A stretch of 64,000 bases of DNA from Mayamaea pseudoterrestris. Lineage: Eukaryota. The notes beneath the pieces were generated by a model that saw only the letters and a list, made by a program, of their open reading frames with translations, was not told where the DNA came from and did not search any database. Shown here one piece after another: positions 1-64,000 of this stretch. The DNA is taken from contig BROI01000002.1 in assembly GCA_027923505.1 (NCBI GenBank), positions 1 to 64,000 of the forward strand, written 5' to 3'. Numbering within the stretch: the first letter of the stretch is position 1; each line of letters begins with the position of its first letter. The translations under genes and the position numbers were made by a program.

Positions 1-691
1 GTTATGATAGGTTTCCACCAACACTTTCGTGCCAGCCAGTGCCTTGGTGAATAAGCCTTCATGCAGCAAACCAAACTTGTTGCGTCCAATACTTCCACGC
101 AACACAAACATGAGTTCAAATATATCCTGTCGTCGCATCAAGTGCACCAGTTCATCAATCCGCGCCGAAATGCGGTCGCGCTCGTAAATGGGACAGTTGG
201 GATCCGATCGCCACACGTCATTGTTTTGAATGGCGTCCATGCGCTCCGCCAAGTCCATCCACTCCTCCTGCGACGACGCCACGGATTGCTCCGCCTGGAG
301 CTGTCGCAGTAGTCGCGAGCGACTGGAAAAGTTGGCGAGCAAGTGGTTGACGAGTGTGGTGACAAAGTTGACGGACACCATGCCAGTTTCTAAAGCAATC
401 AGCAGCACCAGTTGCTTGGCCATGGCCTTGGGGACAAAGATTGTTTCAATGATTTCGGAACTGACCTGCTGGAGGACTGGAAGCTGGGCCATGATGAGTT
501 TGGCGGCTCTGCAAACGAATGCAAATAGGAATGCTTTACAGTGAGTTAATGGTCGAGACAAGATTCGGTCCTGGAAGAAGGATCAAGTCGAAGCACAAGT
601 CAAGACTTTAACCCCTGTCATGTTAGACTTACTCGTCGAGAACGGTATGAAAGAGCTCAAATTGATCCATGTCCTTGGTTCGACTTGACAT
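1..691 (-). CDS. SDP1/TGL3-4-type patatin triacylglycerol lipase, N-terminal part (DUF3336-like region); runs off the window start. Exons 691-633 and 508-<1
   Basis: Spliced by hand (GTAAGT donor at 632, CAG acceptor at 509-511). Translation MSSRTKDMDQF...SQEEWMDLAERMDAIQNNDVWRSDPNCPIYERDRI...LMFVLRGSIGRNKFGLLHEGLFTKALAGTKVLVETY matches the N-terminal domain of SDP1/TGL4-type lipases. Not in the ORF track in this frame. Confidence 0.85.
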
Positions 692-1306
692 GATGATCAG
701 TATATTGCTTCAAAGACGACTATTATAAGGGTTTGTATGACAAGACTGTTCGATAGGTGCGACTACAGGTTGGCGGTTGGATTATTGCTGAGAGTTTGCT
801 CTTGCTAGCTCGAAGCCTTCTTTTCTATTGCTTTAGCAGCTAAACAAACGGTCACCTCTCTAGTCTTTCGCAGCTTCCGTTAACCACCGCAAGGATTCGA
901 ATCCAGCATCAAGCGTAGCGCGTCGATGAACCTATTCTTGCTCAAACGGCGAATCATGGACCAGCCATCATCGTCGCGTCGTCATCGAATGTGACAGCAT
1001 GTCGTAGCGCCAATGCCGGCTGGCGCGGCAAGTGAAGGGTGTCAAGGAGAGCTAGCTAGGAACGAGGAGCCTAGGAGGTGACAAATACATCATTATAGCG
1101 TATGAAACTGCTACAAGCGACATATAAGACAGTGAAAGAATACGCAAATGGTGTGTTATAGATATAGCTTGTCATAGGCAGTGCAGAACGTGGTGATGGG
1201 TGATGTGCATCTTTGCTCGTTCATTTTCGACTTCGAGACTTGACGCCAACGCTAGGTCGAAACAGCATTCCAACCTCTCTAGCATCCATTCGCAGCAATG
1301 CTCTTT

Positions 1307-1946
1307 TTAATGACTCTCATATTCAGCAATTGCTTGATAGTCGACATGGTGATTGTAGGAATGATCCAAGGTTTCGCGTTGCATGAGCTCCGACTCGTCC
1401 GTCGTCAACTTCCACTGCCGCAAGACGTGCTGTTGCGCTTTCAATTCTTCCTTGGCGTTCAAACAATCCATTTGAGACTGTAGACTAAGTTTCAATGCTT
1501 GGCGAGCCGTCATGGTGGAATCAAATTGTAACGTTTCGTCGCTGTGTGATTCGCTTGATTCGTTCAAGCGATCAAGTTCTAAATGGCAAACAAGGGAGCA
1601 ATGCAGCGGCTTAGATGACTAGAGTTATCATGCACATGATAGCTTACATGATTCTTTCTTTTCGCAGTCATCAAGACATACCTTCAATCATGTCAATCAT
1701 TTCGTTCATGGAGCAGAGTCCATTCGACTCGGCGCAGTCCACAATGCGATCCATGGCAAGGGCTCGCGGTGGAGCCTCAAAGTGAGGCTGCAAGTATTCA
1801 TCGCGAGTTACAAATAGAAGTGATGGCGTTCGAATGATTTGATGTCGAGCGTGTCGAGAGGTACTCGCGCATCTGCTCCTGCCGACGGAGAAGGCAGAGG
1901 CAGCTTTGACGCTGCACAAGATAAGGAGAACAATCGCTTGCTTCAT
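1307..1946 (-). CDS. Small hypothetical plastid-targeted protein; exons 1946-1682 and 1578-1307
   Basis: Signal peptide ending ..KAASA|FSV (ASAF motif) followed by an S/R-rich transit-like stretch. A GTATG...TAG intron joins the two ORF-track frames (MIDMIE-ELDRLNE). Confidence 0.75.
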
Positions 1947-2287
1947 GGCAGAGCAATTTCCAATTTGATGCTCCGTAGATTTGTAAAGCTTGCCAAGAGG
2001 TTCGACTGCGGATCTATCAGCCCCGTTGTTCGTTCCTCGCCGTCAAGCAACAAGTTCTGAACGGCCTCATCGTGTCATCGTCGACTTCACGAAACGAACT
2101 TGTCGCACCACGAATGCAAATCACGACTCGCATCAAGATCGCGTTTCGGCGATAGTTACCGATATCGTGAGGAGAACGGAGGACGAGATACAGTTCGCAG
2201 AAGGAGAATCGTGGACAGCAACTACACTTACAGGCCCCGTCGTTCGTACATTCTCAGAAAGCGGAGAACAAAGACAGAATGAACGAA

Positions 2288-3771
2288 ATGGACGAAATCG
2301 ATCAAGAGTTTGTGCGGACCATGCTGGGTGAACATCTTGAAGATGCGCCTGATGGAATACCGATGGATGAGAGTTCAGAAAGTGAAACGGAGGATAAGCT
2401 TGAAGGTATGGTCCTGCTTCGATAAGGTGATTGCTGAAGCTCGCATTCTCATCTCGCTCTTTTGCTGCAGGCGAAATCGACTTGATCCTTGCCAAAATTA
2501 CGAAAAGAGTCGTCAAAGCCTCTGTTACCCACCTTTACCGCGAGTCCCTGAAGTTTGACGTTGGTTATCATCCAGATAATATCTTTGATGGCAATGTTGA
2601 TCGATGCATCGACGTAGGACGCGAGGCGCTACCTGTCATTGCAGGAAACACCGAACATAACAGTATGGTTGACCATTCACATGCTGGTAGTGTTATCGAT
2701 GATGCCAACATTTTTAATCAAGCGGATGAAGATGAGTATGCGAATCAATTTCTTTCGATTGTGGACGAGTCAAGCGACGGGAGAAAGAGTTTAGATGATT
2801 ATTTGGAGTCGGCGGGAAATTCATGCTCTGATGTGTCTTCAAGCTATTGGACCGAGCACAATGCGGAGGAACACTGCAAACTGCCTCCGCTAGCTGCAAA
2901 TCAGATAATTATTCCGTGTGCGACCAAGGGATTGGGCAATTTTGGGTTGGCTGGAGGCGCTTTCGCTGATGCATCGCAAAACATTCATCAGCAGGCAGCG
3001 CCATCGAGCGAACCGAAGCGTCCATTCCAGGAAGGGAACATCTTCGATGCAGCGAAGCCGGCTACGGCGAAACGAGCCCGAGTGGCACCGAAAAGCAGAC
3101 GGCAAATTGCCGACAAGAATTGGGAATTTCACTTCAACGAGTATGTTGCCTACGTTAAAGCAAATAAGACGCGCAGGGTGCCACAGAGGGAGAAGGTAGC
3201 GGGCACGGGTGGTCACGGATGGAACAAGAGTTTGGCCGCTTGGTTTATGAAACAGGGCAATATGTTCCGGCAAGGAAACTACAAGTTTATGACTGAGGAA
3301 CGGTTTGAAAGACTCAGTGAGGTGGATTTTGATTGGGGTCGGCAGAAGGATGTTTTTGAATCGACCTACTTGGTTCTGCTTGACTTTTTTTATATTGTTG
3401 ACCATTCAGATTTCCCAACAACGCCATTAAACAAGTCATCTGGTGCGGAGAAGCTGGCTGCAAAGGCGGACAAAGTCTTGCGCGGAAAAGTCATCGACAA
3501 AGCTCAACGAAAGCAGGTTGAGGAGTTACTTAAACAACCACAAATGCCGCGTCGGATAACTATGCTTCGTGACGAGTACAAAGAATGGGAGGATTGGCAC
3601 CTAACGAACGGTTCAAGTCCTATGGAGAAAAAATTGGATGATATGTATTGCTTATGGAAGATTCGTGAGGCAAAACTCGAAAAGATCAAGTTTCGGTTTT
3701 CTTGTCAGACGCGTCGCGCTAAACAAGGATTGAAGAGAATGAATGGGAAATCTAAATCGCGTTTTTGTTGA
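2288..3771 (+). CDS. Helicase-associated (HA) domain putative DNA-binding protein; exons 2288-2405 and 2471-3771
   Basis: WEFHFNEYVAYVKANKTRRVPQ...LAAWFMKQ...MTEERFERLSEVDFDW is the HA repeat pattern, with a degenerate second copy downstream. Basic NLS-like segment AKRARVAPKSRR. GTATG/CAG intron is in phase. Confidence 0.75.
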
Positions 3772-3877
3772 CCGCTTCGTCTGATAGATCACTTTGTTGT
3801 GTTTTGTAACCCAACAAGTTGATCCATCGGACAGGTGGGCAACAGACTGATGAGTTTGAGCCTGTCTATTATGCGTT

Positions 3878-3896
3878 TGTGTGCGTGCGTGCGTGC
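3878..3896. repeat. Short (GT)/(GTGC)n microsatellite between convergent genes
   Basis: tgtgtgcgtgcgtgcgtgc read directly from the sequence. Confidence 0.6.
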
Positions 3897-3961
3897 TGTG
3901 TATGCATGATATTTTATCACTCTATAGTAATTATTAATGTATTATGAAATTGTTATAAGAC

Positions 3962-5032
3962 TCAAAACCCTAGCTCCATGACTGTGAAGCGCAAGCGGCA
4001 TTCACTGTCAATGGAAACAAACGGAACTAGTTCAGCCATATCGGGTGTTGGCGGCGTCCAGTGGAACAGCACCACGCTTGGATCCGAAATAACATCGTCC
4101 TCCAAAGCCAAGGAGTTAAATGCCTTTGCCACGACGCGGTTATTGACGCTCCACAGCAAATGCTCCTTTGGCGACTTGCAACATTGAATTGTCACTTCCT
4201 CATGCGCAGTCCACGTTACACTGGGTATGCTAAAGTACTCTCGTTGGCCCGCACGATTGAAGGCTTCATAATAGGAAATATAGGGTGGAGGAGAATAAAC
4301 GTCGGACTCCAGGTGCCTGGTGATGAGGTAAATCAAGCCCGTGTGACCAGACGAATCTCGCTGCATCCAGCCAATGTGGGCATGCCCAACCGTTGGGTCT
4401 GAAATGGCAACTTCAAAGGCTTTAAAATTGCGTTCAAACGATGCACATGCATTTGCAGCTGCATGCAGGCCCTCTCGCACTGCTTGTCGTTGCAGCAAGT
4501 CCACGAAGTACTCTCGATAGTGGATGGAAGCATTTGGCTCCCATTCCCAGTGTAACACGTCGCGGCTTGCCACCGTGGGTGGCGTGCTTTTTGTAAAGAG
4601 AGCCACTGGATAAAAGGCATCCGTCAAGCCGTAATGGTCAACAGCTAATCGAAATCGCTTTTCCAAATGCAAATCGGTAAAGGTTGGAGGCTCCAAATCA
4701 AATGCTATCGGTGTCTGTTTCGAAATGTCACGTAAATGATTCAAGAGTGGAACGAAAATGGCCGGATCTTCGTCCACAAAATAATTGCCGTGAGCGTCAC
4801 GAGCCAAATTACTGTCCCATCTACCACTGAATCGGCGCGCCAAAAGGGATGTTTCGACGAACGTGAGTGTGCTGCGAAGCACTTGCGTGGTGCAACTTCC
4901 TCCAATGTTGAGCGTCAAAACGTCACTGCTGCTGCATGTCGTAAGTTCCGTAACGGTTTTTGAATTCATTTGCATAGGCTCGTCATCGTCCATGCCGTTG
5001 GCTGCCTTGTTTTCGTTTCGCAAAGAGTCCAT
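3962..5032 (-). CDS. KCTD-type BTB/POZ (potassium-channel tetramerisation T1) domain protein
   Basis: VLTLNIGG..TQVLRSTLT..ETSLLARRFSGRW...RDAHGNYFVDEDPAIFVPLLNHLR is the T1-BTB signature. First ATG in frame is at 5032. Confidence 0.85.
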   Translation of the reverse strand: MDSLRNENKAANGMDDDEPMQMNSKTVTELTTCSSSDVLTLNIGGSCTTQVLRSTLTFVETSLLARRFSGRWDSNLARDAHGNYFVDEDPAIFVPLLNHLRDISKQTPIAFDLEPPTFTDLHLEKRFRLAVDHYGLTDAFYPVALFTKSTPPTVASRDVLHWEWEPNASIHYREYFVDLLQRQAVREGLHAAANACASFERNFKAFEVAISDPTVGHAHIGWMQRDSSGHTGLIYLITRHLESDVYSPPPYISYYEAFNRAGQREYFSIPSVTWTAHEEVTIQCCKSPKEHLLWSVNNRVVAKAFNSLALEDDVISDPSVVLFHWTPPTPDMAELVPFVSIDSECRLRFTVMELGF

Positions 5033-5190
5033 TTTGCATGAGCAACTGATCGAATTTTTGTTGAGTTGTTGGGTTGTTTGCAACGTTCCGTGAAACGTCA
5101 TATGACGTCATTATTAAACCGCTCCGACATGCTCAGTTTAAAACCGCTACGATCTCAAGCTTTGCGACGGCGCGCCTTTCCGATGTCACC

Positions 5191-6894
5191 ATGGGAAAGC
5201 AGCTTCCTGCAACGGCACCTCTTGTAGTTTTCCTGCGTCCATGGCCATTACAAAGAATGGACAAGTCTCCCTCATTTATTAGAAATGGACCCAGAATAAA
5301 TTCGTCCATGTCCAAGGATGACGTGCCGTCCGACGCTGCAGCAGCCGTCGCTTCAACCATCATGTTTGATTCCAAGGTTAATTCGCTGGCAGACTTTGGA
5401 TGCACGCATCGACGGATCCGCGGCCGTCTCTACGCCACAAGAGAAGCCTTACTATTCTACAGCAACTTGCTGGGATTTGAAACACGGATTACCGTCTTGA
5501 TGTGCGACATAAATTCGATGGAACTTGTTCGAACGACAAGCATTGAGCTGCGGCTATGCGATGGTGAAGTTTACACGTTTTCGAGTTTTCAGAATCGAGA
5601 GCACGTATTACAAGTGTTAGTAGGGATTCGACCAGGCGTCAAACGTAGCGCGATCATGCAGCAACAGCCTCTGCGACGTCAAAGATCGTCACCTCTCCGT
5701 AGCCAAGCATCGGATCCGACGACTTTGAATGCCATGCGATTGACAATGCCGACTAGCTCGTCAACGCCGGAGCTAAATATCAATGACGAGAATGACGAAG
5801 ACTTGCTTTCCGTATCATCCGTCACGACGCCTCTACGATCCAATCGGCAACGAGCCTCTTCGGAAACGGCAGCTGACAAGAGGCATTTGAGATTGCAGCC
5901 CACAAGTGCACTCTTTGACTCGCCAGATCTACAGGAACCGAATGAATCATATGATTCAACTAGTGCTGATGATGAGCTTGCTCTTGATAAATCGATGCTG
6001 CTAGATGATCATGGCCCGTTTCAAGATGAGGCGACGATTGAACGGGAGTGGAAGGTGGCGCTGGATGCGCAGCTTGCCAACGCTCCATTAAAAATTTGCA
6101 TGATTGGCGTGATACTACACTGCAATCTGCAATTATTTTACAACAAGTTTCTGGCAGACAATGCGCCTCATTCAATCGATCAATACCAACGAGACGAGAT
6201 TGGCGACAAGAACGTTGTCATGAGTCCGTGGACCAAAGACGACAGTGGCGTCTTGTTTCGAAAAATGACCTCTCTTCACCCAATCACCAACTCCATGGGC
6301 ATGGGTCCATCGGAAGCTCGAACGACGCGCATACAAAAGATGCAACGATTCGGTAACGTTGGACTGATCATTGAAGGTACCACCAGAGTGGAAGGAGTTC
6401 CTGCCGCAGATGCCTTTAGCGTCTGCGACCTGTGGCTGGTGGAAGCTATGAATGACAATGAGCAAGTGCGTTTGACGACGCGGTTTGAAACTCGCTTTCA
6501 CAAGCGATGCTTGTTTAAAAGCTTCATCGAAAAGTCCGTCTTGGCGCAAACGACGGAATGGTATTCCGGCTATCAAAAGTTACTAATGAGGGCTTTAACG
6601 CAGCAGGGTGAGACGATTGACAATAAACAACAAGAATTGGAAGTACTCGAGCCGTTTAAGTTGTCTGACCGTGAGCGCGTTGGCTCTCTTGAACAACGAT
6701 CCCTACATAGACTATTCGCGCTCGTCGTTTGCCTTGGTGTGGCAATGGTCGCCATGATGTGGCAGCTCTTTTCCATGGCAAAGACTATCGGACTCCTGCG
6801 ATCCGAGATTTCTGGCTTGAGAGAGGAATTCTTGTTATTTGTGCAAGTTATGGAAAAGGCAAGTTATGCCGATCTTTCGCACCATGCTATATGA
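5191..6894 (+). CDS. GRAM + VASt (StART-like) domain tail-anchored sterol/lipid transfer protein (LAM/Aster/VAD1 family)
   Basis: GRAM: DFGC...GRLYATREALLFYSNLLGFETRITV...YTFSSFQNRE. VASt: NVVMSPW...GVPAADAFSV...FKSFIEKS. C-terminal TM helix followed by a coiled coil. Start codon uncertain (5191, 5257 or 5308). Confidence 0.85.
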   Translation: MGKQLPATAPLVVFLRPWPLQRMDKSPSFIRNGPRINSSMSKDDVPSDAAAAVASTIMFDSKVNSLADFGCTHRRIRGRLYATREALLFYSNLLGFETRITVLMCDINSMELVRTTSIELRLCDGEVYTFSSFQNREHVLQVLVGIRPGVKRSAIMQQQPLRRQRSSPLRSQASDPTTLNAMRLTMPTSSSTPELNINDENDEDLLSVSSVTTPLRSNRQRASSETAADKRHLRLQPTSALFDSPDLQEPNESYDSTSADDELALDKSMLLDDHGPFQDEATIEREWKVALDAQLANAPLKICMIGVILHCNLQLFYNKFLADNAPHSIDQYQRDEIGDKNVVMSPWTKDDSGVLFRKMTSLHPITNSMGMGPSEARTTRIQKMQRFGNVGLIIEGTTRVEGVPAADAFSVCDLWLVEAMNDNEQVRLTTRFETRFHKRCLFKSFIEKSVLAQTTEWYSGYQKLLMRALTQQGETIDNKQQELEVLEPFKLSDRERVGSLEQRSLHRLFALVVCLGVAMVAMMWQLFSMAKTIGLLRSEISGLREEFLLFVQVMEKASYADLSHHAI

Positions 6895-7105
6895 AAATGC
6901 GCATCACCGACTTTTGTCATGAGGTTTGGCCGCAACTACTGTACGCGGCTCCAAAACACTGTCAACGTAAATTATGGTAGCTGCGTTAGCATGCAATGTG
7001 TTTATTGCAACTTGCTTGTATTGGCGTGCGCTGTTACGGTACGTTTACGGGTATATGTAAAGCAAGTACATGGGATCGTTGCGTTACATAGAGAGGATAC
7101 CTTAG

Positions 7106-7543
7106 TTAATTGAGTTCATTGTCACTATTCGTTTGTTCTTGATTGCACGAAAAGTAGGCCATGAGCAAAACACTGATGAAGATCGTCACGAGTAACACGA
7201 CGAGACCCATGACAAGGGCGACTCGCGTCTTTTGTGTAGCTTGTTGGTCCGCCAAACATCGTTCCATCTTTTCGTCGTCCGACAAGTCGCATCCTGGTCC
7301 AACCATATGTGATGATCGTTTCATGGCATGATGCAGCTCATCTGCTGTCTTGCAGGCAAAAGCTGATCCACGTTCCACATCTGGTGAATCATTGGTTGTA
7401 GGGATTGACTGCTCGCCATCACTTGCGGGATGCGCTTCAGTCGTCAAGCATGGCATGTCTTCAATGTCGTGAGTGCCGTCCGTTTCGTCGCTATACATGG
7501 TACTAGCGACTGATGGATGCATTTGCGTATGAGTAGAGTTCAT
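7106..7543 (-). CDS. Small acidic single-pass (tail-anchored-like) membrane protein, paralog A
   Basis: Acidic disordered N-terminus, then KTRVALVMGLVVLLVTIFISVLLMAYFSC TM helix. Similar to the neighbouring 8522-9007 gene. Confidence 0.65.
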   Translation of the reverse strand: MNSTHTQMHPSVASTMYSDETDGTHDIEDMPCLTTEAHPASDGEQSIPTTNDSPDVERGSAFACKTADELHHAMKRSSHMVGPGCDLSDDEKMERCLADQQATQKTRVALVMGLVVLLVTIFISVLLMAYFSCNQEQTNSDNELN

Positions 7544-8521
7544 TTTCAATGTATTGGCAGATATTGTACCGGTACGTTTCCTTTGGCTGGTGTAAAAGAA
7601 GAGTTATGAACTCTTGTAGTAGGAGGTCATCAACATCTCGCTCGTGCGTCGCGTCGGACAAATTCAACGGGGAACAGACGGAAGGCAACCCGGCGAATTC
7701 TCCGGTCATTTTTGACGGAGATAAGCAGGCCATTCTGAGTCACTGGCGTAAGCCAATCGGGCAATGATCGTTGTAACATCTGCCATCCGTACGTCAGTGT
7801 TCTTTTTGGACATTCGCAAGACCAAAACTATTGCCTAATGTCATTGACATATATTCAGTCGCGTCTCAACGTTGGAGCAAGCCAGTCAAAACCAACCATG
7901 TCGGTAAATAAGCAACGTGGCCATTGAGAAAGCGACGCCTTGATGTCGTGGATACAACATGGCCTTGCCTGTTGATATGGTCGACTCAATACGTTAAATG
8001 ACGCCACTCACTCATATGTATCATATACGCACCGTACGTGTTCAATCACATATCGTAAGCTGTGCGTATGTATGTGAATGGGTCGAATCCGCAAGGCGAA
8101 AGTCGTCGAGGAACTGGACAAGGTCGGCAACTCGTATGTTTACAGTATAGGTTAGATATTGTACCGGCAAGTATGCTGTAGTCGAATATGCGACTCAAGC
8201 TACCGGTAGAGCTATATACCAGTATGGTATACAGAGCTAAAGCATGTCACGCAATAGCTGCATTTTCGTATCTCGATCATTACATAGCTCACATAGTTAT
8301 ATGCACAATTGCATTGAGATGTCTAAATATGTACGTTCCAAGTTCTCCGCAGTACACATGTATTAGGAGAAGTACTTTGTCAATCGTCTGGGTAATCGCT
8401 TTGCGTCCAGCCGCCGCCAACGAGTCCAATTTTAAAAAAGGCGGAGCGGATAATTACCACATCGACGGATCCAATGACAGCTTTCTCAGCCACAAAGCCA
8501 TATAGGTTACAAGCTGCATGT

Positions 8522-9007
8522 TCAACTTGGCGCATCGTCAGCAGAGTCCAGACTGCATCTGTAAGAAATGATTGCCATGACGACGCTTATAAAGATCGCC
8601 ACGAGAAGGACAAGTAGACCAATAAGCAAGGCCATTCTAATCTTTCGTAGCTGGGTTTCATCCATCGCTTGTGATGTTGGTTTGTGTATCTCCTTTTCTT
8701 GTGCCACTTCCAAATCCGAGCCGTGAATGATGAGCTTTGAAACCCGTCTGGGTCGCTTCTCCTTTCGATCCAAGGAAGATCCTGACAGTGATTCTGACAG
8801 TGAAGCAGGCGCTCCATGCTCCACGTCATATTCGTAAGGATCAAGTGTTTCGGGTATCACTGAAAGTCTCCGTATAGAAACATTCTCGGTTGCGCCAGTT
8901 GCTTCATCAGTCTCTTGCTTGGCTGTCAGCAATGCATCATACTCGCTCAAACTACTCGACGACGAGTCTGCTTCGGCTACAGCGCAATAATCCAATGAGC
9001 TCTTCAT
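8522..9007 (-). CDS. Small acidic single-pass membrane protein, paralog B
   Basis: KIRMALLIGLLVLLVAIFISVVMAIISYRC TM helix, with DVEHG matching DVERG in paralog A. First ATG in frame is at 9007. Confidence 0.65.
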   Translation of the reverse strand: MKSSLDYCAVAEADSSSSSLSEYDALLTAKQETDEATGATENVSIRRLSVIPETLDPYEYDVEHGAPASLSESLSGSSLDRKEKRPRRVSKLIIHGSDLEVAQEKEIHKPTSQAMDETQLRKIRMALLIGLLVLLVAIFISVVMAIISYRCSLDSADDAPS

Positions 9008-10267
9008 CTTTTGCCAGGTTTGTGTGCGAAAGCGTTTGCCAAGGGTTTGCGTGTAATAACTGCGCGAGGACAATAACAACAGACTCGTCGAGGGCAGCCA
9101 AGGTTTGCAGTGTTTGCCCTGCCGCGTCGATGTCCGATGTGACAGCTGCCGGTGTATCTGACGTGTTCGTCCGAATTACGTATTTTTTCCTTCTACATGG
9201 ACGAATCAACCGTCTTGATACTTTGTTTGCATGTAACGGTGACTCATTGGTCACGGAACGCCGGAGCCTCTGGCGTGGGGTTTCGCCGATTCACTTTGTT
9301 ATTGTACACTATTTGCTATAGTAATACTCGCTATCATCTGGATGCACATCCGCGAGAAGCAATCGAAGAAGCCCTCTGTTCTTTTCTTTTCTTCCTTTAA
9401 GCAATAGTGACACTGACAAATGGATCCATCGACCTCGATCGCATCTGTTGTGATACAAATTACATGCCTTGTCATTGGCGTAACGTTCACGGTGACATGA
9501 GTGGAGAGCAATTGTAGCTCCTTTCTATCGGAGGTCCCGGCTCGGTCGAGGTTCGGTTAAGCTCGTCCGCTTGTGTGTGTAATCAGCTACTCTATGTGAA
9601 TGTTTGGAGATCTTGTTGTCATACACGGGTGCCCAAAGACTTTAGAAATCTGCTTAACTGATTGTGCTATCATAGCTGCTAGAACTTTGTTGTTTTCTAT
9701 GGGTTTCCTACGCTTATGGTAGCCGCTCGACGCTTTTGCCTCGCCTGGCCATACGGTACCGCGAGAACATCGCATCGTGACTCAAAGATAGGAATCCGGA
9801 ATCGGTCATGAAGCTATTTGCCAAGCAGCCGCAGCGTCACAATTACGAGTACAACAAGAAGAAACACGCCGTAGTTAAAGGATTGTTTACTTGCGTGACT
9901 GCTTGCTAGTATAGAGAGACGAGCATTCCGTGATAGGTGAGAAGAAATAATGATACTCGTGATTCGAAGGATCTGGCGAGATCGAAACAAATACTCCGCG
10001 CGAGGGACTCGGAGCGACTCACTGATGCTCTTGACTGACTTGACCGACGGACTCGACTCGATCGCTCATTTCATGTTGTTTTCGATTCACACTTGCTTTC
10101 ATACCTTGGCATGCATGAGCTTGCCTTGTTGTGCGATGATGCGCGTCAGCTCCTGCCATTACGTATATGTTCAACGTTGACGCTGAATTCTGACACGTGA
10201 CTTCTTCATGCTCTTACAGTTAGTAAAATCAACGAGTCGTACCTTCATTCGTCAAGCTTGATTCACC

Positions 10268-12866
10268 ATGACGGACGTTTTTAACAATGAAACGTTTCTG
10301 CGAGAGCGCGATGTGGTGCTCACTGTCACGGCCAACGGCCCCATGCAGCAGCAAGCGAATCACATGCTGCAAGACGCCATTTACATGCAGCGCTTTCTTT
10401 ACATTGTCAAGCATTTTGTCGCTGAAGACGTTGTCCACCAGTTGAGCGGCGGTGAAGCAAACAATGACACTGCATTAGTACCACCTGCCAGTTTGGCGGA
10501 AGCCGAGCCCATGACGCACAAAATTTATGACCTCTTGACGATGGGAAGCACCTACGAACGAGCCTGCCTTCGATCCGTTCCGTTCGCCTACATGAGCGGA
10601 CCGGGACGCATTTTGGACAAGCAAGGACCAGCATGGAAGAAAGTATCCGAGGAGCAGGCCATGCAAGCGATTGGAAACATGCTTTTGGAAGGCTTTCAGA
10701 TGGATAGTATTGATCTTTCCATTAGTCCCTACAGTGACTTTGTGCGTTTGTTGCAGCGCGAAGCGGAACATGCAAAGGCCACTGCGTCATTGTCGTCGTC
10801 TGGTCCGATTGTTCCGGAGCAACGGGATATTATACTCCTTCCACGAAGTGGCAGCGGAGAGTATCGCTCCGAGCAAGGCGAGGCAAACTTGGAAAAGATG
10901 TTTGAGAATCAAATGGGTAACAGCATTTTGTTCAATCTTGCGTCGGAACACGTCACGTCAACCTCCAATACTCCGGAACGTCGCATCAAGGCGGCGCTAC
11001 TGGTGTTGCAGGGCTTGGATGACATGAATGCCATGTTTCCGGCAGCGGAGCCAGCAATGGATGACGCGACGGGAGCCGCTTCCATCATCTCCAAGCGCCC
11101 TCATTTCTTGGTCCGCAATACATTGGCCAGCGGCGAGGACGCATGGACGGCACTTGGCCTCATGGAAGCTGCCGAGTTTCTCAGCACTTTGGTCTTTGAA
11201 GTGTGGCTCGAAAAGGAGTCTCCCTTATTGGCGCTCGGGGAAGAGACTGAGGAGCCTGATACCAAGACTCCCATTGACGCACCGACGGACCATGACGTGT
11301 TGCTGGGACGAGGTGGTTTGACGAATAGCTGGCCTGGCAATAAGCGCTTTCGCGATATTATTGCATTGCATCGCGCGGACTATATTCGAGCTATCAAGAT
11401 GGACAAGCCTGCCGTGGCACGCAAGATTGTTCGCGCGGTGCGAAAGGGGTGCCCACCTGGACGGTAAGTGTGTGTGTGTGCTGGTTGAGTTGGTGGTGAT
11501 GCACGGTTGGGGGTCTATACAGCCATTGGCTTGGCTAAATTTTATTAATTGTTGTTGCAGCTTTCTCCGCAAAGGTGACGATGGCCTTTGGTATGATACC
11601 GGAGACAAGACAGCTGGTGAGTCGTGCTTCTGAGATGATTTTGTATTAATTCTATAACATTCGAATTTCTCATTCTTAAATGTGGCACAGCCGAGAAGAC
11701 TTCTCAAGGACTGCGCGAACGCAGCAATGTCGAGAAAAGGCAGCGGTCGGAACTTCGCAAGGCGCTACGTATTCGAAAGGTCGATCTGGAGGACAGTGGC
11801 ATGGAGCAAACTGGACCGTCAAAGAAGACCAAGTATATCGACGCGGCTCGCATTGCCCCAACACTTAACTATGTAGGAACGAGTATTGCTGTTCCTCTGT
11901 CATTGAGCATGGCTCACGTCGTGTCTTTGCCCAGGAAGCCTGCACCGGGTAAGGGAAAGGCTGGAGGTGCCCTCATAACGGAAGGGCTTCCACCAAATGC
12001 CACGGATGCGGAAGGAAACATTCTTGTCACTGACTATGATATTCTGGTAAGTCAATGATACATGTTTTTGAATCTCTTTGGGAAAAGGTTATGATTGACC
12101 TCGACTGTCGTCATTTTTCATCCTCTAGTGCGGACGTGGTGGATTGACGAACCATCATAAGGGTAATCGGAGATTCCGCGACATAGTTACACTTCATCGA
12201 CCCGATTATGTTCGCGCGTCAAAGATTCAGAAACCTTCGGTTGCACGAGTCATTGGTAAGATATCTGCAAATCTATGGCCTTAACAGAGCATGCTGGTCA
12301 TCAATAGATCTAACACTTTCTTATGTCTCGTCTTGTTGGCAGTGCGTGCAATCCGAAATGGAGATCCACCTGGTCGTTTTCTCAGGAAGGATGACAAATC
12401 TGGCAAATGGATTGATATAGGCGACAAGAAAGCTGGTACGTTAAGCGACGCGTGCCATGAGTGTCAGTATCACGGTCCGTAATATATTAACACTGTGCTT
12501 TGTTCTTATAATGCAGCCGAAAAAACAAGTCAAGCGTTGCGTGAAAAACCGGAAGACGAAGAGGAGCTTGCGCGAGTTGACCTAAAGTCACTGGGCATAT
12601 TGCTTCCCACCGCGTCGGCTGGTTATCTGGCTGCGACGACTGCGAATGTGATGGGGAGCCTCATGACTGCTAATGCCGACAATGCTACAATGGCGAATAT
12701 TGCGCGTACGAGTCCTCTGATTGAGGAGATAATGAATGCTGTGAAAGGGACAACTGAAGTGCCTGATGTAACGCCACACGCTCTCGACAGTGCAGCTAAG
12801 GACTTTAAGGCTGCCAGCACGGACAATGTCGGAATCGGAGTAGCGCTGAAGCAAGCGGAGGTTTAA
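10268..12866 (+). CDS. Multi-DUF6824 domain protein; exons 10268-11463, 11561-11616, 11691-12046, 12129-12255, 12343-12435, 12517-12866
   Basis: Two canonical repeats (DVLLGRGGLTN..PGNKRFR...PPGRFL...W.D.GDK.AAEKTSQ.LRE) plus two degenerate N-terminal ones. All five introns are GT-AG and keep frame. Confidence 0.85.
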
Positions 12867-13020
12867 ATGATTATAGCAGTAGTCTACTTAGTTTGGTAGA
12901 AGTACAAACGACGGACTATAAGAAGCACTTGTATTTTGAAATGCCAATTATTGTACCAATACTCGTTGCTAATAAACGATCCTCTCGAAGCGGTTTCGAT
13001 GCATTGACGCGAAAAGACGT

Positions 13021-16000
13021 TCAATCACTGGCATTAGTCGCCGCAGCGATAGTCTTTTGGTCCGTATTTCTGCGCAGCAACTGAGAGTCAAGACATTCTT
13101 CGCCGTTCGGACCAAGCATCTCAATGCGATGAATGTAAACCTGCATGATTGCGAGCAACGACAAACAGACATAAGAGATTGCTGCAAGATCAAACTATCC
13201 AACACTAGGCTTTCAAACGTACATTAGGTTTAGTTTGGCCATTGCGAAAGACGCGCCCAATGGCTTGTAGCTCCACGCTCACATCCGCAACCTCTGAGTT
13301 GTCGCCAGGTCCGCTGTAGAGAGGATGGAATAAAACCACGTTATACGATTCCGATTGAAGATTCAGTCCAGCTGCATTTTCAAAACTCAAAACCAATACT
13401 CGCGGACGCGCGCGGTCTTCGTCTGTAGCGTCTGCGCGTTGGTAGTGGGAGATCTTGCGGTTAACATCCTGCACCGAGTCACTGTGCAGCATGTATGTAC
13501 ATCCGATCGGCGAGTGACCATCTAACAAGGACTGAGCGGCTGCGGTGACAGCGCCGATATCTGCAGCCGCAAAGACAATAATCTTTGTAAGCGGGTCCTT
13601 GTCCAGAATCTCTTTGCAAAGAGACACAAGTTCCTCGCCACGCGACTCCATCACAGCATTCTGGTTGAGCCATTTGCCGATATCAGTTTCACGATTTAGA
13701 TCATCAAAGTCGGCTGGGCTAACGCCAAGGCTCCGTTTCGATTCTTCGATACCGCTCTGGCTAGCCAGGTAGAGCACTTTTTCCTGCTCTGACATCTTTA
13801 CAGCCCGGCGTCGTTCAATAAGCTTGATGCCGTCCATATGCTCCTCGGCCTTGTTGCGACAGCATGCGACGTCTAAATAAGCTTGACAACGCTCGTCAAT
13901 CATTTTTCGCACTTCTCGGCTCTGCTTGGGCTCCAAATAGGAAGACAAGAAGATGTCACGCCCAGACTCCTTCTCAAGCTTACGCCAATGCGACGATAGA
14001 CCTGTAACATAAGTGCCGCCCATTAAACTCGCGAGTTCCGTGACGCGATGTGCACTGTCGAGCAACGGTGTCCCAGTTAAGCCCAGCATGGAGCGACGGA
14101 AAACCAAAGGTCTCTCTTTGATGTCCTTTGTTGTGATGCCGAGTTGTTCCCGTCCAGCACGACGATTCCTTTCTTTAAAATCCATGTCGCTTGCTACGTC
14201 TTTCGCCTTTTTGGTTTGCTTCTTCGTACCGTCAGATTTGTCTTCCGCGGCTGGAGGCGTTGCCTTGGTCGCTTCAGTCCTCGCTTTCATCTCAACTTTC
14301 GTTGTACAGAGACTCTCATGGACCTCATCGACAATGACGCGCTCCCATTCAAAGTACTCCAGCGGCACTCCTGTGTCATCTATCTCATAGATCTTCTTGC
14401 GCAGCTCCAAGATGGCTTTGGAATAAATGTGTGTATAGTATGCTGAGTCATCGCGTCGTCGTTGGCTGTTTGCATCGTTCCCGCCCGCGTAAGGGTCTTG
14501 CGATGTGTGCGGTATCCAAATACCGGACGCTGCTGTTTGCTCAAGTTGTCCAGATTTGTTGGGCAGTGACGGAACACGTCTTTCACCCCATTGGGGGTTT
14601 GATTTAAATACCAGCGATTTAAAATACCCCACACTTTCCAAAATGTCCACTGGGCTGATGACAATGTCAGCTTTAAGTATTGCACCTAACGATGTATTTT
14701 TCAGTGTCTGAAAATCATAAATTTTGACGACTGTAAGAGATTCTGCAAATTTCGCAACTTCCGACTCCCACTGGTCAATGAGGCCTGGTGGAACTACGAC
14801 AAGCTGGAACAAAGCAACCAGTTAGAAAAAACGATGGCCAATCAGATTAACAGGTGATGTATGAACTGTGTACGCACCGTGGCGGCGGACATGCGTGGAG
14901 CCTGCATAGACAGCCTTGCCTTTTCGATACCTTTAAGAATCAAAGCAATCGAAACTACAGTCTTTCCTGCACCAATTGCATCCGCAACAACTCCTCCACA
15001 GATATGGGAAGTCCGTGAAGCTTTTGCCATCAGGCTGAACCCTGTCGATCCGGGCATTTCAAATTCGCTCAGCTCGACTTCTTCATAGGATGTCTCGCCA
15101 TTCTCAATCGCGATCAACTTTGACACAACTCTTTCCTGGCGAGGATACAGAGAGTGCAGCCCTTGGAGTGGAACCTCTGTGGAAGGTTCTTTGTCACAGT
15201 TGTGAACAATGAAAGGGTTTGAAGGAGGGTCAATTTGCTGAAAAGCGTTGGAGAGTTTAAATGCAACCTGCACATTACCCTCCACATGCCGACCTCGGAG
15301 CAGATGCGCGGCAGCATGATGTGCAGCAACCTTTGGATAACATTGCACATCAAAATTGCCAGAGCGGCGGTCTAGAACAAATTTGAAGGGCTTGCATGCC
15401 TTTTCCAGTTGCAAGACATAATCGCGGGCGGCGCCAGGTTGACAAGTTCTCTCCATGCGATCCCGTTCATCATTCACTATCCAGTCTTCGGTTGGGCGGT
15501 ATGGAACCACATCCGAAGAAAACCCAAAGTCTTCCGCATCCAATATGTTAAGGAACGGCGCTTCCGCATCGATGGAATATTTTAAGCCTGACTTCGCTGC
15601 CAGTCTCAGAATGGGTGGTACACAAGTTGAATTGAAAATACGTATTATCTGCTGTGCTTGTTGTCCTCCGTGGACCTGAAGTTCTATTGTTTGGCTTTCG
15701 CTAGAAGCGGCGTCACCGCGTAGTAGCATCGTTTTTTGAACTTCTGACAATCCAGTAACTCGAACGAGAACATCAGAGTCCACTGGAGACATCACGCGTA
15801 TGTTCGACTTGACAGCTAGCAATCCAACTGCTGGAGAAAGCTTCCATGTACACAGTTTCAGTGCAATCTCCGTCTGGCCATTCAGCGCATCGCATGGCTG
15901 CCAATCGCGAGGAAATATTGCCACGACAGATGCGCTGTCGGTATAGTTGATGGACGAGGAGATAACCAATTGATCTGGGCCAGTGCGATGCACGTTTGGA

Positions 16001-19000
16001 ATAATGATAAGGTAAAGGTCGCTGTCGCTAGAATTGCTTCGCCGAATCCAAAGTGCGGACTGGTTGGTTGTTTGTCGACATTTGGCGCGAATATACTTCC
16101 CAGCGACTACCATCTGCTTGGCCTGCATGTGACCTGAAGGAGCTTTTATTAAGATAGTTTCCGGCCATTGCTTCCAATTGTCGGCGTATATCCATCGTCG
16201 CTCTTCACCTCGATCCCGGGCGTTGACATAATGTTTCTTGTTGTGGCTCTTTGCTGCCGTGCACTTAAGTTCCTTAGCGACTTCGTCAGCCAGTCCTACT
16301 TCGGCTCGCAGGCTATCCGTCACGCCTTCACCTTCAACTATCACACGAGCGGCAACATCTTGTTCTCTGACTAGCCAACCTGCTGAATCTGCAGTTTCAC
16401 TTTTCAAAAGTGTCAGCATGGCACATGGATCCATCTTGCCGAAAACGTAAGGTTCTGTTAGCGCAGGATTGTATGAGGTAAGTTCGGCCATTGCCCCGAT
16501 GTCAATATTCTTGACGCCAGTAAGAGCTACTGATTGTGTCTTCAATTCGCCAACCGTTATCCGTATTTCTGCTACGGCTTCACCTACTCCATGATTATCG
16601 CGAGCATAGTAGAAGATGATCCAACGACGGTGGTCGCGTTTAATCCGATGGAGATTGAAAACTACGCCAGCCAAGGTTGCAACGCGGTAGATATCATTCT
16701 CAACGCGAACGATGTCCTTCAGATTCTCCTCCGTCAAACAAACCGATGCAGGTGCAATTGTTCGTAACTTTTCTTGAAAAGATGCCGGATCATGGTTGCC
16801 CTGTGCAACGTCAAGGTCGAATAAGCTGTGCGAGCTTAAGTTCGGACCAGCATGGTCGCTGATGCAGCGTCGACAGCATGAGACGCGGCAGACCTGTAAT
16901 GAAAAGGACAGTAGCATGAGCAACACCAATTTATTGCTTGTCAATCGCTAGCTGCGACCGTCAAGACCTACTTGGCATTGCACGAACGCATCCGCTATGT
17001 TTCCGCTAGTCTCGCAGATGCACAGAATCGAGCTTTGCACTGCATTTTCTGCGAGATCAACAAGATTGCGGAGAAACGGCAAACTACACGAAAGCGATGA
17101 TTTTTCAGCCGTCATGAACATTGAATTCATCGCAGACCAGTTCTCTGCACAATCTTTGAGAATGACGTCCGCAATTTGCTTGCCAGCATGGGTCTCATTG
17201 CGCAGTTGGTTGCACGTAATTGCTGCGAGCATCGTTGCACAAACGACGGTTAAACTCATTGCGTTACCAGCTAAGAATTTAGCGCAAGGTGTCAGCACAT
17301 GCATTCTGATCCTCTTATTGACGATAACATCGCAGACGTACCCAAGTCTCCAAGCTGCACGTTTGTCTCGTTACCTGACGCAGAGAGGTAAGTGTGAGCA
17401 ATTTATACAAAGAAAGAAGCAAGAAATTAAAGATTATGCGTCATTACCGAGAAGCAAACGGAAGTAAGGAATGCCTTGAGCCAAAAGTCGCTCGCAGCCC
17501 AGCAGTGGCCGGCCTCTGTGCGGAACGAAGAAGTCGCCACCTGGCGTCAAACAGGATGCAATGCCGGGTGTGGCTTGGCGATGGGCTTCACGCCCCGCAT
17601 TCTGCGATACGTTCCACGAGAACGATGAGTAAAGAGGGTCGTGGCTTTCCGCGTCACGCACAGATGAAGCGTATAGAATGTCGATAAAGTCGATGACTCG
17701 GTTGCTTTGACAGTTCAGCCATGGCAGCCACAGTTTTGGTGGCACCTGCTTCTGACCATAAGCCCTCCTATATTGTGTTTACAACGTTAGGAATGTCGAC
17801 TGAGAACTAAGCATGACAGGTCATTTAACGTACCAGTTCGTGAGGAACCGTGCATTGCGAGCAATCCCATACGCCTTACGGGTACCTAGATTATATTTCA
17901 AATCACCGCGCGTACTGGCAAAAAAGTCAGCTTCCTGGAACCTTTCTCTACGGCTTTGTCGGCCTGGAGGACCATTTAATGCCTCGCGATATCGCCTCAC
18001 GTCTGCACGACAGACAAGTTGAACGAGGCGCGTAAGGAATCGCATTGCAAAATCCACAGTTCCACGATATTCTCAACTTACCAGGGTGGTCATCCTCAAG
18101 CATAAACGCCGTTATTGAATGTTTCGCGGGCGACGCCAGATGCTGGACTATCTTAGTCCAGTAGTCGCCGAGATCATCAGTTATGTCATCGTCTTTCGGA
18201 CGCCAAACGAACATGTATGTACGTTCACGCGTCTGTGGCAAACCATACTTTTTGGTGTCCATCTTGACAAACCGCGTGCAGAACGTACATTCTGTTGCAA
18301 AAACAAGTGTGTCATTTGCTTTAGAAATACCATTGGCTTTCAATATGTCATCAAGTGTGCAGTTCTGTTCGCACTTGGATGGCCACTCCACGTTACACAA
18401 GCTACTGCTCCCACCCCTGAGAAATCCTTTGACTTTTGCGCCACAGCGAACACCATATGTGCCTGGCACCTTGTCCACCACAATGCTCCCCTTGACGCAA
18501 ATAAATGTGAGCTTCGCTCCCTTGTCCTTTGCCTTGACATCTGATATATTCTTTCTTTTGTCAATTTCGCTCAATCGCACTCTACCAGTGATATAGTCGC
18601 TCATCTTCTCCCATGGTGCATTTAGCACGTTTTCAAAGATCGTCATTGCTGGTTTCTCTTTGAATAGAATCTCAACCGCAGCCATGAATGTTTCGCCAGA
18701 GCACCCCTTGTCTTCAATGTCGAGTCTCTTGTTTCGAAGCATGCTAAAATTCTTACATGAAGTGCCAGCAATGAACAAGTTCATCGCAGGTACCGGTCGC
18801 ACTTGGCCATAGACATCTCGGGGATCGTCATCTACCATTTTTGTAATGTCCGGATATAGAACAGAGTCAAAATTTCGAGCCAGGTACGCCTGCTTGAAAG
18901 GCTCAACTTCGCAGCTGAACTCGTGAGAGAAGGCAAAGCTGTCCGCTTTCTTTCTCAATTGCAACTGCTCTTTAACCAGCGCCAAAGCTAGTGCGGGAGC

Positions 19001-20643
19001 GTCGGTGCCGCTGCAGGCTGTTCCAAGTGCGAGAGGGCATGATATAGAACCAAGATTGCCGTCTCGGGCCAACGCGCGATCTAGCAATCCAGCAATCTTA
19101 TCGATTTGCTTGCCGACAAGCCGATCAATAATGTCGTCCGTTGCTTCCATACCACAAGGATCCAAAAACTCCTTCGTCGCAGCAATCTCGTCCCAGCTCA
19201 GGTCCTTGTAGTGCGGTACGTTCTTTGGTTCAATGTCTGCTGACAATGCAGTTTTTGTTTTTGTTTTGTCCTTGGTGTCAGCCTTCTTTCCGCGTCTTAT
19301 TTCATGCTCAGACTCGCTGCTTTCCTCGTCCATTTCAAGATCATCGTCATCTTCGTCGTCGACGAATTCAAAATCGTCTCCATCGTCAGACTTGACAAAT
19401 GGCTTCTTTTTTGCACTCTTTGGAGCTACTTTTGTCTTTGCGATTCGTTTCGCAGATTGCTTTGGCTTGGCTGCCTCCGCAACTCCTTCCATGCACACGT
19501 CGTCGTCATCAATTTCCGACAAGGCGTGCAACTCATCATCCGATGAAGATAAATAGTAGCTCGTGACTGTTTGCTTAGCAGCTCGTTGACGCTTGGGGTT
19601 TGCTTCATTTAAAGAATCTGTTGGGGGCGATGGACGCTTCGTTGACTTGCTGATTGGCACGATTTCAATGCTCGTTGCGGATGTATCATCATCTTTATCA
19701 TAAGCTGCGTCTACAGATTCGTCTAAGTCGCTACCAACCATGTCATCGTCGTAGTCCGATAATGATAGCTCTCCAAGTGGCTCTCCCCATGGCAACTGAT
19801 TAGATCGTCGCTCCGCTAGTTCAATCTTGGACAGCCAGTCTTGCGGGGAGAGTCGTCTGTTCGCGGAAGGTTTTAAAGCGTTCAAGCTCTTCATGAATAC
19901 ACAAGACTTTGTCAATTGCTGCCTACTTTTGACCAAAAACTCCCGTACAAAGGTTTTATGCTCCATCAACAGGTCCATGTCGAAGGCTAGTGGCAATTTC
20001 CTCGCAACCTCGGCAGCCTTTAACACGCAAAAAGACGCTCCATCGCTTCGATCAAACACGAAATCCACCAAGTTCGAAAGTATACCAAGAGCTCCTCGGT
20101 AATTGTCGAGTGAATGAGCATCATGGTAGCGCTCCATGTTGGGTCGCTGCAACCAGTAGATTGGAGGTGCGCCGCTATTTTCTTCGCGCATGGCCCAGTA
20201 GCCCCGATACTCGCGCGTACGATCAATGACAATGCTGCTGAGATTGTCAATCGTGACAAAGACTGGTTCTAATGGCGACGATGAATTTGGGTATACCCAT
20301 CCCTTGAGCAACGTGTCGTTGGTGAGGCGCATGTCGTTGTAGCTAGGCAAGGCAAGCGTTTCGTCACTGCTTGCGGAGCAAAAGTACCAGTCTCGAATAC
20401 AAAAGTAGGGTTCTCGGTCAGAAGACTTTGCGTCGGTTTCCGAGAAGTAGTCATAGTCGCGCTGGAACTTTGCTAGAAACTGAAGGGTGAATGGTTGAAG
20501 AAGGCGAATGGTGAGCTTTTGATGAATAATGCTTGCCATGTCGCTTCACGATCCTCTTTCCTCACCTCCTTTTCAGAGTACGAGTGTTCTGGTATCCCTT
20601 TCGGGTGTTCGACCCGCTGGTCCTTGGATGAGGTTGTCCCCAT
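13021..20643 (-). CDS. DNMT5: DNMT5 DNA (cytosine-5) methyltransferase with C-terminal SNF2 ATPase; exons 20643-20566, 20479-18082, 18002-17834, 17767-17448, 17374-17342, 17270-16972, 16893-14878, 14803-13223, 13140-13021
   Basis: MTase motifs: I LGTACSGTDAP, II FSCEVEPFKQAYL, IV AGTSCKNFS, VI FENV, VIII GLPQTRERTY, IX RPLLGCERLLAQGIP, X GDLAGNAMS. Cys-rich segment CICETSG...QCQVCRVSCCRRC. SNF2 motifs: GGVVADAIGAGKT, VIVDEVHE, LGLTGTP, AAGLNLQ, QAIGRVFRNGQ. All eight introns are GT-AG and in phase. Confidence 0.92.
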
Positions 20644-20918
20644 GGTGCCCAGCAGTGGATCAATCGATTTTGTGTGGAGCATGGATCGCCGGCATTGGAT
20701 CGAGCGCGCCATGACGCAAACCTGTTGAGTACCGTTGCGAGGGCTTTTCATTTCTTTTCATCGCATTGCTCGTTTCGTTTTTGTCGAGCGATCGCATTTG
20801 GTTGCGCCGCGGGAGTTCGATGGCAGTCTACCCGTTTACTGGCAAAGCGCAAAGTCTGGCAACCTCTGTCAGTTCGCTCATATTATTTCATTCCAGTGCA
20901 TCGAACGTTTCGATTAAA

Positions 20919-21341
20919 ATGTCGACTGTTATTCGTAATTGTAATTTATATGAATCGCACGCCCTTCAGCTGTCGCAAAAGTTGAAGCCACGCATTGAGG
21001 TTTTGGGTCTTGAACAGTGGCAGCAGCAAATATATGGTCTTATTTTTTATAAACTACACAAGGATATGTGTGTATTCGTAATCAGCCCGAATGATTACAA
21101 ACATCAAAACGACGTGAAAGACGTTTACGAGCTGCTGAACAAGCTTGAAAATTTGGAAAAAGTTTCGCTCGTAAAGCTTGCGGTATGGAAGAGTCAGTGC
21201 CAGACTAATTCTCTAGATGAATTGAAAACCTATTTTGATGTTCTTCAGTGGCAGCATTCTGGATGGAAATCTTTCAAGAACGTCCATAAGAGCAGTTCGG
21301 CTATTGGCATTGTCGCGCAGTGCGTTCAGCCATTCTTGTAA
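20919..21341 (+). CDS. Small diatom 'LGLEQWQQ...LxKLAVWK...PFL' domain protein, copy 1
   Basis: LKPRIEVLGLEQWQQQIYGLI...LVKLAVWKSQC...GWK...SAIGIVAQCVQPFL. Clear paralogy to the genes at 21788 and 27387. Confidence 0.75.
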   Translation: MSTVIRNCNLYESHALQLSQKLKPRIEVLGLEQWQQQIYGLIFYKLHKDMCVFVISPNDYKHQNDVKDVYELLNKLENLEKVSLVKLAVWKSQCQTNSLDELKTYFDVLQWQHSGWKSFKNVHKSSSAIGIVAQCVQPFL

Positions 21342-21787
21342 AGTGATCTTCATTCGACGTGACGGTCAATAGTAAAATAAGATGTTTCTTGCTGTTTGAT
21401 TATTTGGTATTGCGTACTACGGTAGTGTAGTAATATAGGTTTGTACAAGGTCAAGCGATGCACCGCCCTATCGCTCAAAATTCATCGCTGCCAGCTTGCT
21501 TGGCTCTGCCTATGTTGATGCAGCTTATACCGCACAATTTGCCGCTTCATTGCTACCGACGGATGCGTTAAAATATGATGTCTGAGAAGCGATCAAGAAT
21601 GATCGCTGTTTAAGAGAGATCTAGCAAAGATATTGATACACAATGTCGCAGCGCTGATAGATTCGGACTGGCCGCGGGATTTTCGCGCAAAGCCAGTCCA
21701 GCGCACAAAAACCTGCCGCCAATCGCAAGCAACTCTGCGCGACGTAACAAACTTGTCATTGACCGTTTGCTTTGTCTTTGACTCACA

Positions 21788-22177
21788 ATGGACTCTTACG
21801 CGGAACGACGAGCCACGACCCTTGCGCGAAGTTTGGAGCCCCGCGTCTCGAAACTAGGACTGGACGTTTGGCAGCAGCAAGTCTACGGTCTCATATTCTT
21901 TCACGCCTACAAGAGTCCACAAAGAATGGCATATGAGGAGGTTGATCGAGAGATTCAAATTATTACCTTGTTGGAGAAATTGGAAAAGATGGAAACGATT
22001 GCCCTCTTGAAGCTTGCCGTTTGGAAGGGTCAGTGTCAAATGAATCCAAGCAAGAAGCTTGATACCTTTCTTGACTATCTTCGATGGGACAAGTATGGAT
22101 GGAAGGTTGACAAGAAGGTGGCAAAGAACCAATCAGCCATGGGCGTTGTGGCGCAAGGTGTTCAGGGCTTTCTGTAG
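21788..22177 (+). CDS. Small diatom 'LxKLAVWK' domain protein, copy 2
   Basis: LEPRVSKLGLDVWQQQVYGLI...LLKLAVWKGQC...GWK...SAMGVVAQGVQGFL. Confidence 0.8.
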   Translation: MDSYAERRATTLARSLEPRVSKLGLDVWQQQVYGLIFFHAYKSPQRMAYEEVDREIQIITLLEKLEKMETIALLKLAVWKGQCQMNPSKKLDTFLDYLRWDKYGWKVDKKVAKNQSAMGVVAQGVQGFL

Positions 22178-22452
22178 TTGTCGTTTGTTTGCGACGCCTA
22201 GTAAAGTTCATTTAGAGTACCAATTGTCTCATGCAGCCGTGGCTCTAAGCAGTAGCTCTTATCAATATAAAAGTTATTGCATTGTTTGTAACGAGAAAAG
22301 ACTTACTGCATAGATAGGTCGTGCTCGTTCCGCTGGGCAACGTTTGATAGCTAGTCGATACCGAAGCGACTAATGGCTTGCGACAGAAACGGACGATGAT
22401 TTCATCGTCACCATGGCGAAATTGCCGCTCGTATATTCTCCCTTGTATTAAA

Positions 22453-24512
22453 ATGACGAAAGAAGCAAGCAAAAACTCTTCTCAAAAAGTTCTTGACAAA
22501 GAAGAAGATGATGAAAGAGACTTTCTCGTCATTCATGAGAGTGTATCATTCGATGAAGGCGATGATGACGAAGGAGATGATGAACTTCCTTCTTGTTCGG
22601 CCGAAACCACTGTTCGAGTTACTACAAACCTAATTCAACCGCAAAAACTTGGTCGATATCGGCGCAACCTTGGTTGGATGCTTCTACACTTCTTTTGTCT
22701 CTTCATTTACCTACTACCCATGCTACTTCCACACGCCTTTCACCAAGGCCGACCCGTCTTGGACGAAATGCACTTGACGGCAGCCGAACATCACGATGTA
22801 AATTCTCCGTCGGCAACCTTGGCGGAAATCTTTACCAACGACTACTGGGGCAGACCGATGAATGCCACCAATAGTCACAAGAGTTGGAGACCATTGAGTG
22901 TATTGAGCTTTCGACATTTGAAGGGAGGTCGACTGTTTAAGGATTTGATGGCGCATCGATTGGTCAACGTCATCACACACGCCGCAGTAGCCGAACTGGT
23001 CGGTTTATTGGCCGTCAAGATGCTTCCCACGCATGTTAATCCAACGTTGCTGCGCTTGTTCACCAAGCTACTCTTTGCGCTGCACCCAACGCACGTGGAA
23101 GTCACGGCCAATGCGGCGAATCGGCCACACTTGTTCGCCGTCTTGGCGAGTGTGCTACTTTGCGACGCTGATTTGCATCCACTGCTGTTTCTAGTGGCGC
23201 TAGTCTGCGGCTACCTGTCGTGTGAAACGTTTCTGTTTCAAGTTCCGGCGGCCGGTGTCACGCTGGCAGGTTTGGTGTACATTCAGCTGTACCATGGTCC
23301 AAAGCAGTTGCGGCAGCGAAAATCACTATGGAAGCAACTATTGACAGTGCTGAATATAGTTTGGTGGAGACTGCTGCTGCTCATTGCCAGTGGTTTCGCC
23401 TACTATGCGTTTCGCCACTCGCGCGACTGGCTATCCATTCCGGAAGGCTTGATTCGACCAGCCGAGAATCCCTTTTACGAGTTTGTCGGAGAGGAGCGAT
23501 TTCGCAACTACTTGTTCGTCGTGGCAATACAGTGAGTAGACGAAACAGAGGGAGCTTGAATTATTGTGCATGCTTTCGACGCGACGCTAACATTTCTGCA
23601 CCCTCTTCCGACAGCATACTAAAGTCGTGGGACTTGGATATCATTGGCTTCTCGCACGAGTACGGCCGAGCTTGCATCAAGCCACTCGACGATTGGAATG
23701 ATTTTCGCATGGCAATTCCAGCTGCATTGATTGCTTCGTTCGCTCTCATTTTGCTAGTGCTGCTCTTTCAGCAACGCCGACGGTCCGTGCTGAGCATGTC
23801 GCTCATTTTATACTTGGTGCATTTGGCGTGGATGGTGACGCTGTTTCCAATCTCTGGCATTGTCAAGGTTGGCACGTTCATTGCCGATCGCGTTGTTGTG
23901 GCGTCAACCGTTTCGATTTGTATACTTGTTGCAAATGGGCTGTCGAGCTGGGTCAGCGTCCGGGCCAGAAAGACGACGCGTTGGAAGTTAATCGTGCTGG
24001 GAATGGTGGGACTATTCATGTGGCTGAGGATCCATCGTCGAACCATTGACTGGATGGACTCGAAGATGCTGCTCGAGTCAAGCTTGAAAACGTGTCCGCG
24101 GTTTGCCAAGGCGCATCTAGAAACGTCAAAGATTTACTCTGGACTCTACCCGCAATTATTGAACGTGACCAAAAGTCGGTGGCACTTGCAGCAAGTAGAG
24201 CAGATTGATCCAGACTTTTGCGACGTTCACCAGCAGTTTGCCTACGTTGCAATTCAGGAGAATAATCACGACGAATTCGAAACACGACTCGCGAAGAGTC
24301 TCTTTTGCCCCTTTACCATGGGCGCCAGCGTTCCAATGTGGCAAAGCTATTGGGAACAAACCTTGCGTCAAAGTACTCCCGAAACAATAACAGCCGCGCA
24401 GGCTCGATATGAGGAGTACATGAAGGACATTAATCGAGCCATGCGAGAGGCTGAAGCGCAGGAGGGAGTTGCAAAGCAATCCAGCTCTCCGTTGGTGGCA
24501 TGGAAGCGATAG
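22453..24512 (+). CDS. TMTC-like GT-C protein O-mannosyltransferase (DUF1736-type) with short TPR-like tail; exons 22453-23531 and 23615-24512
   Basis: IFTNDYWGRPM..TNSHKSWRPLSVLSFR, LFALHPTHVEVTANAANR, RPAENP, VKVGTFIADR and W.DS..LLESSLKTCP are TMTC family motifs. Multiple TM segments. Confidence 0.85.
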
Positions 24513-24701
24513 ACCTATCAGTATAACTTTAAGTCATTTTTCTATTGTCCTATCGTTCAAAATTCAAGCTGGTACAATAAAGTAGCTGTGACATTTTAGC
24601 TAGACGGTGACGAAAAAGTGAGACGATCCGAGATTTTCATCGCAGCGGTACTTGCGCTCGCGACGCGGCGCGCCATGTGCGGGCGCTGCGCCACAATCAC
24701 C

Positions 24702-25967
24702 ATGGCGTCTGCTTCGCTTTCAGCTTCAGCCTCGGCCCCGCCGCGCCGCTTCATCTACAATGATCACGACATGGATCAATTTCTCAAAAGCTTTTGCAAG
24801 AAGGACCTTTTGCAATTGACGTCCGCCATGGGAAAGTCATGCTCATCAGCCACTGATTTCGAATACGATCCGGCGCATCCATTGATGGAACTTTATCCAG
24901 CCATGGCAGCTTTGCATGGATCATTACGACAAATGCAAACCTGGATCACTGACATTCCTCCTGACGAACACGCCAAGGCTCGGTTTGGGAATCCGGCGTT
25001 CAAAGTGTGGCATGCACGACTCTTGGAACGAAGCGTTTCCATTGCTTATGTCGTGCTGCAAGTGGGCAAGCGCTACGCGGACGCACCACATGCAGCCTTC
25101 GACGAAGCGACTCTTCAAGATGCGTCACAGCAAGGCTATGACGCAGCAGCGACTGCTTTATCTGTAAATGACATTGTTGACGCCACGGATCAAGCATTGG
25201 TGCAGGAGCTGAGCGCCTATTTGCAACTCGCCTTTGGCCATCCGATTCGACTCGACTATGGAACGGGCCATGAGTCATCCTTCCAGGTGTTTTTGCTGTC
25301 GCTGTGCAAGCTTGGATGCTTTGGGTCCACGGAAAAGGAACCGCCGTCGACGAAGCGTATGAAGGCCACGACTCTGTCCTTGTATTCCGCCTACCTTGCC
25401 GTTTGTCGACAGATTCAAACGGACTACATGCTCGAGCCAGCAGGCAGTCACGGCGTATGGGGACTTGACGATTACCATTGTTTGCCGTTTTACTTTGGAG
25501 CCTGCCAACTCGTTGCCGCTGACGCAGATTTGGAGTTGACGCCAAAGAGCATACACAGTGACCGCGTATTGCGCGACGAGGGTGACAAGTACATGTACTT
25601 TGGCTGTATTCGATACATTAAGTCACTGAAAAAGGGAGCTCCATTCTTTGAATCATCGCCCATGTTGAACGACATTAGTGCATTGTTGTCTTGGTCCAAG
25701 GTGGCGTCAGGTCTCCTGCAACTATATGAAGGTGAAGTGTTGAAGAAGCGAGTTGTGGTGCAGCATTTTGTCTTTGGGAACGTGTTTTCCGCTGACTGGG
25801 TGCCATCCGTGGAGGAGGAAGCGCAAGCTCCAAAGGAAACCTTTCGATCAGGTAGGGGCAGTGGAAATAGTCTCTCGCCGACGGAGGGCCAAGCCCCGTG
25901 GGCAAATCATCATTCACGTACAACGCCGTCAGAATTCTCGCCGACGAAAGCGCCATGGGCCAAGTAA
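24702..25967 (+). CDS. PTPA: Serine/threonine phosphatase 2A activator (PTPA/RRD)
   Basis: RFGNPAFKVW, RLDYGTGHE, YMLEPAGSHGVWGLDDYH, FFESSPML, LYEGEVLKK.VVVQHF. Start uncertain (24676 or 24702). Confidence 0.93.
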   Translation: MASASLSASASAPPRRFIYNDHDMDQFLKSFCKKDLLQLTSAMGKSCSSATDFEYDPAHPLMELYPAMAALHGSLRQMQTWITDIPPDEHAKARFGNPAFKVWHARLLERSVSIAYVVLQVGKRYADAPHAAFDEATLQDASQQGYDAAATALSVNDIVDATDQALVQELSAYLQLAFGHPIRLDYGTGHESSFQVFLLSLCKLGCFGSTEKEPPSTKRMKATTLSLYSAYLAVCRQIQTDYMLEPAGSHGVWGLDDYHCLPFYFGACQLVAADADLELTPKSIHSDRVLRDEGDKYMYFGCIRYIKSLKKGAPFFESSPMLNDISALLSWSKVASGLLQLYEGEVLKKRVVVQHFVFGNVFSADWVPSVEEEAQAPKETFRSGRGSGNSLSPTEGQAPWANHHSRTTPSEFSPTKAPWAK

Positions 25968-26305
25968 GATTTACAACAGGTAACGAAACATAATAACGAC
26001 TCGTTTTGGTAGCTATGATATCTGTGTTCTATTACCAATATCATACGAGTAGCATTCGTACATACTCACGACCCGCAAGGACTTGAGAAACAGCTGACAT
26101 GACACTGTTCGGTAAATTGCTAGTGACGTCGAATGCATGACGTCACATTGTTCTCCATCGCCACGACGAACCACCATGGCGACCACCAACTTTTTTGTTG
26201 CTCTCCAGCTGCCCGAATCTTTGTATATAGTGAATCTGACGACGTGATTTGTAATTCACAGCTTACAATTCTTTGCGCTGTATTAATCGCTGTGACGTTC
26301 ACGCC

Positions 26306-27175
26306 ATGACGCGACAATACAATGCAGCAATTCCGACGACGGCTTCGAGGCTGCAAGGACGACGACAATCATTTTTCATTTTGGGCTGCTACATCCTCGC
26401 GAGTATGACTTATTGTGTAGATGCTTGGACTGGCAGCTACTGCAATAAGAATGCTAATGTAAAATGCGGGACTCCACTTTTTCGACTCCATAGAATGGAA
26501 AATGTCAGACTGCGTAAGCAACAACACCTCCAAGGACGATGCTTTACCACTCTAGCATCATCGTCGTCTTCATCTTCATCATCACCTTCATCAACACTGT
26601 TGACGGACAGGGAGCAGGAGACGCTGACTCTTGTCCGACGAGTCGTCGAGGAGGAGATTGGAATCGACGCCTGGAACGAGGCTGTTTCCTGTTTGGCCAC
26701 ATTTTTACAATCACCAATACAACCAGACGCAGCAGCAACAACCGACGACGCAGATTCTGTATCAACAACACACGACCAAGCCGCATGGTGTTTGGCGGAA
26801 GCCTTTGGCTGGAAAAAGTGGGTCTTGAGCAGCAGCACTCTGCGCAAGTATCAAACGCAGCCGATTGTTCCAAGCGTCGAATCCCTGGAGGAAACCATGG
26901 ACTGGCTTTTGCAGGGACCCTTGCAGCTGCAAAAAGATCCAGCGCTACTTCAAACGTGTCTATTAAAGTATCCTGCCTTGTATATCAAGGATCCGCAAAC
27001 CCTGTATCGAAGAGCCATTCAGTCGGCGCCGCGCGCGTACCGCGATGCGGCAGCCTTTCGAACGCTCCTACGCCAGGATCCATCCGTGCTGGATGTCTTC
27101 TACAATTGCGGCGACGAGGATGATGGGTGTGCGTCCAATTGCGGCAATTGCTGGGTCACGTATCAGCGGCGGTAA
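26306..27175 (+). CDS. Hypothetical, probably plastid-targeted protein with a C-terminal Cys cluster
   Basis: Hydrophobic leader ending CVDA|W, then an R/S-rich transit-like segment. AEAFGW..W motif, short helical repeats (LLKYPAL, LRQDPSVL), and ends YNCGDEDDGCASNCGNCW. Confidence 0.7.
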   Translation: MTRQYNAAIPTTASRLQGRRQSFFILGCYILASMTYCVDAWTGSYCNKNANVKCGTPLFRLHRMENVRLRKQQHLQGRCFTTLASSSSSSSSSPSSTLLTDREQETLTLVRRVVEEEIGIDAWNEAVSCLATFLQSPIQPDAAATTDDADSVSTTHDQAAWCLAEAFGWKKWVLSSSTLRKYQTQPIVPSVESLEETMDWLLQGPLQLQKDPALLQTCLLKYPALYIKDPQTLYRRAIQSAPRAYRDAAAFRTLLRQDPSVLDVFYNCGDEDDGCASNCGNCWVTYQRR

Positions 27176-27386
27176 TGAAATGCAATGAGCAGAGTAGTGG
27201 TGCTTGCTGCGCATCGACGCAATTTGATCGAGACTAGTCATTTGCGAATCATGTTCAAGATTGGTGGCTAAAAGAAGCGCTGACGAATAGCTGCCAGGCT
27301 GTTCAAATAGAGCATAAAAGTAGTGTGTGGTGGGCTTGCCGCTGCGGATAATAGATATTTAAAGTAGATCATGGTTGCTAGTAATT

Positions 27387-27980
27387 CTACATTTCTGGCA
27401 TGTAAGCACCGTCAAACCAGCTTGGACGGTCCGCACCTCCTTCTAAGCCTTCCGAGAATTCATTAATACGTGTGTTGATTGTTGCTGCGTCTTTGTTTGA
27501 ATCCTCAGTCTTGCCTTTTAAGAATGGTGCGAGGCATACAACGACAGTCTCCATTGCCGAGTGGATTTCGTACTTCTTTTTTAAACTTTTCCAACCATCT
27601 TTCGACCATGCCACGAAATCATAATAGGTAGTAAGCTTTGTGGTGGGATCGGAAAGGCACAAGCTTTTCCAAGCGGCAAGTTTGACGAGGGAAATAAGTT
27701 CTTTTAGCTCCAAGGCCTCCAGCAACTCGAGGACTTTCTCTCGCTCCCTGTTGAAGATAGTTCTCTCGTCTTCAAAGCCCGTATTTCGATTCTCCAAAGA
27801 AGGACGCTTGTAAGCATTCAGAAGAATGGTTCCGTAGACTTGTTGCTGCCACTGTTCGAGACCAAGTTGACTGATTCTTGGGCTTAGCTCATCGGTCAAT
27901 TTAATCGCTCGCCTTTGAGGCGCTCCAATTGGAGATGGAGGTCTAGTGGTGAATGAAAATGAGCTGGAATAGCTTGTCAT
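27387..27980 (-). CDS. Small diatom 'LxKLAAWK' domain protein, copy 3
   Basis: LSPRISQLGLEQWQQQVYGTI...LVKLAAWKSLC...GWKSLKK...SAMETVVVCLAPFL. Confidence 0.8.
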   Translation of the reverse strand: MTSYSSSFSFTTRPPSPIGAPQRRAIKLTDELSPRISQLGLEQWQQQVYGTILLNAYKRPSLENRNTGFEDERTIFNREREKVLELLEALELKELISLVKLAAWKSLCLSDPTTKLTTYYDFVAWSKDGWKSLKKKYEIHSAMETVVVCLAPFLKGKTEDSNKDAATINTRINEFSEGLEGGADRPSWFDGAYMPEM

Positions 27981-28474
27981 CGGGACTTATGAAGGTAAGC
28001 TGCCGGAGAGCAGATTCTACATGTGCGTTGGACGCAACGAAAGATCCGTTTCTCGGTTAACTGAAAATGTCACATCCACGTCGTAGCGCGTCTTTCCGAT
28101 ACTCTCGCTGTATAGCATCCCGCAAACTATGGACGTACTTGTACAACACTTGGCGCCCTTCATTTAATAATGTGTGAACTGAATTGGAAAGTGTATATGA
28201 TATGTGATTGTTGCGCATGCTCATCATCACATGTTACACTAATGATTTGGGCTACGTTCGCTACTGATGTTAGCTAAGAATCGCTTCGGTACTCGATCAC
28301 GACGACGACCTCGATTCGCTCGACCATTCGACTGCGGCCATGGACGGGCTCCGATAGCGCAATCCTTTTTTGCTACCGCTGCACCATAAATGTCAAAGCA
28401 AGGCATTTTTAGAGTTGCTTATAGTAGGCAGATAATATTCAGCATTGCGCAACCAAAAGATATTTCGTCTTGGC

Positions 28475-31400
28475 ATGCGACGCCGCCCTTTGCGTATCAT
28501 TGGCTGCTCCTTCATCGTCATGTTCTTTCTTGCTTCTACAAGAAATTGGAGGCAAGCTACTTGCTTTGTTCATAATAAACATTTGAAACGAAACAGAATA
28601 TCCATTTCTAAAGCTACATTCATATCATCGACCCGGCGCGGCGCTGCCAATTCGCGATGGAACGTTGGCGATTTTGTTCGACTAAAACACTCGAATGAAA
28701 CGAGTGGAACGATTCAGCAGGTTCGAGGCTCGGGCTGGTATACCATCAAGCTTCATGATCATGCTGACGACAAGCCGATGAGTGTCAGGGGAACGCAGCT
28801 ACTAGCAGCTGTCGATGTCGAAGGAACGACTTCATCAAGTCACCATCCGGTGGCACCTTCATCGCGCTCACTGAGCACTGCCAGCGACAGCGAGACAACA
28901 CTTCCTCAACCACCCACCATTCATGATTTGGATGCCTTGCTGCAAGATCCACCGAGCAATGTCACGGACGCCACCATGATGGCGCAACTGCGTCACTTTT
29001 CCACTTTTGATCGCTGGATCGTTTTGACCGATTTACACTGCGCACCTTCCTCACTGACCACTTGTCTACAGGTGCTTGACAGGACGCACTCACTCGCCTC
29101 CGAGCGCGGCGCCGGAGTACTCTTTTTGGGCGACTTTTGGCACCAGCGCGGCGTGCTGCGGGTCGACTGCTTGAACGCCGTGTTAGAGTCGCTGCAGTCT
29201 TGGACGGTGCCCCTGATGATGATTCCTGGTAATCACGATCAAATTACCTTGAGAGGGCATGAGCATGGATTGACGCCACTGGCGAATGCGTATCGAATAG
29301 CAGTGCCGGTGGTCGCTACTGATGTTAATGATGCTACTACTGCAGGCAGTCAACAATCCACAACAGACACTACCATTCCAGGTATTCTCATATTTTCACA
29401 CGCCACAAAGTTTCATCAGGCGCTATTCGTGCCACACATGCGTGACGCGGCCATTATGGAATCCATTGTCCAGTCACCCCAGGCACTGTCTGCGACAGCC
29501 TTGTTTCTGCACGCCGATGTCACTGGCGCCTACATGAACGACATGGTGCAGTCATCGGGTGGCGTTCCGCCAAGCATGTTTCCAAGCGGCAAGCACATTT
29601 ACTCGGGGCACTTTCACAAGCCACATGTAGTGGAGTCGAGCCATGTGCGCATTGAATACTTGGGGTCGCCGTATCAAGTGTCGCTCTCCGAGGCGCACCA
29701 AGACAAGGCACTGGCAGTGATGAGTGCCATGGAGGGTTGGAAGTGCGTGGAGAAAATACCAATGGATATTGGACGCAGGCATTTTCGTGTAGTCGGCACG
29801 GAGCAGCTCATGAAATTGTCGGTACATGACGAATCGACGATTGCTTTGGACGGCGCTGCATCGTTGAGGACAGGCGATCGAGTCGTCTGCTCCTTGTCTA
29901 AACGAGAGATGGACAGCATTGACAGAGACGTAGAGAGGCGCATTCATCAGCTACGAAAGGCTGGTGTCGCCGTGGAGCTTCGAGAGGTACCGGAGCAAAC
30001 ACCACTGACTGCTGGCGAGTTTGTGAGTAACTCGGCGCCTGTCGAAAATCTGTCGCCGAAAGCAACCTGGAAGGCTTATCTCGATCACGAGGTGGAACGT
30101 GAAGCGATAGAAAGCTCAGCCGCAGAAGCTCTCCTGGCTAGTGGATTGGAGCTTCTAGACTCTGTGACAGAGGATAATGAAAAAATTAAGATCGATGCTT
30201 GGGAGGAGCGCACCGAGTTGAATTTCGATTCGGTGACACTGGAAGGTTTTGGGCCGTTTCGAACCAAGCAAACGTATCCACTGCGTAATCGGGGTCTTGT
30301 CTTGCTTCGAGGTAACAATCAGGATGGAGGCGCCGATAGTAATGGAAGTGGCAAGTCCTTGCTGGCCATGTCAACTCTTTGGTGCTTTACTGGGTCGCTT
30401 GACGCTCGGCCGATGGAGGACTCAAAGGTGTCAGACATTATAAATGATGAATGTAAAACTGCTAGAGTCACGGTTCAAGGAGAACTTAACGGTGTCGGCT
30501 TTTCCGTTACGCGGTCGAAAACTTCGTCAAAAAGTGGTTTGATTTTCCTTCTTGATGGTCAAGACGTGTCGGCACAGTCGGCCAAGGAGACGCAGGCATT
30601 GTTCGAAGAAAAGTTGGGAGTGGATGCCCGCATTCTTGCAAGAACGATCTTCCATGGTCAGCATTCCATTGACGATCTTCTTGAGGCCACTGACACAAAG
30701 TTGAAAGATGAATTATCCATGCTTGTGCCTTTAAATATATGGCAAGAAGCCGCGGCCAAGGCAAGAAAGCTGGGACGCGCAGCATCAAAGCGCATTGATG
30801 AGATTCGTGGTATGTTGACGATTCGCACAGGCGATTTGGACCGACTAAAATCTCGCGCGAGTAGCGTGCAAGCAAATGTGGAGATGATTGAGCGGGCGCT
30901 TTCTACGCGTGAGCGTTTGCTGGCTGAGGAGCTAGAAACAGGCGAGCTCTCGCGTCCTTTCGATATCAGTGCGCTCGGAAGTACTTTAGAAACAGCGACC
31001 AATGCTGTTCGTGATATTGAAGAAAAGATTGCTATTATACAACGTCAAAAGCAAGTCGAGTTGCTGGATCTGCAGAAATCTTTGGAGGAGGCAGTGGCTA
31101 CGAAAGTGGCGTTAGATAACGAGCTGCAGTCGCTTCTGCGCCAACGCGATATTCTTGCTTTGAAATTGGATTCAGCAAATGAGAGTCTCATGAGCATTAA
31201 AACGACTTGGAATATTGATTTGTCCCAGGGCGTAGTCAACATGCAGATGCCTGATTCGTGTCCGACGTGTGGACAGCCACTTACGGACGAACATGTTCAC
31301 CACAGCGTGGAGGAAGCTGTTGGTGCCGACGCTATAGAGGCTCTAGCCAGCGTTGAAAAAGTGGAGGCTGAGCTGGCTGATTTGCAGGCCCGATTTGATG

Positions 31401-32302
31401 TGTGCCAGAACTCGATAACGGAAGCAGTTGAAACTTTGACAGAAGCGCAGGCAAAGCTTCGTGAACGAGAGACGTACTGGAACCAAGTGGCAGAACAAGA
31501 CAATGACGAACTGCTGCAGGCTAGGCAGACACTCGCGGAGGCATCGACGACGTTCACTTCCGCTGCAGGTGAGTTGCAGAAAAACGTTAGATTGGACGAG
31601 CTCAAGGCCGGCATCGACAAGGAAAATGAACGATTGCGATATCAAAAAGAGTCTCTTTTATCCCTGACGACAGAGATGGAAGACTACGAGCGCATGATTG
31701 ATGAACTTCACTGCGACGTTGCAAAGGAGCGAAGCACTGAAACATCCATGGCTGACTTGTCGAATGGGTTTAGTCCTCGTGGCGTCCAGACGTTTGTTCT
31801 GCAGAGTGCTATACTATCTCTTCAGAACGCCGCCCAGTCATATTTGAACGATTTCAGCGATGGTTCGCAAAAGCTAGAAATGACATTGGACATGGGAGAC
31901 CGCATTTCACGGCGAGCCTTTGTGCGCGACGCGGATGGCAACTACCGGGAGCGCGCGCTCGCGTCCTTGTCGGGTGGACAATGGCGGCGATGCTCTCTCG
32001 CTTTGAATCTTGGCTTCTCTGACCTTGTAGCTAGACGTGGACAGCTCCGGCCGTCGTTATGTGTCTTGGATGAGCCGTTGACACACTTGGACCGGACGGG
32101 AAGGTCAAGCGTCGGTCGCGTTCTTCGTGACTTGTTGCGCCGCAATGCGCAAGGGACTGCTCATTCGCTCTCCGTTTCGACGATACTACTGATTCTTCAG
32201 GATTTGACGGCGGAGGAACTGGAAGAGTCGTTTGACTGCATTGACGAGGTTGTCAAGAAGGATGGGTATAGTCATGTCGTTGTTGATGAAGGCAATCTGT
32301 GA
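28475..32302 (+). CDS. Single-chain Mre11/SbcD nuclease - Rad50/SbcC SMC-ATPase fusion, with N-terminal presequence and SH3/KOW-like module; intronless
   Basis: Phosphoesterase motifs TDLH, LGDFWH, IPGNHD, HAD, SGHFHKPH, YLGSPYQ. ATPase start LEGFGPF, Walker A SNGSGKS, coiled coil with zinc hook CPTCGQ, signature LSGGQ, Walker B/D-loop LCVLDEPLTHLD. Confidence 0.92.
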   Translation: MRRRPLRIIGCSFIVMFFLASTRNWRQATCFVHNKHLKRNRISISKATFISSTRRGAANSRWNVGDFVRLKHSNETSGTIQQVRGSGWYTIKLHDHADDKPMSVRGTQLLAAVDVEGTTSSSHHPVAPSSRSLSTASDSETTLPQPPTIHDLDALLQDPPSNVTDATMMAQLRHFSTFDRWIVLTDLHCAPSSLTTCLQVLDRTHSLASERGAGVLFLGDFWHQRGVLRVDCLNAVLESLQSWTVPLMMIPGNHDQITLRGHEHGLTPLANAYRIAVPVVATDVNDATTAGSQQSTTDTTIPGILIFSHATKFHQALFVPHMRDAAIMESIVQSPQALSATALFLHADVTGAYMNDMVQSSGGVPPSMFPSGKHIYSGHFHKPHVVESSHVRIEYLGSPYQVSLSEAHQDKALAVMSAMEGWKCVEKIPMDIGRRHFRVVGTEQLMKLSVHDESTIALDGAASLRTGDRVVCSLSKREMDSIDRDVERRIHQLRKAGVAVELREVPEQTPLTAGEFVSNSAPVENLSPKATWKAYLDHEVEREAIESSAAEALLASGLELLDSVTEDNEKIKIDAWEERTELNFDSVTLEGFGPFRTKQTYPLRNRGLVLLRGNNQDGGADSNGSGKSLLAMSTLWCFTGSLDARPMEDSKVSDIINDECKTARVTVQGELNGVGFSVTRSKTSSKSGLIFLLDGQDVSAQSAKETQALFEEKLGVDARILARTIFHGQHSIDDLLEATDTKLKDELSMLVPLNIWQEAAAKARKLGRAASKRIDEIRGMLTIRTGDLDRLKSRASSVQANVEMIERALSTRERLLAEELETGELSRPFDISALGSTLETATNAVRDIEEKIAIIQRQKQVELLDLQKSLEEAVATKVALDNELQSLLRQRDILALKLDSANESLMSIKTTWNIDLSQGVVNMQMPDSCPTCGQPLTDEHVHHSVEEAVGADAIEALASVEKVEAELADLQARFDVCQNSITEAVETLTEAQAKLRERETYWNQVAEQDNDELLQARQTLAEASTTFTSAAGELQKNVRLDELKAGIDKENERLRYQKESLLSLTTEMEDYERMIDELHCDVAKERSTETSMADLSNGFSPRGVQTFVLQSAILSLQNAAQSYLNDFSDGSQKLEMTLDMGDRISRRAFVRDADGNYRERALASLSGGQWRRCSLALNLGFSDLVARRGQLRPSLCVLDEPLTHLDRTGRSSVGRVLRDLLRRNAQGTAHSLSVSTILLILQDLTAEELEESFDCIDEVVKKDGYSHVVVDEGNL

Positions 32303-32665
32303 GAGAAAAGTCATGTCTCTCAAAGTCGAAACACACCCCCTTTGCTATTTTGGAAGCTGCCATAATGAAATGCCTGGGCTCTACTATTATCCCGGTATCA
32401 CTTATCGAGAATCCATTGCTCGCGTTGCGGCGGTAGTTGGTGGTTCAAGCGTACCGGTCATATCTAGGTTGACAATGACATTCCAGCTCTAACACTGTAT
32501 ATTTGATGATAATTTAGCATGACCCTTTTCCTTCACTTGTACCGTGCGAATGGTAAAGTGTACATGCATCAATTCATTTGCTCGCAGTAGATAGGTAACT
32601 GCAGTTTGCTTCCGAGAAAGGCCTGACTGTCATACCGGTACTCACAAGTGACCAATCCGGGACTC

Positions 32666-35600
32666 ATGACCCGCAAAACTCCGCGGCGCCGCCAAGAATC
32701 GACCATGGAAGAAGAAAGAGCAACGACACTTATTGATACACAAGCCTCTGACGCACTTGCAAAAGTAGTTGCCGATCTCTACAACGATCCTATTTACATG
32801 GTGCATAACGGCTTGGCGCAGGACTCTTGCAACGCGGCATTGACTACCGGTAGTAACGCGGAGCATCAAGACGAAGAAGCTATAAACGGCAGCATGCCAC
32901 TGTCGCAACGAAAGCCTCATCCGCTAAACACATCAGCAGCATCAAGCAATCAGCGACCTCATATGCTACAGGAACCAAGAAGTAGCAGCAGCAAAAGTAA
33001 CGACCACGACGAAAAAGAGAAGAATCAAACCAATCACTCGCACAGCAACATGCGCATCACCTCCTCGCCAAGCCACCGATCCAACTTGTCTCCATCATCG
33101 CGCAAGCAACTCGTTCACCACCGCTCCTCGCCACACTCGCAGAGTTACATTGTCACGCTCGATCAACTGTCGCTCCGCGAGAAACTCTTGCTATTAACCG
33201 GCTCATCGCTCTGGACCATGCACGCACTACCAAAGCACCACTTGCCGTCCTTGACTTTGAGCGACGGCGGCCACGGCGTCCGCAAGCCGCTCGTGGAAAC
33301 CTCGCTGCAGCTGGCGCATCCCGCCACGTGCTTTCCGCCACTGTGTGCGCTGGCGTGCAGCTGGGACGAGTCGTTGATAGATCAAGTGGGGCAGGCCATT
33401 GCGCACGAGTGTTACTACTATCAGGTGAGTGTACTGCTGGGACCAGGCTTAAACTTGAAGCGACATTCCTGCGGCGGCCGCAACTTTGAATACTTTTCCG
33501 AAGATCCGCTCTTGTCGGGACGACTGGCAGCTTCCTTCATCAAGGGCATTCAGCATTCGGGTCACGTGGCAGCTTGTCCCAAGCATTTCGCCGTCAACAA
33601 CCAGGAGACGCATCGGTTCGTCGTCAATGCACTCGTCGATCCCCGCACGGCGCGGGAACTATACTACAAGGCCTTTGAAATTTGCGTCAAAACATCGCAA
33701 CCAGCGACAATCATGTGCGCCTACAACAAAGTCAATGGCACTTATGCGAGCGAGCACTACTTTTTGCAGACGCAGTTGCTGCGCCAGGAGTGGGGTTTCG
33801 ATGGTGTGTGCATGACGGACTGGGGCGCCACGCATGACCGCGCGGCAGGCATCAAGGCGGGTATGGATTTGGAAATGCCGGGTAGTCATGGCGCGCATGA
33901 TCGGAGTATACGCATGGCGCTGAAAAGTGGTAGTGAAAGTGATGTTGATGGTAATAATGATGAAGCTGGTGGCGGTGGAGAATTCATGACAACCACCTTG
34001 CGCATGGAGGAGATTGACGTTTGCGCCGAGCGCGTGTTGCAACTGGTGCAACGCTATCGAGCGACGGCGCGCGCGACGGGGATAGAAGTGGATTGGGAGC
34101 AACATGCGCAACTGGCGCGACAGGCTGCCCGCGACTCGATTGTGTTGCTCAAGAATGAAGACAATCTACTGCCACTGGCGCGCAACACGTCTGTCGCATT
34201 GATTGGTGACTTTGCCAAGGATCATCCGCGCATTCAAGGCATGGGGAGTGCGCAAGTGACGCCCTTTCGAGTGGAGACTGTGTATGAGGAGATGCAGCAC
34301 TACACCAACAAGATTACCTTTGCCAAGGGCTACGACGGGGATGACGATCATCCTACTCAATTCAATACCGAGCTCTTGAGTGAGGCTGTCGAAATTGCCA
34401 AGCCGGCAGATGTTGTTCTCCTGTTCATTGGACTGCCCGAAATTATGGAGGCGGAAGGAATGGATCGGGAACACATGCGGCTACCAGCGCAGCATAATGC
34501 ACTGCTGAATGAAGTATTGGCTGTCAACTCGAACGTTGTCGTTGTCATTACCAACGGCGGGACGGTGGAGCTACCTGATTGCTGCGATCATGCCAAGGCT
34601 ATTCTGGAAGGATACTTGCTGGGACAGTCGGGCGGCGGAGCCATGTGTGACATTATATTCGGTCATCAGTCACCGTGTGGCAAGTTGGCGGAAACCATGC
34701 CGCTACGTCAAGCAGACTTGCTGTGTGACAAGTATTTTCCCGGCGATCGCGATGTTGTGGCGCACTTTGAAGGGCTCGATGTTGGATACAGATATTTTAA
34801 TACGGCGAACAAGCGTGTCCGATTTCCTTTTGGCCATGGTCTGTCGTATACCACTTTTGAATTTTCCAATCTGCAGACAACCGTCGAATTGGACGACGAT
34901 AATGACAAGAAAGTGCATGTCACGTTGGATTTGAAGAATACGGGGCAAATGGCTGCGAAGGAGGTCGTACAATTGTATGTGCACGATGTGATAGCGTCAG
35001 TGTACCGCCCATTTCATGAATTGAAAGCTTATGCAAAAGTGTCTCTCGAGCCTGGCGAGACCAAAACAGTACAAATGAGTCTCGACAGGGATGCGTTTGC
35101 TTTCTGGGACATTGGAGTCGACGATTGGGTTGTTGAGGCTGGAGAATTTGAAATACAAGTTGGATCCAGCAGTCAGCTGATAGAGTTGCGGCAACGGATT
35201 ACCTTTGAGAAAGGGCAAGATGCTAGTGAGTTGTCAAGAGACTCCTATCCACCAACAACGAATGGAACACTGCACGAAATCAGCCACGAAACATTCGCGA
35301 AACGATTTGGCGCGCAGGCAGAGTTGATCCTTGACAACATTCGCTCGAGGATTGCTTCAAGCGCTTTTGACCGCAACTCCATGTTAAAGGAGATCGCTTT
35401 GGTGTCGCTCATTGGAAAGCTCTTTGTCCGCATTGTATTCACGGAGGCTTCGCGCGAAATTAAGCCTGGGCCTTCGGAGCAGCGCCAGAAGAAGATGATA
35501 CGAGCCAACGTGGAAAACCTTCCGCTACGAGTGTTGGTTCTTTTTAGTAAAGGAGGTTTGTCATTCACATTGTTGGATGCTATCATTGCGATATTGAATG

Positions 35601-35695
35601 GGTATTATTGCTTGGCGTTTGTGTTTCTCTTCTACGCCTCTGTCTACGCTGTGAAGGATACAGTCTTGGATCTGTTTGGCCAACGTACACCTTGA
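32666..35695 (+). CDS. Glycoside hydrolase family 3 beta-glucosidase (GH3_N, GH3_C, Fn3-like) with N-terminal low-complexity extension and hydrophobic C-terminus; intronless
   Basis: LSDGGHGVR, LLGPGLNLKR...GRNFEYFSEDP, CPKHFAVNNQE, nucleophile motif MTDWG, GMDLEMPG, SIVLLKNE, VGYRYF..FPFGHGLSYT, KEVVQLYV..ELKAY. Confidence 0.93.
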   Translation: MTRKTPRRRQESTMEEERATTLIDTQASDALAKVVADLYNDPIYMVHNGLAQDSCNAALTTGSNAEHQDEEAINGSMPLSQRKPHPLNTSAASSNQRPHMLQEPRSSSSKSNDHDEKEKNQTNHSHSNMRITSSPSHRSNLSPSSRKQLVHHRSSPHSQSYIVTLDQLSLREKLLLLTGSSLWTMHALPKHHLPSLTLSDGGHGVRKPLVETSLQLAHPATCFPPLCALACSWDESLIDQVGQAIAHECYYYQVSVLLGPGLNLKRHSCGGRNFEYFSEDPLLSGRLAASFIKGIQHSGHVAACPKHFAVNNQETHRFVVNALVDPRTARELYYKAFEICVKTSQPATIMCAYNKVNGTYASEHYFLQTQLLRQEWGFDGVCMTDWGATHDRAAGIKAGMDLEMPGSHGAHDRSIRMALKSGSESDVDGNNDEAGGGGEFMTTTLRMEEIDVCAERVLQLVQRYRATARATGIEVDWEQHAQLARQAARDSIVLLKNEDNLLPLARNTSVALIGDFAKDHPRIQGMGSAQVTPFRVETVYEEMQHYTNKITFAKGYDGDDDHPTQFNTELLSEAVEIAKPADVVLLFIGLPEIMEAEGMDREHMRLPAQHNALLNEVLAVNSNVVVVITNGGTVELPDCCDHAKAILEGYLLGQSGGGAMCDIIFGHQSPCGKLAETMPLRQADLLCDKYFPGDRDVVAHFEGLDVGYRYFNTANKRVRFPFGHGLSYTTFEFSNLQTTVELDDDNDKKVHVTLDLKNTGQMAAKEVVQLYVHDVIASVYRPFHELKAYAKVSLEPGETKTVQMSLDRDAFAFWDIGVDDWVVEAGEFEIQVGSSSQLIELRQRITFEKGQDASELSRDSYPPTTNGTLHEISHETFAKRFGAQAELILDNIRSRIASSAFDRNSMLKEIALVSLIGKLFVRIVFTEASREIKPGPSEQRQKKMIRANVENLPLRVLVLFSKGGLSFTLLDAIIAILNGYYCLAFVFLFYASVYAVKDTVLDLFGQRTP

Positions 35696-36071
35696 GAAGC
35701 AACACATTGCCGACGCAAAAGGTTGTAGTATGCGGTCGACGAAAAAGCAGTGCCGACAGCGTTGCCCCATAACGTTATAATCACTGCGGACGTCGCACGT
35801 TTTTGCTTATAAGCAGAAGGATATGGCAGACTTCTGAGTCGACGATACAAGCAAGCGTTGCCGCGATAGTTTTTCTTGCTAACAAACATAATAAGCTACC
35901 GGAGTAAACATACTCTTTCGAGAAGGGCGTTACCCGTCATATGTACAAGTACGATAGCTATCGTTTCCGGAAATGACAAGGCTCTTTCTCACCTCCATCA
36001 CTGTGGCACAGAGAGTGAAAGCGTGACTGGAATGCACGATTGACGATCTTCAGTTTCATTGTTTTGTCACC

Positions 36072-37430
36072 ATGGCAAAAACTCCTCGAATGCGCGCCAT
36101 TGGCGTCCTCTTCTGCACCGTAGGATGTCTCGAGACGGATGCGCTATCACTGCGTATCGTGCGATATCGAGACGAACATTCTGCGAATCCCCACTGGCCC
36201 GTGACGCCGCGACAAATCGCCATGCCCGCAGCTGCGACTAGAGAACGACACAATCGAACAGCAACTAATCAACGACGAAACACGCCTTCTGACTCCATCG
36301 AGGAGTTTCAAAAAGATGTTTCCACTGTATTACAGGATCTTCGCGGTTCGGTAGCGGATCCGATGATTCCCGCTCTCTTTCGCCGCGACGACAATGGCGG
36401 CCCTTCCTTCTCCAAAACGTGGACGCTGAGCGATTGGGAGCGCCATTCTTCGAGACGACGCTATTTAGATTACCTTTGGACCTTTCGTCGCTCGCGCATG
36501 CTTCGAAGCCTGTTGCCGCAGTTGACGGTTCTGGCGTCATGGAGTCTCTTGACGGTAATGTGGCTTGTGCCAAGCATTACATCTCGCTTGCATATTCCAC
36601 TCGCTCCATTGTCAATAGTCTTCACCTTTGTTGCTGCATTACTGACATTGCGCAGCAATCAAGGACTCGACCGGCTTGCTCAAGGGCGAGCTGCCATGCG
36701 GATGGCTCTGTGGAACACGCGGCATTTGGCGCAGCTTCTTGCATCATCCGTGTATTTTCGCAATCCATATTTGGCGCTCAAGGCTTTGCGGCACGTTGCA
36801 ATCTTTGTGTGGATGCTCAAGAACTTTATGCGTGAAGATGAAATGAATATTTCGGTACGTTTGAAAGCAGATACTTACTTGCGTACACAAAATAAGCGAA
36901 ACTGATTCTCAGTTGCCAAACCTCGTTGCTGTTGAAAGGACATTGACATTTTGAACGCAATGCTTGATCCTAAGGACGCAGCCTTTGTGTCAAGACATCG
37001 CAAACGGCCGGTCGCAGTTGTGACTCGGCTGCTGCAAATAATAGCGCATTTGTCGGACCAGCTGCCAATCGCCGAGCAACTCAAGTTGAAGCACGCCATT
37101 CAAAGGCTCAACGAATGCATCACGACATGTGAACGCATCAGGGCGTCACCAATTCCACCTCTTTACACGGCACATACTGATCTACTATTGACTTGTTACC
37201 TTTTTCTTCTGCCACTGGCTCTGCAGGGAAGTGGAATGCTGCACCCGGTGGTGACATTTATTACCACAATGGTTGTGGGCTACGCAATGTTGGGCTTGGA
37301 TGAGATATCTCACATTCTGGAACAACCTTTCAAGCTCATTCCGCTCTACCAGCAAGCCAAACATAGCATGATGGATGTTGCCGACGCTATTGTCGAAGAA
37401 CCGCCAGCGTTGACTGCATTGACGGAATAA
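36072..37430 (+). CDS. Bestrophin-like anion channel (UPF0187/BST/VCCN type), probably plastid-targeted; exons 36072-36854 and 36939-37430
   Basis: W..HSSRRRY, LLTLRSNQGLDR...GR, CERIRASPIPPLYTAHT, LGLDEISHILEQPF. Leader ends ETDA|L. GTACGT...AAG intron is in phase. Confidence 0.85.
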
Positions 37431-37567
37431 ATTGATACGGCAACGCTTTAAATCCAGCCCAATATGATCACCTTTACTTCTACGAGTGTTTTGGTAATCG
37501 AGTCAAGTTGCATGACAAGTTACGTTTCTATATACTTTATCATCTACCTCTTCCTATGTCATTATAA

Positions 37568-38023
37568 TTACTCGCAGAACTGCACATTACTGACAAAGTA
37601 GCCAATCTCTTCATCCGCGATTAGCGCCGAGACGTCAATCCAAAGCTCCTTGACATATCCCAACTCCCTATCGAAGCGAACTCGGCAACTAGCAGCGCCA
37701 GATTCCGGACAATCCTTGACGCAATACTTTTCCACCAAGTCAAAGAGCTCCGAGACGGTTGGCATTTCCGTAGCAAACATGCTAGTATCTTGCACGACGC
37801 CGTCCACAATCTCCAGCGCATGAGGTCCACGATACTCCTCCGTGCAAAAGCACTGCTTCTCGAGCGTCATGCTGTAGCAGCTGGGCGACGAAGCTTTCAA
37901 GGCCCACTTGGCTTTGGATGCATTGAGGCGTTTGCGGATCTGGCGCCAATTGTTTTGGCACTCCTCGGCAAGCGAGACGACTACCAAACAAGATAAAACG
38001 AAAAGGCTGTGCTTGATAAACAT
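37568..38023 (-). CDS. Secreted DUF6174-like protein
   Basis: Signal peptide, then A.AKW....YSMTLEKQCFC.....P..LEIVDG...PTVSELF...VRFD.ELGY..ELWID...IADEE.GY.V, the pattern of the mainly bacterial DUF6174 family. Confidence 0.75.
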   Translation of the reverse strand: MFIKHSLFVLSCLVVVSLAEECQNNWRQIRKRLNASKAKWALKASSPSCYSMTLEKQCFCTEEYRGPHALEIVDGVVQDTSMFATEMPTVSELFDLVEKYCVKDCPESGAASCRVRFDRELGYVKELWIDVSALIADEEIGYFVSNVQFCE

Positions 38024-38860
38024 GTTGTGATGATTGTGATTGTTGTGAGGTCAATGCGAAAATAATTTATGAATCGATCGTCCATCCTCCGAATCCGTCT
38101 TGTCGTTGTCGTGTTTTGCGAAGAAATTAGCCGATGTAAGTCGTGGTGAGTCATGCATTTCTCTAGCTATGCCAGTCCCGCCAGGTTCCTCGGAAATCAC
38201 TACTTAACCTGTTGAGCATACCTCTTAAGCAGGAAAGTCTCTTATCTGATGTAACAGTACCGCGTACGCCTACGGTAGAAGAAGTATTTATTGGCACGGA
38301 TGCAATAAGGCGAGAACTCATACAGCACAACATGAAAAGGCTACTGTCCCTATTCATCCCTGCGTGGAAGCCATAATTAAACTGAACTCTCTTGAGACAG
38401 CACCCAGGTATTAAAGTAACGTATAAATAGCAAGCACTTGTATACCGGTATTAGCTTGGTGGCGTTGTTATCCACGCGTACGAAGCGTCACATCGGAGGA
38501 GTCGGCGCCGTCGCAAATGGGATTTCGAAAGCAAATCGTTTGAGAATTTGGGTCATAAGACTCAATTGGGCAATGCAAGTAGTATGACATTTTACGAGCA
38601 AGAGTCATAAGGCATATTTAGTTTATACTTTTCTTGAAGTAAAAATGACTCTACGACTAATGGCGGGACGAATGAAAGCGAGGCATATCTCTCTACGACT
38701 ACTCCCGTTATTGCCCTATCAGACATGCCGAACCCATTCCACTGACGCCCGACTCGAAATTGCCGCCACCGCATCGTCGACTGTGCCCCATTGCAGTTCG
38801 ACAAACGATTCACTCTGCTCTGCCTTTTACCTTGCCACAAGGACCCCACTATACACTGTT

Positions 38861-39943
38861 ATGAACGCCGATCAGATCAAGCGACAGCGCGTGGTGCGCC
38901 GCTCCTACAGCTCCGAAAGCACCACGGTGCGACTGGCGCAGGTGCAGCAGCGGCACGCTCCATCGCGCAGCAAGAGTTTCGAGCTGGTTGGACGAACCTG
39001 TCGCGTCATTCAGACGCGGCCAGCGTTGGAGCGGGAGATTAGTGGATTGGGAATGGAGGATCCAGTTGTCGCAAAGCAACGACGAAACAGTCGAGGAATC
39101 AAATTGGGAGGCGTGATGGAGGAAACAATGGGCGGCGATGAAAGTTGTTCGCTTTCCATTGCTAGTGATCCAACCGCCAATGAAGAGAATGAGTTACTTG
39201 ATATAGCACTGTTCCAAGCGTCCTTGAGCATGGGAGATAGTAGTGGACTGCTGTCAGAAAGTGGATTCAGTACAAGTTGCAGCGGTCATTTGGAGTTGGA
39301 CGATGATGAAAACGAAACCATGGTCCAACAATCTTCGCATTTCCATCGTTCAAAAAGTGACATAGCCAAGTCTCTAGTCAGCTCGTCACCGCATCATGCC
39401 AAGCCAGAATTGATACTTCCGCCTGGAATGGAGGATTTACAAGCCTTTATGAAAAGTATGAATGTGGACGAAGCGCTCGAGATATGTTAGCAGCTGGATG
39501 CCCAAGAGATTGAACAGTATAAAGAACATCAACAGCATGTGTCGCAACTACGACGGCAGAGAAGTTTGGATTTTGCAATCTTCAAGCCGAGAAGAAGCAG
39601 TCTGAAAAGTGCAACCTCAAAGTCAAGTCGCAATCAACAATCGTTGGAAGGCAGTAGCAATGGTGACCAGCAGGAGCAGCTTGCTTTGGACGTCAGCCCA
39701 GTTCAAGTCAAACAGTCGCCGCCTGCTGGGAGTATGGATCGTGCAATTCTGGATAGTGGCATGGAAATGGTGATTGATGATGCTCCAACGTCGCCAGTGT
39801 CGCCTCAGCCGCAAAGTTGCTCGCCGCGACGAAGCAAACGAACCGTGCGAAAGCTTCGCGTCGTTGGCAACCACGCTGCCAACTCCTCCATCAGTCTTGA
39901 ACACATGGCCAATGTATGCAGTGTCATTTCGCATCGAGAGTAA
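38861..39943 (+). CDS. Hypothetical S/R-rich disordered protein interrupted by one in-frame TAG at 39488-39490 (nonsense allele, readthrough or sequence error)
   Basis: ORFs 38645-39490 and 39539-39943 are in the same frame with only a single TAG between them. The intervening codons read QLDAQEIEQYKEHQQH. Start uncertain (38645 or 38861). Confidence 0.5.
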
Positions 39944-40414
39944 GTTGTAAGAATAAGTAAGGTGAATGGCTGGAGTGAGTGGACTTTCTTCGGTGTTGCA
40001 CTATCATCGCCTCCGTCATTGGCAAGCTTATCGAGTCGAATAGAGCCATTACATGAATAACATTAATAAGCTTAAGCCTGTCACCATTCCAGCTTTATAG
40101 TGCGGCTGCAGCTTTACAATATGTAAGCCAGTGGTTATTGAAACGCATTACCAGTAGTTGACATCGCTCCAATGAGATCCAAAACGAGTTACCAAGCTTC
40201 ACCATCACACATCTCTCCATTTATGTGTATTGCATTGTACCGACAAGACTAGCTAACTAGTGCAGCTACCGTGACTGCGTTAAACCTATTCGCACGTTAA
40301 AGCTGCTGCATGTTGTGTGTCTTATGGAAACGACCTGTCATCGGCCAGCCAACTCGGTCAAACTACAAAAGGTGGCTCAATTCTTTTGCTGTCTATTATG
40401 CGTATCGCTTACTT

Positions 40415-42114
40415 CTACAAGTCGGCACCCTTTAATGACAAAACTGTTCCCACGGCACCCATGCAGACTCCCAACACTCCAATTAATGCCGCTGGAATCG
40501 TTTCGCGCGTACGTTTCGTTTGCGATTTCAAAAACATGATGACTGGATACACAAAGACAAGTGCCGTTCCAAAGGTTGCTCCGCCAACACTCGCCACGAG
40601 TCCTAGATCCGTCAACTTGGCTGCCAGCAGTGTCACTAGTGCCATGATTCCAAACGTTACCTTGTTCAACGTGGCATCGTTTCGCTCCTTGATTTTGAAC
40701 AAATCCAGCAATCCGTCACGCGCACCGACAAAAATGAGCGGGTAACTGCAGGTAATGCTGATTGCCACGGCGATGCGCGACAAGCTAGCCAAGCCATCGG
40801 CTGTGGAGTAATTGTTCAAAATCAAACCGTTGCTTGCTGCACCAAAGGTTAGGAACCCAAAAGCTGTAATCAAACCGTAAATCAAAACGGATGTTCCAAA
40901 GGACCAGCCAATCACTTGATTAAAACGAGGCATGGTTGGATTGCGTAACTCTGCCAGAAACTTTGGCGCGTTAAAGTGAGCAATGTAGGCTGCGTTGGAA
41001 AAAAGGCAGGCGCAAAAAGACCGAGTGAGATGTTATCGAAATATTGGTGACTATGCATATATTATTGTGCTTGTTCCACCACCATGACGCAAAATACGTA
41101 CCATTACTTAGCATGCACATGAGAATCAACGACTGCGGCGTCAATGCCCCACTCGCCCCAATGCTTCCAAAGACTGGTGTCGCCAGTTGACTGGCATGGT
41201 AGGCTCCGCCCAGCGCGTAGGATTTGCCAAAATACCTCAAACCCATGACGAGCGTCGTGTACAGCATGCCCACGATACCAACGAGCGAAAAGGGCGCCAG
41301 TGAGCTCAGATTCTTGAGCAAACATAGCGGCACGAGCACCGCGCCTGTGACTCCCACTAAGCTTTGGGTGCGCGTCAGTACGAAACCCAGACTGAGTGCC
41401 AGTGCCCGGACCGTATCCGCCAGTATCATGCTGTACGACAAGTTTCCGGCGAAGCAGTCAATGAAGCAGGAAAAGGCAATGAGCTTGGCGCTGGCGGAAC
41501 TACTACTTGATGCACTCTTGCCGTTGTTGCCTTTGCTCATGACGGCATCCCACGCTTCACTGTACGAGTTTGTCTTTGTGGATTGACAAATGCGACCAAT
41601 GAGTTGAAAGGTATAGGCCGAAAGAGCGCCCATGCTGGCAATGAGCAGCAAGGCTGGCACCAAGGCGGATGGGTTGTTTCCAAACGCCGCCACTCCGGCG
41701 GGGAGCGACAAGACGCCGGCTCCAACAATCTGTATATAAAATGATTTAGATATTGGATAATAAATGAGTCAATATATACAGTATAGAAACGCAGTGAAAA
41801 TGGTTTGCGAAGAGCAAACAGCAAGCTGCTTCGCAGCTTCGCGCTCGCTGCGTCAAGCGCAACTGATACTGCATTGATATTTTACTTACCGACTTTACTA
41901 AATTAAAGACTTCATTGGGAATAGTAGCTCCTCCTCCTGGAGAAGCGTCCTCGTTGGCTGCTGCTGCCGCTCCGCCGTTTGGAACACTTGCAAGTAACGT
42001 TGATGGCTTCTTGTGGAGCGATGTTGCTGAAACGCTGGTATGACTCGCCGGCGCAAAGGCCGATGAAGACGTCACTAGCGGCAATAGACAGAGCAGCAAG
42101 TAGCAGCAGCGCAT
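40415..42114 (-). CDS. Amino acid transporter (Aa_trans/AAAP, SLC38/AVT-like) with bipartite plastid presequence; exons 42114-41890, 41729-41102, 40989-40415
   Basis: FNLVKS-IVGAGVLSLP, LCLLKNLSSLAPFS, AYIAHFNAPKF, GFLTFG...ILNNY, SYPL. Leader MRCCYLLLCLLPLVTSSSA|FAP is a canonical ASAFAP-type motif. Confidence 0.9.
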
Positions 42115-42339
42115 CTTGTATATGTAGTAATGCTGCTGCAAGACAGTGCAAGGCGACAGCAGTCGGTGGAAATTGTGAAGGTTGCAGCGAGACCTCACAA
42201 AGGATCGGCACCTCAAAAATCATCATGTCGTACCGTTACTCCTTCTTCTTGTCGGACCGTTAATGGGTCGTGGGGGAAAACGGATCGTCGTCCATTTTGT
42301 GGAACCAATTTACTAAACAAGTAGTTTTCGTTGGGTAGT

Positions 42340-44417
42340 ATGAGTACTCGAGCCATTCGCGCTATTCGAGGAGAAGCTTCCTTATTGCCTGTCGAGTCGC
42401 AGGAATCGTCCGACGATGATGAAGACGATGACGACGTAGCACCGAGCAAGAGTGCGTTTGCATCCATTGCCTTTGACGACGACGACGACTCTTTCAATTC
42501 GTCACAAGAGGAATCGGAAGATAACGTCAAGCAAAGCGATTTGGAGAAAGACAACGATTCTTATAACGATTTAAAACAGGAACAGAGCGTTTCTGACGCG
42601 GAAAGCGAGGAGGAAGATTTCGATGCCCTCATTTCCGAGTTTCAGTTGCAGGATGCCAAGGAAAACTCCTTGCCGAGTGCGCAATCTGCAGTACCAAAAT
42701 CTCCGTTTCAGCTGATACTTCGAGACATTGACGTTCGAAACATGGATATTGAGTGGAGCCTTCGCGTCGCGCTCCGGGAAGGTGCGCATGAAACTTCTGC
42801 AGCTACAACGCGGCAGCGTCGCATGCTTCTCTTTGGGCCTGCCCGAGATGGCTGGCCGCGTCCGCCTCGCCACGTGGGAGGAGGAATGGGTATGAAGAAA
42901 TATACCGACTTGGACAACAAAGATATTCCGTGGCCGTATAATGCCGAAACGTCGACGAATTCGTCAGCGCGCTGGTTTCAGTTCACATATTCCGACACGT
43001 ACCAGCAAGAGTGCAACGACTACGAAACGATACAAAGCTCTGGAGATTTTCATGCGCTCGTATGGTTCGTCATTCACCATCCCTACAATTGTCCAGCGCT
43101 CCTGCAGCTGTCAAGGGTGCTTTACCAAACGAATCACAGCAGTGACGGGTTGGCGTTTTTGCGTAGGTGTCTTTGGGTGTATGAATCAAGCGCCTTGCAT
43201 TCGTTTACGAGGGAGCACTTGAATGGAAACATGGGCTTGATGGATGCGGAGCAAGCGGAGAATCAAACGTTTTTTGCTGCCATGTTCAAGTTGGTTCAAG
43301 TGGCTCATGTTGCAGGGTAAGCGATTCTCGGAACGTTTGTTGAATTCTGTCAACTTTGTCTCATGTCATTCTCACCCGTCTCTTTGCTTTTTACAGACTG
43401 TATCAGACTGCGTTCGCCGTTTCCAGATTCATTCTTTCGCTTGATCCATTGCGAGATCCAATGGGAGTGTTGCTTTCACTCGACAGTTTCTGTTTGGCCA
43501 CAAACGCGGCGACCGACGCCAAATGGCTCATCGACCTGGTCGATTCAAATTCGTTACATATATATTACAAAGTCACTGCGGAAGAAGTCATCTCGTGCGA
43601 GTTGCAGTGCTTGCCGAACTGGGCATTCTCATATGCGCTGGCAAAGTTTCGATTGTATCAAGATGATGATGAGTCGGAGGAGTTGAAACTAGAAGCCAAT
43701 GCCGCGCTTCAAGATGCAATCAAGAAATTTCCCACCATTGTCCTGCGACTCTTGCAGGCGAATGGTGTTGACGCGATGGGTCGATCGTTTCGGCGCGACT
43801 GGAAAACAGTATTGGATTCTCACCGTAACCACGCAAATCAAGTGGTCAAGCTGTGGAACGACGCTTCAGATGCAGCCAACTTGCAGGCCTTTAATCTCGT
43901 TTGTAAAATTTTCATAAAGCAGCACTCACAGTTGTGGAGCAGCGATGATGTTCTCGACTTTATGTACAACAACCTGGTGGCAGTCATGGAAGCAGATCCT
44001 TCATCGTCTATGCCTTTATCTCCTAATGCTGCCTTGAGGCGATACGCGGCAGCCGATCCAGCAAACTATGATAATTCGTTTCCTCAGCTTCCACAGGAGG
44101 CCAATATCGTCGACCCTGGTCTGATTGCGCATGCCATGAATGTCGATCCTAATCGTGGGCGATTCCTCCGTCGTGGGCGCAGAGATAATGCGAATCACGA
44201 AGATGAACTGGACATGTTTGCCGCCGGCATGGCTCAACGAGGCATGCTTGGCCAATTCATGCAGGAAATCGATCCAGACTTTCCTCTTCTGGAGGTCTTT
44301 CTGCGCAGGTAAGCTAATAAAGAGAATTCAACGTATTTGCCTTATATGATCGAAACAAACTTATCCTTATCAAGCTTTTTGCCTTGGAATAGAGTCGCCG
44401 GAGTACCACCTCCATAA
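42340..44417 (+). CDS. TCF25: TCF25/Rqc1 ribosome quality control protein; exons 42340-43316, 43397-44308, 44375-44417
   Basis: MSTRAIR start, acidic tract, WPR, WFQF.YS..YQ, HPY...LLQLS, LSLDPLRDP, LPNWAFSYALA. The spliced C-terminus reads FLRSFLPW. Confidence 0.85.
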
Positions 44418-44459
44418 TTACACAGACACTAAAAGAATATGTAAAAATATAAGCAAAAT

Positions 44460-46926
44460 CTATCGTGTAGTGTCAGGTTCGTCGTCATTTGGCTGTGCCA
44501 TTGTCACATATTTTTGCTTCGTTAGCATAAGACCGAGCAGCGCCAGTGTCCAGCCCATGCCTGTAACTTGAAGCTGATTCTTCATGACCTGATTAATGGA
44601 ATACTTGCCCAGACCGAACCGTCCCAGCGCCTCTATTCCTGTCTTTGCCACTGGTCCTCGGCGCGGTCCAGTGGTTACGAAGGAAAGGCCTTCAAATTCG
44701 TTCACACAGAGACCCTCGAACCCCCATCGAATCAATCCAAGCTTTGGCACCCACTTTAGCAATTTCGGAGTATTCTCTTCCGAAATGTTCTTCCCATCAA
44801 ATATGATATTCAACACGAGGACGGCGGGGAATATAGCCAACGCCACATCCGAGTTCGGGCTGAAGGCGCCAATAACCAGACCTGCTGCCTCTGAAATGAG
44901 CCCATGGGTAGTTAGCAGAAGCAGGAAATTGCGAAATCTACCAGGCGCACGGCTCAATCCAGTCAGGTGGTAGGCAATGGTTCCAAAAATTCCGTTGAAC
45001 AATGCGACCAGGGGAAGTTCCGACAAGGCCTTGCCAATAAAGTAGGGAAACGTCCGATACATTTTGTTCGCAAGCTCTTTCGACACAATCGCCTTTTCGC
45101 GGGGGAAGGCACGAATAGAACCGGCAATCGCCATATTTGATGCCCCAATGGTAATGAGAGAAAGGAGGCCGAATCGATCTTGAATAGAAGCTTGATCATT
45201 TCCAAGGCTGTAGATGCCACCGTAAATGAGAGCGGTCGTCACTTGCTGTACAATTTTGATCAGAATCACTCCCTTGCTTCGTTTCACTTCACGTAACGAT
45301 CGTTGCGCCAGGAGCTTGAATTGCACAAATATACTGGCCTTTAAACCTCCTTGTGCACCAGTGAAACGACGAACTTGGTTATTCGCGTCTCGCTTGCTGA
45401 CGCTAGTGCCAGCGGATTGCTGTTTCGCCAGCTCCGCCAGTCGATCCACGCGTTCCTCCGCTTCCTCCATGGTCTCCTGCAAAACAGGCATGCGCGTAAT
45501 GCAGTCCAGCACATGCTCCGCCGTTCCAATCTCGTCCGATTCGGCCCGGCAGCCGTGTGTTTCCATGTACGACCTCACCTTGGATCGCTCGCCAAAGTAC
45601 ACTTGCTTGCCGCCTTCCGAAACGAGCAGCAAGTCGTCAAACTTTCCAAACACATGCTGACTTGGCTGGTGAATGACAGCAATGATGGTTTTCCCCTGGT
45701 CGGCAAGCTCGCGCAGCGTTTCAATCAGTGCAGTCGCCGCCGTGCTATCAAGACCTGTGTCAAAATAAAAGCACGTGTGAGACCCAGGCACAATGCCGCA
45801 GCAACCGAAACAACATCATTTTGGAAACTCACCAGATGTTGGCTCATCCAGCATGATAAGAGACGGACTAGATATCATTTCCACGGCAATGGATAGTCGC
45901 TTTCGTTCGCCTCCCGAAATACCTCTCACTCGAGCATTTCCAACAATGGTGTCAGCCACCTTGGTCAAGCCAAGCTGATGGAGCAAGTCGTCCACCATGT
46001 CTGCGCGGCCCTGCTTGCTCAGTTGCGAGCCAAGCTTGAGTTCGACGCGAAAGACGAGCGTCTCTCGCACCGTCATGTGCGGAAAGAACTCCACCTCTTG
46101 CTCAATAAAGGCGCATGGTAGCTGCGTCATGCATGATAAAGTAAGCGTTAGCACACATGGCGATTAGCAAGAATGCTACAAGCATTTTCCCTCTCCACCA
46201 CATTTCACACGCACCATGCTATCGCCCGTCACTGCTTGTTGATTGACGATTCGACTTCCTTGCAACTGCAGCTTGGACGAGTACTTGATGCGTCCACTCA
46301 GCGCGTGCAGCAAGGTTGATTTTCCGGCACCAGACGGTCCCATAATGGCCAGCATACGTCCCGGTTGGGCTCGTCCGTGAATGCTGCCATCCAAAATAGT
46401 CTTGGAGCCCTTGCGACGTCCTTGGTCAAGCTGCAACTGAATGTTTGAAAACTCCAAGTCAATGGATTCCTGCGCTTGAATGCGGTCGTTTTGAATGACA
46501 AATTCATCTGTTGGAGTAATCCAGTGAGTGATATTGGACAAATCAGATATCAAAATGAGCAAATGCGAAACTAGACTCACTCGCAACTCTATCGTCGTCA
46601 TTTATGTCATCAAGATGGCGTCGTCGTCCCCCCGCCATGAAAGTATAGGCAAGGCACGTCAAGGAGGCAATCAAAACGCTAATCATCGCCTGCGTTAGTA
46701 TGCCTGGTTTCAATTTCAAGAAATGTTGCTTCTCACCTTGCTTCTCACCTTGTTGTTGTTGCTGCTTTGCCTTTTTTCGCTGACTCGGCGGCGTGAGCGT
46801 TTCCTTGAGCTTGGTGCCAAAGTGGGCAATGCCGCGGTGCTGCTGCGCGTGTGCGCAGTCTCGTGACAGCAGGAGCAGCAGCAAGAGACATGGCCAGAAA
46901 AAGTAATGACCTTTTATGCGGCTCAT
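44460..46926 (-). CDS. ABCG (White-family) half-size ABC transporter; exons ~46926-46581, 46507-46215, 46121-45833, 45754-44460
   Basis: Walker [10 protein letters not shown], signature ISGGERKR, Walker [18 protein letters not shown]-terminal ABC2 membrane domain with WGFEGL..NEF. N-terminal signal-like segment; start uncertain. Confidence 0.92.
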
Positions 46927-47273
46927 GGTGCGCCTCGTCGTTGCCTTTGGTCGCATATGCGGCAGGATTTTGTGCAATCCGATCGAGATTTCTCGGTTGT
47001 CGCGCCATGGTCGATCGAGCGCGCGGGCGCGGGCGGCTGACGTACCATGGCATCGGAGGGTCTGACTTGATGAGTCAGACTTGCTTGCGTGGCCAAAACG
47101 TGTTCGGGTTGGAAGCGCGCGCGACCGGCTGACGTAGTACGTACCGAATGAGCAACACCGTCACGCCGTTTCGGTTTGCTTCTTTCGTCTACTACTTTGT
47201 CCTTTTTTCCCCAAGCCAAGAAGACTTGACGACGACGTTATATTCATAGTAGTAGAGTCATTTACAATACAAA

Positions 47274-49645
47274 ATGACGACAAGCGTTCATGGACTACTA
47301 GCGAAAAGCTTGAGCTTTTCCAGCTTGGTGCTCTTGCTGCAGCTTTCTTCTGCCGCTTCCTCTTCAACTGCTTCTTCCAATTCTATAGCGCCATTGGCAG
47401 TTTCGATTGATGATCCATCCGTTTCGAACTTTGATATACAAAGGGCAGTACATGTCAGAGACTTGCTGACCAGACGACTTTATCATGTGGAGAGTGGAAA
47501 GCGCAAAAGTGACTTTAGCAAGTGGATCAAGAAGCAGCAAGGAGGCGCTCAGGTTTTGTCGACGCATGGAAGGAGCATTCAAACTGACATGGATGACGAT
47601 GCCAAGCAACTACTACAAGCTTCCAGCAAGTCATTGGTAGTCATTAGAAACGATTCTCGCGGTCGTAGAAACGACGATCCGTTTCCGCAAGACAGAAGGA
47701 ACCTTGATATTCCACTCGTTAAACTCGAAGAAAACGACGATTCTTCCAAGACGAATCTACGGATTCAACGCGAGCTCACGGACCGAGCATCAATAATAAT
47801 AAGCACTCATCCAACCCCAAATGCACTGCAACTATCGCTCCGAGCCATTGTGTTATCACTTCGCTTTGGCCCCGTCCTTTCTACGCTTGGTCTTGCCGTC
47901 ATGTTTCCATCCTTTCGCAAACACTACTGGTACTCGTGGTTGACTTACTGCATGGCCAAGTGCGGACCCGCCTGGATCAAGTGGGGACAGTGGAGCAGCA
48001 CCCGCAACGACATGTTTCCGGATGCCTTGTGCGAGTCACTGAGTCGGTTGCATTCCGATGCGCCGGCTCACTCCTGGCGCATTAGCAAGGAAACGTTGGA
48101 GCAGAGTCTACAGCTTGCGCCGAATACCTTGGAACAAGTTTTTGATGAAATTGAAACGACGCCGATTGCGTCGGGAAGTATTGCGCAGGTTCATCGCGCC
48201 GTACTCAGTGGCGAGTTGGTGGCACTCAAGATTCGTCACCCAAAGGTGGAGCAGTTGATGGAACTGGACTTTCGACTCATGGGAATGGCGGCTCGCGTTG
48301 TTGACTATTTGCTAGTCAAGCTCACGGGAGTTGAGAATCAGATTCGCGAGTCAGTCAAGCAGTTTAGTCACACCATGGCGGCGCAGTCATACTTGCACGT
48401 GGAGGCGCACCACTTGGAGGTGTTGAACGACAATTTCAAAAATTGGCCGTCGGTGCGGTTTCCCAGTCCCTTTTACGCGAGTGATGCCGTCATTATTGAA
48501 ACCTTTGAGCCGGGTCGGATTGTGACAAGCATGATTGATGAATATCAACGGGATGCCAATGAGATTATCGTCACGACGACCATGATGCAGGAGAATGAGA
48601 GTGTGGTGCCAGTGAAACGTATGAGTCGCGCCGGACCGACGCAACTGCAGCTGATTGGCGGAGACGACAATGGGGTCGACAATACGCTCGAGTCTGCAGT
48701 GGCTGCGCATGAGATTGCAGAGGATTTGACAATGGCGGACGAGCGAGCCAATCGTACTCCAGCGGCCCATGACTTGATACCTTTGGACTTGGCCGAATTC
48801 ATTGTCACAACCGGGCTGGGGCTGTACTTGAAAATGTTGTTGGTGGACGGGCTCATGCATGCGGACCTTCATCCGTACGTTATTCATGTCGACTCTTGTT
48901 GTGTGAGTTTCTGTGTGATTTGTCTTACTCACACTTGTCCTTTTGTTTCTTGAGCAGTGGCAACATTTTAATTGACGTTGGCCGCACCAAGCAACGCCAG
49001 CACTTGTATAATGAGGGTCTCGAAGTTGCAGACGCTGCTGCAACCGTCGATACTACCACAAGGAAGCGCGGAAGCTTTTTGGGAATCTCGCTCGTTGATG
49101 CCGGCATGGTGGCTCAGTTGACCGAGGAAGAAAGTTCCAATTTTATCGGTCTTTTAGCGAGTTTAGGTGAAGGCAATGGCCGAGACGCTGCCAACTTTGC
49201 GTTAAATTTTTCGCAAGAAAACGCATTGTCCGAGGCCGAGCGAGAAGCGTTTCGACAAGACATGGACCTTTTGTTTCAGGAACGGTGTCGCGGCTACCAT
49301 ACCAACACTGACGTTGGCTTTGTACTGCGCGGCGTTTTGGATCTGATTCGACAACATCGCGTACGCATCGGCGCTAATTACTCGACGCTAGTGATTAACG
49401 CATTGTGCATTGAGAGCTTGGCGCGGAACGTTTGCCCAAGTTATCATGTACTCGACGCTGCCAAACCTCTGCTGCGCACCTACCGAAAACTATGCTACAG
49501 CAAGGACGGAACTCTCAAACCAAATGCGCCAAACAGCAAACGAGTGAAGGCATGGATGGGCGTTATGTACCATTTGAAACGATTTCGCGATAACCGTTTC
49601 TTTAAGAAAGAGGTGAAGCAACGCACGGTGAAGGCGGTGCAGTGA
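47274..49645 (+). CDS. ABC1/UbiB-family atypical kinase (ADCK2-like); exons 47274-48874 and 48958-49645
   Basis: GPAWIKWGQWSSTRNDMF, PIASGSIAQVHRA, VALKIRHP, spliced HADLHPGNIL, LVDAGMV. Confidence 0.92.
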
Positions 49646-50020
49646 GATCGCTTTGCTCGTACTGCTGTATCAAGTTTTAACCACCAATTGTGCTGACAAC
49701 GGAGCCCAACACAACTTGAATAGAATGATTAAAATGGATGTTATGAATAGTGAATAGACTTGTTTTTCATTTTGCTCTCCGTGCATGGACGTACTATAAC
49801 CCCAGTTATTTGGTGAACTGGTTCTTACGATGGTCAAGCCCATACTTGCCTAAATGCACTCGATATGCTGCTGCGTGCTTGCGCACTTTAAACTCGAAAG
49901 CGCCACCTGTACGCTACTCGTACGTCAAGAAAAGAATTGTATTATGACCTCGATCTATCTATTTCTATTGTGTGTGTTATTCTATCTCGCCATATGTGGT
50001 GGTGCGCCACATTGCTTTAT

Positions 50021-53000
50021 TCAAGGCACCATGCTGTCAAAATATGTGAGAACCAAATCTGGTGAGCTGACAGACTTTCGCATATCCTCGTGGGAAACTC
50101 CACCAGTACGACCCAGCTCCTGAATCTTGCGCAAGCCAACACTGGGAGCAACGCCATCAAACTCGCGGGCTTCGTCAGATGATGCCAAACACATAAGCTC
50201 GAATCGCAGTGTTAATCGAACCCGGGCAAACCAAGCAATCCCCTGCTTTTCATTGCGGAGAGGAACCCATTCTTCCAGCTGACCGCCAGCGCATAGACCG
50301 TCAGTGCGTACATCAGCGGTGCCAAGGCAATGATCAACGAGCAGTTTCTTTTCATAGACAGAAACTTGCAGCATGCGCGGCGGTCCTTTGAATAAGACGT
50401 CGCGATCACTGTCGTAACTGCTGCCATCCACCCACGCATCTTCCGGAAGAGGAAATCGAAACCGAGCAACGCTGCCCCACGACGCAGGAGCGTTGGGACC
50501 GGTAGCCTTGCCAAGTTTCACTGGCTGAGTGATCGCAGTATCAAGTGTTCGTGATTTGTTAGTGAGCTCCGCATTGGACCCCTCCCTGCGCAACCGCAAA
50601 AGAGCGTATACCGACATTGATAGCAATCCTCCTGGAGCTGTGAGATTTTTCAAATCTAAAAGCTCAACCTGTACAATGGCCATGAAACGTTGCGGCATTT
50701 CCAATCGCCGGAACAAGGAATTGCGATATAAATGCTGACGAATTGTGTTTTCAAATGGAGCGGGCTCAGCTATGGATCCCCTCAGGAACTGCAAGTCACC
50801 TCCTCCACAAGACTCCCAATTTGGGTGAATTGCAGCAATGGCTTTTGTCGTAACAAAATCTCCTCTTAAACATGTCCAGAGCTCCAGTACATGCGCTTCC
50901 CCGAAAGACCGAATAATACTTTCGGATGCATGTCCAACCCTGGCTAAACTAAATCCGGAAAATTGCTCACGACCCAAAGAAGCGCCAAGTGTTTCACCTT
51001 CCCAGTTTTGCAGTGCTTCAACCTCCCAGGGATCGAGAATTCGGTATCGGGTTCCCTCGTGGACAGGAGTGTTGACTTTATGTTTTAAACGCAAGGTTGA
51101 AAAATCAATGGATTCAATAATACGATTCTTCTCCATAAGCTTCAATCGATCCACAGCTGCATCGGCTGATGCGTCAGTGTTATTCGTCAAAAGCCATTTT
51201 ATTGCTTCCTCCTGACTGAATATAACAACCATGGTGCTGTCACCACCGTCAGCAAGCTTCAGTGTACTAAAGTGGACACCGGAGTCACGTTGAATCATCT
51301 TCCTCAAAATCGAATCGCCGCCGTCTCGAAAGTTCGTCGAACGCGTGTCCAGATGCATATCCGATACAATTGGGACATGCGATGACGGATCGACCAGCTG
51401 CAATGCGAGAATCTCTAATATTTTGCACCAGGAAAGGATGGGGGCAAGGATAGTTTGAGCAACCATTAAACGGTCATGAGTCAAAGCGTCAATCGTGCCT
51501 CTTCTCCAGTCCATCGTTCGCCAGTCATTGTCGTCCTTGTCGCCAACAAGTATCTTTTCAGCGTCTGGCTCGTCGCCATCGTTATCCGGCAGAATGTCAC
51601 GGTAGTCGGCTGCAACAATATCGCTAAACTGCTTTCTTGAAGCAGCCACCACCAAGAGCTCCAAGAGTTTGCCAAATGCGCTCATTGTGTCGCCCACCAA
51701 TCTCACTTTAGAAAAGCACGGATCCAGGTGATTATTACTTAATCCGGAATAGTTCCGAGCAAATGGATCGTTTCGACATGGTACAACTGTATCAGGTGCA
51801 GCCGACCTTAAACAAGCGGCGCGCCCAAGTCCCAATTCGCGAAACAAAACGGCATTTGGAGATGGCTGAGAACCTTCTTCTTTAATTAATCGATCTGTAG
51901 GCGGGAGATCGAATCTGAGAGCAAATGGAAGTGAAGCTGACACTGCCTCCAAGAGACTGATAAGTGTGGTGTGTGGTCCGAATGACCCGCAACGATACCC
52001 AGATTCGGAGAGACGAACGATTGCATGTTGCACACTTTGGTTGTTGCGAGACTTATTCTTCCTAGTGCTCGCAATTCGATTGGGTGTTGTCGCTTCGCTG
52101 TCGGTAAGATCGTCGCCAGAATTATCCGCCCCGGGTTCCTCCAACGTTGGGCTCGCGTCATCTTTCGGTGGAATCAAATTCGTTTTGAAACTGAGTGTGT
52201 ATACTCCGCTATCGCCGGGATGTGGACGAATAATAAAGCAACCCGTCTTCTTGTCATTCAGCAGCCCAGTTGCTTCGGAACGCTTGCATTCGACCAAAAA
52301 TTCCCAGCCGCCACTTGAAACTTTTTCCTTTTGTAAATGCTGCTCCCTACCGACCTCAACGTTGCTCTTTAAGCTAGCCCATAAAATACGACCTGCCTCC
52401 TCGTCGACGCAACAGTCTGGGTTGCTTCGAATCATGGTTTCTATGCATTCATAGTTTCGATTCCAACTGACAACGAGTAGACCGGCTCGAACTCCAACAA
52501 TTGCTTCCTTCAAAGCAATCCCTGACAACGGCAAGCCGCCGCCTCGGTGTAGCCACAAGCAAGTTTCCACTTGATAACTGACACGTGCTGCGTAACGTCG
52601 TATATATTGGGAAGCAACGTGGGCTTTCGATTTTCGCTGGTGGACTAAATCATCAATAGTTATCGCCCACACATTACAATACCCAATCAAATCCTGTGCA
52701 GCGACTCGTAAAATGTCCTCCGAAATGTGTTCGCGATCGACAGCAGCGTTTATCACAACAGCGAGCAACATTCGATGTTGAGAGTGCGAGGCATTTAAAA
52801 ATCGTAACGCAGCCTCGACAACGTAATGGTCTGGGGTGTCGCATGCAGCACATAGTCGATTGAGAGTTTGGCGCACCTGTTGAATAATTTTATGTCCATC
52901 ACATTTCTCCTGAAAGGCTCCGAAAGCGCCAGATGGAAAGTACAAATTGAAATTAACATAGCATAGATCAACACGCGGCTCACGTAAGTCGCCCAGATGT

Positions 53001-56000
53001 GGCGCTAAGACACCAGCGACTTCTCGAACAAACCGACGAGCAGCAGCCTGCACGAGGACCTGCAATGTCCACTCTGACCAAAGTGCGGGAGGGGACGCTA
53101 AACCATTGACTGACGGTAAGTCAAAAGTTGTTGTATCCTCATGTACCCCCAACCGCCCATTTAATGCAGTTGGCATGTCGCTGTCCCCTTCTATTGGTTT
53201 AGTTGGTCTTACAGATTGCGAAATTGCATGATTATCGGCAGCGTGCTCGCGTGGCAGCGTATCATACGAATCGAAAATCGACGATTGCATCTCATTCACC
53301 ACCTGAGATTGAACGAGCGGTTTTGCTTTAGAAAGAGGGATATCAAAGTCGTCAAAAATCGAAGATTGCGCTATGGTTGAACTAGCAACAGCTGTAGGCG
53401 GCTCGACTCTTTGCGGTGGCATATCGAATGAATCGAAGATGCTTGTTTGCACCTGATTAGTAAGTGATGTCGCCGGTACAGCAAGTTTAATTACGTCGTG
53501 ATGTTCTTCTGGTATGTGTTCTTTTCCGAAGGGAAAAAGCATATCAATGGATGCAAGCTCCACGCCTCGACCTTCGAGTGTTTGTGATATCGTCAGCGCC
53601 GCTGCCAACTGCGAACGTCGGCTACCAGCCATTGCTCGTAGCAGCAGCGGAGGAGACAAGTCATCGATCAAAGCGTTCAACTTTCTTGATGCCGAAACAA
53701 CGCCATCTTCCCTGGCACCTCGAGCGAAGTAGCGTTCAAGCACGGCCGGTTCGGCGACACTCAATAGGTCATCAGGACGCACGATGTCAGCACACACCCA
53801 TGTTGCGTCGTCTTTCTTGCCCAACCAGACCAGGCTCAAAGCACTAAACAGCCTGTCAGCTGTAGAAGCAAATGCTCGTTCCACCAAGAGGCTCTGACTG
53901 CTTTTTCCCAATCGCGGCACCCACTCCGCAAAGCTTTCATCTGGTCCAACTATTGGGTTCGATGCTGTGGAATTAACATAACCCCCACCGCCACCTATTG
54001 CTGCCAGATTGAAACTCCCAGCACTCGCAAGTTTATCACTTTCCATGAGGCGCGCCACGAGGAAGGCCAAATCAATGTCTTTCATTTTCGTAGCAATTGT
54101 TGCTACAGCCGCATTCAAAAAGGGTGGTTTTGCCAGGAGGAAAAACGCTGATGCAGCGCGATACTTGCATTTCCTCAATAGGCTGAAGCCATTCTTCTCA
54201 GCTGCTCGTCGACCCTTCTCCGTCGAGAAGTCAAACGTGTTTAAAAACTTGTGAAACTTTCTGCCGTTCTCGGACGAATCAGTGGCAGCAAGATTCCGTA
54301 GGGTCAGTGTCTTTTGCGCAATAATGTAGTAGAGAGCTGACTCCATAATATCGCGCTCAGAACGAAACAAATTCTGCCCAATTTCCTCTGAAATTCGTGC
54401 CAAGGCAGTGTCAGAACGCACCCAAAAGGGTAATCGTAACCTCTTTGCCGTTTTCCAATCCATCTTTTCATTATACGTCCTGCTGAACTTTAGTAGTTGC
54501 GATTGCGAGCAACTTAAGAGTGCTGCTAAGCAGGCTGCAGAAGAAATTTGACGGCTGTCCGCGCCTTGGTTGGGCACTGACATATGCAATCTTGGCGACA
54601 AACCAGGAACCCCAAGCGGAGATTTTGGTGGATACTGAACCTGGTGACTCTCTGGTTGCACGATGTGAAGTGCTTTGATTATGCTGGCGCAGAAAATGAA
54701 ATGTTGTCCGCAAGGGTCAATAAATTGATAGTCATGTGAGTCGACCATGAGCGTGCAAAAACTACGAAGTATATGCATGTCTTCCACGCTTAAAGGCAGA
54801 AGTGGCTGTGGCAAATCGACTGCTTCGAGAGATGGCGAGTATCGCAAAGGCGCAACATACCCAGCATGATCTATTTCTTTCGTGCTACAACAAGCCACCA
54901 AAACCGTCAGAAGCTTTAACATTTTATCCTTTTCAAGCCCAATGTCCGCAGTAGCTCCTGCAGTTAACTCTCTGTCTTTCTCTCCAAAACCTGTATATAT
55001 AAAAAGTGGAGCCGTGTAAAGCCGTCCAGCAAAATTACCTTCTTGAATCGAAAGCCCTTCAGTTGAAAGCCAAAGAAGGAGAGGACGAACACGCTCGCGC
55101 AATGCGTGAAGTGGGCCTCGTGCCTCGGTCATAACACTCGCAATCATAGATTCGGGGTGCCAATCGGCGCAAAGGTAGTCAGATTCGCTTTCAGAGACGT
55201 AGCCAAGCCGCAGCGATCGAGTAAGATGCGAGAACGCTGTGCGCGGGCTCGCAATGTTATAAAAAGTAGTTCCTTGCGACACTTCAGCAGCAGATATAGC
55301 CTCATGAAAAGACTGGTATGACATTCGAATTGCCGGGAGCCACTCCAATCCTTGCCTCGAATAAGCAGTGACATGCCGCTTCGAAAAAACAACCAGAGTC
55401 GGAAATGCATCCAGATAGCCTGAATTGACGAATTCAAAGTCCACAAAATCGTTGTCCGACGATTCTGTTCGAATGCTACTAGGGTGATAGCAAAACGTGC
55501 CTAGCGACAAACAACACTCCGGTTGGCCAACAGTGTCGGAAGTGTAAGGATCAGCCCTCAAAGACCAGACGGTAATTTCCTTTCTGAAACCATCCTCCGT
55601 TGGCATCGTCGCAAGTAGTGTGACATCGAATAAACGAAGTTGTACATTTCTCGAGAGCTCCGACTGGATGCAAAATAAATCGTAATGTTGAAATTTTATG
55701 CTGGGAGATGCGCCAGCATGCAACGAGGCTTGCAAGAGGCTAACGGTACCATCAACATCACAGAGAGCAAGCTCCGTGCGCTCTTGATCGAGACATTTGA
55801 CATCCATTCGCCTTATTTCGCGTTGATTATCCGAATCTTTCTGCCACGAGCCAATATATGAAATCCGCGCTTTTTCACTTGTGTGGAAAAAACGAAGCTC
55901 CAGGTGCACGGCGGAGACGCGGCAAATATAGGTGTAGTATAAAATACAGGATCGCTCAAAGTTCACCTTTGTTTGGCTTCCGTGAGGTACTACAGCAAGT

Positions 56001-59000
56001 TGCAAATTGCCGTCATGTCGCGGTCTCGTGTTACCAGAAACCAACTCTTGTATCGCTTTTTCAAACACAGCGACAACGCTGAAATGCGGCGGAAGAGGTT
56101 CTTGGCAGTCATTTAGAACAGACTCGCTTGCCGCAAACAGGCCATCCGTGTTGCCATTTGAGTCGGCGGGCTTGACGCCAAGAATCTGCTCAGCCGTTCG
56201 ACGCTGCCGTATTCGGGGCGACGGAGGAGGTTGAGGGTCTGACATCCGACGAAATGTAAGCCGCATAGGGTTGCCAACACCTGAAACAGCACCTATGTCT
56301 CGGACAGTGGCGATGATATCATCGAACAATTTCTCCTCGAGGTTGACGTTATTTGCATTGACGAGCTCGTCTCCAAGAGCAATGACACCACACTGTTCGG
56401 CTGGTAAAATGTCCCCGCTGAGTGGGTTTCGTTTGAAGGAGCCTACAATTGCAGGATTGCCATCTTGCTGTACTTCTAATCTTAATCCAAGTCCGAATTC
56501 CGTATCAGGCACAATCGACACCTCGTAAATCTCCCCTACATTGGAAGACATTGTGTTTATCTTCATAATCGGAGAATCTGGAAACACCGCATTTTGGCAC
56601 AGCACGACCGGGCGCTCAACGCTCTCTGGAGAAGCAATTTCAAAGACAATAATAGTTCCGTTGTCAAGCAGAACAATGAGATAATGCGGTCCTCCAACGT
56701 TTTCGCCCTTCCACCATCTCATCTCAACAACAGACCGATTCTTACAAACAGTTGGAGGAAGCCATAGGACAGGCTGCTCTATTGGAACAGAAAGTATGCT
56801 TTCATCTTTAAACCACCGTCGCTCGGTGAGCACTCTAGCAGCTTTTTTAGAATCTACATCTTCTGGCATCCAATGTGACGGTAAGAACATTGCAGGACCA
56901 TGCTTTCTCCACGTGAGAGAAATGAATTTTGATGCTTCCTCGCAGTATTGGGCGATTAGTTGACTGGATTCCAGCTCCATGACGGCTGGCAAGGGTAATC
57001 TGTCGACGTTTCTCTTCTTGCCAGAGATAATGTCTAACTCGTCCAACAAAAATATCGACCTTGTCGGGTTACCAAGCTCCAATGCGGTCCAGTCCTGTTC
57101 GCCCAGGAGCGGAAATTGGAGCGCCAGCAGCTTTCCAGGTTCTGCATGTGCCGCGACAATCCGAATTTCACAAGGCGGACTCTGTGTATTGCTCAAAAGT
57201 CCGTCGGTAAAGGACCCGTCTGCTGCGGTCGTAGAGACGGCCGGACCAGCTGCTAGACCCAGAAACGACATGGCCGATCCACGAATCGTCCCAGTGTGAT
57301 GGTCGGTAGTGACGGAGGAAGCTTCCGAGAGTCGTGGGTTCCATACCGGCCAAATGCCTTCCACGCACAAGTACGAATCGTCATTTCCGCAAAGGATATT
57401 AGGTGAAATCAAACCTACTGGAAGTATTGCCGAAACATTTTCAAACAATGTTGGTATGAATTCGTCAACCCCTCGTTTCAGATATGTTAATCTCGACAGT
57501 CGTATTGCTGGCGTGGCATCTTGAAAAGTAATTTCCGATATCCAGGCACCCGCATTGGAGTAGGGAGTAGCATGATTTGGTATTGATTGATAGTGCTGCC
57601 GTCGACCATCGCTCTCATCCTTTGTATTCCCATCATTCTTGTTCGAGTTATTCAAACTCGGTCGCCGACTCGACGGTGCGCTACTGCTCCGGTACTTGCT
57701 GTTTGACGACTTGGGTTCCAAATCGCCCAATGTAAAAGCGGAAACCCCGTGTATCCAGTCGACGCGCGTTCGAACTGGTGTATCCCACTCCATGAAGCAC
57801 TTCCAACCATTCTGACAAAAGATGCGAGCCGACAATGATTCCTCACAGTACGTCAACAGTAAATCGTTGCCCTCCTGCTGCTTTTGCTGCGGCTTCCTCG
57901 CTCCACACTCACTCGATGTATTGTGACCATGTCCTCGAAACACAAGCCGCGTAACGGGGCTGGGATGCACCAGAAACGGCCCAGGCTTGTAAACGACGCC
58001 AATGGACCGGCTCCGAGACAACAGCGGTGTGTCTTTGATGTTGAATTCGGGCATGGCATCGTTAACGTTTATTGTTTCTGAATCTGCTGCTGCGCCGTCA
58101 GTCACATTTAGAACATGGCGTCGTCGGCCACTTTTTCGCTTATGCTTGGACGACGAAAGCGACCAATCCTTTTCGGACCCATCCTCCCAGTCTCGCACCA
58201 TGACATGTACACCGTAGTTTTCTCCATCGTCATCGTCCACCACCTGCTGCTGCTCATTTGCAAATTGTTGTTTTTTCACCAAGTCGTCGTCGTCGTCATG
58301 ACAAACGACGGCAATCGCATGCGCATCCCCACTCAACTGCGCCACGCGAATCTTGCCAGGCATGCAGGTCATCCACACCACATTGTTGATTGCTGCGTGA
58401 TTATTTTGACTACTAGTTGTAGTGTTATTCATTCGTCGCGACGCAGCATTGGCTGTTGCTGCATTTGCATCCGCTCCGTCCAGTGGTGTCGTATCCAGCA
58501 CCACCAACTGATTGCCATGCGCCAAGAGAATCTTGTAGTCCATGGACAGGCTCACGTTCCACTTTGCGTCAACCTCAGCAGCAGCTGCAGCGTCGCCATG
58601 GTCACCAGCGTCGTCACGGTCGTTTGGAAAGAGTTGCTCCGCCTCCAAGACAATGGAAGTTGCTGCTGCTGGTTGCGAGTCGCTACTAGTGAAGCCAGTA
58701 CCATCACTCTGACCACTACTACTCCTAACATTGTAATAGTGCGGCACCCACTGGTAGCGACCGTAGCACGACTTGGTTGGATCCACCGGAACCGGCAAAA
58801 AGCTGCGCACGCAGCCATTGGCATGCACCAGCACCACTTGCCCCGTGACTGGATGCGCCTTTAATGCCACAATCTTACTGTAATCGCTTCCAGCTGCATT
58901 GCCATCAGTCACGTTTAGTTGCTGCAAGACGAACCGCGTCCGCGCGCAGACTATGTAGACGGACGGATGGTTCGTCGTGCCGAATATGACGGAAACGCCC

Positions 59001-59512
59001 TTGTAGGTAAAGGTAATTGCCAGTGACTGCGGTGGCGGCAGTTTTTGATAGTCATTGTCGCCAGAAACTCGTTGCTCCTGCTCGTCGCGCAACACCTTGT
59101 CCTGCTGCTCTCTCTCGTACTTCTCACGCAGCGCCAAACAGCGTTGCGCCTGACGATGCGCGCGCAGCGTCAATGGATGAACCAACGTGACATTGGAGTG
59201 CTGCTTTTCGTCAGTGCTGCTGCTAGTGCTGCTAATAGCATTGTCCGCCACTCCCAGCTCGTGCGGCGCCATGAGTGATCCACGCGTCGTTTGCTGTTGT
59301 TGCTGCTGCTGCATATTACTACCACTAGCTCCAGCACTTGTTACGCGACGTTCCTCCATGGCCACTGGTCGTGGCGGCAAATTGCTGTTCGATGCTGCTG
59401 ATGCTGATCCTGATGGATTTTGCATGCGATGAAAGCCTTCCGTGTTGCGCGTCCGGCTGGGGTAGCGGGGAGGTGGCGGTGGACTCGCCGAGTGCGTCAG
59501 TCGCTTCTTCAT
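50021..59512 (-). CDS. Rav1/Rabconnectin-3alpha (DMXL)-like RAVE subunit with PDZ, SH2, DEP-like and C2 domains; 3163 aa, intronless
   Basis: Rav1p_C motifs DWKTAKRLRLPFWV...ALYYI...FL..FDFS.EKGRRAAEKNGFSLL...YRAASAFFLL...DIDLAFLVARL. N-terminal WD-like strands (FLVHPSPVTRLVFR). Other domains are described in findings. Confidence 0.85.
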   Translation of the reverse strand: MKKRLTHSASPPPPPRYPSRTRNTEGFHRMQNPSGSASAASNSNLPPRPVAMEERRVTSAGASGSNMQQQQQQQTTRGSLMAPHELGVADNAISSTSSSTDEKQHSNVTLVHPLTLRAHRQAQRCLALREKYEREQQDKVLRDEQEQRVSGDNDYQKLPPPQSLAITFTYKGVSVIFGTTNHPSVYIVCARTRFVLQQLNVTDGNAAGSDYSKIVALKAHPVTGQVVLVHANGCVRSFLPVPVDPTKSCYGRYQWVPHYYNVRSSSGQSDGTGFTSSDSQPAAATSIVLEAEQLFPNDRDDAGDHGDAAAAAEVDAKWNVSLSMDYKILLAHGNQLVVLDTTPLDGADANAATANAASRRMNNTTTSSQNNHAAINNVVWMTCMPGKIRVAQLSGDAHAIAVVCHDDDDDLVKKQQFANEQQQVVDDDDGENYGVHVMVRDWEDGSEKDWSLSSSKHKRKSGRRRHVLNVTDGAAADSETINVNDAMPEFNIKDTPLLSRSRSIGVVYKPGPFLVHPSPVTRLVFRGHGHNTSSECGARKPQQKQQEGNDLLLTYCEESLSARIFCQNGWKCFMEWDTPVRTRVDWIHGVSAFTLGDLEPKSSNSKYRSSSAPSSRRPSLNNSNKNDGNTKDESDGRRQHYQSIPNHATPYSNAGAWISEITFQDATPAIRLSRLTYLKRGVDEFIPTLFENVSAILPVGLISPNILCGNDDSYLCVEGIWPVWNPRLSEASSVTTDHHTGTIRGSAMSFLGLAAGPAVSTTAADGSFTDGLLSNTQSPPCEIRIVAAHAEPGKLLALQFPLLGEQDWTALELGNPTRSIFLLDELDIISGKKRNVDRLPLPAVMELESSQLIAQYCEEASKFISLTWRKHGPAMFLPSHWMPEDVDSKKAARVLTERRWFKDESILSVPIEQPVLWLPPTVCKNRSVVEMRWWKGENVGGPHYLIVLLDNGTIIVFEIASPESVERPVVLCQNAVFPDSPIMKINTMSSNVGEIYEVSIVPDTEFGLGLRLEVQQDGNPAIVGSFKRNPLSGDILPAEQCGVIALGDELVNANNVNLEEKLFDDIIATVRDIGAVSGVGNPMRLTFRRMSDPQPPPSPRIRQRRTAEQILGVKPADSNGNTDGLFAASESVLNDCQEPLPPHFSVVAVFEKAIQELVSGNTRPRHDGNLQLAVVPHGSQTKVNFERSCILYYTYICRVSAVHLELRFFHTSEKARISYIGSWQKDSDNQREIRRMDVKCLDQERTELALCDVDGTVSLLQASLHAGASPSIKFQHYDLFCIQSELSRNVQLRLFDVTLLATMPTEDGFRKEITVWSLRADPYTSDTVGQPECCLSLGTFCYHPSSIRTESSDNDFVDFEFVNSGYLDAFPTLVVFSKRHVTAYSRQGLEWLPAIRMSYQSFHEAISAAEVSQGTTFYNIASPRTAFSHLTRSLRLGYVSESESDYLCADWHPESMIASVMTEARGPLHALRERVRPLLLWLSTEGLSIQEGNFAGRLYTAPLFIYTGFGEKDRELTAGATADIGLEKDKMLKLLTVLVACCSTKEIDHAGYVAPLRYSPSLEAVDLPQPLLPLSVEDMHILRSFCTLMVDSHDYQFIDPCGQHFIFCASIIKALHIVQPESHQVQYPPKSPLGVPGLSPRLHMSVPNQGADSRQISSAACLAALLSCSQSQLLKFSRTYNEKMDWKTAKRLRLPFWVRSDTALARISEEIGQNLFRSERDIMESALYYIIAQKTLTLRNLAATDSSENGRKFHKFLNTFDFSTEKGRRAAEKNGFSLLRKCKYRAASAFFLLAKPPFLNAAVATIATKMKDIDLAFLVARLMESDKLASAGSFNLAAIGGGGGYVNSTASNPIVGPDESFAEWVPRLGKSSQSLLVERAFASTADRLFSALSLVWLGKKDDATWVCADIVRPDDLLSVAEPAVLERYFARGAREDGVVSASRKLNALIDDLSPPLLLRAMAGSRRSQLAAALTISQTLEGRGVELASIDMLFPFGKEHIPEEHHDVIKLAVPATSLTNQVQTSIFDSFDMPPQRVEPPTAVASSTIAQSSIFDDFDIPLSKAKPLVQSQVVNEMQSSIFDSYDTLPREHAADNHAISQSVRPTKPIEGDSDMPTALNGRLGVHEDTTTFDLPSVNGLASPPALWSEWTLQVLVQAAARRFVREVAGVLAPHLGDLREPRVDLCYVNFNLYFPSGAFGAFQEKCDGHKIIQQVRQTLNRLCAACDTPDHYVVEAALRFLNASHSQHRMLLAVVINAAVDREHISEDILRVAAQDLIGYCNVWAITIDDLVHQRKSKAHVASQYIRRYAARVSYQVETCLWLHRGGGLPLSGIALKEAIVGVRAGLLVVSWNRNYECIETMIRSNPDCCVDEEAGRILWASLKSNVEVGREQHLQKEKVSSGGWEFLVECKRSEATGLLNDKKTGCFIIRPHPGDSGVYTLSFKTNLIPPKDDASPTLEEPGADNSGDDLTDSEATTPNRIASTRKNKSRNNQSVQHAIVRLSESGYRCGSFGPHTTLISLLEAVSASLPFALRFDLPPTDRLIKEEGSQPSPNAVLFRELGLGRAACLRSAAPDTVVPCRNDPFARNYSGLSNNHLDPCFSKVRLVGDTMSAFGKLLELLVVAASRKQFSDIVAADYRDILPDNDGDEPDAEKILVGDKDDNDWRTMDWRRGTIDALTHDRLMVAQTILAPILSWCKILEILALQLVDPSSHVPIVSDMHLDTRSTNFRDGGDSILRKMIQRDSGVHFSTLKLADGGDSTMVVIFSQEEAIKWLLTNNTDASADAAVDRLKLMEKNRIIESIDFSTLRLKHKVNTPVHEGTRYRILDPWEVEALQNWEGETLGASLGREQFSGFSLARVGHASESIIRSFGEAHVLELWTCLRGDFVTTKAIAAIHPNWESCGGGDLQFLRGSIAEPAPFENTIRQHLYRNSLFRRLEMPQRFMAIVQVELLDLKNLTAPGGLLSMSVYALLRLRREGSNAELTNKSRTLDTAITQPVKLGKATGPNAPASWGSVARFRFPLPEDAWVDGSSYDSDRDVLFKGPPRMLQVSVYEKKLLVDHCLGTADVRTDGLCAGGQLEEWVPLRNEKQGIAWFARVRLTLRFELMCLASSDEAREFDGVAPSVGLRKIQELGRTGGVSHEDMRKSVSSPDLVLTYFDSMVP

Positions 59513-59994
59513 GGTAGTACAATATGCGAATTAGAGAAATTTGGCTAGTATATCTACAAGAGAATCAAAGTTGGTGTATATCTTGCCTTTGTTGTTGTCG
59601 TTTGGCTGTGATGTTTGGCCATCGTCGAGAAGGCCAACGATCAAGAAACGTTACTTGGCGTTAGGGCTTGGCTAAGGTCGTTCTGGCTGCTTTTTCTTCT
59701 CGGCTACAAGTAGAGTAAGTTTCTTTTCCATCTATACCGGTACTGTACTGTAAATGATATGAGAAACTGCAACTAATCGAAGCAAGACCAATTGCTAACA
59801 TGAAAATATAAGTTACATTTTTGCTTGGCAAACCACGAATAGCTAGAGACAGTCGGCGCGCGCGCACAAGTGCGTCACTCCACGACTCGTCGGTTGACAC
59901 GGACGACGGACAAACCGATCGACGGTGAAGCCATCGACAGGAGGCGCGCGAGAGAGCCATGGGGAGTCGACCACAGCAGCAGCCGCAAGCCAAA

Positions 59995-60027
59995 CAGCAA
60001 CTACAGCAACTACTACAGCAACTACAG
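59995..60027 (+). repeat. Short imperfect (CAGCAACTA)n tandem repeat upstream of CK1
   Basis: cagcaactacagcaactactacagcaactacag read directly from the sequence. Confidence 0.7.
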
Positions 60028-60245
60028 TCACAAAGAAGGCGGCCTACCAATTTATACTGCAGTTCGCATCGCTACGTAGTTGCTAGAAGAAATACGAGGA
60101 GATTGATTAGCGTTGAACCATCGATCTAATAATAATTTAACGACGAGAACCTTGGCTCGCTCCACCAACCGCTTCATTCGTTTTCTCTGAAACAAAATTA
60201 CATTGAGACGCAACTAGTACTGATACTACTGTTACTCATTAAATA

Positions 60246-61824
60246 ATGGAACTCCGCGTCGGCCGCAAGTATCGCTTGGGCCGCAAGATTGGCTCCGGAA
60301 GCTTTGGAGACATTTACTTGGGCACCAACATGACCACGGGCGAGGAGGTTGCCATTAAATTGGAAAGCGTCAAGACCAAGCATCCGCAGCTACTGTATGA
60401 AAGCAAGATTTATCGCATTCTACATGGGGGATGTAAGTGAATTATTGTAGCAATATTGATGAATTTGGAGGGGTTGGAGTGTTAAAAGTTGAGCGATTGA
60501 GAAGAGAGAGGTGGACAATGAGCGGTTCAATCTTAATGTTTCATTGCGACGTTGTAACTATCTTTCTCGTATTCATTGCCCAAATATAAACTCATCCACT
60601 ACGTTTCTTTTGTTATCGCAGTGGGTATCCCAAACGTTCGTTGGTACGGCATCGAGGGCGACTACAATGTCATGGTGCTCGACTTGCTTGGGCCGTCGTT
60701 GGAGGATTTGTTCAACTACTGCGGACGGCGGTTTCAGCTCAAGACGGTGCTCATGCTGGCGGATCAGTTGCTTTCGAGACTAGAGTATGTTCATACCAAG
60801 GTAAGAGAGAAAGAGATTTAATAGAGCAGGCTGAAGCATTTTTACTTGTTCTTGGAGGTTGGAGGACGCGCGTTACGAAGCATTTCCAATCGTTTCTTCT
60901 ATTTCGTTGCACTCGTCTCACTTGTCATATTTTATATCCATTCCTTTGTTTTCATAGTCATTTATTCATCGGGACGTCAAGCCGGATAATTTTTTGATTG
61001 GTCTCGGCAAGCGGCAATCGGTGATTCACATTATTGATTTTGGTTTGGCCAAAAAGTATCGCGACCCTCGCTCCCACCAGCACATTCCCTACCGCGAAAA
61101 TAAGAATTTGACGGGAACGGCTCGATACGCATCCATCAATACGCACATTGGCATTGAGCAGTCTCGTCGAGACGATTTGGAGTCACTTGGCTACGTGCTC
61201 ATGTACTTTATTCGCGGCTCGTTGCCGTGGCAGGGACTCAAGGCGAATACCAAGAAGCAAAAGTATGAGCGCATCATGGATCGCAAAATGTCTACGTCGA
61301 CGGAGCAGCTTTGCAAGGGCTACCCGACGGAGTTTAGATCTTACTTTGAGTACTGCCGGAGCTTGCGGTTTGAGGATCGACCCGATTATGCGTATTTGAA
61401 GCGACTGTTCAAGGAGCTCTTTTACCGCAAGGGTTTTCAGTACGACAATATGTTTGACTGGACGGTGCTGAACTTGCAGCAAGAGCGAGCGCGATTGCCG
61501 CCGGAGCGACCGTTTGCCGCTGCAGCTCCCGACTTGGACGATGCTGGTCGTCGCCAGCAGCAACAGCAGCAGCAAGCTGCCGAGGAGCGAGAGCGCAGCC
61601 GCAGTAGCAACCATGAGCACATTGCCGCGCCTGCAATGGCGGGTGCTCCTGGCTCGCAGAACAGAGGCTATGGATCACAGCAGCATGTGGGATCGCAGCA
61701 CAATTTTAGCGTCCAAGGTTCCCAGCAGCAACAGCAGCAACCAGGAGCGTTGCAGGTGCCACCGACGTATGCGAGTCAGCATGGATCGCAGCAGGCTGTT
61801 CCGGATATTGGAGGCGGGCTTTAG
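60246..61824 (+). CDS. CK1: Casein kinase 1 (delta/epsilon-like); exons 60246-60432, 60622-60800, 60958-61824
   Basis: [72 protein letters not shown]-rich tail. Confidence 0.97.
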
Positions 61825-62120
61825 GGTTAAAGCGTGTTGGAGTTGGATGATGGAAGCCGGGTAAGTTAGACGACGGTCGGCCCGGGTGACGAAGCTGGAC
61901 GAATGAATGGCGTCCGAATAAGTTGATTAATGAATTATTGTACAAGATGGATGTCGCGAAATACAACGAGGAATATGGCGTGGTGACGAGGGATATACGA
62001 AACATTGAAGTAAATTGCACTTTATATATTTGTCAATTGCCGTTGGCCACGCAGCGGGTACAGTAGCGTTTGTCAAGTTAAAACGGCGCCATTGAAGTAA
62101 CAGCAGCTGCAATACGCCGC

Positions 62121-62573
62121 TTATTTAGAAAGCAATCCAAAGAAGTAAGTCTTCTTTCGCTTTGACCGTTTCGATCGTGCCGACGGAATAGCAAGCAGCT
62201 CCTCGCGCGTATGATGCTGCATGACCACTCGCCGCACGACGGATGGCAATGCCACCAATATTTCAATGTCATTGTAGTGGCACTCTCTTAAAATAAAGGC
62301 AGCGCCCGTTGGTGGCTCGAGCAATTGTCGTTTACCCGTATGGACGGAGCAGTAGTAGTAAATCTTGCGTCCCTTGGTGTTGCGGTAGAAACGCTCGACC
62401 CATATGTCGTCGTCGCTCGGAATCTCAAGGTCCTTCAAGCGCTCGCTTCGACGAGGCTTGGACAGTTTTAGCTTGGATTCGATCGGCGGAGTCAGTATGG
62501 AAGATGTATCATCGGATGCTGTTCGATCGGCAGAGGAGTCTTGCTTCTTGAGAGTCAACCTACGTCTAAACAT
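62121..62573 (-). CDS. Small basic hypothetical protein with WW-like motif
   Basis: 150-aa ATG ORF. DIWVERFYRNTKGRKIYYYCSVHTGKRQLLEPP resembles a WW-fold pattern. Basic C-terminus. Confidence 0.6.
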   Translation of the reverse strand: MFRRRLTLKKQDSSADRTASDDTSSILTPPIESKLKLSKPRRSERLKDLEIPSDDDIWVERFYRNTKGRKIYYYCSVHTGKRQLLEPPTGAAFILRECHYNDIEILVALPSVVRRVVMQHHTREELLAIPSARSKRSKRKKTYFFGLLSK

Positions 62574-63139
62574 GGCTACGGGAGTACGCAGACGGTGCTT
62601 CCATTACAAGGAACGGAATTATGTCATGATGGTGGCATGGCATTTGTCAAAATGTTGACGTCTAGTCCTATTTTATCTCACGACTGCAGATAGATGGCGA
62701 CTGCCTGTCTGACTGTTTCAGCGATTCATTGCCTGAGGTCCGAAATACGTGTCGTTTGGCATTGCGACTCTGACTGCGACTTGTCGAAAGACGCGCTGGT
62801 CGAGCATTTCTTAGAACCTCCTAGCAAACCAATACCACAGCAACTATCGAAGATGCGTAGGTAGTGTTGTCTGATCCAAAGCCCATTGCCAGTGGCCATT
62901 TTCTGTTAATGGCGATTGCGTTGCGAGTTGCGATGAACCGCGGAAAAGCGTTCGGATTGTTTGGCGTCGGACCGTGACTCTTGCAGAGTTTTCAGTGTCG
63001 CTTTACGCTTGACCGACGCATCACGATGACATGCGACGGCTCCGGCTGGCTGTCATTTCAAGCCGGTCGGAGGAGCAACCAAGCAACTTGCAGCTCAGTC
63101 GTACTAATTACATAAACTACAAAAACTACCAAAGCAATC

Positions 63140-64000
63140 ATGGCAGCCAATGCAGCAGGCGGAGGACGTCAAGCCGGAGGAAACCAGGGCATGAATGAGC
63201 ATGTTGAATTTAGTGTAAGTGTAATAGCGTCGGACGACGGTGAGAGAGTCTTGTTTCGGAGTTATTCCGTCGCGATGCATTTGATTTTTCTTATCTCATT
63301 ATACTCGTATTTTATATACTGCAGGTCAAAGCCGAAGAGGATTTATATTTGACGGGAACCGAAAATACTATTCGCCGCGTGACGGCCGAAACAAACTACA
63401 GCTGCCTCATGTTGAAAACGCAGCGATTCTCGTCGCTCTTTCGTCACTATGCAAAGTACCATGGTTTACGCAAGGATGATTTGGAATATTATTTTGTCAA
63501 TTTGCTGGAAAATGAAGACACTCCCGAAACAGTCCAGCTTCAGCGAGGCGATACAATTATGGTACGCAAGCGCCGACCACCGACCATTCCGGAAGCTGCC
63601 GCGGACGATGACGAGTTTGTCAAGGACATGCGAGAACTTATGGAAGACGATGAGCATATGGATGCCACATTTTTAATTCCAGTCGGCGAAGCTGGCAAGA
63701 ATGCGAAGAAGGATGTTCATGCGTCGTCCAATGTCATTCGCGTGCACGCGCACAGGAGCATTTTGACGGCACGCGCGGAGTATTTCAAGGCCTTGTTTCG
63801 CACAAACGCAGAAGGAAACCGTTTCATCGAGGCGGATGAATGCGTCATTCGAGTGGACCCTGGCTTTACGGAAATGCATGTTCGCCAAGCCTTGGAATTT
63901 ATTTACACTAATCGCATTCAAAATGTGGCCAAGGTTCAAACGGACGATCTTTTGCAATTGCTGCATTTAGCAGACAAGTGGGTGCTTCGGGATCTCAAGC
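63140..64000 (+). CDS. SUMO-like (Rad60-SLD type) domain + BTB/POZ domain protein; runs off the window end. Exons 63140-63214 and 63325->64000
   Basis: Spliced by hand (GTAAGT at 63215, CAG at 63322-63324). Ubl part: MLKTQRFSSLFRHYAKYHGLRKDDLEYYF..LLENEDTPETVQLQRGDTIMV. BTB part: DMRELMEDDEHMDATF...VHAHRSILTARAEYFKALF...LEFIYTN...LLHLADKW. Not in the ORF track in this frame. Confidence 0.85.

Follow-up and report, generated by a model that had tools for sequence, protein, structure and literature searches.

In the available passages of the literature, the RFTS counts as a hallmark of DNMT1-family enzymes, and the replication foci domain is named as a DNMT1 character (PMC12344493). The RFTS of DNMT1 binds H3K9me3, for which W464/W465 are required (10.1101/2020.04.27.064493), and its inhibition of the enzyme requires C-lobe residues that are acidic (PMC12474915). 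The RFTS of MET1 binds doubly ubiquitylated H3 in an arrangement unlike that of DNMT1; it also inhibits, but is oriented differently and makes no contact through an acidic C-lobe (PMC12474915). The RFTS of DIM2 binds H3K9me3, again in an arrangement unlike DNMT1, is non-inhibitory and assists DNA binding (PMC11315935). As far as these sources go, the comparison of DNMT1, MET1 and DIM2 suggests that H3 binding is the thread common to RFTS domains, and that autoinhibition is not.

DNMT5 enzymes are described with other targeting modules. According to the accessible parts of the reports, Cryptococcus Dnmt5 carries a chromodomain that binds H3K9me3 (10.1101/149385) and that cryo-EM maps show to be flexible (10.1101/2021.10.01.462825). 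The enzyme performs ATP-dependent methylation of hemimethylated CG, with specificity and autoinhibition kept in its core (10.1101/149385, 10.1101/2021.10.01.462825). In Phaeodactylum, regions dependent on DNMT5a overlap H3K9me2/3 and H3K27me3, and the diatom knockout evidence that bears on an earlier statement on this locus, that diatoms rely on DNMT5 for CG methylation, concerns DNMT5a of this species (PMC9998398); the gene described here is a DNMT5b, and no tests of DNMT5b activity were found in the literature searched (open full text, much of it seen as listings). Nor was a description of an RFTS on DNMT5, or of free RFTS proteins in diatoms, found in titles, abstract starts and passages outside subscription journals. 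In Supplementary Data 4 of PMC9998398, all 43 PF12047 entries stand in CMT-like, DIM2 and DNMT1 rows and none in DNMT5 rows, as covered by 30 of the 44 DNMT5b rows and by term searches. The locus presented below is a new combination of known parts, and its role is a candidate one.

Gene structure and DNMT5b identity

The window is the whole stretch of 64,000 nucleotides that was analysed. On its minus strand, a stop-free frame (20545 to 17948) encodes an N-terminal domain, a low-complexity linker and a methyltransferase, in that order, and the peptide in which the preliminary description had recognized an RFTS-like pattern sits inside this frame. The public gene model P0003 (2337 aa, source label Mayamaea pseudoterrestris) matches the locus at 100% and adds exon 1 (Table 1). 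Four runs of one study, of a kind not on record, were compared with positions 12800-20900; two of the four gave contigs that reach across the N-terminal domain and lack eight CT..AC introns, the first among them, and none of the spliced contigs listed spans the linker. Because domain and enzyme lie in one frame, their fusion is independent of splicing. The earlier observation of an N-terminal domain on a DNMT5 is confirmed; the gene, its splicing, the single frame that carries both domain and methyltransferase, the domain family and its further fusions are all shown.

Table 1. Features of the DNMT5b gene, in coordinates of the window
Feature	Position	Strand	Basis
Whole nine-exon DNMT5b gene, 2337 aa	13021..20643	-	P0003; 8 CT..AC joints on + strand
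Exon 1, 26 codons, ATG at 20643	20566..20643	-	P0003; spliced contig joint 20566->20479, GT..AG
RFTS-like N-lobe (aa 27-143 of P0003), a beta barrel preceded by a short helix and an acidic loop	20129..20479	-	Model secondary structure, structural alignment, conservation in 68 rows
RFTS-like C-lobe, helical bundle, aa ~144-230	19868..20128	-	
Last helix (aa ~231-258), family-specific, with a conserved PWG motif at its end	19784..19867	-	Conservation; model helix 213-226
Low-complexity acidic/basic linker, about 180 aa	19240..19783	-	178 aa: 47 D/E + 27 K/R
DNMT5b C5-cytosine methyltransferase region, split by introns	17250..19239	-	PF00145 33.7 bits; motifs; homologues and tree
SNF2-type ATPase and last exon, stop at 13023-13021	13021..15020	-	PF00176 54.5 bits; motifs; introns

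Both Pfam matches of P0003, PF00145 and PF00176, are above the cut-off. The methyltransferase motifs GTACSG (aa 512), AGTSC (597), ENV (642), PQTRER (774) and AGNAM (1000) are spread over about 490 aa, with C601 within AGTSC as the likely catalytic cysteine, and the SNF2 part contains a Walker A motif, DAIGAGKT (1737), followed by DEVH (1930), GLNLQ (2250) and QAIGR (2284); catalytic and Walker motifs are intact. P0003 gave no match to a BAH domain and has no CXXC domain. A homologue search with residues 440-1250 found 184 proteins, and among the best 120 of these 184 the top matches come from diatoms, with 40-56% identity, and fungal DNMT5 reach about 30%. Of 69 rows offered for a methyltransferase tree, 8 matched over too short a stretch and were left out; among the remaining 61, P0003 falls in the starred clade with CAMPEP_0172555300, a 98/92 clade of 44 rows that includes P0039, with the fungal rows outside. 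CAMPEP_0172555300 is labelled DNMT5b in the accessible part of Supplementary Data 4 of Hoguin et al. 2023 (PMC9998398). By homology and tree position, the gene is a DNMT5b with methyltransferase and SNF2 ATPase, and the claimed fusion to an enzyme of the ATP-dependent DNMT5 type is borne out by its DNMT5 homologues and its PF00176 match. No second DNMT5 methyltransferase was found in the genome, where the two other C5-methyltransferase matches are single-domain frames and no DNMT1 was found.

Elsewhere in the window, three short paralogous frames (20715-21341, 21782-22177 and 27387-27986) share the pattern LGLEQWQQQ.YG ... LLKLAVWK, and a 1288-aa frame at 28436-32302 resembles, by eye, a fused SbcD/Mre11 nuclease and SbcC/Rad50 ATPase.

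Fold and family of the RFTS-like domain

The N-terminal domain almost certainly has the complete two-lobed RFTS fold, as judged from its predicted model (pLDDT 93.6, pTM 0.89), in which the beta-barrel N-lobe and helical C-lobe of the RFTS, or DNMT1-RFD, are present. In Foldseek and two VIA searches, chains of DNMT1, MET1 and DIM2 head the lists and are set off from unrelated rows by a clear gap, DNMT1 RFTS chains being the closest structural matches; on the query, the TM-scores from Foldseek are a modest 0.34-0.51. These searches uphold the fold assignment of the preliminary description. The structural alignment begins at DNMT1 377-385 and its ranges stop at model 205-220, so the last PWG helix lies mostly outside the part alignable to solved RFTS domains.

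The domain itself has no Pfam match and gave nothing against PF12047, the positive control being likewise silent in one of the two PF12047 searches; by sequence, neither the query nor three family profiles matched an RFTS in the PDB. A search of 1.84 billion representatives yielded 67 relatives, four of which match PF12047 DNMT1-RFD at 19.1, 22.4, 24.7 and 30.8 bits, three above the 22-bit cut-off and one just below. These matches give a sequence link to the RFTS that is independent of the predicted fold. A profile of the four scores the query at E 6.5e-26 (best of 1000 shuffles 0.42), a reciprocal check only, as those four had been found with the query. Across 68 rows, R118, G119 and Y134 of the N-lobe are invariant and W57 and W121 nearly so, and the PWG end is conserved at W257 (95%) and G258 (98%). 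Identity among the fusions and best relatives is 35-54%, with core residues invariant, which points to selection. The finding exposes a family of RFTS-fold proteins mostly missed by Pfam.

The nearest relatives of the domain are free-standing RFTS-like proteins, not DNMT1. They include two intact paralogues in the same genome, L002:1308-3673 (C21) and L003:2-2391 (C1), which consist of the RFTS-like domain, a linker and a helical domain common to both that has no annotation; P0136, the C1 protein, has a protein kinase domain at its end. This corrects the preliminary description, which had likened the domain to that of DNMT1/MET1; no DNMT1 was found in the genome. A decayed copy on the minus strand of C20 (L016:6064-7236, G000:C20) retains a frameshifted RFTS-like part (P0003 aa 26-189) and, about 150 bases on, the C-terminal end (aa 2167-2328), the methyltransferase and most of the ATPase being missing. 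Among 30 clusters, the species names are Mayamaea (two), Grammatophora oceanica and Fragilaria crotonensis, the others being environmental records, and as far as these names go the family appears to be a diatom one. Other partners among the 67 relatives are DOT1 (once, P0186) and weak Tudor matches (P0150, P0154, P0164). No DNMT5 methyltransferase is seen in 62 of the 67, many of whose records are fragments, and because of this the main role of the family may lie outside DNA methylation.

The pairing with a DOT1 histone methyltransferase domain was observed in the environmental proteins P0186, P0196, P0197 and P0199. GW/WG-containing tails occur in P0149 (10 occurrences), P0148 (6), P0131 (4) and P0209 (3) and are possibly Argonaute hooks.

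Several features associated with DNMT1 function are not kept. A CxxC, which we take to mark the N-terminal C3H zinc finger of animal DNMT1 RFTS, is lacking in query aa 1-130 and occurs, unaligned, in three of 68 family rows. There is no WW pair in the query domain, and its strand aa 106-112, presumably the counterpart of the DNMT1 W464/W465 strand, has no aromatic residue; across the family, position 110 is aromatic in none of 65 rows and position 109 in 39 of 64. Net charge is -1 over query aa 27-237, with a family median of -2 (59 rows), which argues against an acidic C-lobe of the DNMT1 type. DNMT1-like autoinhibition is unlikely, because the CxxC, the WW pair and the acidity are not kept, and DNMT1-like targeting is plausible by analogy. 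A helix and acidic loop stand at the aligned place of the UIM-like helix and ubiquitin recognition loop, with F31, Y35, D36 and D42 conserved (model H2-6). A UHRF1-like writer of H3 ubiquitin was not found: the genome gave one SRA match, with no RING match in 1095 residues scanned. The SRA frame (L010:1-3288, G000:C4) combines 2OG-Fe(II) AlkB-like, SRA and SGF29-like Tudor parts, and its product is a candidate methyl-DNA/histone reader with an oxygenase.

Distribution on DNMT5b and possible roles

Five of the 67 relatives run on into a DNMT5 methyltransferase, which gives six fusions with the query. The RFTS-like profile found no match (best E 1.2) within residues 1-620 of the 57 further close homologues listed, some truncated and some dinoflagellate, so the segment is largely not conserved in orthologues, which the preliminary description had named as a refuting condition. 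The slot held here by the RFTS-like domain is occupied in 22 of these 57 by a PF21743 (PTM/DIR17) Tudor, and a Tudor match as strong as those of the Tudor-type homologues is lacking in all six fusions; DNMT5b N-termini vary widely. In methyltransferase trees, the fusions form two groups, the query with P0123 and P0124 (100/99), and P0175 with P0189 and P0167 (93/82-95/79), the latter adjoining Tudor-bearing rows. A tree of the domain (62 of 68 rows) keeps the same two groups apart and places the query's group beside the paralogues of its own genome; AU tests do not reject a single fusion clade (p 0.233, 0.152). The RFTS-like domain has probably replaced the usual Tudor, and a late swap, once or twice, is the simplest reading of trees that are unrooted for this purpose. 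A basic motif, RR..V.Y.E, recurs in many DNMT5b linkers of both the Tudor and the RFTS type (e.g. P0015-P0019, P0175, P0167).

In the preferred reading, the RFTS-fold domain in the N-terminal slot of DNMT5b would read chromatin from a flexible tether and so recruit the enzyme. The domain would have come, by domain shuffling, from RFTS-like proteins that stand alone and have expanded in diatoms, and a whole DNMT1 would not have been its source. The inter-lobe cleft of the domain would bind an H3 tail or a chromatin protein that carries ubiquitin, as in the RFTS domains of DNMT1, MET1 and DIM2, through residues other than the DNMT1 di-tryptophan. Tethering would raise the local enzyme concentration on repeat chromatin, and hemimethylated-CG specificity and autoinhibition would stay in the methyltransferase-ATPase core, as in Cryptococcus. 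This reading, preferred by analogy over an adaptor, a passenger or an inhibitory lid, has about an even chance of being right, and the histone-reading role of the domain may be put at the same evenly balanced level. The position shared with the Tudor and with the Cryptococcus chromodomain and the family's junctions to DOT1 and to weak Tudor matches point towards chromatin reading; the missing WW pair, the presumed counterpart strand without an aromatic residue and the SRA protein without a RING match argue against it.

An adaptor for a non-histone partner, such as a factor in replication, a small-RNA factor, ubiquitin carried by some other protein or the free RFTS-like paralogues, would recruit DNMT5b indirectly and is a lesser, though real, possibility. 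The invariant D112/R113, R118-G119-x-W121 and PWG end differ from the histone-contact residues of DNMT1; most family members show no enzyme domain, some have GW/WG-rich tails (P0149, P0148), and two intact paralogues occur in the same genome. Against such an adaptor stand the domain's place in the histone-reader slot of DNMT5 and the binding of H3 tails by the RFTS of DNMT1, DIM2 and MET1 alike, as the available passages have it (10.1101/2020.04.27.064493, PMC11315935, PMC12474915).

The fusion could also be a tolerated passenger, an upstream RFTS-like gene joined to DNMT5b with no bearing on methylation, in keeping with the lack of the domain in most DNMT5b, their variable N-termini and the decayed copy on C20. 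This is improbable: the in-frame fusion is kept in at least six divergent proteins, the domain is 43-54% identical within the query's group, it is whole with a high-confidence predicted fold, and proteins with the RFTS lack the Tudor. Least probable is a DNMT1-like lid that would occlude the DNA-binding site of DNMT5b until a histone mark releases it. DNMT1 RFTS chains are the best structural matches, and the RFTS inhibits in DNMT1 and, differently oriented, in MET1; yet inhibition in DNMT1 needs the acidic C-lobe (PMC12474915), at odds with the net charge seen here, about 180 low-complexity residues separate domain and enzyme, DNMT5 is described with its own ATPase-based autoinhibition (10.1101/2021.10.01.462825), and the DIM2 RFTS does not inhibit (PMC11315935), all within the accessible parts of these reports.

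A wider scenario, which is doubtful, would have diatoms lose DNMT1 and keep the RFTS as a free, expanded and mobile family of chromatin readers that reads a mark through a new surface. Two independent events would have joined it anew to the ATP-driven DNMT5b, and others to DOT1, to kinases and to GW-rich tails; DNMT1-like targeting would thereby have been rebuilt, with no UHRF1, on a maintenance engine that is unrelated. An RFTS in the Tudor slot of relatives offers a natural swap experiment on which mark directs DNMT5, and one small domain, predicted to fold well, can probe whether an RFTS reads histones when neither the DNMT1 tryptophans nor a ubiquitin signal of the UHRF1 type is there; the reach is limited to the six fusions known.

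Comparison with known systems

The mammalian DNMT1 RFTS (PF12047; PDB 5WVO, 5YDR, 6PZV, 3EPZ) has the fold predicted for the query domain, which differs from it in lacking the CxxC zinc finger, the di-tryptophan and the acidity, in falling below Pfam detection and in adding the conserved C-terminal PWG helix, on a protein without BAH or CXXC domains. Arabidopsis MET1 (9V4O, 9M5X, 9PEB), with two RFTS domains, and Neurospora DIM2 (9BAP, 9BAQ, 9BAZ) are DNMT1-family proteins with BAH domains and no ATPase, whereas the query has SNF2 and no BAH. With the diatom DNMT5b of PMC9998398, the query shares the long split methyltransferase domain, SNF2 and the clade; the N-termini described in the available parts of that source are LBR/Tudor, MBD, HAND and similar, unlike the RFTS-like domain found here. 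Related fungal DNMT5 are about 30% identical to the query over half of the methyltransferase region. Cryptococcus neoformans Dnmt5 (DNMT5a), outside the DNMT5b clade, resembles the query in its methyltransferase-SNF2 architecture and, in the accessible report, has a flexibly attached N-terminal module, but this is a chromodomain, in the slot that the RFTS-like domain holds in the query.

Follow-up and report, generated by a model that had tools for sequence, protein, structure and literature searches.

A diatom open reading frame (ORF) in which a V-ATPase assembly factor is joined to several docking domains raises two questions: whether its parts really belong to one protein, and what such a protein may do. 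The window that we analysed is a stretch of 64,000 nucleotides from Mayamaea pseudoterrestris (assembly GCA_027923505.1, contig BROI01000002.1, positions 1 to 64,000). Positions 50021-59512 on its minus strand hold a single uninterrupted ORF of 3163 codons plus stop, i.e., 9.5 kb without a stop codon. The sequence-only reading had described an intronless ORF of this length with a Rav1p_C core, PDZ-, SH2- and DEP-like units and a C2 domain. The ORF boundaries proved exact, and profile or structure searches matched all five modules beyond chance, each within a few codons of where it had been placed. The features are as follows.

50021..59512, minus strand: whole ORF, 3163 codons plus stop; diatom Rav1/DMXL homologue
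56528..59032, minus strand: residues 161-995, conserved N-terminal region, presumed beta-propeller part (conservation profile, invariant columns)
56243..56527, minus strand: residues 996-1090, PDZ domain with the G-L-G-L carboxylate-binding loop at 1007-1010 (profile against the PDB)
54032..54571, minus strand: residues 1648-1827, Rav1p_C core, part of an alpha-solenoid (Pfam PF12234)
54095..54211, minus strand: residues 1768-1806, counterpart of three helices (1012-1050) in yeast Rav1 (alignment to yeast Rav1)
53261..53443, minus strand: three S-I-F-D-[SD]-[FY]-D repeats at residues 2024, 2051 and 2078, spaced 27 residues apart within a linker that elsewhere varies
51908..52306, minus strand: residues 2403-2535, SH2 domain with a variable acidic insert at ~2446-2490 (Pfam in the family, PDB profile)
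51032..51340, minus strand: residues 2725-2827, predicted DEP-fold domain (AF2 model and VIA-align)
50693..51031, minus strand: residues 2828-2940, conserved alpha/beta domain (MID) between DEP and C2 (high-confidence part of the model)
50186..50692, minus strand: residues 2941-3109, predicted C2 domain (Foldseek, VIA, Pfam in oomycete relatives)
50024..50143, minus strand: residues 3124-3163, conserved C-terminal tail, S-x-S-[ST]-P-D...Y-F-[DE]-S-M-V, with Tyr3157 invariant

The Rav1 core

The central part of the protein identifies it as a Rav1/DMXL homologue, as had been proposed. Rav1p_C is matched by Pfam PF12234 with an E-value of 5.3e-30 (104.8 bits, the cut-off being 27), as it is in 15 of 15 family members, and the yeast Rav1 structure (9cop_x) is found at E 1.1e-9 from the single sequence and, when the family profile is used, at 1.4e-28. 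A threshold of E<=1e-3 gives 135 long homologues, and PF12234 is present in all 120 that were listed. In the yeast study (PMC11648922) the Rav1 helices 1012-1050 are described as binding V1 subunit A, with contacts at L1016, F1020, L1023 and F1035. Our alignment places F1776, L1779 and F1791 at F1020, L1023 and F1035, and E1772 at L1016, i.e., three of the four named hydrophobic contact residues are identical to yeast Rav1. Residues 1761-1800 are also the best-conserved central window of the protein, with an identity of 0.69.

Towards the N-terminal, residues 1-160 are of low complexity and poorly conserved. Residues 161-995 are presumed to be the beta-propeller part of Rav1; Pfam reports no WD40 match in the diatom protein and weak WD40-type matches in oomycete relatives.

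In PMC11648922 yeast Rav1 is described as a protein of 1357 amino acids, made up of a pair of propellers, a solenoid and a tail that is disordered. It shares with the diatom protein a homologous Rav1p_C/alpha-solenoid core in which the V1-A helices are kept, whereas the diatom protein, with its 3163 amino acids, has a PDZ insert, SIFDSFD repeats, SH2, DEP, MID and C2, which do not appear in this description of yeast Rav1. The animal DMXL1/DMXL2 (rabconnectin-3 alpha) resemble the diatom protein in their size of ~3000 amino acids and in a central Rav1-like region with flanking extra sequence, and by homology both would be V-ATPase assembly scaffolds. The C-terminals differ: according to PMC8264551, from which the animal side is taken, rabconnectin-3 alpha carries WD40 repeats near its C-terminus, whereas the diatom protein ends in SH2-DEP-MID-C2.

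PDZ and SH2 domains

From the diatom protein alone the PDZ domain is seen faintly, with a phmmer match to a GRIP PDZ at E 0.02 and no Pfam match at E<=1. With the family profile, the GRIP PDZ is reached at E 1.2e-14 and 223 distinct PDB sequences are matched at E<=0.1, and of 15 family members 10 have a Pfam PDZ match (1.2e-5 at best). The loop F-G-L-G-L-R-L (residues 1006-1012) aligns with the G-F-G-I of GRIP and its G1007 and G1009 are invariant, which leaves the carboxylate-binding loop intact.

The SH2 domain shows a similar picture. In the diatom protein itself Pfam gives E 0.0026 and 18.3 bits, under the cut-off of 21, while 15 of 15 family members match (best 2.2e-6) and relatives exceed the cut-off with up to 33.8 bits. 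The family profile finds the SHP2 SH2 domain at E 8.3e-8, with 204 PDB sequences at E<=1. The FLVR arginine (beta-B5) is R2429, in F-I-I-R-P-H aligned with F-L-A-R-P-S of SHP2, and the putative phosphate ligands R2411, R2429 and H2496 are invariant in 15/15. The basis of this assignment is the sequence; in the 784-residue C-terminal model the SH2 stretch has a pLDDT of 41-54 (49.6 for the whole model) and the fold is not resolved. SH2 domains are not known to be common beyond amoebozoans and the animals with their kin, and the diatom scaffold is an unexpected protein for one that looks well formed by its sequence. We know of no classical tyrosine kinases in diatoms, and because of this the ligand of the SH2 domain is hard to name.

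The DEP-MID-C2 unit and the tail

DEP, a 113-residue unassigned domain (MID) and C2 are predicted by AF2 to form one rigid body (pLDDT 91.5, pTM 0.90), which defines a compact DEP/MID/C2 unit. Conservation along the entire protein is highest in its last 240 residues.

The modelled DEP domain consists of the elements H9-16, E25-31, E34-42, H43-52, H59-71 and E75-78. VIA-align relates it to the DEP domains of P-Rex1 (Z 9.2, rmsd 2.9, 83 residues aligned, and Z 8.7), pleckstrin (7.5), DEPTOR (7.4), pleckstrin-2 (6.9) and Dishevelled (6.8), in a Z range of 7-9 that the tool rates as middling; six VIA rows align from model residue 1 or 2 onwards, and each of them is a DEP domain. When the family profile was searched against the PDB, DEPTOR DEP chains were the best three of four matches (0.0042, 0.0052 and 0.029), the fourth being an unrelated toxin chain at 2.3. 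Pfam DEP (PF00610) has no match at E<=1 in the diatom protein and none at E<=0.1 in 15 members. The predicted fold is the one shared with P-Rex1, Dishevelled, DEPTOR and pleckstrin, whereas the surrounding proteins are unrelated, the diatom domain lacks Pfam membership and, unlike in these proteins, it is packed against a C2 domain via MID. P-Rex1 and Dishevelled also pair DEP with PDZ.

For MID, the family profile gives no PDB match at E<=10, and the ESM Atlas returned unannotated bacterial clusters only, at 0.91, which provide no lead. In the VIA search with the DEP-MID-C2 model, C2 matches fill the list and MID is barely probed. MID accompanies C2 in non-diatom stramenopiles.

The C2 domain is supported by the predicted structure together with its oomycete relatives. 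Foldseek against the PDB gives 117 matches at E<=1e-3 with the 784-residue model and 112 with the DEP-MID-C2 model, the top ones all C2; with the latter model the best E is 1.3e-6 and the TM-score to the target is up to 0.68. VIA aligns 133 residues to CEP120 C2C with Z 9.1. Pfam C2 is found in one of 15 diatom members, at 0.082, and is not reported for the diatom protein itself, but oomycete relatives exceed the cut-off of 22 at the corresponding site, with 30.5, 29.0 and 28.5 bits. The predicted beta-sandwich is common to the C2 domains of Munc13-1 (C2A), CEP120 (C2C), cPLA2, NEDD4L and Itch; the diatom domain differs from them in its sequence (identity 8-19%) and in its long inserted loops (187 residues vs ~130).

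Loop 3 of this C2 domain reads V-Y-E-K-K, compared with V-Y-D-W-D in otoferlin and V-W-N-K-G in Munc13 C2A, and it resembles the Munc13 chain. E3054, K3055 and K3056 are invariant where the Ca2+ ligands D-x-D are expected, and the domain is apparently without the canonical Ca2+ ligands, as far as its sequence indicates; such aspartates, in loop 1 and as D-x-D in loop 3, define the Ca2+-dependent C2 subclass and not the C2 fold. The Ca2+ input that had been proposed to act through C2 is therefore doubtful. Munc13 C2A is a Ca2+-independent C2 domain.

The tail that follows the unit ends most commonly in YFESMVY in diatoms (27/111) and in YFDSMVP in this protein. The tail may be a class II PDZ ligand; the common ending M-V-Y fits this, but the present protein has M-V-P. 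A complex prediction of the PDZ domain with its own 40-residue tail scored 0.01, which carries no weight either way.

Distribution in stramenopiles

Conservation of the architecture was sought in diatoms, oomycetes and other stramenopiles. All six segments are found in 111/111 diatom homologues of at least 2800 amino acids, and the architecture, SH2 included, reaches bolidophytes, pelagophytes, dictyochophytes and chrysophytes. RAVC together with SH2 and/or DEP-MID-C2 is found in Triparma, Chrysophaeum, Pelagophyceae sp., Octactis, Epipyxis and Chrysoparadoxa, and RAVC together with C2 in Plasmopara, Phytophthora and Globisporangium. The proteins of these three oomycetes, named 'RAVE complex protein Rav1 / DmX-like protein 1' and 2458-2787 amino acids long, share with the diatom protein Rav1p_C, a C2 at the corresponding C-terminal place (above the Pfam cut-off in 3/4) and, as weak matches near oomycete residue 600, PDZ. 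They differ in that no SH2 was detected in the oomycete homologues, SH2 being found in ochrophytes only, and that SIFDSFD repeats and the YFESMVY tail are missing. On the oomycete side DEP was detected only in one oomycete-like relative (P0231), whose DEP-to-C2 region aligns with oomycete proteins over 89-100% of its length.

Judged from these sequences, the elaboration is stramenopile-wide and layered, and not one diatom invention. An architecture specific to stramenopiles had been suggested, and it holds in that all named carriers of the C-terminal module are stramenopiles: 16 diatom sources, oomycetes and non-diatom ochrophytes (lineage checked for five). It does not hold as one fixed set, with SH2 confined to ochrophytes and C2 reaching the oomycetes. 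The DEP/MID/C2 unit occurs in 169 clusters among 1.84 billion representatives and seems to be confined to stramenopile Rav1 proteins.

The sequence-only reading knew of no description of the architecture. In full-text literature searches, no publication turned up on a stramenopile Rav1/DMXL that carries SH2, PDZ, DEP or C2; a 2011 survey of eukaryotic SH2 proteins may mention the protein. A term look-up within PMC3507883, PMC2705460 and PMC7972479 gave no mention of the architecture. The modules are nevertheless already visible in automatic database names ('PDZ domain-containing protein', 'SH2 domain-containing protein', 'C2 domain-containing protein' and 'DmX-like protein 1').

Possible function

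The RAVE/rabconnectin-3 complex joins V1, the ATPase sector, to the membrane sector V0 again, and in yeast its targeting to a compartment is achieved by recognition of the V0 a-subunit isoform. Compared with Rav1, the diatom protein has gained a PDZ domain in its N-terminal half and a C-terminal extension of ~760 residues with SH2, DEP-MID-C2 and the Tyr-containing tail. We consider it fairly probable that the ORF product is orthologous to Rav1/DMXL, which serves RAVE/rabconnectin-3 as its scaffold, and has extra modules that direct V-ATPase assembly, and we infer its function as that of a targeted assembly scaffold. DEP and C2, two classes of membrane-binding modules, may tether the assembly factor to a particular receptor or acidic-lipid membrane, with calcium probably not needed. 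The SH2 domain, with its phosphate-binding arginines intact, would dock a phosphorylated partner, and the PDZ domain, with its carboxylate loop intact, the C-terminal tail of a partner. Acting together, the modules may steer V-ATPase assembly to specific compartments and possibly gate it there.

In diatoms, V-ATPase acidifies the silica deposition vesicle, as stated in PMC7972479, and around the plastid it is reported in a preprint to enhance photosynthesis (10.1101/2022.05.26.493626). Our literature search for V-ATPase assembly or targeting in diatoms and related algae found nothing. A Rav1/DMXL scaffold with four extra, strongly conserved docking domains provides a handle on pump targeting that can be tested by mutants, and these four domains, absent from the yeast and animal proteins as described, suggest that these algae have their own way of controlling the place and time of compartment acidification.

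The sequence-only reading went further and proposed, from the domain content, a signal-integrating hub, in which a phosphopeptide at SH2, a C-terminal peptide at PDZ and Ca2+ or lipid at C2 would switch V-ATPase assembly on and off. The phosphate-binding residues of SH2 and the carboxylate loop of PDZ are indeed intact and invariant, the conserved tail contains an S-[ST]-P site as well as the invariant Tyr3157, and PMC8264551 describes RAVE and rabconnectin-3, in yeast as in animals, as regulators that depend on signals. Yet the C2 domain carries E-K-K at the D-x-D site and in this loop resembles Munc13 C2A, and constitutive targeting to a membrane or partner explains the same data; domain content cannot by itself separate regulated from constitutive binding. 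We regard such a hub as rather unlikely.

Another option, which we hold to be improbable, is that a Rav1-like scaffold kept its fold and took its main role in a different membrane-traffic or signalling pathway. Rabconnectin-3, named for its binding of the Rab3 GEF and GAP, offers a parallel. More than half of the diatom protein lies outside anything common to yeast Rav1, conservation is highest in the parts that do not belong to RAVE (C2 and tail) and one V1-A contact residue is changed. However, within the central region conservation peaks at the helices that would bind V1-A, where three of four contact residues are identical, and oomycete relatives with a strong Rav1p_C (E 1e-40 to 1e-48) share the C2 domain; the additions therefore coexist with a canonical core.

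Returning to the targeted scaffold, a more speculative extension, to which we give little credence, is an ochrophyte phospho-switch inside the V-ATPase assembly factor. Its own SH2 would engage Tyr3157 (Y-F-[DE]-S-M) or a phosphosite of a partner, intra- or intermolecularly as in Src and STAT; this would free or expose the DEP-C2 anchor and the PDZ domain, and V1 would be delivered on cue to silica-deposition or plastid-surrounding membranes. If true, a lineage with no known classical tyrosine kinases would possess an SH2 circuit of the phosphotyrosine type.

Gene model and start codon

The ORF may also be asked whether it is one gene. The lack of introns that had been noted agrees with four of four sequencing runs, where no splice joint was seen inside the ORF; on contigs of runs X2-X4, GT..AG joints occur in both neighbouring genes and none inside the ORF, though the contigs leave some ORF bases uncovered and this absence is not proof. 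Indels inside the ORF across the runs are multiples of 3, except one single-base insertion at low depth.

That an adjacent Rav1 gene and an SH2-DEP-C2 gene were read as one, or that the mRNA is processed into separate products, is very improbable and was rejected: several metagenome ORF calls of ~1200 amino acids do contain SH2-MID-C2 only, among them the 16-member P0149 cluster (8 members at 1212 and 3 at 1188-1198 amino acids) with its first 240 residues unlike the diatom ORF, and no RNA source is recorded for the runs, but the reading frame is free of stops throughout, the module order is colinear in 111/111 long diatom proteins and in gene models of Triparma, Chrysophaeum and oomycetes, other short metagenome calls (P0142) are fragment-like and colinear from the Rav1p_C region to C2, and runs with spliced neighbouring genes have contigs that are unspliced on the ORF.

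The database gene call at this locus (P0002) has 2803 amino acids and begins at Met361. Since residues 161-240, upstream of Met361, are kept in homologues and an X2 contig covers 58971-59593, i.e., across Met1, the longer ORF is the better reading, with the start between Met1 and Met81.

Repeats in the linker

The linker between the Rav1p_C core and the SH2 domain contains the SIFDSFD repeats, of which at least one copy is found in 109/111 long diatom homologues, with up to 9 copies. S2024, I2025, F2026 and related repeat positions are invariant. These repeats could be FFAT-like or adaptor-ear-binding motifs.

Domain architecture of the protein

The identity and architecture of the 3163-residue protein can be accepted with high confidence: a Rav1/DMXL homologue that also carries PDZ, SH2, DEP and C2 modules. 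The features of the locus are the following, with residue numbers of this protein.

Features of the Rav1/DMXL locus and its neighbours
50021-59512 (-): Rav1/DMXL reading frame, a single ORF of 3163 codons
Residues 996-1090 (-): PDZ, by family profile, Pfam and loop motif
Residues 1648-1827 (-): Rav1p_C, Pfam E 5.3e-30
Residues 2024-2084, window 53261-53443 (-): three S-I-F-D-[SD]-[FY]-D repeats, spaced 27 residues apart
Residues 2403-2535 (-): SH2, by Pfam in the family, profile and phosphate-ligand residues
Residues 2725-2827 (-): DEP, by predicted model and structural search
Residues 2828-2940, window 50693-51031 (-): MID, a conserved, confidently modelled alpha/beta domain of 113 residues
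Residues 2941-3109 (-): C2, by Foldseek on two models and by VIA
Residues 3124-3163, window 50024-50143 (-): C-terminal tail, conserved to the last residues
47274-49645 (+): ABC1 atypical kinase-like gene, Pfam E 1.2e-33
60246-61824 (+): gene with a partial protein-kinase match, Pfam E 3.1e-6, under the cut-off

The sequence-only reading had claimed a Rav1p_C core together with PDZ-like and SH2-like units, and all three were recovered. Besides the Pfam match to the core, the yeast Rav1 structure 9cop_x was matched at E 1.1e-9 with the single sequence and at E 1.4e-28 with the family profile, and by sequence the protein is a Rav1/DMXL homologue. The PDZ match of the single sequence is weak (GRIP PDZ, E 0.02); a 20-sequence profile reaches GRIP PDZ in the PDB at 1.2e-14 and, at E≤0.1, matches 223 different sequences that contain PDZ. 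Among 15 family members, Pfam detects PDZ in 10 (best 1.2e-5), and the carboxylate-binding loop is F-G-L-G-L, with both glycines invariant. The Pfam SH2 score of the protein alone, 18.3 bits, lies under the cut-off of 21, and the same model is found in all 15 family members (best 2.2e-6) and exceeds the cut-off in distant relatives, with up to 33.8 bits. The SH2 profile matches SHP2 SH2 domains at 8.3e-8, aligning R2429 to the FLVR-type arginine and H2496 to the beta-D histidine; these two residues and R2411 are invariant, and a variable acidic insert interrupts the domain. Profile and motif place the two units among PDZ and SH2 domains.

The DEP-like and C-terminal C2 units of the same reading also stand, here by predicted fold. 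The second of two AlphaFold models covers residues 2725-3120 (51 sequences); its pLDDT is 91.5 and its pTM 0.90, and by this pTM DEP, MID and C2 are predicted to pack as a single rigid body. P-Rex1 DEP was top in the structural search against representatives (Z 9.2, rmsd 2.9, 83 aligned). In six rows of that search the aligned range begins at model residue 1 or 2, and each of the six is a DEP domain (Z 6.8-9.2): two from P-Rex1 and one each from pleckstrin, DEPTOR, pleckstrin-2 and Dishevelled. The DEP profile gave four PDB matches, the best three being DEPTOR DEP chains (0.0042, 0.0052 and 0.029) and the fourth an unrelated toxin chain (2.3); the Pfam DEP model was unmatched in the protein and in 15 family members. 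For C2, Foldseek found over 110 matches at E≤1e-3 with either model, and the best of them are C2 domains without exception; VIA Z reaches 9.1, and Pfam C2 is over its cut-off at the homologous site in oomycete relatives. For MID, the PDB profile search gave no sequence match, and neither that search nor the ESM Atlas gave a fold lead.

Possible role in V-ATPase assembly

In a fairly probable mechanism, the protein would have retained V1 binding and the promotion of V1-V0 assembly; its DEP-C2 unit would anchor it, independently of Ca2+, on one specific membrane, SH2 would dock a phosphorylated partner and PDZ a C-terminal tail. The added modules may thereby jointly choose, or gate, the compartment of pump assembly.

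The sequence-only reading had instead proposed a hub that integrates Ca2+ and phospho inputs. The SH2 phosphate-ligand residues would suit such a hub, but its Ca2+ input through C2 is doubtful: an invariant E-K-K loop replaces the D-x-D of Ca2+-binding C2 domains, and the classical Ca2+-ligand feature is absent from this C2 sequence. In the alignment this loop is matched by Y-D-W-D of otoferlin and by the corresponding loop of the Munc13 C2A chain; Munc13 C2A is Ca2+-independent. We regard this hub as unlikely.

In the yeast RAVE-V1 structure, as presented in the passages of PMC11648922 on this interface, only three Rav1 helices (1012-1050) touch V1, with L1016, F1020, L1023 and F1035 as contact residues. 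These align with E1772, F1776, L1779 and F1791, respectively, so that three of the four are identical to yeast and E1772 differs, and they fall in the best-conserved central window, residues 1761-1800. A scaffold departed from V-ATPase biology could accommodate the change at E1772, less easily the three unchanged residues, and is quite improbable.

Gene model and contig evidence

The intronless 3163-aa ORF that had been claimed is indeed a single open frame, with ordinary base composition. The stored gene call (P0002, 2803 aa) is identical to it but begins at Met361, omitting 360 residues (window 58430-59512 (-)), among them the block 161-240. Aligned to 14 full-length homologues, this block is conserved, with invariant columns R191, Q197, G224 and P240, which argues for a true start upstream of residue 161; the long ORF is, on this conservation, the better gene model. 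Residues 1-160 are weakly conserved, and the far N-terminus is of low complexity (poly-Gln, Ser/Ala-rich).

Contigs from four public sequencing runs were aligned to window 47000-62000. In three runs (X2-X4) they show GT..AG joints in the genes on either side of the ORF (48874/48958, 60432/60622 and 60798/60956), and thus carry spliced, cDNA-like sequence. The ABC1 kinase-like gene has an 83-base GT..AG intron (48875-48957), and the gene at 60246-61824 has two (60433-60621 and about 60799-60955). No splice joint was found within the ORF in contigs of any of the four runs. One X2 contig covers 58971-59593, crossing Met1, and indels within the ORF are multiples of three, save one low-depth single-base insertion; in-frame indel variants among runs fall in the far N-terminal part, at 58243, 58244 and 59324. 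The contigs favour an unspliced ORF, a supportive and not decisive result, as the runs are not recorded as RNA and the contigs cannot prove a single transcript. A fused gene model could draw on this last point, and set against the continuous frame it is scarcely credible.

Distribution and relation to known proteins

With the C-terminal 784 residues as query, 135 long proteins were retrieved at E≤1e-3; among the 120 listed, all have PF12234 and the named ones are all pennate or centric diatoms. PDZ, Rav1 core, SH2, DEP, MID and C2 occur in 111 of 111 diatom homologues of at least 2800 aa, a count that reflects conservation and not independent domain identity, since the segment HMMs were built from the family's own alignments. 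Exhaustive phmmer over 1.84 billion representatives gave only 169 proteins at E≤1e-3; of those whose records were checked, each named non-diatom is a stramenopile.

Segments found by lineage
Triparma: Rav1 core, SH2, DEP, MID, C2
Octactis: SH2, DEP, MID, C2
Chrysophaeum and Pelagophyceae sp.: Rav1 core, SH2, C2
Epipyxis: SH2, MID, C2
Chrysoparadoxa: DEP, MID, C2
Plasmopara: Rav1 core, C2

A related protein of 2301 aa (P0231) has PDZ, Rav1 core, DEP and C2, and its nearest named kin are oomycetes, aligned over 89-100% of its DEP-to-C2 region. The oomycete proteins have Rav1p_C at E 1e-40 to 1e-48, weak PDZ matches near residue 600 and, in three of four, Pfam C2 over cut-off; SH2 was found in none of the four. 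In this limited sample, PDZ and DEP-C2 appear to be old in stramenopiles and SH2 to have been added in ochrophytes.

Four metagenome ORF calls (P0149, P0161, P0175 and P0181; 1211-1282 aa) hold SH2-MID-C2, and their N-terminal parts do not resemble the diatom protein. Of the 16 members of the P0149 cluster, eight are 1212 aa long and three more 1188-1198 aa. Such calls could represent exon-limited pieces of Rav1-like genes; alternatively, the C-terminal cassette may exist on its own in some non-diatom lineage.

Yeast Rav1, of 1357 aa, is described as a pair of propellers followed by a solenoid and a disordered tail (PMC11648922), and rabconnectin-3 alpha with C-terminal WD40 repeats (PMC8264551); PDZ, SH2, DEP and C2, all four of them present in the diatom protein, figure in neither account. 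Our literature search found no description of this combination with Rav1/DMXL, which a 2011 SH2 survey could mention. Automatic database names already attached are 'PDZ domain-containing', 'SH2 domain-containing', 'C2 domain-containing' and 'DmX-like protein 1'.

Linker repeats and C-terminal tail

The S-I-F-D-[SD]-[FY]-D repeats sit between solenoid and SH2, in a variable linker. Of 111 long diatom homologues, 109 have at least one copy, with up to nine per protein, and a pelagophyte protein has one; the repeats look like candidate docking motifs for a partner. The C-terminal 240 residues are conserved more strongly than any other part of the protein. In the tail, Tyr3157 is invariant within Y-F-[DE]-S-M-V, and there is an S-[ST]-P-D site as well. 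The C-terminal Y-F-D-S-M is similar to the repeat motif. The commonest diatom C-terminus is YFESMVY (27 of 111), and this protein ends in YFDSMVP.
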